Assembly (NCBI GenBank): GCA_951406725.2
Contig: OX597829.1
Span: 38,626,001-38,690,000, forward strand
From: Octopus vulgaris
Lineage: Eukaryota
Length of the DNA: 64,000 nt
Reading direction: 5' to 3'
Shown: positions 1-64,000 of the stretch, piece after piece
Layout of the letters: each line of letters starts with the position of its first letter
Numbering within the stretch: position 1 is the stretch's first letter
Made by a program: the position numbers and the translations under genes
The notes under the pieces: generated by a model
Told to the model about the DNA's origin: nothing
Database searches by the model: none
The model's input: the letters and a program-made list of their open reading frames with translations, nothing else

Positions 1-87
1 ACACTTGCCCAAGGTGCCACGCAGTGGGACTGAACCCGGAACCATGCGGTTGGTAAACAAGCTACTTACCACACAGCCACTCCTGCA
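1..87 (-). mobile_element. SINE family A head (cut by window edge)
   Basis: Reverse complement of tRNA-like head GGAGTGGCTGTGTGGTAAG...GGTTCAGTCCC...CCTTGGGCAAGTGT seen in many copies. Confidence 0.85.
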
Positions 88-532
88 ACTGTTGACATTT
101 AATGGCCACCCCTACCACCACAGAATTTACTATCAAAACGTGCGTATTCATGCAGCTGGAGGTTGTCTGCAGAAACCAAATTTCCAACAAAACTACAATA
201 GGAACCCACGCATTGCTTCAGAAACCGATTAATGTTAAGGAATTGCATAAGTTTATTCCCGTGATCAATTTTGTTGCATCAAATAAACTAGGGAATTGTC
301 TATAAAAACAATAACAACAACAATAATGATAATATGAATCTAAATTCTATTTATCCTAATGTCATATCCTATAGTTAACTCTTTTACATTACTGTCGCCA
401 TGGTTACACATTTGAAGAAAATGTATTCATTGGCTGTCTAAAGTCTCTGGAATTGAGCGTGTCATTGTTGTTGGCATTGATTCCATTGTCATCCTTACCA
501 TTTGGTCATCTTCATTGTTACTACCAATAATT

Positions 533-920
533 TCTTTTACTCTACTCTTTTACTTGTTTCAGTCATTTGACTGCAGCCATGCTGGAGCACTGCCTTTAGT
601 CGAGCAAATCGACACCAGGACTTTGTAAGCTTAGTACTTATTCTATCAGCCTCTTTTGCTGAACCGCTAAGTTACAGGGAGGTAAACACACCACCATTGG
701 TTGTCAAACGTTGTTGGGGGGACAAACACAAACACACACACACACACATACATATACATATATACGATGGGCTTCTTTCAGTTTCTGTCTACTAAATCCA
801 CTCACAAGGTTGTCCCGAGGTTATAGTAGAAGACACTTGCCCAAGGTGCCACACAGTGAGACTGAACACGGAACCATGTGGTTGGTAAGCAAGGTACTTA
901 CCACACAGCCACTCCTGTGC
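533..920 (-). mobile_element. SINE family A, full length (tRNA-like head, central (TA/TG)n, (AAAAGAGT)n-like tail)
   Basis: A-box TGGCTGTGTGG and B-box-like GGTTCAGTCCC in the family consensus; about 20 near-identical copies in the window. Confidence 0.9.
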
Positions 921-1404
921 CTTTATTGTAATCTTTTTTTTTTGTTATATTTCAAGGGGAAATTAGAACTTTTGTGTGTTCATGCCTTTCCCAATTCAGG
1001 ATCATTTATATTTTTTAACTGTTGTCAGCTGCTGACACTGGAAACTGAACAGTTTCAGGGTTTTTACCTAGCCCTCCCCCACCACTCACCTCTGCTACTT
1101 CCAGTAGAATTACCTTAACCCTCTCTATGCAAAACAATACCACCACCACCCTAATCATAACCACCATCACTGCCACCACCCCCTCCCCATTCCCCATTAG
1201 CATCAGCAGCCATATTGCAAGCAGCATAATCATCATCTACATCATAACTAGCTTAGTCTTCTTCATCATGTGAACAATATCATCACAACTACAAATTGTC
1301 GTCATGATTTGTCATCTCTAATCATCGTTACCACTGAAACCATCATCACAACCACCATGATCATCACCGTCATATGAACATCATTGTCAATATATTTGTC
1401 ACCA

Positions 1405-1638
1405 TTAAGAAGGTGACTAACTGTCAGAATCATTAGCATGCCAGGCAAAACGCTTAGCAGCATTTCGTCTGTCTTTATGTTCTGAGTTCAGATTCTGCCA
1501 TGGTTGACTTTGCCTTTCATCCTTTCGGAGGTTGATGAAATAAGCACACATAATGTACTGATGTTGATATAATCAGTTATCCCACTCACTCAAAATTTCA
1601 GGCTTTCTGTCTATATTACAAAGGATTATTATTACTAT
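1405..1638 (+). mobile_element. SINE family B variant (MetaSINE-like) with (ATT)n tail
   Basis: GAGTTCAGATTC B-box-like motif followed by GCCTTTCATCCTTTCGG..TTGATGAAATAAG, resembling the Meta domain. Confidence 0.75.
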
Positions 1639-2198
1639 TGAGTGAGAGAGCAGTGGATGCCATCAAAGTGACACTGGGGTACAAATATATGAAGCCCAGT
1701 ATACCCATCATGACTACCCATCTGATAAGGGTACACCAGGCACATGCACCACAACCGTATGTGCATGACATGGTGATCTTATAATCAAGATAAACAGCAC
1801 ATGATCTTGCAGGTGGGGCCCAGTTAGAATTTTCTTCAGGTTGAGTAGCCCATCCCGCTCAAAAGGTCCCTGAATAAGGGTTGTTTAAGGATGTTGAATG
1901 AAACACCCATGTTTCCAGAGGTGAATTATTCAAGGCCCAAAGAATCCCTCTCAACACATGGCTATGATGCTCCCCCACTACTTCTGCTCGTGATCAGAGA
2001 TGCACATATCGTCAGCCACTAAGGGACATGCTCAACTGGTTAAGGTCAAACAACTGACAAGCAAATCTGTGGTATTGAGCAGAATATTTGCTGTAGCCCA
2101 TCTTTTATACGAAGACAAAACAATGTACATGATAACACATCCAATCAGTTAAGATCAGAAGCCATGAGAGCCACTACCTGGTACTACACTAGGGCATT
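1639..2198. repeat. Unclassified ~560 bp insertion inside an (ATT)n tract
   Basis: Higher-GC block bounded by (ATT)n on both sides, splitting a tandem SINE-B array. Confidence 0.45.
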
Positions 2199-2211
2199 AT
2201 TATTATTATTA

Positions 2212-2860
2212 TTTAAGACAGTGTGCCGTCAGAATCATTAGCATGCCAGGCAAAATGCTTAGCAGTATTTCATCTGTCTTTATGTTCTGAGTTCAAATCC
2301 TGCCGAGGTTGACATTACCTTTCATCCTTTCGGGGGTTGATGAAATAAGCACACATAATGTACTGAAGTTGATATAATCAGTTATCCCACTCCCTTAAAA
2401 TTTTAGGCCTTCTGCCTATATTACAAAGGGTTATTATTATTATCATTATTATTAAGGTGACAGTCTGGCAGAGTTGTTAGCACACCGGGCAAAATGCTAA
2501 GTGGCATGTCATCCATCTGCATGATATGAGCTCAAATTCCACTGAGGTCAGAATCGTTTTGAGATCATGTAATTGATTTACCCACTCTCCTTGAATTGCT
2601 GGCCTTGTGCCAAAATTTGAAACCGTGATTATTGTTATTAAGACAGCAACCTGACAGAACCGTTAGCACACCAGACAAAATGGTTAGCAGCATTTTGTTC
2701 GTATTTACATTCTAGGTTCAAATTCCAGAGAGGTCGACTCCGCCTTTTGTCCTTTCATGATCAATAAAATATGTACCATTTGAGCACTGGGATGAATGTA
2801 ATTGACTTAACCCCTCCCCTGAACTTGTTGGCCTTGTGCCTAAATTTGAAACCATTATAT
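2212..2860 (+). mobile_element. Three head-to-tail SINE-B variant copies joined by (ATT)n
   Basis: Repeated units ..GCAGAATC.TTAGCA...GTTCAAATTC...GGCCTTGTGCC.AAATTTGAAACC. Confidence 0.8.
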
Positions 2861-3274
2861 TCATTATATTTGTCATAATTAATACTATATCAACACCTCA
2901 GCATTAATCAACATCATCATCACGTTATCAAAAGATCAATACTGCTATGATGTAACATTGAATAAATATGTATCTGTTTCTGATAAATATCCGGGTGACA
3001 GTGAACATATAATCATGTGACTACATTTCCTTCATATTGTATTTCCTGGCACACAAGTCAACACAGTATTCAGTGTAAACATTTAGTGCAAAAACTCAAG
3101 CATCATCACTGTCTTTCCAAATTCTGCTGCATTTCACTTGGGATTTTTGTCATCCAAAGTAGTCTTGGTATAAAAGTCAATCTATCTTTTCTGATTGAAA
3201 ATTTAAGTCTGAAAAATTTGACTTGTTATATCAGAAAATACACGTGTTTTTGTTCTTGTTGTTGCTATGACTGC

Positions 3275-3443
3275 TCTGTCGTTACATTCTGAGTTCAAAT
3301 TCTGCCGAGGTCGACTTTGCCTTTCATCCTTTCGGGGTCGATAAAGTACCAGTTTCACACTGTGGTTGATGTAATCGACTTAATCCCTTTGTCTGTCCTT
3401 GTTTGTCCCCTCTATGTTTAGCCCCTTGTCAGTTGTAAAGAAA
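3275..3443 (+). mobile_element. SINE family B, 5'-truncated
   Basis: GAGTTCAAATTCTGCCGAGGTCGACTTTGCCTTTCATCCTTTCGGGGTCGATAAAGTACCAG...GTAAAGAAATA. Confidence 0.85.
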
Positions 3444-4480
3444 TATATAGTCATTGAACTTTGTATTAGCAGACTGGTTCTCAAAGCCTTTCCAATTGTG
3501 ACCATCCAATACTTATTTTTTTAACAGGTATGCAGGATTACATTATCTAAAGTTATGTGTGATGGTATAGGGTGTGTATTCAAGACCACCTTCGTCATTT
3601 ATCATCTTCCTTCCATGCTGGCATGGGTTGGATGGTCTGACAGGAGCTGGCCAGGCAGAAGATTGCACCAAATTTCTGTCAGTTCTGGCAATGTTTTTTG
3701 AAGCTGGATGCCCTTCCTAACACCAACCACCCAGCAGAGTGGACACAATTGTAAGCATCAAGTCACAACTAATATATTTAGTGTAGTGAGCCTAGTAAAT
3801 TAAGATTATACCCCTAGTGAGGGAAACTCATCAGCATAGTAATTAATTCTGGTCAAGTATAGCAGGGGAGATAACACAATATGCCCATTATCTAACTGTA
3901 TCTTTTCCTTGCAGTTGCATTGTTTGGAGGAAGTTTTGGCTGCTATTTCTAGCTAGGTGAACAACTCTGTAGAGCTTCTCTGTATTGTCGTTGTTGATGT
4001 TGTTCCTGTTACAATTTGTCAGTGTTTGTAAGTTAAATGAACAGTGTACTGCTTGTGTCAAACATGTTTTGCTTTTTTCATCATAATCGTTATCATCATC
4101 ATCATCAGAACCATTGTGCTTTGTAACCTTTTGCAAATAAAGACAACTCCTAACCCTATCCAATCCCCACCCTGTTAACAAAGAGCCGGTTCTTCTGGAC
4201 CAAAAGAAAGACAGAAAGAAAATAAACATGCTTGGCTTATTATTTATGTCATCAGGCTACATAGCTTATATTGAGATAAGGTCACTTAATTCAAACCTAC
4301 TACAGGTATCTCATTGTGTGATAGTACAGTACATCTAATACTTAATTGTTTGTACTTCAGTTGAAGTTATATGTATTAATCCACTCTAAGTATGGTTTCA
4401 AGGCCACATGCAACTTTTGAGGCCATCTGGTATGACCTTCTGGAAGTTCTGGATTTTATAAAAATCATACATAAAAGATT

Positions 4481-4860
4481 CTTTTATTCTTTTACTTGTG
4501 TCAGTCATTTGACTGCAGCCATGCTGGAGCACTGCCTTTAGTCAAGCAAATCAACCCTTGGACTTATTCTTTGTAAGCCTAGTACTTATTCTATCGGTCT
4601 CGTTAGCCGAACCGCTAAGTTACGGGGACGTAAACACACCAGCATCGGTTGTCAAGCAATGTTGGGGGGACAAACACAGACACACAAACATACATTTATA
4701 TGACAGGCTTCTTTCAGTTTCCGTCTACCAAATCCACTCACAAGGCTTTGGTCAGCCCGAGGCTATAGAAGAAGACACTCGCCCAATGTGCCACGCAGTG
4801 GGACTGAACCCGGAACCATGTGGTTTGTAAGCAAGCTACTTACCACACAGCCACTCCTAC
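4481..4860 (-). mobile_element. SINE family A, full length
   Basis: Collinear match to other A copies. Confidence 0.9.
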
Positions 4861-4884
4861 ATATTTTAACTATTGTTTCTTATG

Positions 4885-5200
4885 TTTTCTTTGTTTCAGT
4901 CTTTAGACTATGGCCATGCTGGGGCACTGCATTGAAGCACTTTTTTATTAAATGAATCAATCTCAGTGGTTATTTTTTGTTAAGCCTGGAGCTTATTCAT
5001 TCAGTCTCTTTTTGCCGAATTGCTAAGCCATGGTGATATAAACACACAAACACTGGTTGTCAAGCAGTGGTGAACACACACACACACATATATGACAAGC
5101 TTCTTTCAGTTTCCATCTACTTACTAAAGGTGTCACACAATGGGTCTGAACTTGAAACCATGTGGTTGGGAAGAAAGCTTCTCAACCATATGGCCATACC
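4885..5200 (-). mobile_element. SINE family A, old diverged copy
   Basis: Diverged match to A tail and head. Confidence 0.7.
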
Positions 5201-5858
5201 TTTTTATATGTCACAAATAAATTATTAGAGTAATAGGATCGAACACCCTGTGATATTTGTTCTGGCTTGTATGATCTGAGTTCAAATCCTACCAAGCACA
5301 ACTTAGCCTTTCATATCCTTTCAGAGTTGATGAGATAAAGTACCGTTTCAAAATTTTGAGTTGAAAGAATTTTTAGTATCAGGTGAGATGCCTTGCAATA
5401 TTTCAGGGTAACTTCCATCCTTCCTCCCACCCATTTGGAATGTTATGTAAAAAATACAGGACAATAGGCACTACCCTTCCTTTTCTAGCAATAAAAAAAA
5501 GCACCACCACTTGGTTATTGGGAGCTTTTAGCAGAATTTACTGTTACATGCATTCAGGTAATATCTCTGGCTTCAGGATAACTTTCTCCCTTCCTCAGAA
5601 GCCCTAGAAAGTTACAGACCGATAGGTATATTACCCTTCTTTTCCTTTCTAAGTCATAAAAACAATTTCAAATCTTGTCTCCCGTGGAGAAACTTTTTAT
5701 ACTTTTCCAATTGAAAATTCATGTTTGTACTTATCTATTGGGTCACATGACTTATTTAATTATAGGGTCATATACTTATGGAGGCAAATATGGGGGCAAT
5801 TGTAAATAAATAGTCCTTCCTATAAAGATGGTCCTATAACTCATAAAACTTCTTTTTA

Positions 5859-6242
5859 TCTCTCTCTATATATAAACGGCAAAATGTCTGTCTGTGTGTG
5901 TGTGTGTGTGTGTGTATCCTTTATACAAATCCTCAATTTTTCAGTTAGAGGGCTCGCACTCCCTATGGTCATTCAAAACCATCCAAAGATGGTGGTGCAC
6001 ATCTTTACATTTCCCCAGTCACCCCGCAAAGCCATTAAAAAATCAATAGAAGTGACATTTTTGTGAATTTTCTATCCAAAACCCGATCAAAATGCCTGAA
6101 ACTTGATACGCCAATTGAATGCCAGCTAGCTGTATGTGATTGGTCGGAGATTTGGACAGTACTCGCGTGTATGTACACACGCACGCAGCTGTATATGCAT
6201 GCACTAGCACTATGACCCGCTGTTTCCAGGTCATTGTGCTAG
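5859..6242 (+). mobile_element. Non-autonomous Helitron
   Basis: 5' TC start, 3' hairpin GCACTATGACC...GGTCATTGTGC, CTAG end, inserted between A and T, no TSD. Confidence 0.7.
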
Positions 6243-7129
6243 TTTTATATAAAATGATTTGTTATAACTTTTTGGTTTGTTATAGACAACATATCAACCT
6301 GAAAATAATGATCTGTTATAGTTTGTAGTCATGTCCAACCCATTGAGAATGGAAAATCTGAAATAGAGGGACAACAAAAATCAGCCTGGAGCAGATAGTA
6401 AAATACCCAGGTATGCCTGCTGCATAAAGAAACAAATGTATAAAAATACAATAAGTAGGTGCTAACATATTAATTAATGATGTAAATCAAGAAATTTTTA
6501 ATTAAAATTGCAGCCCTGTGATGAGAATTTTAAAAAATCCTTTTCTTTAATGGTTAATTCTGGTTCCGAAAGACAGAAGAGACAACCATTCCTGACCAAA
6601 ATTAATCAAAATAACAATTGTTCTCATCATTAAGGATGTAATTTTAATTAATTAAAATTTATTGGCTTACTATTTCAAGTGTATTGGCAGCGATTTTACT
6701 AATTAAAAAGAAAAAAGTGTTAACAGTTTATTTCTTAAAAGTTATAGAAGTGACACATTGTCTATCCATACAAAATTGTTAGCTTGTGTGTTTGATGCTT
6801 GCTAAACAGAATAGTGTTGAAGTAGATTGTCAAATGACAAGTAGAGAGAGAGAGAGAGAGAGAATGTACGAGTGAAATGATGTGCTGATTATCACACATC
6901 TCTAGCACTTTCATTCTAGTTCTAATCCAAGTGTGTGGGATAGAATATATTTTCAAATAAAAGAAAATTAATATTTAACATCATTTTAATAGATAACCAA
7001 TGTTGTATAATTAATAAAACTGTCGTCGTTTTTGATAGCATATTTACAGTAGTGTGTATATAATTTGCAATGAGATTAATGCTGTTGTTTAACCCCAGGT
7101 CCAACTTAGTTGAGTATACCTAGAGATAA

Positions 7130-7550
7130 TAGGTTTGGGCTGTAAATAGTTTGCTTCTCACCAACAAGGTCTTGGGTTCAGTTCCACTTCATGGCACCTT
7201 GAACAAGTATCTACTATAGCCCCAGGCTGACAAGCCTTATGAGTGGATATTATAGATGGAAAAATGAAAGAAACCTGTTGTGTGTGTGTGTGCGTGCGTG
7301 TCAATGTCGCCTTTCTTGGTTTCGTGTGATAGCAGTATCAATGTCATCCAAGCATTGACCTTTGTTTCCAATCTTCTGTGAGAACATGTCTGGCTATGGG
7401 TAAATATTACCTTTCTTGGAAACGGGTAAGGTTGGTAACAGGACAGGCTTGCAGCCATAGAGAATCTGTCTCAACAAAAATTCCATCCTTCCCATGCAAT
7501 CATGGAAAACTAACCATAAACCAACAACAACAATGATGATGATGATGAAT
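7130..7550 (+). mobile_element. Diverged SINE with A-like head and C-like (GAT)n tail
   Basis: GGTTCAGTTCCACTTCATGGCACCTTGAACAAG head; GGTTGGTAACAGGACAGG...CCCATGCAATCATGGAAAA...GATGATGAT tail. Confidence 0.6.
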
Positions 7551-7879
7551 TCCATGCTGTAGCAAGGCTTTTGGTGGTGGTGGTGGTGGTGGAGTGTCTT
7601 TTATTCACTACATCAGTTTTGGTTTTCATAGTATGCCTGCTTTACTGAAGGCAAATACTGGGTTTGTTGATATTGACTAACTGCTTCCATTCAAAATTAC
7701 GGACTTTATGCATAAATTAGAGGGTATTTTCTGAGTTCAAATCCTACCATGATCAATTTTGCTTTTCATTCTTTTTTGTGGAGTGGGGTCAATAAAATAA
7801 AGTACACATCTATTGGGATTGATAATATTGACTGACCCTCCCCCTAAAAATTACTGGCTTAGCCTAAATTTGAAACTAA

Positions 7880-8035
7880 TATTATTATTATTCATGTCAT
7901 TGCATGGAATCGAACTCAGAATCTTGGGGTTAGTAGCCCATGCTCTTAACCACTACGCCATATGCCCATGGGCATAGTGGTTAAGAGCGTGGGCTACTAA
8001 CCCCAAGATTGAGTTCGATTCCAGGCAGTGCCCCG

Positions 8036-8067
<32 letters not shown>

Positions 8068-8080
8068 CATAAAAAAATAC
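7880..8080. mobile_element. Head-to-head inverted pair of tRNA-derived heads (same family as the hammerhead SINE at 40597)
   Basis: Palindrome centred on TATGCCCATGGGCATA; A-box TGGCGTAGTGG on the left arm, B-box GAGTTCGATTCC and (AAT)n on both arms. Confidence 0.8.
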
Positions 8081-8761
8081 TGGGCAAAATGCTTACCCAC
8101 ATTTCACCTGTCTTTATATTCTGAGTTCAAATCTTGCCAAGGTTGACTTTGGTACTTATTTTATCAATCCCACCCCAAAAGAATGAAATGCAGTCAAGCA
8201 CTGGGGTGGGTGTAATCAACTTACTACCCCTTCCCCGAAATTGTTGGCCTTAGGGCAAAACTTGAAAGCATTATTATTATCATTACTACTACTACTACTA
8301 CTGATGATGATGATTTTATCATTAGTAGCATTTTAATTTTTTCTAATTTAAAACCTAAAAAACAAACAATAATTAGTGATATTTTTCAGAAATGTTAACT
8401 CTTTTAAGTCTAAATTAACAATGTAGACTAATTAGTTTAATTAAGGAGAAACATGATTTATATTTCAAAAGGCTGTCATCTGAAGAAAGCTGCATCTTTT
8501 CTCATAAATTCGGTTTTCTTTCTTTCATCTTTTTTTTTTTTTATGTATTTGTCATTTATTTATTGGAATAAATTTCAATAGTGAACGGTTTCAGTATAAT
8601 GCAAAATCTTTGCATGTTCTGATTTATTATTCAAATATTTTAGTTTTTTTTAGTTTTGTCTTGCTGGATTTTTAAAAAATTACTTTTATTTTTCTAATAC
8701 ATTACTTTCTTTTTAAGCAGTTGCACATATCTATGTATGTGAATATATACACGTGTGTGCA

Positions 8762-8900
8762 TCTCTCTCTCTCTCTTCCTCTCTCTTTCTCTCTCTTCCT
8801 CTCTCTTTCTCTCTCTTCCTCTCTCTTTCTCTCTCTTCCTCTCTCTCTATCTCTGTCTCTCTCTCTATCTCTGTCTCCCTTTCTCACTCTCTCTCTTTCT

Positions 8901-8970
<70 letters not shown>

Positions 8971-9052
8971 TTCTTTTTCTATCTCTTTCTCTTTCTCTCT
9001 CTCTTTCTCTCTCTCTTTATCTCTCTTTCTCTCTCTCTTTATCTCTCTCTCA
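8762..9052. repeat. (CT)n-rich microsatellite
   Basis: Near-pure polypyrimidine tract. Confidence 0.95.
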
Positions 9053-10002
9053 CTATCCCCCTCCCTCCCACTAAGTGGCACATATCTTGTGCATAAGCAG
9101 TTTGAAGTAGAATTGTCTGTTGCACACACTCACAAGCCCTATAATCAGAATTGGACACTGTCAGATCCCATTGCAAAGCAAAGGAGACCTAGGATGAAAG
9201 GACAGTGGGAATTATAACCACATCAAGTTGACCCAGTACATATTCCTGGTAACTTGGTCATCTTATTGGTTGACTGTGATCTGCGACTGAGCCAAATTCT
9301 ATTTGGACCTATTTCCTATATAACTGGGTGAACTTGTTTGCAGGCTGTGATTTGAGGTTGACCAGTTCTGTCAGCTTGTTCTGCAGCAGCTCTGGTTTAG
9401 GAGATGCCACTGATGACATCATACTTGTAAGAATAGAGACAAGAAAAATTTATCATGTCTCAGAGATTGTTTAACCAGTTGAATTATTCAGTCAGTAACA
9501 TAAATGCATGAATGGCATCATTTTTAGACAATTTTCTTGAGCTACTTTGATTTTCTTTTTCTAGTAAATATCTTTCAGGATAATTTGAAATTGTTCTTTC
9601 TAGAAGCCTATTTCTGGTGTTTTATATTGTTCAAGAGTGTTAGGATAGTTAACCATCTTTCACTTGCAGCACACTTCAGGTAAAAAAAAAATATGTGCTC
9701 ATGTGTGTGAGTGTATTTTGAAAAAATTAGGATGTATAAACAAGGGGTACATAGTTGATTGCCTCGTATTTATATATTTAATCTAAGGCATACCTGTTGA
9801 AAACGATTTCACCTCACAAGTAAAAGTTATTTATTTGTTAAATTAAAATCAGAAACCAATTGGTCCAGGAAATTAGATGGTAAAATGTTTTTGTTTTTTC
9901 ATTTCGTTCCTGTCAAATTTTATCCCTAATTTTGTGGTTATAGAACCTAGCTGTTCTTTCTAGCATGCTGAATCCCACGAGTGGATTGCATATGTGTTTT
10001 TA

Positions 10003-10061
<59 letters not shown>

Positions 10062-11494
10062 CACACATGCACAGAAGTGTGTATATAAACATGCATGCAG
10101 TCACACGTCTCAAGTAAAAAAAAGTGTATTGAAATATGTATTAATATATTTTAGCATATAAATAATCACCACACAGATTTTGTTTTGTCTTTTTTTATAT
10201 ATAGGATTTTATTCCTATTGAGCACCTAGCTACAATCTTGCAACACACTTTTTGATAATCCATTTTCCAAGTGTGCTCAAGTGGCAGTGACAGCCTATTA
10301 GATTCAACACCTTTCAAAATTTCTCTATATTCTTCACCACTGATTATTAAAATTGAAATGAGTGGAGGAATAGGATTATAGCTGTCTCTTAACTGCAATC
10401 GAATGAAGAAAATCTAACTTGTTGTCTGAAACATCAATTTCTTTTATTTTCTTAAGACATTCGTATATATGGGCTGATGGTAATTTGGCTACTATTTTCA
10501 GCAATTTCTGTAGGATATCTCTTTTAGTTTTTTGAATAACTGTTATTAGCAGTAATTACCAGCATGGTAGCAAGGATTGTGATGAGGTGGTCATGTTGGT
10601 ATTGAGTAGTACTGATGTTAACAGTTTGTTTTTAGACCATGTCTATCTTCATCAATTTATACTTAGGCTCAAGAGTATTCCAACCATGGCCATCCTTTTT
10701 TTTTTTTTTTAGAAGTGTGTAGGACAACATTACCTAATGTACTTACCTGATTAGTCTGTCACATTAAATTTATTGACAGTTTTCACTTAAACATGCATTA
10801 TCTCATAACTTTTGACATTTTGCCTGATGCGAGTGTATTTTTTAGAATGATATTAAAGGTGGGTGTGAGAAGCTGGATCTGGCTAGTTTGAATGTAGAAC
10901 AGGAAGAAAATTTTGGCCAGACACAACCACTTTAAATGGTGAAGGGTTAACACACTCTGGAGTGATTTGAAGTTTTTGGTACTATTTCTAGCAGATAAAG
11001 CAACTGTGCAGAGGCTGTCTCAGTGGCTCATTTTTCATAGCAGTGGTGTTATGGAGGTGATGAGCACAAGTTTTATTTAGGTGGTGTAGCAGTAATAGTG
11101 GTGGTAAACGAGCAAACAAAATAATCTCAATTGCCAAGAAAAATTTATTAAAAAAAAAAGAGTATTAAACAGCAACTAAAAACTCAACTCAAAGCAAAAA
11201 TAAGACAAAAATGGAAATGGTAAATGCTATTGGTTCATTGACTGTAATATTATATATCATGATATCATGGTATTTAGACTAGTCTAGCATACTGAAATAA
11301 CTTGATTATTTAAGCATTGAATTCTTTGAGATGAAGGAAGACAGCGAAAAAAAAAATCAATTCAGTTCTTTTTAGCTTTCTTTTTAGATTTATTTATAAA
11401 CGTTTTTGTTTGCTCCGTTCTTTGTTTTGTTTTTTTTCTTTCTTCTGAATTACATCCCTGCTTTTAGGTGAATTTATTTATATACTTGTGTTTT

Positions 11495-11541
<47 letters not shown>

Positions 11542-11920
11542 AACACACACATCATAATACACTCACTTTTTCATGCTTGTATAGATTAAGTTTTTTTTTT
11601 TTCTTCTCCTAGCACAACATCTCAACATTTGTTGTGGTCTTTAGCTATCATAGTGAGGTTCAACTTTGTGAGATCAGCTTTCACCTCTTCTTCCGCTTGG
11701 ATTATTTGGTACTTCTTTACCCAGTCATCACATTTCATATACATCACATGTTCATAACAACATAGTCTTCTAATTTGTGTACTACATCACATTCTTCTTA
11801 TACCCAGTCTTTTACCACTGTCTCATTTTCTTCTGTCATTTATCACACCTCCAAACATGATTGTTTTGTTTCTTTCCAGTCTTTACACGTCCTCTATGCT
11901 TAGTGCCCATTTTTTGTTTC

Positions 11921-12061
11921 CATGGCTGTGAGGTAAGTAGCTTGCTTACCAACCACATGGTTCCGGGTTCAGTCCCACTAGGCAAGTGTCTTCTATTATA
12001 GCCCGGGCCAACCAAAGCCTTGTGAGTGGATTTGGTAGACAGAATCTGAAAGAAGCCTGTC

Positions 12062-12129
<68 letters not shown>

Positions 12130-12343
12130 GTGTGTATATATTTGTGTGTCTGTGTCTGTCCCCACCAATATTGCTTGACAACTGATGCTGGTGTGTTTAC
12201 GTCCCCATAACTTAGCGGTTCGGCAAAAGAGACCGATAGAATAAGTACTAGGCTTACAATGTATAAGTCCTGGGGTCGATGTGCTTGACTAAAGGCAGTG
12301 CTCCAGCATGGCCACGGTCAAATGACTGAAACAAGTAAAAGAG
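11921..12343 (+). mobile_element. SINE family A
   Basis: Collinear match to other A copies. Confidence 0.9.
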
Positions 12344-12435
12344 TATGCATTTTATACACAAACATCACACAATCTTCCCTTTTCTCAGAGCAAAAAAAAA
12401 AAATGCATCTGTTGCCAGTTGGGCTAACAGTTATT

Positions 12436-12839
12436 CTTTTATTTGTTTGTTTCAGTCATTTGACTGTGGCCATGCTGGAGCAACACCTTTAGTCAAACAA
12501 ATCGACCCCAGGACTTATTCTTTGTAAACCTAGTACTTATTCTATTGGTCTCTTTTGCCGAACTGTTAAGTTGCAGGGACATACACGCCAACACTGGTTG
12601 TTAAACGATGGTGGGCGGACAAACACAAACATACACACGCATGCACACTCACACGCATATGCATATATATATATATGACAGGCTTCTTTCAGTTTCCATC
12701 TACCAAATGCACTCACAAGGCTTTGGTCGGCCTAAGTCTATAGTAGAAAACACTTGCCCAAGGTGCCATGCAATGGGAATGAACCTGGGAACATGTGGTT
12801 GATAAGCAAGCTACTTACCAAACAGCCACTCTTGTGCCT
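12436..12839 (-). mobile_element. SINE family A, inverted relative to the previous copy
   Basis: Collinear match on the minus strand. Confidence 0.9.
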
Positions 12840-13064
12840 AAGATGACAAAGAAAACTCTTTAACACATCTTTAATGATTTGTTACAGTTTTTTTCTGTAC
12901 CAACACTATTTGCAATGACAGTTTACACAAAAATTTGAAATGAAAATTTATGCAATGTTTGCGATTTTAAACATTAGAGAGGCACTTCATCAGACTTGCA
13001 TTAAAGGTGTGTTGTCACATTGTGCATCTTCCAGACCTTATTTTTTGGCTTGTGTGTGTTTGTG

Positions 13065-13450
13065 TGTGTGTGGTAAGAAGCTTGTTTCCCAACCACATGG
13101 TTCTAGGTTCAGTCCCACTGCATGGCACCTTGGGAAAGCATCAGCATCGTCTATTATAGCCCTGAGTTGACCAAAGCCTTGTGAGTAGATATTGTAGACA
13201 GAAACTGAAAGAAGCCTGTTGTATGTATATATATATATATATAGATATAGATATATGTTTGTTCCCCCTCTGTCGCTAGACAACAGATGGTCGTGTGTTT
13301 ATGTCCCTGTAACTTAGTGGTTCGGCAAGAGAGATCAATAGAAAAAGTATTATGCTTACAAAAAAATAAGTTTCTTTAACTTAAAAATACCCTTTAAGGT
13401 GGTGCTCCAGCATGGCCACAGTAAAATAACTGAAATATCTAAAAGAAGAA
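13065..13450 (+). mobile_element. SINE family A, diverged
   Basis: Collinear match to other A copies. Confidence 0.8.
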
Positions 13451-14016
13451 AATAATACACATGCACACACATAACATAGCAGCTTATAATGTAAAAATAT
13501 ATTTGATGTTTATAACAGGCTTACAGGCTTAAAGCATCAAATTTCACTATAAAACTGAAATATCATTGATATATTTAATCAGTTGTTTCTCGGTGCTAAG
13601 CAAGTCACGTGATCATTTCACATCCACATAAAGAAGCAAGCCAATAGTTTTCTTGTAGAACACATTGCAACAATGTAATTTTCATAGCTTCATGAAAAAT
13701 ATTTTGAGAGGTGTGGGTATAATATCATCTTTTTTTTAATATATTATCCTGTCACAAATATGTGATGTTTTAATATATTCTCTCATAGAAAAATGATAAA
13801 TACGACATGCCACATGATGTTGAACTTCCAATGAATTTTGTACAATAAACAAAGTAGGAAAAAATTGTAGCAATCAGTACAAGGTTTTTGTTGCTTTTGG
13901 TTTTTCTTTTTTCTTTTTTTTTCCATTTATTCCTAATATTTCATGTAAAAATATATAATATTAAGATTTAGCAGTAATGTTTTTTGTTTTGTTTATTTAA
14001 CTGATAATAAAAGCAT

Positions 14017-14352
14017 ATAAGAAGCTTAAAGTGGTTCGGTCATCCGGCCCGGCGTCCAGAGGGTGAGCTGATTTGCGATGTCCTCCTCCCACCTCCACTT
14101 CCCAGCTGGCACAAATGCACGGGCAGGCAGCTGAAGACCTGGGCAACAACGGTAAAAGAGGACTTCTCCAAACTCTCAGGTCCGCAGGTGGTCAGTCTGC
14201 GCAGATGGAACCACGAATGGCTCACTATCTCCAGTGACCTCGCACAGGACCATCAAGCGTGGGCCGCCATGGTTCATGATGCCATTAGGACCAGAGAAGA
14301 AGCCAGCTCAACCTGCCCTGGGTGAACGCTGTCACAAGTACAAGTGCAAGTA
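14017..14352 (+). mobile_element. 3' end of an RTE-clade LINE
   Basis: Frame reads WFGHPARRPEGEL...W.KCTGRQLKTWATTVKED...DLAQDHQAW...stop; (CAAGTA)-like tail; TSD AATAAAAGCAT (14006-14016 / 14353-14363). Confidence 0.85.
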
Positions 14353-15587
14353 AATAAAAGCATGAATTTTAAGAGCAAAGCATAATGATTTTCATGTCTC
14401 TCCCAAAATGGTATTCATGCCTTTCTTCAAGCCATTAGCAAGACATAAGAATTGGTTCCAGTTTGGTTTAAGGCAGTGGATTGACAGAATCTTAAGTGCA
14501 GATTAATATACACTTAATCCTACCACTAAGGCAAACTTTTCTTTTCCCTCTTCCTAAGACAGTGAGAGAAAGAACCTGTCAAATTCTTGGGTTGATTCCT
14601 GTAATGCATCCAAGATGTGAATAGAATTATAACAGAAAGAAGACAGCTTCCAAAATCACGACACTCATTTCAATAATCAGAATGGTTTATTTTTGGCTAC
14701 AGAACTACACAATAGAATCAAATTTTGCCAATTGAATTGATCTCAGTACATTGCGAGTATTTCTTATATTGATCTTCTGAAGAATGGAAACTAAAATGAA
14801 ACCATGGAGTTATATCATCATCATTTAACATCCATATTCCATGGGTATTATCTATTCCATGCTGGCATGGGTTGGATGGTCTAACAGAATCTGTCAACCC
14901 TGAAGATTGTGTTGAGCTTCGGCATCATCTTTGGCATGGTTTTCATAGTTAGATGGCTTTCCTGATGCCAACTATTTTACGCAGTCTAGTGGGTGCTTTT
15001 TTCATGCCACTTGCATTACTGGAGTCCCCTCTTAATTCAAGTCTCCTGACTAACATTACTGTCAGTGGGTTTGGGAGTTTCCTATAGGGAATTGTGTCAA
15101 TAGGGTAAGTGGCTGAAATTTCACATTCCATCAGCTAAAAGATCATTGTTTGAAATTTATTACAAATGCACACGTTTGGGTGTGTGTGTATGTGTGTGTT
15201 TTCTGGACAACAGAAATTGTTAGTTGTAGACAGCTGTCATTCATTAGCTAGCATGACAGGACAAATAGGGATAAAAAGAAATAAGCATGACATCCTTATT
15301 GGGAAACTTATTTGTAAAGGTGTATCATCCATTCCAGGAGTTATTTATATACCATATGCTTAACATTGCAAAAAGCTGGAGAGGGGACCCTGCATGCACT
15401 ACACTAATCCTTTGAATTTGTGATTCATAAAATTGAGAATCTACTCTTCATAATCTATTTCTTTACTACCCACAAGGGGCTAAACACAGAGGGGACAAAC
15501 AAAGACAGACAGACGGATTAAGTCAATTATATCGACCTCAGTGTGTAACTGGTACTTAATTTATCGACCCCTAAAGGATGAAAGGCA

Positions 15588-16343
15588 CAGGTGGTAGTTT
15601 CCCATATATTTGTTATATGGTAAGTAGCTTGTTTACCAACCACATGGTTCCGGGTTCAGTCCCACTGTGTGGCACCTTGGGCAGGTGTCTTCTACTATAG
15701 CCTCGGGCCAACCAGAGCCTTGTGAGTGGATTTGGTAGATGGAAACTGAAAGAAGCCCGTCGTGTTTATGTATATATATGTATGTGTGTGTGTGTTTGTC
15801 CCCCTAGCATTGCTTGACAACCGATGCTGGTGTGTTTATGTCCCCGTCACTTAGCGGTTCGGCAAAAGAGACCGATAGAATAAATACTGGAACCTACACT
15901 CGCCTCCTTATGAGAGCTCAAAATCTCTCGTGGAAATGCCATCCAACCAAAATGCAAATATATGGGAAACTACCACCTGTGTCATCTCTTGTGAAAGGTA
16001 GAAGAGTCCAGTTTGCTGGAGATTGTTGTAGAGCTGAAAAAGAGGTAATTTCTACTCTTCTCCTCTAGAAGCCATCTACTCGCAATACCAGAGGGCGCAC
16101 ACTCTCCTACCCTGATGTAATCTCCAGGTATACAGGCATCCAGCAACAGGACCTCCGTAATGCCATGATGGACCGTGAAGTCTGGCGTAGCATGGTAAAT
16201 TCCATTGTCTCGACCACGGTCGAACAATGATGATGATGACAAAGAATAAGTCTCGGGGTCGAGTCGCTCAATTAAAGGCGGTGCACCAGCATGGCCGCAG
16301 TCAAAATGACTGAAACAAGTAAAAAGAGAATAAGGGAAAAGAG
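15588..16343 (+). mobile_element. SINE family A nested in SINE B and itself interrupted by a LINE fragment
   Basis: A body runs to 15890 and resumes at 16240 (CAAAGAATAAG). Confidence 0.85.
15889..16239 (+). mobile_element. 3' end of an RTE/RTE-X-like LINE
   Basis: Frame GTYTRLLMRAQNLSWKCHPTK..IYG.LPP.S..VKGRRVQFAG.C.RA...MMDREVWR; (TGA)n tail. Confidence 0.8.
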
Positions 16344-17396
16344 AAAGTCAATCTCGGCAGCATTTGAACTCAGAACATAACAGCAGATGAAATACTGCTA
16401 AGCATTTCGCCAGACGTGCTAACGTTTCTGCCAGCTCGCCACCCTATAATCTGTGACTTGGAGAATGAAGAAAATGATAGTTTGAGGCTATAAAGATATA
16501 AAAAGCAAAAATGAGTATAGAGGCCTTTACATGGTCAGTCAACCTTTTAGAAATAACACCCAAATTTCACTTTCATCACAGCCTAGAATCTTATCAGAAA
16601 GGGAAGACTACATTGTACAATGTAGTCTTAGATATATCATATCTGAGAAACATGCACGATGACCACAGCTGAAACACCTTTGACTATAGGTCTTGTAAAA
16701 CAAGGTTGTCTTGGGGACTAAACCACAACTTAAAATTAAAGCTAATCAAGAGACCCTCTACATCAATCATGAGCAAAGTGGTGCTTGCAGGACTTTCTGA
16801 ATGGCATACCTGATGAAAAATTACCTTGGGTATTTTTAGTGGTGCAGCCTACTTGATGATGAGCCATGTCTCTGCTTCTCAAAGTAAGTTGCCCGTGCCT
16901 GCTCTACATGACTGCCAAATTTCGCTTAAATAACACCTTAATCTAGGGTATTTAATTCCTTGGATAAAAAAAAATAGACTGAATGGTCTTGGCTGGTATG
17001 CCTTTGATCATTGATTGAATCAGGTCTGAGTGGAGCTAAAGAATAACAAAAATTTTAAAGGAACAAAAAGAAATTCTAATTTCTAATATCTTAAACTATT
17101 CTAATATTTTGCTATTTTCTAAATATAAAATATTATTATTAAAAGCTTGAAAACTGATGGAATCATTTGTTACCATTTCTTCCTCTTCTACTAACCACAT
17201 CATTCATTTCTGAAGCTGACAGAATACTGAAGAGCATTAGCAAAAGCTAAAATCCCAAATCAAAATACCATTAACAAATGTCAAATATGTCCAAAATATT
17301 TTTATTATACTTTAGAATAATTTAAGCCTGCTTATAGAATAATGTTCATGTTTACTTTTTCTGTAATATTTATGTTCTTATATCTATATTCATATA

Positions 17397-17820
17397 TCAT
17401 CATCATCGTTTAACGTCCGTTTTCCATGCTAGCACAGGTTGGACGGTTCAACCGGGGTCTGGGAAGCTGGTAGGCTGCACCAGGCTCCAGTGTGATCTGG
17501 CAGTGTTTCTACAGCTGGATGCCCTCTCTAACGCCAACCACTCCGTGAGTGTAGTGTGTGCCTTTTACATGCCACCGTGAGTGTAGTGGGTACTTTTTAC
17601 AAGCCAGGTGCCAGAGGAGGCTGGCAACGGCCACGATTGTTTGGTGCTTTTTACGTGCCACCAGCACAGAAGCCAGTCAAGGCAGCACTGGCATCAGCCA
17701 TGTTCGGATGGTGCTTTTTGCATGCCACCGACACAGGTATCACAACTACAATTTCCATTTGATATTTATTTTGATGTTGATGTACTTGACTCAGTAAGGT
17801 CTCCTCAAGCACACCAGGTC
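17397..17820 (-). mobile_element. Repeat family C ((GAT)n-tailed retroposon)
   Basis: Reverse complement of GGTTGGCGTTAG..GGGCATCCAGCTGTAGAAAC...GCTAGCATGGAAAACGGACGTTAAACGATGATG. Confidence 0.85.
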
Positions 17821-18180
17821 AGACCTATATGTAGTACTACATATAATGCATACACATCTGTATGACTACATAAATTTGTTTAAAGCCATTTTTCTATGAT
17901 AGCATAAGTCAGACCAATATTTATTTGAGGCAATTTATATATGCTTCGATACTCTTTCTGTCTATAAATCTTCCCTGTTTTACAAGTAAAGGAGTTTTTA
18001 TTCCACGACTTCAGGAATGCAGAATGTCATGATGTATTATTCACTAGGAATGTAAACACACCCAATTTCCCAGCATACAAGTCACATGTAGCATATAGTG
18101 TAAACATGCAGTGTGAACATCCAAATCCTGTTGCATTTCACCTGAAATATCTAGCCTTTCAATGTTGTCTTGGTATATAA

Positions 18181-18395
18181 GGCGGCGAGCTGGCAGAAAC
18201 GTTAGCATGCCGGGCGAAATGCTTAGCGGTATTTCGTCTGCGTTACGTTGTGAGTTCAAATTCCGCCGAGGTCGACTTTGCCTTTCATCCTTTCGGGGTC
18301 AATTACGCACTGGGGTCGATGTAATCGACTTAATACCTATGTCTGTCCTTGTTTGTCCCTTCTGTTTAGCCCCTTGTGGGTAATAAAGAAATAGG
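18181..18395 (+). mobile_element. SINE family B (MetaSINE-like)
   Basis: GGCGGCGAGCTGGCAGAAACGTTAGC head, B-box GAGTTCAAATTCC, Meta-like GCCTTTCATCCTTTCGGGGTC; flanking TATAAG duplication. Confidence 0.9.
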
Positions 18396-18866
18396 AATAT
18401 AAGCTGAACCACTTTTTTGGTTGTAAATTTTGATCTGAAAAAGAAAAAAATTCAACTTATATACCTGAAAATATAGTAACGCCTTTTCTTCTTTCACACA
18501 AAAACTGAAATGACAATTTTTGCACTCACAAACATTCAGGCTTCTGTGAGGCTTTTATCTATCAATTTCACTTACAAGGCATTGCTTGGTCTGAAATGAA
18601 AGACGACATTTGGTCAGATGGCATACAGTAGGACTGAACCAAAGACCATGTAATTGCAAAGCAAAATTTTTCAACTATGCACTCATACCTGTATCTACCT
18701 GTATATTTATTTCTATAAGGTGGTACATTGATAAAATTATTAGAGCACTGGATAAAATACCTTGTGGTATTCTGCTCCCTTGAACACAATTCATATTTTG
18801 CTAAATTCAACTTTGTCTCTCTTTTTAATTTGATAGAGTACCAGTTTAGTACTAAAGTGAGTGATG

Positions 18867-18928
<62 letters not shown>

Positions 18929-18932
<4 letters not shown>

Positions 18933-19286
18933 GGATGAATGAATTATCCTTTGTTTACCGTTAACATGGAAAATTCAATAAACAGTTACCAGGGTAGCAA
19001 AATTCACGCAAGTAACACGGATGTAGTGACCTATTCAAAGGTAGAAACTGCAGGTTAATGTGCAGTAATTTGTGTAGTTTAAGTAAATAAATGGAGTTGA
19101 ACGCAGGTGTTATTCAAATTCTTTTACTTTCGACATATGTTTCGAAGACAACATTGGTTTTATTCCAAAGGAATAAACGGTGTAAAATGCAATCTTCTCA
19201 TCAGGAAGGAAGAGAACCTATCGAAACATATGTCGAAAGTAAAAGAATTTGAATAGCATCTGCATTCAACTCCATTTATTTACTTT
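18929..19286 (-). mobile_element. Penelope-like fragment with inverted end duplication, inside (TA)n
   Basis: ~65 bp inverted repeat (19081-19145 / 19221-19285) overlapping a hammerhead motif; (TA)n on both flanks. Confidence 0.65.
19127..19209 (-). ncRNA. Type I hammerhead ribozyme
   Basis: UUC-CUGAUGA-GAAGA[stem II]UCUUC-GAAAC-AUAU-GUC^GAA: intact core, palindromic stem III loop. Confidence 0.8.
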
Positions 19287-19404
19287 ATATATATATATAT
19301 ATATATATAATTCAACTTTGTCATTTATATCACACTAATTTGGCTTGAGAATTCTGTTGAGGTTATATAATTGAGTTAGACATTGAGTATTCTAGACTAT
19401 TCGG

Positions 19405-19469
19405 TGAATATAACATGCTAGGCACTGAGTATTCTGGAAGAATACTCAGTGCCTAACATGTTAAATTCA
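19405..19469. repeat. Near-perfect ~30 bp hairpin
   Basis: TGAATATAACATGCTAGGCACTGAGTATTCT-GGA-AGAATACTCAGTGCCTAACATGTTAAATTCA. Confidence 0.85.
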
Positions 19470-20262
19470 TGAGTAGGAATTTAGTTGGTTCAGCAACTTA
19501 TGATCACAATAAAACCAGGTATTTTTTTATATATTCTTACTACTCTTTCTCTCTCTCTCTCAACATAGACATATATGCATTTCGTGTTGATTTTTGGTAC
19601 CATAGAGATTAATATTTTATGTTGGATAAAGCAGAAAATTAGCAGAATCCTTATAACCCTTGATAAAATCCTTAGCAGCATTTTGTTCATCTTTACATGC
19701 TGAATTCAAATTCCACTAAGGTCAACCTTGTCTTTTATCCCTTTCAGTGTTGATGAAATAAGTACCAGTTAAGTTCTGGGATCGATCTAATCAGCCAACT
19801 CCTCCCCCGAAATTGCTGGCCTTGTGCCAAAACTTGATAACAATATTTTATATTGTGTTGTATATATATATATATCTGTTTGTGTGTCTGTGTTTGTCCC
19901 ACCCCCCCTTGCTTGACAATCAATGCTGGTGTGTTTATGTCCCCGTCACTTAGCAGTTTGGCAAAAGAGAATGATAGAATAAATACTGGCTTACAAAGAA
20001 TAAAGTCCTGGGGCCGATTTGTTCAACGAAAGGCAGTGCTCCAGCATGGCCACAGTCAAATGACTGAAACAAATAAAAGAATATATAATTATGTAGTTCA
20101 GACTCTCTGTCTAAATACTAATATATACACTCATATTTGTATATCTACAAACCAATGTATCAATGTTCTATATATCTATCTACACACCGATATATTTTCA
20201 TGTCTTATATTGATTCTGTGCTATTCAATGTTAATTAAATTCTTTTATTGCTGTTCTTTCAG

Positions 20263-20346
20263 ACAATCGGACCGTGGCTAGCTTGATTGAACAATATGAT
20301 GCAGAGAATAAAAAGTACACAGTCACCCACCAGGAAAAGAAACAAA
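20263..20346 (+). CDS. Candidate internal coding exon (84 nt) of an unidentified gene
   Basis: Pyrimidine-rich acceptor CTGTTCTTTCAG, donor GTAAGA, length a multiple of 3, single open frame xNRTVASLIEQYDAENKKYTVTHQEKKQ. Confidence 0.4.
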
Positions 20347-20389
20347 GTAAGAATTTTATATATATATATATTCTTTTTTTTTTTTTACA

Positions 20390-20625
20390 CTTTCTGTTTA
20401 TTACACAAGATAACATCTGTTCTGTTCATTTTGTTGTGCAAGATAACATCTAGCCTGTTCACTTTGTGTTTATTGTACAAAGTAACGTCTGGCCTATTCA
20501 TTTTTATGTTTATGGTACATGATCATAGCTAGTGTGTTCATTTTTGTACAAGGTACCATCTGGTTCACTTTGTGTTTATTGTACAAGATGACCTTTAGTG
20601 TGTTCACCTCGTGTTTATTGCACAA
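20390..20625. repeat. Degenerate ~35-39 bp tandem repeat
   Basis: Recurring GTTCACTTTGTGTTTATTGTACAAGATAACATCT-like units. Confidence 0.7.
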
Positions 20626-20654
20626 CATTTGAGCTGTTGGTGCTTTTTATGTGC

Positions 20655-20853
20655 CACCTGGCACCTGTGCAGGTGGCATGTAAAAAGCACCCACTACACT
20701 CACGGAGTGGTTGGCGTTAGGAAGGGCTTCCAGCTGTAGAAACACTGCCAGATCAGACTGGAGCCTGGTGCAGCCTTCTGGCTCCCAGATCCCCGGTCGA
20801 ACCGTCCAACTCATGCTAGCATGGAGAACCGACGTTAAACGATGATGATGATG
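20655..20853 (+). mobile_element. Repeat family C 3' part
   Basis: GGTGGCATGTAAAAAGCACCCACTACACTC...GGTTGGCGTTAGGAAGGG...(GAT)n. Confidence 0.85.
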
Positions 20854-21180
20854 AACAATGGTACTACTGCATCAATCAAATCAGTTGTGGGCAAGCTACA
20901 GGCTATGTAACTTTCTAAGTAGCATGCCTAATATAAAATTACCTCAGTTTTTTTGCAGAGCAGCTCACCTGATGAGCCATGTCTGGTGTTGTCTACATCT
21001 TGAAAAAGTTACTGCTGCTGAATTAAGCATTTGATGTTTAGTCACTTGGTGTAGGCTAGTGGTGGTGCACCTATAGCATACATATCCACAGTGACAAACT
21101 GTAGACTTTTAGGTGATACATGATAAACTTTGGGAAGAAAAATTATCTCCGATGTATCATGTTGTAACAAAAATATATTT

Positions 21181-21500
21181 ACAAATATTGTTGTATTTAG
21201 GAATGGTCATTTTGCCAGTTTAGCCAATAAAAATACATGCACTGTATATTTGGTGTTACTTTGCTTCAGCGTTATTTATTTTTTACATTAATCTTACAAA
21301 GGACCACTGATGCGGTCACAGGAGTGTGACGAAAGAACTCAGGCCGAAATAAGATTAATGTAAAAAATAAATAACGCTGAAGCAAAGTAACACCAAATAT
21401 ATAGTGCGTGTGTTTTTATTGGCTAAACTGGCAATATGACCATTCCGAAATATAATAATATCTGTTTCAACACACGATTTCACATCAAAAATCTTGCAAA
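21181..21500 (+). mobile_element. Foldback element (~115 bp arms) with a degenerate hammerhead-like centre; Penelope-like
   Basis: Arms 21181-21296 / 21350-21465; spacer CUGAUGCG-GUCAC-AGGAGU-GUGAC-GAAA. Confidence 0.6.
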
Positions 21501-22061
21501 ACAAATATATATTTACAAACATTTACCTAAAACTAAAGCACTTGTATTCACACAAGTAACATCCCAAAAGAACAAAATAAAGAAAGAAATTGACATTTCA
21601 ACATGCCATGGTAAAATGGTTTATCATCACTGTTCTTGTAGATACGACATGAAAATGGTAAATATAAGACTGAAGTTGTTGTGTACCTAGCTTTAGTTTC
21701 ATGGTAATAAGAAAATGATAGATAGATATATGGTATCTTAATAGGAACTGGTTGACTACTATCACAAGTATTATTGCTCATATGGTTTTGATTTTTTTTT
21801 TCCCCTTTACAGTTTTGATAAACTGAGGTAGTGCAAAATCAGAATTAGTTGTCGTGTCTTAAGTAAATAAAAACAATAAAATGCTTTCAGTGAATTTCAT
21901 CTCAATCAATGAAGCAACAGTATAATGCTTAATCTGTTTCTTTCATTTCAACATCAATAACCACTAGATCCAAGCAGTGTGCCACCTTGCACATTCCCCC
22001 ACTTTAATTGTAGCAATTGTGACTGTGGCAACGCATATATACATGAGGGGGTTTTTTTCTT

Positions 22062-22094
<33 letters not shown>

Positions 22095-22379
22095 CACTCC
22101 CTTCAGCTTTTTTAGGTGTTTCGCTTCCTGTTTTTTTCACACTCATGCGAGAAAAAGAACTATTGTTTGCATCAGTCTGCCTGATTGCCAATAATTTCTG
22201 CTTCTGATACACAGTTGAGTGATTAACTGTACAAAGAGCACTCAGCTGCAAAATCCATAAACCACAACAAAAGAAATGGGAAAGAGAGAAAAACTATTCC
22301 ACCCATATAAATATGAAAACCTGGACATATTATTAATACAGCAAGAAGAAAAACAAAAATGAGCAGTCATTTTCATTCC

Positions 22380-22418
<39 letters not shown>

Positions 22419-22466
22419 TCTATCTCCCCTCCTCCTCTCTCTCCCTTCCTCATCTCTCTCCCTTCC

Positions 22467-22860
22467 TCATCTCTCTCCCATCCTCCTCTTCTCTCCCATC
22501 CTCCTCTTCTCTCCCATCCTCCTCCTCTCTCCCATCCTCCTCCTCTCTCCCATCCTCCTCCTCTCTCCCATCCTCCTCTTCTCTCCCATCCTCCTCCTCT
22601 CTCCCATCCTCCTCTTCTCTCCCATCCTCCTCTTCTCTCCCATCCTCCTCTTCTCTCCCATCCTCCTCTTCTCTCCCATCCTCCTCTTCTCTCCCATCCT
22701 CCTCTTCTCTCCCATCCTCCTCTTCTCTCCCATCCTCCTCTTCTTTTCCATCCTCCTCTTCTCTCCCATCCTCCTCTTCTCTTCCATCCTCCTCTTCTCT
22801 TCCATCCTCCTCTTTTCTCCCATCCTCCTCTTTTCTCCCATCCTCCTCTTCTCCCATCCT
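22467..22860. repeat. 18 bp pyrimidine-rich minisatellite (CCCATCCTCCTCTTCTCT)n
   Basis: About 21 near-perfect units. Confidence 0.95.
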
Positions 22861-23289
22861 CCTCTCTTCCCTCCTCCTCTTCTCTCCCCTCCTCCTCTCT
22901 TCCCTCCTCCTCTTCTCTCCCCTCCTCCTCTCTCTCCTCTCCCCTCCCCTCCTCTTCTCTTTTTCAGTTGTTCTTTCTCATACATACTCAGACACACACA
23001 TGCACATATTCTTGTTCACATGCACCTTCACTCACACAGTCATACATATATTTGCACAAGCATACCCACTCATTCTTTAGCTCTGATTCACTCTCTTTCT
23101 CTCTCTCTTTCTCTCTCTCTCTCCTTAAATCGATTGATCAATTGATCACACATTCTTGCAGTGACTTCCACATTTCCATGCACACACAGACAGTAAAGAG
23201 ACACACACACATACACACACACATGTAATCAAATGAAGTAATTAAAACCAGACTAATTTCTTATTTATTCTCTCACCATATATTAATTA

Positions 23290-23810
23290 TATTATGAAGC
23301 AGTTATGAGGCGGGAGGAATATAAAAGACAAGAAGTTGGTTCTTAGATTTGTCGACCTTGAGAAAGCTTTTAATAGGGTTCCGCATGGGGTGGTAAAAAG
23401 GACATTTGGTTGAGTAGGAATGGAAGTATAGTTGGCTAGGTTAGTGGCGGTGATGTATGAGAGAGGGTGCATACAATTGTTAAGGATTAGAATAGTTGAC
23501 TTTGAAATAAAGGTTGGATCTGAACAAGAGTCAATATAAAGACCACTACTATTTGTAGTTGTAATGGTGGTGGAAACATAAAAGAGGTTTTCTGTACACA
23601 GATGGTCTTGTTTTAATAGCAGATACTATGAAGTGAAGGAAGAGGCTGGAAATAGGTGAAAGGATTCAGAAGTGAATGACTTGAATGTGAATATTAAAGA
23701 CAAAGGTGTATATATGGCAAGGATTAAAATATATGGTAGGGTGCAGAAGAACAGAAGTGGCCATGTGCAGTGTGCAGTGGAGATGTGCTGGAGTAAATTC
23801 CATTAAATGT
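23290..23810 (+). mobile_element. Degenerate RTE LINE reverse-transcriptase fragment
   Basis: FVDLEKAFNRVP motif near 23348 and KWPCAVC...NSI motif near 23755, with stops and frameshifts. Confidence 0.75.
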
Positions 23811-24464
23811 ACATTATTCTTTGGGTAGGTTCAACACAAATTCATCATCAAACAGTCCAACGATGGCTTAAATTGGCTGAAATTTTGAAGTCACTGTTAA
23901 TAAATATTTGTTTTCACACAAAAGTGGTAAATAAACAATGTAACTTGTGTGGTGGTGTCCATTTTCAACCGTCACAACTTCAAGGCAAGGTTACACTCAC
24001 ACACACACATCAAATGGGTTTGTTTCAGTTTCAATCTATTCTGCCACCAAATCCACTCAGATCTTTGGTTAGCTCATTGACATAGCAGGAAACACTTGCT
24101 CAAGGTACCATCCTGTGAGATTGAACCCAAAACTATGTAATTCTGAAACAAACTTCTTAACCACACACACACACACAAAGGGGGAAAAAACAGAATCCTT
24201 GAGATATTTGTTCTGCACCAAGTTGCAGATACTCCCTTGTTGCTGTCGCCAACAGAAATGTAGCAAGCGATTGGCTTGTTGTAACCAATGAAGATGATGT
24301 TTGCCAATATAGATATAAGATGAATAAAGTGTCAGGTTTATTATCTGGCACTAAAGTAACTTTTCTAAACTGACTAAGACAGAGAGGAAGAGAGATAGTA
24401 ATGGAGCAGGAAGTGATGGTTGTTTATGACAGATTAATAATTCTTTGTTTTTTATATATATATA

Positions 24465-24837
24465 TAGGTGTAGAAGTGACTGTGTGGTAAGTAGCTTGCT
24501 TATGAACCACATGGTTCCAGGTTCAGTCCCACTGCATGGCACCTTGGGCAAAGCCTTGTGAGTGGATTTGGTAGATGGAAACTGAAAGAAGCCCATCGTA
24601 TATATATATGTATGTATGTGTGTGTATATGTTTGTGTGTCTGTGTTTGTCCCCCCCAACGTCGCTTGACAACCGATGATGGTGTGTTTACGACCCCGTAA
24701 CTTAGCTGTTCGGCAAAAGAGACCGATAGAATTAGTACTAGGCTTACAAAGAATAAGTCCTCGGGTTGACTTGCTCGACTAAAGGCGGTGCTCCAGTATG
24801 GTCGCAGCCAAACGACTGAAACAAATAAGAGTAAAAG

Positions 24838-24840
<3 letters not shown>
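24465..24840 (+). mobile_element. SINE family A
   Basis: Collinear match with an internal deletion. Confidence 0.9.
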
Positions 24841-24878
<38 letters not shown>

Positions 24879-25088
24879 AATATACATATATATTAGATAT
24901 TTCTTTCAACTGATATATTTGTTTTCTTCTAGCTCACAACTAAAGGTTGTTATTGTATCTAAATACTGTCTTCAGTGACTCCAGTTTGAACTTAGGTAGC
25001 AGTATTACTATGTTTTCTCAGACCAATCAGGAGTTAGTGAAAAAAGTAAAACAAAAATTTACATATTTTTATATAAGCTTGTAGTAAC

Positions 25089-25134
<46 letters not shown>

Positions 25135-26019
25135 TGTACAAAATACTTGATATAACATTATTATTATATAACTTCGAAGTTTCAGGGGGTTTATTTTTCT
25201 TTTTTTTTCCTTTTTTTTTTGTGAAAAAATGTTTTCATTATGAAGATTCTAAATACTTTAGTAGTAGCAGCAGCAGTAGCAGTAGTACTAATAGAAATAG
25301 TAATACTAGTAATCAAACTATTTTTGTGTAGTTTCTTAACATAAGTATTTCCTTATTCCTTTAGTGTTTACCCCCCCCCCCCGTTTCTTTTCTCATCTCT
25401 CTCATTCTATCTTTGCTTCATCTTTTCTATGTCTTCGTCTTTTTTTCACTTAGGTTTCTTTTTCTTCTACTTAATTCATGTCATTTTCTTTTCATATCTA
25501 TATACATTATCTGTGTTATACTGTTTTTCTTTTTTTTTTTTTTCACATTTTCTTTTTTTTTTTTTTTTACCTTTGTCTATTCTTCTTCAGTTTTTAAGAA
25601 AGCTAACTTAACGATGATAGTGGTGATGATTGCAAGTACATGTGTGTGTGTGTGTGTGTGTATTTATATAAATGCAAAAGATGCATTGTGTATATTTGCT
25701 TATTTTTACATGATTGTGTGTGCATGCATGGGATGGTGTGAATACACGTGTCCATATGTGGTGATATGAGTACATATGATGGCATGGTAGTGTGTAGTTG
25801 TTTGTGCGTGTGGTGCATGGCTGTATGCATGCATGCAGTCTGAGGATGCCTGTGTATTTGTTCTATGTGTGTGTGTGTATGTATGTATATGATGGTATGT
25901 GATACTCTCTGTAAGTTGAGGTATATATATATATGCATGTTTGTGTATACACATAGACATATTTATACAGACATAGATACTCATTTACATTGAAGAATGT
26001 AGAGATAGATAGTGCTGGT

Positions 26020-26335
26020 GTAGACAGATAGCTAGATGGATAGGCAGATAGCTAGATGGATAGACAGATAGCTAGATGGATAGACAGATAGCTAGATGGA
26101 TAGACAGATAGCTAGATGGATAGACAGATAGCTAGATGGATAGACAGATAGCTAGATGGATAGACAGATAGATAGACAGATGGACAGGTAGATGAATAGA
26201 TAGATAAATGGATAGATAGATAAATGGATAGATAGATGGACAGATAGATAGATGGACAGATAGATAGATAGATAGAAAGATGGACAGATGAATAGATAGA
26301 TGGATGGATAGATGGACAGATAGATAGATAGATAG
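26020..26335. repeat. GATA-derived repeat with a 20 bp higher-order unit (GATAGCTAGATGGATAGACA)
   Basis: About 7 near-perfect 20-mers decaying into (GATA)n. Confidence 0.95.
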
Positions 26336-26375
26336 TGCTCCATCTGTGTGCATATATAATGCTCTCTCTATCTAT

Positions 26376-26409
<34 letters not shown>

Positions 26410-26822
26410 CTTTTGTACCTTGTCACAACACACCTGTTAACAAATCCTGTTCAATACAAATCTTTGATCCCATTCTACCTCTTCCTTACATTAACACTTT
26501 GAACTTGAGGAAAAATTTAACATATTTTAATTACATTTGCTGTTGATCTGTCTAGTTGTTTGTTTTCTTGTCTTTCTGCAGAAACCTGTGTGTGTGTGTG
26601 TGTGTGTATGTGTGTGTGCATACACATGTATGTGCTGGAATGTAAACTACGTATTTTTTTGGATGTAGCTAGCAATTCTTTGTTATTGTTTTTCATTACT
26701 TTTTGTAAAAATTCTGACATTAGTTTGCGTTTTTTTATCAACTAAAAGCAATTTGTTTCTTAATAATAAGTTCCTCCTTTATTTTTATGTCATCAACCTT
26801 AGACTTGGTTAAAAGAGAAAGA

Positions 26823-27235
26823 ATCATCATCATCATCGTTTAACATCCGTTTTCCATGCTAGCATGGGTTGAACGGTTCGACCGGGATCTGGGAAGCCAG
26901 GAAGCTGCACCAGGCTCCAGTCTGATCTGGCAATGTTTCTACAGCTGGATGCCCTTCCTAATGACAACCACTCCGTGAGTGTAGTGGGTGCCAGGGGAGG
27001 CTGGCAATGGCCACGATCGGTTGGTGCTTTTTACGTGCCACCAGCACAGAAGCCAGTCAAGGCAGTGCTGGCATCAACCACATACAGATGGTGCTTTTTA
27101 CGTGCCACCAGCACAGGTGCCAGGGTAGGCTGGCAATGGCCACGATCAGTTGGTGCTTTTTACGTGCCACTGGCATGGAAGCCAGTCAAGGCGGCGCTGG
27201 CATCAGCCATGTACAGATGGTGCTTTTTAGGTGCC
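26823..27235 (-). mobile_element. Repeat family C with internal ~63 bp tandem units
   Basis: C tail plus repeated GGTGCTTTTTACGTGCCAC units. Confidence 0.85.
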
Positions 27236-27309
27236 AATCATGTGAAATTGGTTGAATGATATTTTGGCACCAAGCGTGCCTTCCACAGGTTCAAAATATT
27301 ATTAGTATT

Positions 27310-28300
27310 ATTAAGAAGGCAGCAAGCTGGGCAAAATGTTTTGTGACATTTCACCCATCTTTACTTTCTGAGTTCAAATTCCGCCAAGGTTTTACCTTTC
27401 ATCCTTTTGAAGTCATTAAAATAAGTACCAGTTGAACACTGGGGCTGATTTAATTTACTAGTTCCCTCCCACCAAATTTCAGGCTTTGTGCCTAAAGCTG
27501 AAAAGATGATTATTATTAAGGTTGCAAGCCAACAATTGTTAGCACATTGAGAAAAATGGTAAGCAGCATTTCATCTATTTGAATTCAAATTCCACTGAGG
27601 TCAATGTAATTGAATTAGCCCCACCCCTGAAATTACTGGCCTTGTGCCAAAATTAGAAACCATTATTATTTATAGTGTGCATGAATGTTTTACACTGAGA
27701 ATCATGTCCTTAATACCAAATCACAACCAGTTTCCTTAGATATCAAGAATCTTATAGTCCTTGTTGGTCCCAATACAGCAGATTTCTGAATTAATATTTA
27801 TCTCATAGTTACACCAATCTCAATAAGGGTGTTTGTTAATTCTATTGGTGACTGTGACTAAGGTACCTATAACAACTAGGGTTACTTTTGTAGAAACCCT
27901 TGTGTTATTATTAAGACGGCCAGCTGGCAGAATCGTTACCACACCAGGCTAAATGCTTTGTGACATTTCGTCCGTCTTTACATTCTGAGTTCAAATTCCA
28001 CCAAGGTGACTTTGCCTTTCATCCTTTTGGGGTTGATAAATTAAGCACCAGCCAAGCACTGGGACAATGTGATTGACTATCCCCCTTTCCTCAAATTCCA
28101 GGCCTTGTGTCTATAGTAGAAAGGATTATTATTATCATTATTATTAAGGTGATGAGCTGACAGAACAGTTACACACTCAACAAAATGCATAGTAGCATTT
28201 CATTTGTCTCTATGATCTGAGTTCAAATTCTACTGAAGTCAACTTTGTCTTTCATTATTCTGGGTCTGTTAATATTACTGGGGGTTGATTGTATCAATTG
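27310..28300 (+). mobile_element. Two tandem pairs of SINE-B variant (27310-27670, 27910-28300)
   Basis: Same units as at 2212-2860, joined by (ATT)n. Confidence 0.7.
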
Positions 28301-28629
28301 CCTCAATCCCATAAACTATTATTATTAGTCACTTTAACCCTGAGCCTATCAAACCCTTGCTAGTGGATTTGGTTGATGGAAAATGAAAGATTACATGTAT
28401 ATATATATATATATATATATAACTATATATCTGTTTGTGTTTGTTCACCACCACTGCTTAAAGCCCCTACTGATCTGTTTATGCCCCCCATAAGGTAGCA
28501 GGTAGCAGGCTTAGGGGGAAGAAAAATGAATACTGGGATTGTTTTTTTTACTGAAAAAATATGGAAAACCCTTCAATGTATAGCTGCATTATGATTGAAA
28601 AACAAGTAAAAGATATATATATATATGTG

Positions 28630-29180
28630 TGTGTGGTAAGTAGCTTCCTAACCAACCACATGGTTCCTGGTTCAGTCCCACTGCGTGGCATCTTGGGCAA
28701 GTGTCTTCTGCTATAGCCCCGGGCCGACCAATGCCTTGTGAGTGGATTTGGTAGACGGAAACTGAAAGAAGCCTGTCGTATATATGTGTATATATATACA
28801 TGTATGTGTGTGTATGTCTTTGTGTGTCTGTGTTTGTCCCCCAGCATTGCTTGACAACCGATGCTGGTGTGTTTACGTCCCCGTTACTTAGCGGTTCGGC
28901 AAAAGAGACCAATAGAATAAGTACTGGGCTTACAAAGAATAAGTCCCGGGGTCGATTTGCTCGACTAAAAGGCGGTGCTCCAGCATGGCCGCAGTCAAAT
29001 GACTGAAACAAGTAAGAGTAATATATATATATATATATATAGCTTTAGGCACAGGCCCAACCACATGGTTCTGGGTTCAGTCATATCACGTGGCACCTTG
29101 GGTAAGTATCTTCTACTATAGCTTCATTCCGATCAAAGTCTTAGGAGTGAATTTGGTTGAGAGAAACTGAAAGAAGCCTG

Positions 29181-29219
<39 letters not shown>

Positions 29220-29416
29220 TATGTATGTATTTGTGTGTCTGTGTTTATCCTGCTGATTTTACTTGGCAACCAATGCTGGTGTATTTGGCCCCATAACTTA
29301 ACAGTTCAACAAAACAGACTGATAGAATGAGTACTAAGTTTTGGGGTCAATTTCTTTGACTAAAACCATTTAAGGCAATGCCCCTGTATGGCTACAGTCA
29401 AATGACAAATAAGTAA

Positions 29417-29420
<4 letters not shown>
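28630..29420 (+). mobile_element. Two adjacent SINE family A copies
   Basis: Young copy at 28630-29020 and diverged copy at 29045-29420. Confidence 0.85.
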
Positions 29421-29502
<82 letters not shown>

Positions 29503-29507
29503 TTCAT

Positions 29508-29567
29508 TTCAACAAAAACTGTCCAACGAACGGGAACGTGAAACTCAGAGTAACAGGTTTTGTTGAA
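29508..29567 (+). ncRNA. Type I hammerhead ribozyme with a core mutation, in a ~160 bp insert within (TA)n
   Basis: Stem I UUCAACAAAAACUGU/ACAGGUUUUGUUGAA; core CCAACGA; stem II ACG-GGAA-CGU; GAAAC-UCAGA-GUA^. Confidence 0.7.
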
Positions 29568-29658
29568 TTTCTGCTGCTTTGAAATAAAATATATTACTCT
29601 ACCACTGGTATTTGAGTACTCTTTTTTCCACCTTGTTTCACATTTATGTGTTTACTCC

Positions 29659-29711
<53 letters not shown>

Positions 29712-29714
<3 letters not shown>

Positions 29715-30063
29715 CATGACTGTGTTGTAATAAGCTTGCTTGCCAACTACATGATTCCAGGTTCAGTCCCATGTGTGGCACCTTGGTCAAGTGTCTTCCA
29801 CTTTAACCTCGAGTCAACCAAAGCCTTGTGAGTGGATATAGTAGATAGAAACTGAAAGAAGCCCATTGTATATGTATATATATATATATGTGTGTGTGTG
29901 TTTGTTTGTGCTTGTATTTGTCCTCCACCATTGATTGACAACTGGTGTGTTTACATCCTAGTAACTTAGTAATTTGACAAAAGATAAAATAAGTACCAAG
30001 CTTTAAAAAGAAAAACATAAGTACTGGTTTTGATTCAGTGTAATGACTGAAACAAGTAAAAGT
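29712..30063 (+). mobile_element. SINE family A, diverged
   Basis: Collinear match to other A copies. Confidence 0.8.
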
Positions 30064-30154
30064 AATGTATGTAGAAACACTGGACACCCGTTGGAATGAA
30101 TGGTAGTAGGTGTTGAAGCTATGATGATAGATATGTCCATCTAGATTTTAAAAA

Positions 30155-30733
30155 GTCACCATGATAGATCGTTAACCACTACACACATTTTTTTCTCTCC
30201 TTGTTTTTTCTATGTCCCTTTCTGTAGAAGAGCATAGGCTCGAAAAGTAAATGACTTTTTCTGTTCCTGAGCGTTATACTAATACATCTGTTTGTTTTGT
30301 ACACCGCCTGTCTTCGTCTTTTGTTTTTTTCATAAACTCTCCCTATATATAATACATTCAACATTCGATAACCACTACACATTTTTTTCTCTCCTTGTTT
30401 TTTCTGTGTCCCTTTCTGTAGAAGAGCATAGGCCCGAAACGTAAAAGACTTTTTCTGTTCCTGAGTGTTATACTAATACATCTGTTTGTTTTGTACACCG
30501 CCTGTCTTCGTCTTTTGTTTTTTTCATAAACTCTCCCTATATATAATACATTCAACATTCGATAACCACTACACATTTTTTTCTCTCCTTGTTTTTTCTG
30601 TGTCCCTTTCTGTAGAAGAGCATAGGCTCGAAACATAAAAGACTTTTTCTGTTCCTGAGTGTTATACTAATACATCTAATTGTTTTGTACACCACCTGTC
30701 TTCGTCTTTTGCTTTTTTCATAAACTCTTCCTA
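30155..30733 (+). repeat. Three tandem ~194 bp units, each with a minimal hammerhead-like motif (retrozyme / PLE pseudo-LTR-like)
   Basis: Consensus CUUU-CUGUAGAA-GAGC-AUAG-GCUC-GAAAC-GUA^AAAG at 30218, 30412 and 30606. Confidence 0.75.
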
Positions 30734-31389
30734 GATCTTAAAATGCTTTTATTGTGATATGTATGTAATTATCTGTGTATCTCTTTTTTTAGTTTGGTCT
30801 TGATTGTGTGTGTGTGTGGGGGGGGGTGTATGTGTACGCGCATACGAGGAAAAGAAAGGAGAGCGTGCGTGTGTGGCCATCCACCTTTAACACTGAAATA
30901 TCTTGTATCAGATCAGTATTTTGTGTTCATTATCACCACCACCACCACCACCATCACTACTGTTATCAAGTTGTCATCATCGCTACAACTACTACCAGCA
31001 CTATTATTATCATTATTTCCATCATTATCGTTCTTTACCATCACCAACACTATTGGCATCCAGCCCCACCTACACGACAACCATCCCTCCACACCCCACA
31101 CACCCTGCAATCTCATCTACAACTATGACAACATTTACCTTATCATCATCATCAGCTACAAGTGTATGAAAACTTGACACAACTTGATTTATTATTTTGT
31201 ATATTTTTTTTTTAGGTTTTTGTTCTTTTTTTTCCATGATGATACTCTGATTACATCTTATTGTCATTCCACCTTGAGGTATTATTGGTTGTGTATATTG
31301 ACACCTCTTCTGGAAGATTCTTGTAGTTGTAGACACCATTAATTTCAATGGTTTCAGTTGTAGAACTAGTTTGTGGTAGCAGATCTTCC

Positions 31390-32260
31390 TTGAATATATC
31401 TTTAAATGGTTGGCTGAGCTAGTATCATTGAAGAGTTTATCCAATGTCTTTTTTTGGATACTTTGGTAGAAGTCCCTTTTATATTTCTGATTTCTTTATG
31501 TAGGCAGTTGAACAGCTGAGAACCTCTGGATATAAAACTGGTAAAATAGGTGTTTTTGTTCATGATTTTGGTGTATTTGGAAGCTGAGAGTATCTGCCAG
31601 TTCATGCTTTAAAATTCTCTCTAACACTGAAGTTTGGAACATTCCCCTCCAGGATGATTTTCTGTATGTATATGGTACTATATCTCTCACTTCAGCACTC
31701 AAGAGTAGAGAAGCAAGGCTTTCTGATATTTCCAGTGATGAAGGTTTTTAACAAAAGTTAGTTTACTCTTTTACTTGTTTCAGTCATTTGACTGTGGCCA
31801 TGCTGGAGCACCGCCTTTAGTCGAGCAAATCGACCCCAGGACTTGTTCTTTGTAAGCCTAGTACTTATTCTATCGGTCTCTTTTTGCCGAACTGCTAAGT
31901 TACGGGGACGTAAACACACCAGCATCAGTTGTCAAGCGATGTTGGGGGACAAACACAGACACACATACATATATACAGCGGGCTTCTTTCAGTTTCCGTC
32001 TACCAAATCCACTCACAAAGCTTTGGTCGGCCCGAGGCTATAGTAGAAGACACTTGCCCAAGGTGCCACACAGTGGGACTGAACCCAGAACCATGTAGCT
32101 GGTAAGCAAGCTACTTACCACACAGCCACTCCTGCATCTATATACTGGTAAATGTTCTTTGTAAACCTTCCCTTCTATGAGTTTGGTGATGTGGCTGATG
32201 AAAGATACATCATTTGACATGATTATTCCTATGTCCTGTTTCCCATTAGTTCTCTGACTC
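31390..32260 (-). mobile_element. CR1-like LINE 3' fragment interrupted by SINE A
   Basis: Remnants QDIGIIMSNDVSFISHI and SFISRGSQLFNCLHKEIRN. Confidence 0.6.
31762..32136 (-). mobile_element. SINE family A, full length
   Basis: Collinear match to other A copies. Confidence 0.9.
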
Positions 32261-32920
32261 ATTGTTGGTGTCAAATAATAGTGTCTTCTATCATACCCTT
32301 GGACCAACCAAAGCCTTGTCTGAAATAAATATATGGAAAATAGATGCATTGTGTTCAAACACAAGGTAGGTTGGAAGCAGCTGGAATGACTTTGATGATA
32401 GATGTATGCTGTATCAACCTGATCTCTGGGTAATCAATAAAATACACACATACACGCACACACATGCACAGTTTATGTCTCCTAAATTCTTCTTTCACTA
32501 GATATAGGCTTGGTCATGTGATTAAAATGTCTGCTTCAGAACAATATCATTGAGGATTGGTTCCTGCTGCATGGACACTGTTGGCTGGTGCAGCATGTTG
32601 AGTGAAATCTGGTGCGTAGAAACTGAAGATGCCCTTCCTCATATGTGTGTGTGCGTGCGCCTATTGCGCTTGTTTCAATGTGCAAGTGTTGATTATAAAC
32701 AAAAGCTCACCATTCACTCAAATGGTGTCATTTGTTTATAATCCTCCATATGCTTGGAAATGGGTGAAGGTTGGTGACAGGAAGAGCATTTGCCTGTAGA
32801 AAAATCTGCTTTAACAACTGGTTATTAAAATTGCAGATAGCATGCATGAGTGTGAATAATACAAATATATATTAAAAGAAATGAACCAAATAGGCAGCCT
32901 CAAATTTAGTAAGTAAAAAC

Positions 32921-34500
32921 TAGGGGTTTTTTCAGCTTCCCAGAATTCATATTGCTCAGAAAATTCAGGTGTATAAAACAATTTCCATAGTTTGGGAATC
33001 AGCCCCAATTTATATTTTTCAATTCTTAAAATTCATCTAATGATTTAGTGTTTGTGATACTAAAAAGTAAAAATTAATAAATATTTGAAAAAGAAAATAT
33101 GTATATTTGTATAGAAAACTAATTAACTAAAAAGCTAAATATTTTCCTAATGATTAAAAATATTTCAATCAATTTGATATTTTATTTCATGAAGCAGGAG
33201 TTGTTGATAGTTTGTTGTCACTCAAATTTGATTAGGAGTTTATAACAAAGAAAAGGCTTTCTCTCTGCTTTGATTGAAATGGTCCCAAGGTTACACAATT
33301 GTTTATGCCAGGTGACACTTCTGTTTGCAGTAATTTGATATACATTCCTTAACGATATCCTTTTTTTTTTTTTTTTATTCACAACATGATTGAATGTTCT
33401 TTCGATTGTTGTTGTTTTTCTACAAATTTGTTAATGGCAACATTTAATATCTGTAGTATAGACATTTCCTTTGAGGGAAGTGGGTGCTTCAATTATCATA
33501 GGTTTGGAATCGGAATGATAAGTGGGGGTTCTTCTGGTAAAATTATGAGCATCCTTTTTTAACAATTTCTTTGTGATATTTAACCATAAAGTTTCTGGTG
33601 GCAAAATTAGATATGAGTCAAGTGTGGTCAAGATTAAAACAGGATTATTTAAATACTTCATTAATCCAATCAGATTCAGATTCTTTTGTTATTTGATTCT
33701 TTTTCATCAGCAAAACGGATACTGGACTGTTCTGTCACTTCAATTCTTTTAGAATAACAACAAATATGCTCTCTGTAGTGACAAACAATGCATCTCTTTG
33801 ACCTAGATTTTCAAGTTCACTATAATTGGTTCTAATGCTGGAACTGTATAAATAGTATTAAATTCTTTGTCTTAAAAGTCGATTGGATGCTTTTGTATCA
33901 ATTATAACTTTCACACTACAACCTCTAAGGGACACGAATATTCTACCACTGCAAATAAACTATTTCTGTTTTGCTTTAATGTTTGGCTAATTGAAATTCA
34001 TGACCATGATCTTCTTTAACATATTTCTGAAGTATTCCATTGGAATGAACTGACAATTATTCTAATTTTTTAATGAAATTGTTAATGCTTAAATTTTCTT
34101 TGGTAGTATAGTCTTCTTGTATAATGTGGGTTATTTCATTAAGCAAATCAACATAATTATTAAACATATTCACAACTGTAGAATCTATGCATTGATCATC
34201 CTGAAATGTACCTTTGAGCTCACCATCATCATTACAAAGATCATTAGTTCAATTAATTTTATTCAATTTTCTTGTAATGAGCAGCACAGCCAAAGGAAGT
34301 CTATGAGCATAACAAATTGATATTTGCAATTAATAATCTTACCAAGTTTAACCATAACAGTTACAACTGTAATTTTATTTATTTATTTACTTATCAAAAT
34401 TGAATTCAGAAATATTTGTTTTTTTAAAACTTAAATTTTTTTTTTTCAGTCAGTAAGCTTCTATAAATTTTAACCATTCCCTTACTCCAGAATTTATCAG
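32921..34500 (-). mobile_element. Fossil hAT DNA transposon
   Basis: Minus-strand remnants VMVKLGKIINCKYQ/CYAHRLPLAV (34285-34317), ILQKYVKEDHGHE...KT.NSL, ALEPII...GQRDA and SIKAER.FS...LSD dimerisation-like motif; TAGGG start at 32921. Confidence 0.7.
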
Positions 34501-34689
34501 ATTAGTGTACATTTACATTCAAATATCTACAACACAGAGATGTATATTCATCCAAAGAAATATTGAATTTTTTCCTTTCTATTAGTTATCACAGTATTTT
34601 TTTTCTTTTCAAACCTTGTTCACATTGAATCATCTTCGTTAAACGAGAACCTTCAAATCTTTATCTGAAATAAACTTTACTATAAACAA

Positions 34690-35185
34690 AGCACTATCCG
34701 ACTCGTGGCCGATGCCAGCGCCGCCTCCACTGGCTTCCGTGCTGGTGGCACGTAAAATACACCAATCCGACCGTACGACAGGTACCCATGCCAACCCCCT
34801 TTGCTTGCGAAGACATGTTGGGGCAAGCGAAATCGAAATCGAATTGAACCAGCCAGGATCCCTGGTCTGGTGGTACGTAAAAAGCACTATCCGACTCGTG
34901 GCCGATGCCAGCGCCGCCTCGACTGGCTTCCATGCCGGTGGCACATAAAATACACCAATCCGACCGTGGCCGTTGCCAGCCTCGCCTGGCACCTGTGCAG
35001 GTGGCATGTAAAAAGCACCCACTACACTCACGGAGTAGTTGGCATTAGGAAGGGCATCCAGCTGTAGAAACATTGCCAGATAAGTTTGGAGCCTGGTGCA
35101 GCCTTCTGGCTTCCCAGATCCCCGGTCGAACCGTCCAACCCATGCTAGCATGGAGAACGGACGTTAAACGATGATGATGATGATG
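34690..35185 (+). mobile_element. Repeat family C with internal tandem units
   Basis: CpG-rich young copy ending GGACGTTAAACGATGATGATG. Confidence 0.85.
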
Positions 35186-35423
35186 TTTATATTGCATTTG
35201 TAAACAATCCAACATATATGGTTATTTTCTTCTATAATTTGTCTTTTTTCTTTTCTATAAAGAGACTTATTTTCTGTTGGTTGATTCTGTTTGAAGGTGA
35301 ATCTTTTATTTCAGTTGTACAGGTACAACATCAATTTTCTGGAACCTTCGGTTTCAAAGGCTTTCAGGATTACTCATTTTCCCAAACCAGGGGTGGTCAC
35401 CTAAATTAAACAAATAATAATTT

Positions 35424-35454
35424 AGTTCTATATTTAAGAGATAAGGCAGTGACC

Positions 35455-35487
<33 letters not shown>

Positions 35488-35630
35488 TCGAAAAGTACCT
35501 TAGGAATGAGAACCCAGTTTCGAAATTTCCCTAAGACACCTAATGAAGGCTGGAAGATATATCAGCCGAAATGTTGTGTTAACAACAAACAAAATGAGGA
35601 CAAATATCCATCAAATGTGAATAATATAAA
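35424..35630 (+). mobile_element. 5'-truncated copy of the tRNA-head/hammerhead element with an inverted 3'-end fragment
   Basis: Starts with inverted AGTTCTATATTTAAGAGAT, then (AAT)n, then ACAC-CUAAUGAA-GGCUG..CAGCC-GAAAU-GUU-GUGU (35536-35579). Confidence 0.75.
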
Positions 35631-35841
35631 TATTAATTTACTTAAATAATTAAATGAAATACAAGGTCCCTGTACATTAATATAGATGATACAAGTATAT
35701 TAATACTATACCATGGAAGGTAAAAACAGGGCTACCCAGTAAACTAGTCTGGCAGTTGTGAGAATTTGAAGTTTCTCCTTGTAAATTAGAGAGAGATACA
35801 GACAGACAGACAGAGACAGTTCATTTATGTTGTAAGGCTAT

Positions 35842-36160
35842 GAAGGCATGTGGCTTAGTGGTTAGGATAATTTGGCTCATGATCATAAGGTAATGAGTTC
35901 GATTTCTGGCAGTGCATTGTGTTCTTGAGCAAGACACTTTACTTCACATTGTTCCAGTCCACTCTGCTGGCAAAAATGAGCAGTACCTACAGTTCAAATG
36001 AGCCGATCTTGACATGTTCTGTGTCACACTGAATCTCCGAGAACCACATTGAGGGCATCAGTATCTGTGGTGTACTCAGCCACCTGCTCATTAATTTCCT
36101 CATGCTGGCTGTTCCATTGATTGGATCAACTGGAACCCTTATGATCATAACCAATAAAAT
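35842..36160 (+). mobile_element. tRNA-derived SINE (family D)
   Basis: A-box TGGCTTAGTGG, B-box GAGTTCGATTTC, then CTTGAGCAAGACACTTTACTTCAC core-like segment. Confidence 0.7.
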
Positions 36161-36389
36161 GCCATTAATTTTTTTTTTTTCTTCTTAAGTGTGAGGCTCA
36201 ATATGTCACCCAGTTTAATACTACCACCTAGAATTTGGGTGTCCATTCTGCTGTAAGCATTTAGGTCAAGATTCTAGTCTGAAGATAACTTCCTTCCTTG
36301 TCCTCTTTACCAAATCCTATAAAGAGGAAAATAAATGATAAAAGAATATAGTGTCTCAATGAGGAGCTCTTTGTGTTGTCACATGATCT

Positions 36390-36760
36390 GCAATAAATAG
36401 CACCCAGTTTTCTCTTAAAGGTTCTGTAAAGGGTCATGAGTATGTCTTGCTTTTCCTCCTCCAACTAATCTTTGAAAATAAAGAACATAACAACCCAATG
36501 AGGGGACCCTTTATGAGACCACTTGACCTCCAAGAAATAGCAGTCAGATTTCCTTTAAAGGATGTTCTGTAAAGGGTCAGTCATGGCCATAGCTCTTCTT
36601 CCAATTAATCTAAAAATAAAATTTTAAAGCAGCACCCCAAATAGAGGCCATCAATAAAGTTACTCATCCTACAAGAAATAGCAGCCAAATCTCCCTAAAC
36701 TGAAGTTCTATTACGAAAGGGTCATAAGAGCCTCTCTTCTGATTAGTCTGTAAAAAAGAA
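36390..36760. repeat. Degenerate tandem repeat, ~145 bp units
   Basis: Recurring AAATAGCA...GTTCTGTAAAGGGTCA...CCAA.TAATC...AAAATAAA. Confidence 0.55.
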
Positions 36761-36770
36761 GACATATGCA

Positions 36771-36809
<39 letters not shown>

Positions 36810-36810
36810 T

Positions 36811-36844
<34 letters not shown>

Positions 36845-37108
36845 TCTCCCTCTCTCATACAAATGTGATGGGTGGGAGAAGCAACTTAGCCACTTCAAGT
36901 CAGTTCTAGAAGTGGGAATGTAGAAGTTTCTTAAAAAAAAAGAAAAAAAATCCGCTTCCTCCTTTTTTTTTGTTTGTTTTTATTACTTTTGTGTTTTTGA
37001 TTTATAATGTAGCAAAGGGATGAAAATCTAAACAAACAGAAATGTTTACTAAGAGCAATGAATGTAAAAGATTTTTTTCTCTCAAATAATATGTATGTAT
37101 GTGATTAT

Positions 37109-37143
<35 letters not shown>

Positions 37144-37199
37144 TGTATGTATGTGTTTATATATACAAACATATGTATATATGCGTGCATGTATTTGCA

Positions 37200-37258
<59 letters not shown>

Positions 37259-38189
37259 AATGTGTGTATGTATATATATATATATATATTGTAAAATAGA
37301 AACTACAGCCTCTGAGAGTTGATATATATTTAAACTGTTCAGGAAAGAAAAGAAAAAAAGTAACCAAAACTTTAGCTTCTGTAAAAGCTATTTTCAGTTT
37401 GCTATAAATAGTTAAAGTACTAAAGCCTCTACACACACACACACACTCCCACACTCACATGCTCTTTATCTCTGTCTCTGAAATTGTCTCTATTTCTGTG
37501 TTACATGTTTCTCTCTCTCTCTCTTTCTGTCATCCCCTTCCTATTCTCTCTCTCTCTCTCTGCCTATGTCTTGTTTTGTTTTTTCTTATTCTTTTTGATT
37601 CTCACTCTTACATCCTCCCCCACTGCCAATCCATGTTCTTGCTCTATCCTCATTCTCTCATTCTCGTTTCTATTTTATCCTTAATTCTCCCCTGTCAGTT
37701 CATTGAGGTTTTCCTGGCTATTAAACTCACATTTAAGAGCAATGAATGGCCAGGTCAATAATCACACATAATAAACAGCTATCACATATCTTGTCAGTAG
37801 CAGAGTATTGTGTCTGTCACAAGGATTACTTCACTCCCATTTAGCTCAGTCCACTTACTTGTAATTAGGCACCACAGGATAGGAACAGCTTACCATAGCA
37901 AACAGTAATGACTAGTCCACATTACTACATAAGGAACAGAGCTGATTTTCGAGCCACTCTGGTGTGTATACTCCTCCCTGGATGTGATGCCTGTCCATCG
38001 CAGTTATTACTCATTGTTTTGCTATGTGAAGTGTTTTGCTCAAGAACACAACACATCGCCAGTTCTAGGAATTATGATGAGTCAAACATCCTAACCACTA
38101 AACCATGCACCTCCACAAACAAATGCAATAATAGTATAATTACAATTCTGGGTTCAAATCCTGTTGGGAAGGAATGGGCTTTATGATTA

Positions 38190-39420
38190 TTTCTTCTTTT
38201 TTTTTTTTTTTCTTGATTTGCTTGTTTTGTAGGAAGGGTCATTGTGTCCGTTATCTTTGTAGATTGTTTGAGGAAATGAAATTGGTTCTTCTTGAAGTTA
38301 GCTATAGGAATATGAACAGAGGGAATTCCGAGGGGGAGGCTAATATTTTGGTGAGGAAAAAAACATGGTGAGTGATGAGAGGAGAAGGAACAAGTTGTTC
38401 AATGTCTGATAAAGGTATCATAGGCCCAGTCAACTCTGGGGAGCAGAGGTCATTATAGTAGTGGTAAGAGCAAAAGAGAGAAGACAGTGTGCTTTGGGGG
38501 GGGGGGGATGAGACTGGAGCATATTTATAAGTGACTTTATGCCAATCAGTCAACTGAAATTTTCTGGATAGATAGATGTTGGCATATGCAGCAGCAACAC
38601 TCTCCCAGATGTGAAAGCCATACTCCATTACAGGCCTCTATCTGAGCTTTGTAGAGTGTCAATGACTGTTTGGAGCTGAAGTATCTTTTGGCTCAGAAGA
38701 AGAGGGCAAGTCGTTGGTATGTGGTTTTAGTTACATAAACCCTTTTGATACCAACTCACCCAAAGCCACTCTTTGTTCTATATGATACAATCTTACTGTT
38801 TTAAAGTGGTTTAAATTAAAACCTTCCATCATAACTTCTTGTTTTAAATTCAATTGAAACAAAGACTATATCTCATCAGAAATATGGTAATAAAAAGGTT
38901 AAGCATATACTGGCGATCCTCAGTGACATTGAGGCCCCACATTTCATGCAATTTCAAGAACTCTAGTTACATGCCACTAATGTTTAAAGGGAATGTGGTT
39001 TGGTTATGTTCTTTTGATATAAAGAACGTTTATGGTTTCTTGCTGTTGACAGTCAAGATTGGCATATCTCCTCCATTGCAGGATGCATTCAAGGTCTCTG
39101 TTTGTAGTATTGGTATGGGATTGTATGTAGTGACTAGGGTGCAGTCGCATAGTACATAGTTGGGGAAGATTAGGGAGGGATGAAGGGTAGCATCATTTTC
39201 AAAAGATGTTGCTGGATATGATGGCAGTGAGGTCATTGATATATGGAAGAAAGAGTATAGGGAATAAAACCAAACCCTGGGGCATGCTAGATTTGGTAAG
39301 CTGAGGAACATCTTTGTGATCTGATAGAACACTAATGATCCAAGAAATAAGAAATGGGTGTAGCCTATTGGCAAGCGGTTTCAATAAGAGATTTGCATAC
39401 CAGACATGATCTAAAACTTA
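38190..39420 (-). mobile_element. Degenerate L2/Jockey-group LINE RT fragment
   Basis: SSMPQGLVLFPILFLPYINDL (PQG motif) and YKAQ...MEYGFHIW remnants; probable small MITE inserted at ~38738-38902. Confidence 0.7.
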
Positions 39421-39466
39421 GCTATATACAATGTGTTTAGTAATAGATATGATATGTTTATTTGTA

Positions 39467-40340
39467 TGAGGTAGTATTTAAAAAAAAGTTCCCGGACTAG
39501 TTAAATAAAAAATAACTTATTTACTTAAATTTTAACATCATCTCTTTCGAAATAGTCTCCTTATCAATCCCTATGTTTCTGTCACTTTTGGAATCCTGTC
39601 TGGAAGTCCATTTCTGTAAGCGAGTTGAGGATATTCTGTGATTCACTCTTGTCAGAACGGTGACCTTTGAGCTGCCTTTTCATCTTGGGGAAGAGATGGA
39701 AGACTGCAGGTGGTAAATCTGGTAAATAGGGCAGGTACAGAAGCAATGCCATGTTTTCTTTGGCAAGAAACTGACGAGTGAGGAGAGCTTGGTGACAGAG
39801 TGCATTGTCATCATGAAGAATCCAATTTTATGCACTCCACCAAATGTCCTCCTTCAAACATTTCAAAACATCACAATAAAACTATTGACAGTCTAGCCCT
39901 GGGGGATGAATTTTTAATACACAATACTGACGACATAAAAAAACCACAAAAAAAAAAAGGCATGCTCCTGAATGGGCTGCAGCTCTGTCATGCCTTTTGA
40001 TGCACCTGTGCCACTTGAAACATGGCGTATGACCCATTGCCTTATTGCTATAAACTTGCCAAAGCCTACTCAATGTCTCTAAAGTAGATTTCCCAAGTTT
40101 AAAACAAAATTTCTTGTTGGCTCTTTGTTCTGACTTCCTGTCCATGACAAAAATCACAGTCTACAACATGCATGTGATCACAAAAATGTAGATTACACAA
40201 CTTGTGAAGTAAACACAGCAATATCATTCAGCCCACTGCTTCTTGAAGGTCACTGTTAGTACACACTTTGCATGCAACCATGTGCTGCCATCTGTTGGCA
40301 TGCTACAGAACTAATCCGGGAACTTTTTGATGCCACCTTG
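39467..40340 (-). mobile_element. Internally deleted mariner transposon
   Basis: TIRs (GAGGTAGTATT..AAAAAGTTCCCGGACTAG / CTAATCCGGGAACTTTTTGATGCCACCTTG), TA flanks; EQRANKKFCFKLGKSTLET N-terminus and PYLPDL..FPKMKRQLKG remnant. Confidence 0.9.
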
Positions 40341-40596
40341 TATGGATCATTTGGGAGGTTTTGGGGCTATGCTATCCTGAAATATTTTTGAAGACATGGA
40401 CAAATCAAAGTAGAACTGGACAGGTCATAACATGGAGAGAATGAAAACAACAAGTAGATCTCAGGGGTTACTCATAAGAACTTTAAAAACTACAAATAAA
40501 ATTGTGGTCATCAACAGATTCAATGGCAAGACAGCAATGACAAATTACAGACAAAAATTTGAGAGAATCCAGAAAATTATTAATTAAACTGAAGTT

Positions 40597-40909
40597 CAGT
40601 TCTATATTTAAGAGATGAGGAATTATGTACGTTATTTAAATTTGATGGATATTTGTTCTCATCTTGTTTGTTGTTAACATACCATTTCAGACATATGGTG
40701 TAGTGGTTAAGAGCGCTGGCTACTAACCCCAAATTCCAGGCAGTGAACTGGATGATGATAATAATAATAATATCAAAAAATATCTTAGGAATGAGAATCC
40801 AGGTTCAAAATTTCCCCAAGACACCTGATGAAGGTTGGAGGGTATATCAGCTGAAACGTTGTGTTAGCAACAAACAAGATGAGGACAAATATCTGTCAAA
40901 TGTAAATAA
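40597..40909 (+). mobile_element. tRNA-headed, hammerhead-bearing SINE-like element with an inverted 3'-end copy and TSD
   Basis: Inverted 3' end 40597-40690; head TGGTGTAGTGGTTAAGAGCGC; (AAT)n; hammerhead; TSD TAAACTGAAGTT/TAAACTGAGGTT. Confidence 0.8.
40821..40864 (+). ncRNA. Minimal type I hammerhead ribozyme
   Basis: ACAC-CUGAUGA-A-GGUUG-10nt-CAGCU-GAAAC-GUU^GUGU; stem III is the self-complementary ACGU. Confidence 0.8.
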
Positions 40910-41709
40910 TAAACTGAGGTTGTCAGTTGATGTAATATCAAGATGATATACAGATCTTCAAACCTAGAAAGTGGAGAGAGAGAAACACAAAACCCAAAAC
41001 AAATTGTGACAGCTAGGGAAGATGTACTCTCAGTGAAGGCTGAGGGACAGTGTCTGGAACTAATGCTGAAGAAGAAAGATAATAACATAAGTAATATTAA
41101 GTAGATAATATTAGATTGAGGTGAGAGTGTGTGTGTGTGTGTGTGTATGTGGTGTTCTAAATGGCCACTAATAGGACCAATTCTATCATGGGCATTTGGT
41201 TTACATTTTCACACTCAGATCAAATCACTGTTACTGGTGTTGGTAGTGTTGGCAACATTGCTGGTAATAACAGGGCAGGTGGGTGGGGATAATAGTGGTG
41301 GAATAAAAATAGCTAAATTTGTTCTTATGTTTCATTTTTTTTTCTTTCTTTCTTTCTTTTTTACCTCTATTCCAAAAAAGTGTAAGCTTACAAGTCTTCC
41401 TCATTCTTCGCGTAATGCCTGTCTATTTCCTCCTACCCTCTCTCGCTTTCTTTTTTCTCTTCCTTTCCATTACTCCCCTCACTTTCATCCCAATTCCTCA
41501 TTCCCCCTCCCCTCCTTTGTATTTACATTCCTGTATGTACTTCTCCCTATTTCTCTCTTTCTTTCCCCTCTGCCTCTCTCTTTGTATTTCTTTCTCCCTA
41601 TCTCTCCATTTTTATGTTCTTTTTCAATAACATCTCAAGGAACTACACAGGTACCAGTTCTTTATTAACCCACACTTAACACATTAAAATTCCTTATATG
41701 TACACCCTT

Positions 41710-41747
<38 letters not shown>

Positions 41748-42380
41748 TTTACGCATCCATATACAAATGAGTATGCCATACACACAGAGGTGCATACACA
41801 TGCATGCACACATAGGCGTGTGTACGCCATGTGGACACACTTGTATGGTATGCTTGTATATACATTCACATACAAGTATATGCATTTCATATATGCACAC
41901 AGGTACACATTCATGGAATACATACCTGTATGCACATATAGTGTTCATACACATATAATATATATGTGCACATATAATGTTCATACAAGTATGAACGTTA
42001 TATGTGCACATAATCACACATGCGTATACTCACCTACACATCCATATTGTTTTCAAGGCTTTACATGCTGCATTCATTTGTAGTTGGATGCTTACTTTCA
42101 CATCTGTAATAAAATAGTAACTTCTTTAATGCTGTTTCTATTTATTATTATTATTATCATCATCATCATCATTATTCCTCCCCATTTTTCCAACTTGAAG
42201 AACACGGGGAATTTTCCAGTAAGATGATATTACAAACCAGGTGTGTTCCGAAATCAACATAACTAGCTCTAATAATAGCCCGGTTGTATTATGCTTCAGT
42301 AACGCATTATTCCATGCCAAGTGACGACATTTACTTCAATATACGTATGTATTGCATAGTGTTAGAATTTATTCTTTTAT

Positions 42381-42541
42381 ACACAGGAGTGGCTGTGTGG
42401 TAAGTAGCTTGTTTACCAACCACATGGTTCTGGGTTCAGTCCCACTGCGTGGCACCTTGGGCAAGTGTCTTCTACTATAGCCTAGGGCCGACCAAAGCCT
42501 TGTGAGTGGATTTGGTAGACCGAAACTGAAAGAAGCCCGTC

Positions 42542-42592
<51 letters not shown>

Positions 42593-42816
42593 CGGGTATG
42601 TTTGTGTGTCTCTGCTTGTCCCCCTAGCATTGCTTGACAACCAATGCTGGTGTGTTTATGTCCCTGTCATTTAGCGGTTCGGCAAAAGAGACTGATAGAA
42701 TAAGTACTGGGCTTACAAAGAATAAGTCCCGGGGTTGAGTTGCTCGATTAAAGGTGGTGCTCCAGCATGGCCGCAGTCAAATGACTGAAACAAGTAAAAG
42801 AGTAAAGAGTAAGAGT
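42381..42816 (+). mobile_element. SINE family A, full length
   Basis: Collinear match to other A copies. Confidence 0.9.
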
Positions 42817-43917
42817 TACTAATTTCAGTAATAGGACTGTGGCCATTCTGGAGCACTTTTTTTCTGTGTAATTGATTATATCAACCTCTCCAGAACACAC
42901 ACACACACACACACACACACAGCCTTCTCTGCAATATCTCTTTTATCCAATATTGAATGGGTACAAGGTAAAGTGGACCCTAGGTAGAATTTGAACTCAG
43001 AATGTGAAAGGACACTAGGCTCTATCTTCTGCTATGGCTTCAATTTCGCCAATACCTTATAAATGGAATTTGGTAGGTGGAAACTATACGGAATCATCTC
43101 TAGCCTCTAATCAGACAGCATGTAGATGGCATTTTCATGCTGACTTCTCACAAGGGAGCAATTATCATATTGTAATGCATTCAGCAACTTTGATAACCTC
43201 AAAGGCTTTTGAAATAAGCTAATGACAGCTAACTGGCAGAATTGTTAGCACACCAGATGGAATGCTTATAGACATTTCTTCTGGCTTTAAGTCCTGAGTT
43301 TGAATTCAGCCAAGGTCAACTTTGCCTTTCATCCTTTTGGGGTCAATGAAATAAGCACCAGTTCGATGTAATTGACTAACCCACTTTTCACAAAATTGCT
43401 GGTTTTGTGCTAATAGTAGTAAGAATTATTACAAAAGATGGTGCCCCAGCATGGCCTCAGACTCTGGCTGAAACCAGTAAAAGTAAAAATAACACCAGAT
43501 CTCTCTCTTTGTCTCTTTTTCTCTCCTGTCTCTCTCCCCCCTTTTGTCTCCCTTCCTATTCCCTCTCCCCCCCTCTCTCTCTGCCTAGAAACCAGAGAGA
43601 AGGGATCCAGTAATACCAGCTTCTATTAGAAAACATCTTGTAGGTGTCTTTGTGCACTATAGGTTAGTCCTACTTCCCTGAGCCAAGGCTGCCTTTGTAT
43701 GAGATGAAATAATTTGTGTTCACAACTAAAACGGTCTTTACAGCTTACAACTTTCACATCTGTAATAGAATTAGTAGCTTCTTTAGTGCTGTTCTATTTT
43801 TTTTATTTTTTATTCCTCTTTAACCTTCTACAAAGGAAGTTAATGACGATGTCCATGTAGCATTCGTTACTAGACACTAACTTGATAGTATAACCCAAGT
43901 TCATACATCTTGATGAC

Positions 43918-44110
43918 ATCATCATCATCATCATTTAACATCAGCTTTCCATGCTAGCATAGGTTGGACGATTTTGACCGAGGGCTGGTGAACCAGATGG
44001 CTGCACCAGGCTCCAATCTTGATCTGGCAGAGTTTCTACAGCCTGATGCCCTTCCTAATGCCAACCACTCCGAGAGTGTAGTGGGTGCTTTTTACGTGCC
44101 ACTGGCACTT
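43918..44110 (-). mobile_element. Repeat family C 3' part
   Basis: (CAT)n followed by the C tail in reverse. Confidence 0.8.
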
Positions 44111-44543
44111 TGCACATCATCATCATCATCAATTAATGTCCCTGTTTCATATTAGCTTGGTTCCATACTAACTTGGTTGTCAAGACCCAATGAGTTCAAG
44201 GACTGCATCAAGCTCCAGAGTCTGCTTTGGCATGGTTTCTATGGCTGTCTGTCCAGCTGGCTGGTTGACTGTCTGACTGGCTTGCCTGTCTGCTTGTTTG
44301 TTAGGCTGCCTGTCTGTTTAGCTGCCTGTCTGCATGCCTGACTGGCTGTGTGTGTGTGTATGTGGGCACTTACATTTGGAACATAATATTATGACTATCT
44401 TGGCAACAGCAGATGCATGTTTCAAATATCTTGGGTGGCTGTCCACCTTTAATTACCAAAGGGTTTTTTTTTCTCCCAACATAGTATGTATGGGTTCTTA
44501 CAGTTACATTTGAGATATCTCGTTAGACATATATAAGAGGTCA

Positions 44544-44790
44544 TATAAATGGCAGCAGAATAAAAAATTGTTATGAACTTCATCAGCTTACGGCTGTTCT
44601 TGTTATAAGATGCAATGTTCTCACAGTTGAGTGTTTGTATATCACCTTATAGCTTCATTTTTGAAGTTCTGATGAAACTATAAGGTGATACACAAGCTCT
44701 CAACTATGAGTGCATTGCACCCTGTAACAGAAACAGCTTTGTGCTAATGTAAGTCATTACATAATTTTTCATTTCTCTGTCATATATATA
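44544..44790. mobile_element. Old foldback of a hammerhead-bearing Penelope-like end
   Basis: Diverged ~115 bp inverted arms; + arm AGUU-CUGAUGA-[long stem II]-GAAAC-AGCU (44665-44738). Confidence 0.6.
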
Positions 44791-44794
44791 ATCT

Positions 44795-45024
44795 TATTTC
44801 TTTATTGCCCACAAGGAGCTAAACATAGAGGGGCAAACAAGGACAGACAAATGGATTAAGTCGATTACATCGACCCCAGTATGTAACTGGTACTTATTTA
44901 ATCGATCCCGAAAGGATGAAAGCAAAGTCGACCTCGGTGGAATTTGAACACAGAACGTAACGGCAGATGAAATACCGCTAAGCATTTCACCCAGCGCGCT
45001 AACATTTCTGCCAGCTTGCCGCCT
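44795..45024 (-). mobile_element. SINE family B with TSD
   Basis: Full-length B copy; TGTCATATATATAATCT duplicated on both flanks. Confidence 0.9.
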
Positions 45025-45340
45025 GTCATATATATAATCTCTTATTACCCTCTACAACTAAGTTTTCTCTGAAGTATATTCAGTTCCAACACCAAGTTAT
45101 TAGTATCATTTTGCCTAAGAAATATATCATTTAACATCTGTTTTCCATGCTGGCATGGGTTGGATGGTTTGACAGGAGCTGGCCAGTTGAAGAATTGTCC
45201 AGGCTCCATGTCTGTTTTGGCATGACTTCTATGGCTGGTTGTTTTTCCTAATGCCAACCACTTAAGGGTGCTTTTTATCTGGCACCAGCACCCATGTGTC
45301 CACAAGATTAGGAATGCTCAGCGGGTGCAGAGAATATATG

Positions 45341-46241
45341 CAAGTTGGTATCAAAAAGTTTCTAAACTAGTTATTTTTAATAAAAAAATAACTTTTTTTT
45401 ACCTAAGTCTTAACATCATCTGCTACGAAATAGTCACTTTGCACATCAATACACTGCTCCCAGCATTCCTGCCACTTTTGGAATCCAGCCTGGAAATTAT
45501 TTTCTGTGAGTTGAGGACCTTCTGCAATTTTCTCTGGATCTTGACAGCAGTGTTAAAACAGCGACCTTTGAGCTGCATTTTCATCTAGGAGAAGAAATGG
45601 AATTTCGCAGGTGTTAAATCTGGTAAATAGGGTGGGTGCAGAAGCAGTACCATTTTGTTTTTGGCAAGAAACTCACGAGTGAGGAGAGCTCGGTGACAGG
45701 GTGCATTGTCATTTCTGAAGAATCCAATTTTTCGCACTCCACAGACTCGGTCGCTTTCACCAAATATCCTTCTTCAAATTATTCAAAACTTCATTGGTTC
45801 TCCTCCAATGATCTTCATGCACAACATGCTGATGAATTTCCCCCACATTTCTGGCGCTGACAATCTTGGCAAGTCTTCTGGATCACACATCGTCTTCCAG
45901 AGCTGATATTCCACTCTTGAAGCACCCATGCCACTCAAAACATTGCATACGACCCATTGCTGAAGCATGTTCAATGTTTCTGTAGCAGACTTTCAAAGCT
46001 AAATGCGAAATTTCATGTTAGTTCTTTGTTCCACCTTCCTGTCCATGACAAAAATTGCAGACTATAGCTGACATGTAATCACAGAAACACAAATTTCAGA
46101 ACTTGGAAAATAAACACAGTGCTGTCACTTGGCACACTGCCTCATGAAGGTCACTGCTAGCTTTCACTGTGCACACAACCATGTGCTGCCATCTGTTGGC
46201 ATGCTACAGAACTAGTCCAGCAACTTTTTGATACTAACTTG
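45341..46241 (-). mobile_element. Second internally deleted mariner, same family as 39467
   Basis: TIRs CAAGTTGGTATCAAAAAGTT / AACTTTTTGATACTAACTTG; MKMQLKGRCF remnant. Confidence 0.9.
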
Positions 46242-46504
46242 TGTGTATGTATATATATATATATATATAAAAGTAATTTTAGAGACAGAACCACCTTCAA
46301 CTCAATCAACGCTGAAAGATTTTATACCCGATCGCTCCATAAAATGTTAAAAATTAAATCTTATACTAACCATATTTATTCTGAGAGATGTTCATTTTAG
46401 TATATCTAATCTGAACGTCTTTTTCTTCTGTACTCGGAAGTAATATTCCCTAATAATTATAATAATATATATACACACACACACACGTGTGTGTGCATGT
46501 ATTT

Positions 46505-46551
<47 letters not shown>

Positions 46552-46592
46552 GTGTGTGCATGTGTTTATATATATATATATATATATATATC

Positions 46593-46800
46593 AGTCGCCG
46601 TGATAGATCATTAGCCACTACACACATTTTTTCTCTCCTTGTTTTTTCTGTGTCTCTTTCTGTAGAAGAGCTTAGGCTTGAAACATAAAAGACTTTTTCT
46701 ATTCCTGAGCGTTATACTAATACATCTGTTTGTTTTGTACACCGCCTGTCTTTGTCTTTTGTTTTTTTCGTAAACTCTCCCTGTATATAATACATTCAAC
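46593..46800 (+). mobile_element. Monomer of the 194 bp hammerhead-like unit
   Basis: Near-identical to the 30155-30733 units; motif at 46656-46691; adjacent to (TA)n. Confidence 0.75.
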
Positions 46801-48522
46801 AAATATTTTGTGTATTTTTGATTATAAAGACTCGTAGATACTTTTGATGAAGTTCTAAGATAAAAAAATATAAAAATTCATTTGCTGAAATAAACTCTGT
46901 GACTTGGAATCTTTAAAAACATTTGGAGTGGGGAGCAGTCATAACAAAGAAAAAACAAAACTATATATGAAAAATAACATTAGAATAATGGAATATATTA
47001 CTTATTCACACTCTTGACTAATTCTTTAGCTTAATGAGTAAAGTTCTATGAAACAAAAATGTTTATGAAAAAACTATTTATAATTAAATTGATATTTAAG
47101 ATTCAACTTACCCTTTTAATGGTTCGATTTTAAACTGAAAGAATGTTTTTTTTATTATTTATTTATCTATTGTTTATGATTCTAGAGCAAAAAAAAAAGG
47201 TGAGGTGGAAATAAAATGCTAACAAAAAATTTTTTTTTTCTAAAAATGTTCAAAGCAAAATTAAAATCAGATCAAATTCTAATTTTTGATTTTTGATTTT
47301 ATTTATTTATTTATTTTCACTTTTATTTACTTTTTTGTTTCATTTCCTTACCTCCTCCTTCATCTCTCAGCACACACACATTTATACACACACACACATG
47401 CACAACTTTATTGCTCATGTTCAGTGTAATGAAATGCAGTATCATAATTCAATTGAACTATTACAATTTTTTTTGTTATGTTGTTTATTTGATAGGATAG
47501 CGTGATTTTGTTGTTGTTTTTAAATAAAACAGGAATACTGTTGTAGGATTGGTTGCATAAATTGTGAATAATGTCATGTGATTGCATAAGACATGAATAA
47601 TATTATTATTGATTAGATAACACATGAATAATGTTATATGATTGATCACATTTTGTGAAACTCTTTTTAAATGCAAACAAGAATAATGTTCTGAAATTGA
47701 TTGAATAAAATGGGGTTAATGTCAGATGATTGATTGCATAAAACAGGGTTAATGTCAGATGATTGATTGCATAAAATGTGATTAATGTTGTACAGTTGAT
47801 TGCATAGTGTGGAAATCTTTTATCGAGGAAACAAAGTTAAGTGCATACTTTCAAAATTGGTCCTGTTAATGTTAGCTTAAGTCAAACCATAAAAATGCTG
47901 CTGTTTAGTCATTATTGAACAGACCTATCATTAAAAGTTTTCCATCAATGACCTCACTGTCGAGTTGTATTGCAAGGAAACAAGTACATCGCTTGTCATT
48001 TAAGTCGATGATTGGGGAAGAGTTGATAGTTAACTATGTAAAGTTTCTGTTCATTCGCTCTACAATCTGACCTGCTGGAACACTATACTTTCTGTGTTTG
48101 TGTGTGTGTGTATGTGTAATAATATACATAAAAAAAGCAGAGAGAATTAGAGATTCCCTAGTTTACTTGACAGCTTGATCCTCAAAAAATATGACACCCT
48201 CTCTCTGTGTGGTGGGGGCGTACATAATAATATACTTAAATCTAAAGAGGAAAGCGAAGAAACAGAAGCATTTCTATAATTGGTAACATAATCAACCTTA
48301 ATGCAATGAATACTGGAAGTTGATTCGTGTCAAAGAATCTGCTCTTTATCTACAGGCACAGAGTAAACTCTGCTAAAGGCTAACTGGAGTACTTTAAATT
48401 TATAGGTCTACTAAAGGTGAGCAATCCTGTGATGAAATACATTCCAGCTGTGATCACTCAAATCTTTTATTCAGGCGTAATGAATCTAAGATTACATTAT
48501 CTAATGTATCATTTTTTTTTTA

Positions 48523-49090
48523 GGCATGGTTGTGCGGTAAGAAGCTTGCTTCTAAACCACTTGGTTCTAGGTTCACAGCTACTTCATGGAGCCTTGATCA
48601 AGTGTCTTCTACTATAGTCCCAGGCCAACCAAAGTGCCGTGAGCAGATTTGGTAGACAGAAGCCCACGATATATGTATGTAAAGTGGCAAACTGGCAGAA
48701 ATGTTAGCATACCGGGTGAAATGTGTAGCCGTATTTTGTCTACCATTATGTTCTGAGTTCAAATTTTGCCAAGGTCGACTTTGCCTTTCATCCTTTCGAG
48801 GTTGATAAATTAAGTACCAGTTACGCACTGGGGTCGATGTAATCGACTTAATCCGTTTGTTTGTCCCCTCTGTGTTTAGCCCCTTGTGGGTAGTAAAGAA
48901 ATATGTATGTATGTAATGTGTTTGTGTTTGTCCCCTACCACCACTTGACCACTGGTTTGGCAAAAGAGACTGGTAGTGTAAGTACCAGGTTGAAGAAAAA
49001 AATAACCAAGTATTAGGGTCAATTCGTTCAACTAAAAAAACAAACACTTTAAGGCTGCAGTCCAATAACAAACAAGTAAAAGATAATAGA
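48523..49090 (+). mobile_element. SINE A with SINE B (48682-48902) inserted in its central microsatellite
   Basis: A head, full B copy, then A tail. Confidence 0.8.
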
Positions 49091-49624
49091 TAGATAGGAG
49101 AGTGTGATTTTGGCTGGTGTTCTTGAAAGTCAAACAACTGCAAATAAGGTTCTTTAATTGTTGTATTTTATCTTCATGTTAATTAACTGAAACATATCAT
49201 TCATGTTATGAGGTTTTGAATGACAGTTTCATTAAATTATAAACTTGTTTAGTGGAGTTGATCAAGGGTAAGTTGATATTAAGTGTTGATCACACAGTTA
49301 TTGATACTCTAAGATACCTCACTGTACTACAACTTTACCCAGACACTCAAGTCAACGTTTCTGTCTACCTAGCTCTAAATTGGTACTATAACATGGTATA
49401 CTTCTCTGTACTGTATCCCATAACCATTGCACTTAACTGTCAACAGTTTAGTCTACCTAGCTATAAATATGTACCACAATGTTGTACAATTCACTGTATA
49501 ATGTCTACGGTCAAGAAAATATCAACAGTTCAGTGTATGGTGTCTATGAATTATTGACGGTTTAGTCTGTCAAGCTGTATATTGGCCCCCTCAGTGTAGT
49601 TTAGTTCAAACAAAATATAAATCA

Positions 49625-50185
49625 CTAGCAGTATCACCCGGCGTTGCTCGGGTTTGTAAGGGAAATAACTATATAAGCATTTTTAGAGAGTTACTTCCCT
49701 TATAGATGCCAATTCGGGCTTTCTTAGCCATTTCTGTTTTGCTGTCTTCAAGCCATGAAGTCGTTGTTCTAAAAGAACGCTGGTCTCCTTGACAACGCTT
49801 TACGACGTTGATTTCCTTACACTCCCTTCCCCACAGCTTCACGAGGGAGGGAAGAAGGGGGAGAAGCAAACAGGTGTGACCGTGGATGCCAACTCCGCTG
49901 CCATCGACACACGAAAAATTATGCATTAAAATGGAATAAAAAATTATGTTAAATTATTTTTAAAATCGTAGACTCATCGTAGACGCGCACTAATACCCAG
50001 ACGGGCTCGATATGAATCATTTCATTTTCATTTCATTTCATTTGGGTTTGAGTCCATGCTCAGGCCAAGTCGAAGACTCCAAGATACCCGAATTTGGTTA
50101 AACTGCACCGCAAAATGTGGGAGTAGTTAGGAATCTAAATCGAAGGGGACAGACACTCACACAACTACAGTTTTATATATATAGA
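49625..50185 (-). mobile_element. Non-autonomous Helitron
   Basis: Minus strand 5' TC...CCCGAGCAACGCCGGG hairpin...CTAG 3', A/T target, no TSD; second copy at 55878. Confidence 0.85.
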
Positions 50186-50334
50186 TTACTGGTGAAATGG
50201 AAGTCTAATAATATCAGTGGACTCAAAAGATCATTGGTGCCTTGTTTTTACAAGAGTAGTTAATACAGTACAAGCAAATAATTAGGCAAGAACCCTGAGT
50301 CTTTGTGATAGGTTTGGAAACCGTTTTATCTTGA

Positions 50335-50960
50335 ATCTGTTTTAGTCATTAGACGGTAGCCATGCTGGGGCACCACCTTGAACTTTTAGTCCAATGAATT
50401 GACCCCAGTACTTATTTTTTTAAGCCTAGTACTTATACGACAGGTTTCTTTCAGTTTCCATCTACCAAATCCACTCACAAGGCTCTGGTTGGCCTGAAGC
50501 TATAGCAGAAGACACTTGCCCAAGGTGTCACGCAGTGGGACTGAACCCAGAACCATGTAGTTGGTAAGCGAGCTTCTTACCACACAGCCACTCCTGCACT
50601 TTTTTATTTTTTTAAATCTTTTTATTTATTTCAGTCATTAGACTGTGGCCATGCTGGAGCACCATCTTGAATTTTTAGTAAAAGGAATCAACCCCGGTAC
50701 TTTATTTTTATTTTTAAGCCTGGTAATTATTCTGTTGGTCTCTTTTGCCAAACCAATAAGTTACAGGAACCTAAATACACCAACGCCAATTGTCAAACAG
50801 TGGTAGGAGACAAACACACACACACACACATATACATATATGACAGACATTTTGGTTTATGTCCTCCAAATCCACTTTCAAGGCTTTGTACAAACTGAGG
50901 CTTTAGTAAAAGACACTTGCCCAAGGTGCCATATACTGGGACTGAACCCGGAACCATGTG
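50335..50960 (-). mobile_element. Two SINE family A copies
   Basis: Collinear matches at 50335-50598 and 50620-50960. Confidence 0.8.

Positions 50961-64000: not shown

What the first reader, a model, noticed from the sequence alone, without database searches (positions are those of the whole stretch)
30155..30733. Tandem trimer of a 194 bp unit with a variant-core hammerhead: candidate circular-RNA retrozyme
Seen: three units whose motifs are exactly 194 bp apart, consensus CUUU-CUGUAGAA-GAGC(AUAG)GCUC-GAAAC-GUA^AAAG. Each copy has a different private lesion (GAAAA, GCCC, AUA). The core is atypical (U at position 6, extra A after A9) and stem III is only ACGU. Established: loopless palindromic stem III hammerheads work as dimers, and metazoan non-LTR retrozymes are tandem units of a few hundred nt or less processed to circRNA. 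Inference: a multimer copied from a ~194 nt circular template, possibly with an unusual catalytic core.
Basis: partly seen in the sequence, partly recalled or inferred. Interest (0 to 1): 0.75.

Follow-up and report, generated by a model that had tools for sequence, protein, structure and literature searches.

The report
Triplicated Penelope-type repeat, odd hammerhead core
Three head-to-tail copies of a very common 200-base scattered repeat, likely the end piece of a Penelope-like jumping gene, each carry a damaged hammerhead ribozyme motif and likely arose by ordinary DNA duplication rather than from an RNA circle; the one unusual point is a core letter (U where A is the rule) that nearly all copies of the repeat family share.

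Summary
The 194-bp trimer and its three hammerhead motifs are real, but the circular-RNA reading fails. Public contigs of three runs show a dispersed family of roughly ten thousand copies with defined ends. The tandem junction holds only 0.1-0.25% of median body depth. Unit 1 starts with the family's own 15-nt 5' end, which is not on the would-be circle. Unit 2 is a mosaic: like unit 3 in its 5' half, identical to unit 1 in its 3' half (p = 0.01). That fits a two-copy insertion, flanked by a 13-bp target duplication, later expanded by unequal crossing-over. The predicted circle is unstructured, and no two copies can form an intact stem III. The extra A after A9 is the normal trait of Penelope minimal hammerheads. 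U6 is unusual and family-wide (no other letter at 5% or more in three runs), and CUGANGA descriptors would miss it. It probably weakens or kills cleavage; its activity is untested. No Penelope coding sequence was linked to the family, so the Penelope origin is inferred from anatomy.

The parts
30141..30153 (+). Left copy of a likely target-site duplication (CTAGATTTTAAAA)
   Evidence: 12 of 13 identical to 30731-30743; 10 of 20000 random flank pairs from the window reach 13 nt with one mismatch
30154..30168 (+). Native 5' end of the repeat family, present only on unit 1 and not in the 194-bp repeated unit
   Evidence: Shared with the single copy at 46593; family loose ends pile up at 30154 and 30159 with mixed AT-rich flanks
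30154..30363 (+). Unit 1: full-length family copy plus a 12-nt tail (30352-30363)
   Evidence: most family copies end at about 30351 in (TA)n; the tail is shared with the copy at 46593-46801
30172..30227 (+). TTAAC, then an AG-free pyrimidine tract, then TAG formed by U6-A7-G8: resembles a 3' splice site overlapping the ribozyme core (use not shown)
   Evidence: 58 AG-free nt, 84% pyrimidine; 15 of 3438 YAG sites in the window are this rich; no spliced joint among the rows shown
30218..30253 (+). Minimal hammerhead motif 1 (C3 30222, predicted cut after 30249); lesions C15.2>A and stem I A1.3>U
   Evidence: family letters C and A at 30246 and 30252 in 83-92% and 98-99.6% of depth
30364..30557 (+). 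Unit 2: mosaic, unit-3-like up to about 30468, identical to unit 1 from there through the tail
   Evidence: 5' part: 6 substitutions plus a 2-nt deletion against u1, 2 against u3; 3' part: 0 of 91 against u1, 5 of 72 against u3
30412..30447 (+). Minimal hammerhead motif 2 (C3 30416); stem II A-C mismatch
30558..30733 (+). Unit 3: lacks the first 15 nt of the family and the tail; ends in CTA shared with the target site
30606..30641 (+). Minimal hammerhead motif 3 (C3 30610); G16.2>A breaks the ACGU palindrome
30731..30743 (+). Right copy of the likely target-site duplication (CTAGATCTTAAAA)
46593..46801 (+). Single copy of the same family, behind a (TA)n run, with the same U6 core (C3 46660), the same tail and the rare G at the 30306-equivalent site
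   Evidence: 92% identity over 210 nt

Best explanation
This is a triplicated copy of a dispersed, high-copy ~200-bp repeat with a minimal hammerhead motif, likely the terminal repeat (pLTR) of a Penelope-like retroelement, which likely inserted as a two-copy partial tandem and was likely expanded to three copies by unequal crossing-over in DNA. Inferred steps: (1) a Penelope-type endonuclease/reverse transcriptase nicked an AT-rich site and primed on the CTA shared by target and element end; (2) it copied one unit to 15 nt short of the 5' end, restarted at the 3' tail of the same or a sister RNA and copied a second unit to the true 5' end, leaving a 13-bp duplication; (3) the two halves diverged by about 6%; (4) a misaligned exchange between positions 30273 and 30289 (unit-1 numbering) made the mosaic middle unit. 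All three motifs are damaged on top of a family-wide A6>U change, so this locus is predicted to release little or no circular RNA.
For: Shown: the family is abundant (3593, 13000 and 10947 contigs laid in X11, X5, X7) with defined ends and mixed flanks (loose-end agreement 0.38-0.60). The junction bin is 0.10, 0.25 and 0.18% of median body depth. Unit 1 alone carries the family's 5' end. The 13-bp flanking duplication is reached by 10 of 20000 random pairs. Events where u1 is the odd copy all lie at or before 30272 (7 of 7); those where u3 is odd lie after it in 4 of 5 cases (exact Mann-Whitney p = 0.010; counts). At 30172, 30181-2 and 30272, u2 and u3 share a letter that is not the family's. 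All three units share G30263, which under 2% of family depth has, so they come from one source. The tail lies between units but not at the 3' end, so duplicating one inserted copy cannot make the first junction. The motif fits the published Penelope min-HHR consensus CUGANGAH...GAAAN-palindrome-NUH except at position 6 (PMC4209133 Fig. S3). Rotifer Penelope pLTRs are 193-218 bp with a TATATATA box, an optional tail and 8-10-bp target duplications (PMC3846280); partial tandems with a tail at one end are typical (PMC8557442). A hammerhead-free dispersed repeat in the same window is also locally doubled (53380-53746).
Against: No reverse transcriptase or GIY-YIG sequence was linked to the family: none among 72 nearby frames in Pfam, and no shared upstream sequence in the loose ends shown. 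Fixed 5' ends are less typical of randomly truncated Penelope copies and suit a short non-autonomous element. The tail is 12 nt, not 30-40. Summed contig depth is not a copy number, and the call printed only 15 of 24 joints and 20 of 655 loose-end rows. The raw DNA run X21 held none of the family, so there is no read-level check. The crossover test rests on 12 events, and a mis-join of two haplotypes would give a similar mosaic.
Confidence: 0.68

Rival explanations
1. The array was reverse-transcribed from a 194-nt circular RNA made by hammerhead cleavage and ligation (a non-LTR retrozyme).
For: Exact 194-bp spacing and a hammerhead motif in every unit; the size lies within the 170-400 nt of animal retrozymes (PMC7229834); a flanking duplication shows an insertion event; animal retrozymes are proposed to derive from Penelope pLTRs (10.64898/2026.07.22.740005).
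Against: The junction is at most 0.25% of median family depth, and lowest (0.10%) in the run guessed to be RNA. Unit 1 begins with 15 nt that are not on the circle and has the family letter at three sites where u2 and u3 are changed. The predicted circles fold at -10.5 and -11.7 kcal/mol, worse than shuffles (z +1.6, +1.35), whereas retrozyme circles are described as highly self-paired. No pair of different copies gives 4 of 4 stem III pairs. The core is minimal with no loop-loop partner, while described retrozymes mostly carry canonical type I motifs.
Confidence: 0.07
2. One copy inserted, and both duplications happened later in DNA (slippage or templated repair), possibly drawing on the related copy 16 kb away, which shares the tail and a rare letter.
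For: The trimer's units 1 and 2 and the copy at 46593 share G at the 30306 site (non-A letters 0.1-0.9% of family depth) and the 12-nt tail, which is more kinship than the family at large shows. Local doubling of another dispersed repeat is seen in the window.
Against: The flanking duplication abuts unit 3 directly while the tail lies only between units; a purely DNA-level copy has no reason to start exactly at the family's 5' end.
Confidence: 0.13
3. The locus is really a dimer, and the middle unit is an assembly mis-join of two haplotypes.
For: Such a mis-join would give the same mosaic; u2 differs from its two 'parents' at only 2 of 193 compared positions.
Against: No direct evidence of mis-assembly; unit 2 has a private change (C30434). 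No laid record spanned the array, so it is untested.
Confidence: 0.08
4. On the separate question of U6: the family's hammerhead is an active natural variant, and U6 is tolerated (with protein help) or selected, possibly because U6-A7-G8 doubles as the 3' splice site of a pLTR intron, so that splicing and self-cleavage would exclude each other.
For: Every other feature is intact in the family majority: 4-bp stem II with G10.1-C11.1, ACGU palindrome, 4-bp stem I. The only non-CpG variant at 5% or more inside the motif is the permitted A17>U (10-19%). The upstream tract looks like an acceptor. In D. virilis Penelope the intron's 3' end maps to helix I (PMC4209133), and the Anolis PLE hammerhead cleaves only with its protein (PMC11167929).
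Against: A natural A6C variant cleaves at under 0.1 per min, in line with mutagenesis (PMC3088659). The lack of subfamily variants inside the motif is not significant (0 of 31 against 8 of 156 sites, Fisher p = 0.36). No spliced joint at 30228 and no RNA-specific dip at the cut site (0.36 against 0.41 and 0.35) appear in what one search printed. U-rich 5' flanks are part of the general min-HHR consensus. Hammerhead cleavage was not needed for insertion in vitro, so a dead core can be amplified.
Confidence: 0.2

Closest known systems
Minimal hammerheads (min-HHR) in pseudo-LTRs of metazoan Penelope-like elements (Cervera and de la Pena 2014, PMC4209133)
   Same: Type I layout, no loop 3, palindromic 15.1-16.1 (ACGU), unpaired base between 9 and 10.1 (54 of 56 examples in Fig. 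S3), G10.1-C11.1, U-rich 5' and AU-rich 3' flanks, mostly single dispersed copies.
   Different: U at position 6; all 56 examples have A6 (their descriptor required it). Stem II is short (4 bp). No link to a Penelope ORF was found here.
Penelope pLTR / partial-tandem insertions with tail (PMC3846280, PMC8557442, PMC11167929)
   Same: About 200-bp repeat, TATATATA near the end, extension present at only one copy's end, AT-rich or (TA)n targets, short target duplication.
   Different: No coding part; tail 12 nt rather than 30-40; 5' ends fixed; a later DNA-level expansion to three copies.
Metazoan non-LTR retrozymes (Cervera and de la Pena 2020, PMC7229834; Li et al. 2026, 10.64898/2026.07.22.740005)
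   Same: Tandem units of 170-400 bp, each with a type I hammerhead motif, low GC, long target duplication; proposed to arise from Penelope pLTRs by local amplification.
   Different: Here the tandem is a rare local event in a monomeric family, every motif is damaged, the core departs from CUGANGA, and the predicted circle is unstructured. Li et al. saw no cleavage in 8 of 9 predicted dimers.
Natural core variants of hammerheads (Perreault et al. 2011, PMC3088659)
   Same: A change at position 6 has been seen in nature (A6C in phage Bcep176, low activity).
   Different: A6U, and fixed across a very large repeat family rather than in one sequence.

Membership tests
Metazoan non-LTR retrozyme | Tandem units of about 150-450 bp | tested here: met
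   194-bp period, 2.9 copies
Metazoan non-LTR retrozyme | Complete type I hammerhead in at least two consecutive units | tested here: not met
   All three have U6 plus a lesion; at best 3 of 4 stem III pairs between different copies
Metazoan non-LTR retrozyme | Family spread as multimers of the circle's junction | tested here: not met
   Junction bin 0.10-0.25% of median body depth in 3 of 3 runs that hold the family; contigs only, tables truncated
Metazoan non-LTR retrozyme | Highly self-paired circular RNA predicted | tested here: not met
   -10.5 and -11.7 kcal/mol, z +1.6 and +1.35 against 300 shuffles each
Metazoan non-LTR retrozyme | Self-cleavage and circular RNA in vivo | not testable with these tools
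   X11 is only guessed to be RNA and is kept as contigs
Penelope-type minimal hammerhead | Core CUGANGA ... GAAA ... NUH | tested here: not met
   12 of 13 core positions fit; position 6 is U in 4 of 4 window copies and in over 95% of family depth
Penelope-type minimal hammerhead | Unpaired base after A9, G10.1-C11.1, palindromic loopless stem III, short stem I | tested here: met
   compared with Fig. S3 of PMC4209133
Penelope-like element (pLTR-derived, non-autonomous) | Continuity with an RT / GIY-YIG reading frame in some copies | tested here: inconclusive
   No such domain in 72 nearby frames; no genome held; collection scans gave no family copy
Penelope-like element (pLTR-derived, non-autonomous) | About 200-bp terminal repeat with hammerhead, optional tail, partial tandem, AT-rich target, short target duplication | tested here: met
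   against PMC3846280 and PMC8557442; tail shorter than described

The most novel reading that the evidence does not exclude
A repeat family of about ten thousand copies carries a working hammerhead with U instead of the supposedly invariant A6, invisible to CUGANGA searches. The U was kept because U6-A7-G8 is also a splice acceptor, so the element chooses between splicing and self-cleavage at the same three bases.
Probability: 0.12. Interest if true: 0.7.

Novelty: new variant of a known kind. Interest (0 to 1): 0.3.

Why it matters
The trimer itself is ordinary, though it is a clean example of how a Penelope-type end can turn into a retrozyme-looking minisatellite by DNA exchange with no circle involved, which warns against calling retrozymes from tandem layout alone. 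The family-wide A6U core matters more. If it cleaves, it widens the hammerhead consensus and means that descriptors requiring CUGANGA miss whole families, including in Penelope lineages reported to lack hammerheads. If it does not cleave, it shows that a family can reach roughly ten thousand copies with a dead ribozyme, which bears on the open question of whether Penelope hammerheads are needed for transposition. One cleavage assay separates the two.

Tried and rejected
Rfam search of 28000-33000 at E up to 10 returned no hammerhead family among 22 rows; Rfam models do not cover this minimal form, so this says little. No whole genome is held. Pattern scans: metagenomes gave 2 loci, a chance match in a bacterial gene (L001) and a copy of a different repeat family (L002); viral contigs 0 and 0; GTDB genomes 0 and 0. 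Run X21 (raw DNA, same organism label as the best holder) laid only 5 unrelated reads of 12.9 million and was set aside. I first read 30080-30153 as the end of a Penelope reading frame; rejected, because depth there is a single contig in X5 and nil in X11 and X7. Pfam on 72 of 124 selected nearby frames found no RT or GIY-YIG. A protein search with the 102-aa minus-strand frame of the repeat found nothing. Folding the whole array gave no double-hammerhead and less structure than shuffles (z +2.0). A test for purifying selection on the motif among subfamily variants was not significant. Literature on A6U: a search for hammerhead with A6U gave 2 records (1 listed, a twister paper, not read); a search for CUGUAGA and related terms gave 462 papers, the 20 listed unrelated; hammerhead with Penelope and octopus gave 5, none on this family by title. 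Motif searches in the supplements of PMC8557442 and PMC13282606 found nothing, but long sequences there are cut. Lunse et al. 2017 on variant Penelope hammerheads is not held and may describe position-6 variants. Earlier scan notes held nothing on this sequence or genome.

Full report
Observation. The array is real: 30169-30733, period 194, 2.9 copies, 95% matches. Hammerhead cores lie at 30222, 30416 and 30610. A relaxed descriptor finds 0.017 such motifs per shuffled window over 60 shuffles, against 3 in the real one. A fourth, single copy lies at 46593-46801, 92% identical, with the same core. The host is an animal-like genome; from recall its other repeats resemble octopus SINEs, which I did not test.

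What the family looks like elsewhere. No genome is held, so I laid four public runs on 29960-30410. One, X21, held none of the family. The other three (X11, guessed RNA; X5, guessed DNA; X7, kind unknown; three different organism labels) laid 3593, 13000 and 10947 contigs. Depth rises at 30154 and falls after 30351. Loose ends collect at 30154, 30159, 30330 and 30351 with agreement of only 0.38-0.60, that is, mixed AT-rich or (TA)n flanks. The bin with the tandem junction (30360-30375) holds 0.10, 0.25 and 0.18% of median body depth, and this is an upper bound because unit starts also fall in it. In X5 the body is about 13,500 times the depth of the one contig that covers this locus's own flank; the tool warns that summed depth is no copy number, so this is an order of magnitude only. 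The call showed 15 of 24 joints and 20 of 655 loose-end rows; none shown goes back by about 194.

The core. No other letter reaches 5% at 30222-30233 in any of the three runs, while neighbours (30216, 30234) are listed, so U6 is the family state. Family majority letters repair the private lesions (C at 30246, A at 30252). The extra base after A9 is not atypical: it is a hallmark of Penelope minimal hammerheads and occurs in 54 of the 56 examples of Fig. S3 of PMC4209133, whose consensus is CUGANGAH. All 56 have A6, though the descriptor required it; PMC8557442 likewise searched for cuganga. A natural A6C variant cleaves at under 0.1 per minute (PMC3088659). From general knowledge, U4-G5-A6 is a U-turn that wants a purine at 6. 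So U6 probably weakens or kills cleavage. Against that, the rest of the motif is intact in the family majority, and the only non-CpG variant inside it is the permitted A17>U; but the contrast with the rest of the unit is not significant (p = 0.36). U6-A7-G8 also ends a 58-nt AG-free, 84% pyrimidine tract with TTAAC upstream, an acceptor-like layout met by 15 of 3438 YAG sites of the window. An intron ends at helix I in D. virilis Penelope. No splicing to this site shows in the rows printed, so this is a lead only.

How the trimer arose. Three facts exclude a plain copy of a 194-nt circle. First, unit 1 starts with the family's own 5' end (30154-30168), shared with the single copy and absent from the repeated unit. 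Second, u2 and u3 share three changes that neither u1 nor the family has (30172, a 2-nt deletion at 30181-2, 30272). Third, unit 2 is a mosaic. Before 30273 it differs from u1 by 6 substitutions and the deletion, and from u3 by 2 of 102. After it, it differs from u1 at 0 of 91 and from u3 at 5 of 72. The 7 events where u1 is the odd copy and the 5 where u3 is the odd copy separate along the unit (exact Mann-Whitney p = 0.010); one further event is private to u2. This is what unequal crossing-over in a dimer gives. A haplotype mis-join in assembly would look similar and is not excluded.

The earlier dimer. The whole array is flanked by CTAGATTTTAAAA and CTAGATCTTAAAA; 10 of 20000 random flank pairs do as well. 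The right copy overlaps the element's last letters (CTA), as in target priming. A 12-nt tail lies between units but not at the 3' end, and all units share G30263, found in under 2% of family depth. I infer that two units were written in one insertion event from one source: the first stopped 15 nt short of the 5' end, and synthesis restarted at the tail. This matches the partial tandems with an optional tail described for Penelope-like elements (PMC8557442; PMC11167929), whose rotifer pLTRs are 193-218 bp with a TATATATA box and 8-10-bp duplications (PMC3846280). The link to a Penelope reading frame is not shown: Pfam found no RT or GIY-YIG in 72 nearby frames, and scans of three collections gave no copy of the family. 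Another dispersed repeat without a hammerhead is doubled at 53380-53746, so local doubling needs no ribozyme here.

Could the locus make a circle now? Between different copies stem III reaches at most 3 of 4 pairs; u2 has a stem II mismatch and u1 a stem I mismatch. The two possible circles fold worse than their shuffles. In X11 the junction share is the lowest of the three runs, and the depth dip at the cut site (0.36) matches the other runs (0.41, 0.35), so it reflects unit 1's private changes. X11 is only guessed to be RNA and contigs cannot show ends, so this is weak negative evidence.

Comparison and verdict. It works like a Penelope pLTR-derived non-autonomous repeat with a minimal hammerhead. 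It fails the retrozyme tests that could be run: intact motifs in consecutive units, multimeric spread, self-paired circle (PMC7229834; 10.64898/2026.07.22.740005, which itself proposes local amplification of pLTRs and found cleavage in 1 of 9 predicted dimers). The locus is ordinary. The family-wide A6U core was not found in print in my searches, but the most relevant paper, Lunse et al. 2017, is not held, and supplements with cut sequences or closed bioRxiv supplements may bear on this. Interest 0.3.

What I read. 10.64898/2026.07.22.740005: parts 1-3 of 5. PMC7229834: parts 2-4 of 6. PMC4209133: parts 1-2 of 4 and supplement parts 1-2 of 3. PMC11167929: parts 1-2 of 4. PMC3088659: passages and section 8. 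PMC8557442: passages, section 6, supplement searches. PMC13282606: passages and a supplement search. PMC6765202, PMC8967140, PMC11014351, PMC3846280: passages. Lunse 2017: title only. Earlier notes of this scan on other genomes reached similar verdicts for other Penelope ends; they are unchecked and are not counted as support.

Noticed in passing
window 35536-35573 and 40821-40858 (+): Two copies of a second dispersed repeat with a minimal hammerhead of the usual kind: CUGAUGA-A core at 40825, damaged (CUAAUGA) at 35540. The same genome thus has an A6 family beside the U6 family, a natural control.
   Followed up: partly
window 46593-46801 and 30154-30363: The single copy and units 1-2 share a 12-nt tail and a G that under 1% of family depth has; two loci 16 kb apart are closer kin than the family at large (small subfamily or local source and offspring).
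   Followed up: partly
L002 positions about 2211-2239 (-) and 2380-2410 (+): A host-like metagenome contig with an inverted pair of another minimal-hammerhead repeat; one copy reads CUGAAGAUGAGC, the other CUGUAGAAGAGC, the same U6 core as here, in an unrelated family.
   Followed up: partly
window 53380-53746: Tandem dimer (184 bp) of a hammerhead-free dispersed repeat that has 16 further matches in the window.
   Followed up: partly
window 45588-45773 (-): Weak DDE_3 match (E 0.0013, below Pfam's cut-off), probably a Tc1/mariner remnant.
   Followed up: no
window 31073-31760 (-): A decayed coding-like stretch with several stops and no Pfam match, just downstream of the trimer; origin unknown.
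   Followed up: no
window 30278-30284: TACTAAT, a branch-point-like word, followed by a second long pyrimidine tract in the 3' half of each unit.
   Followed up: no
run X21: A raw DNA run under the same organism label as the best holders holds none of this very abundant family, so that label covers different organisms or the reads were filtered.
   Followed up: no
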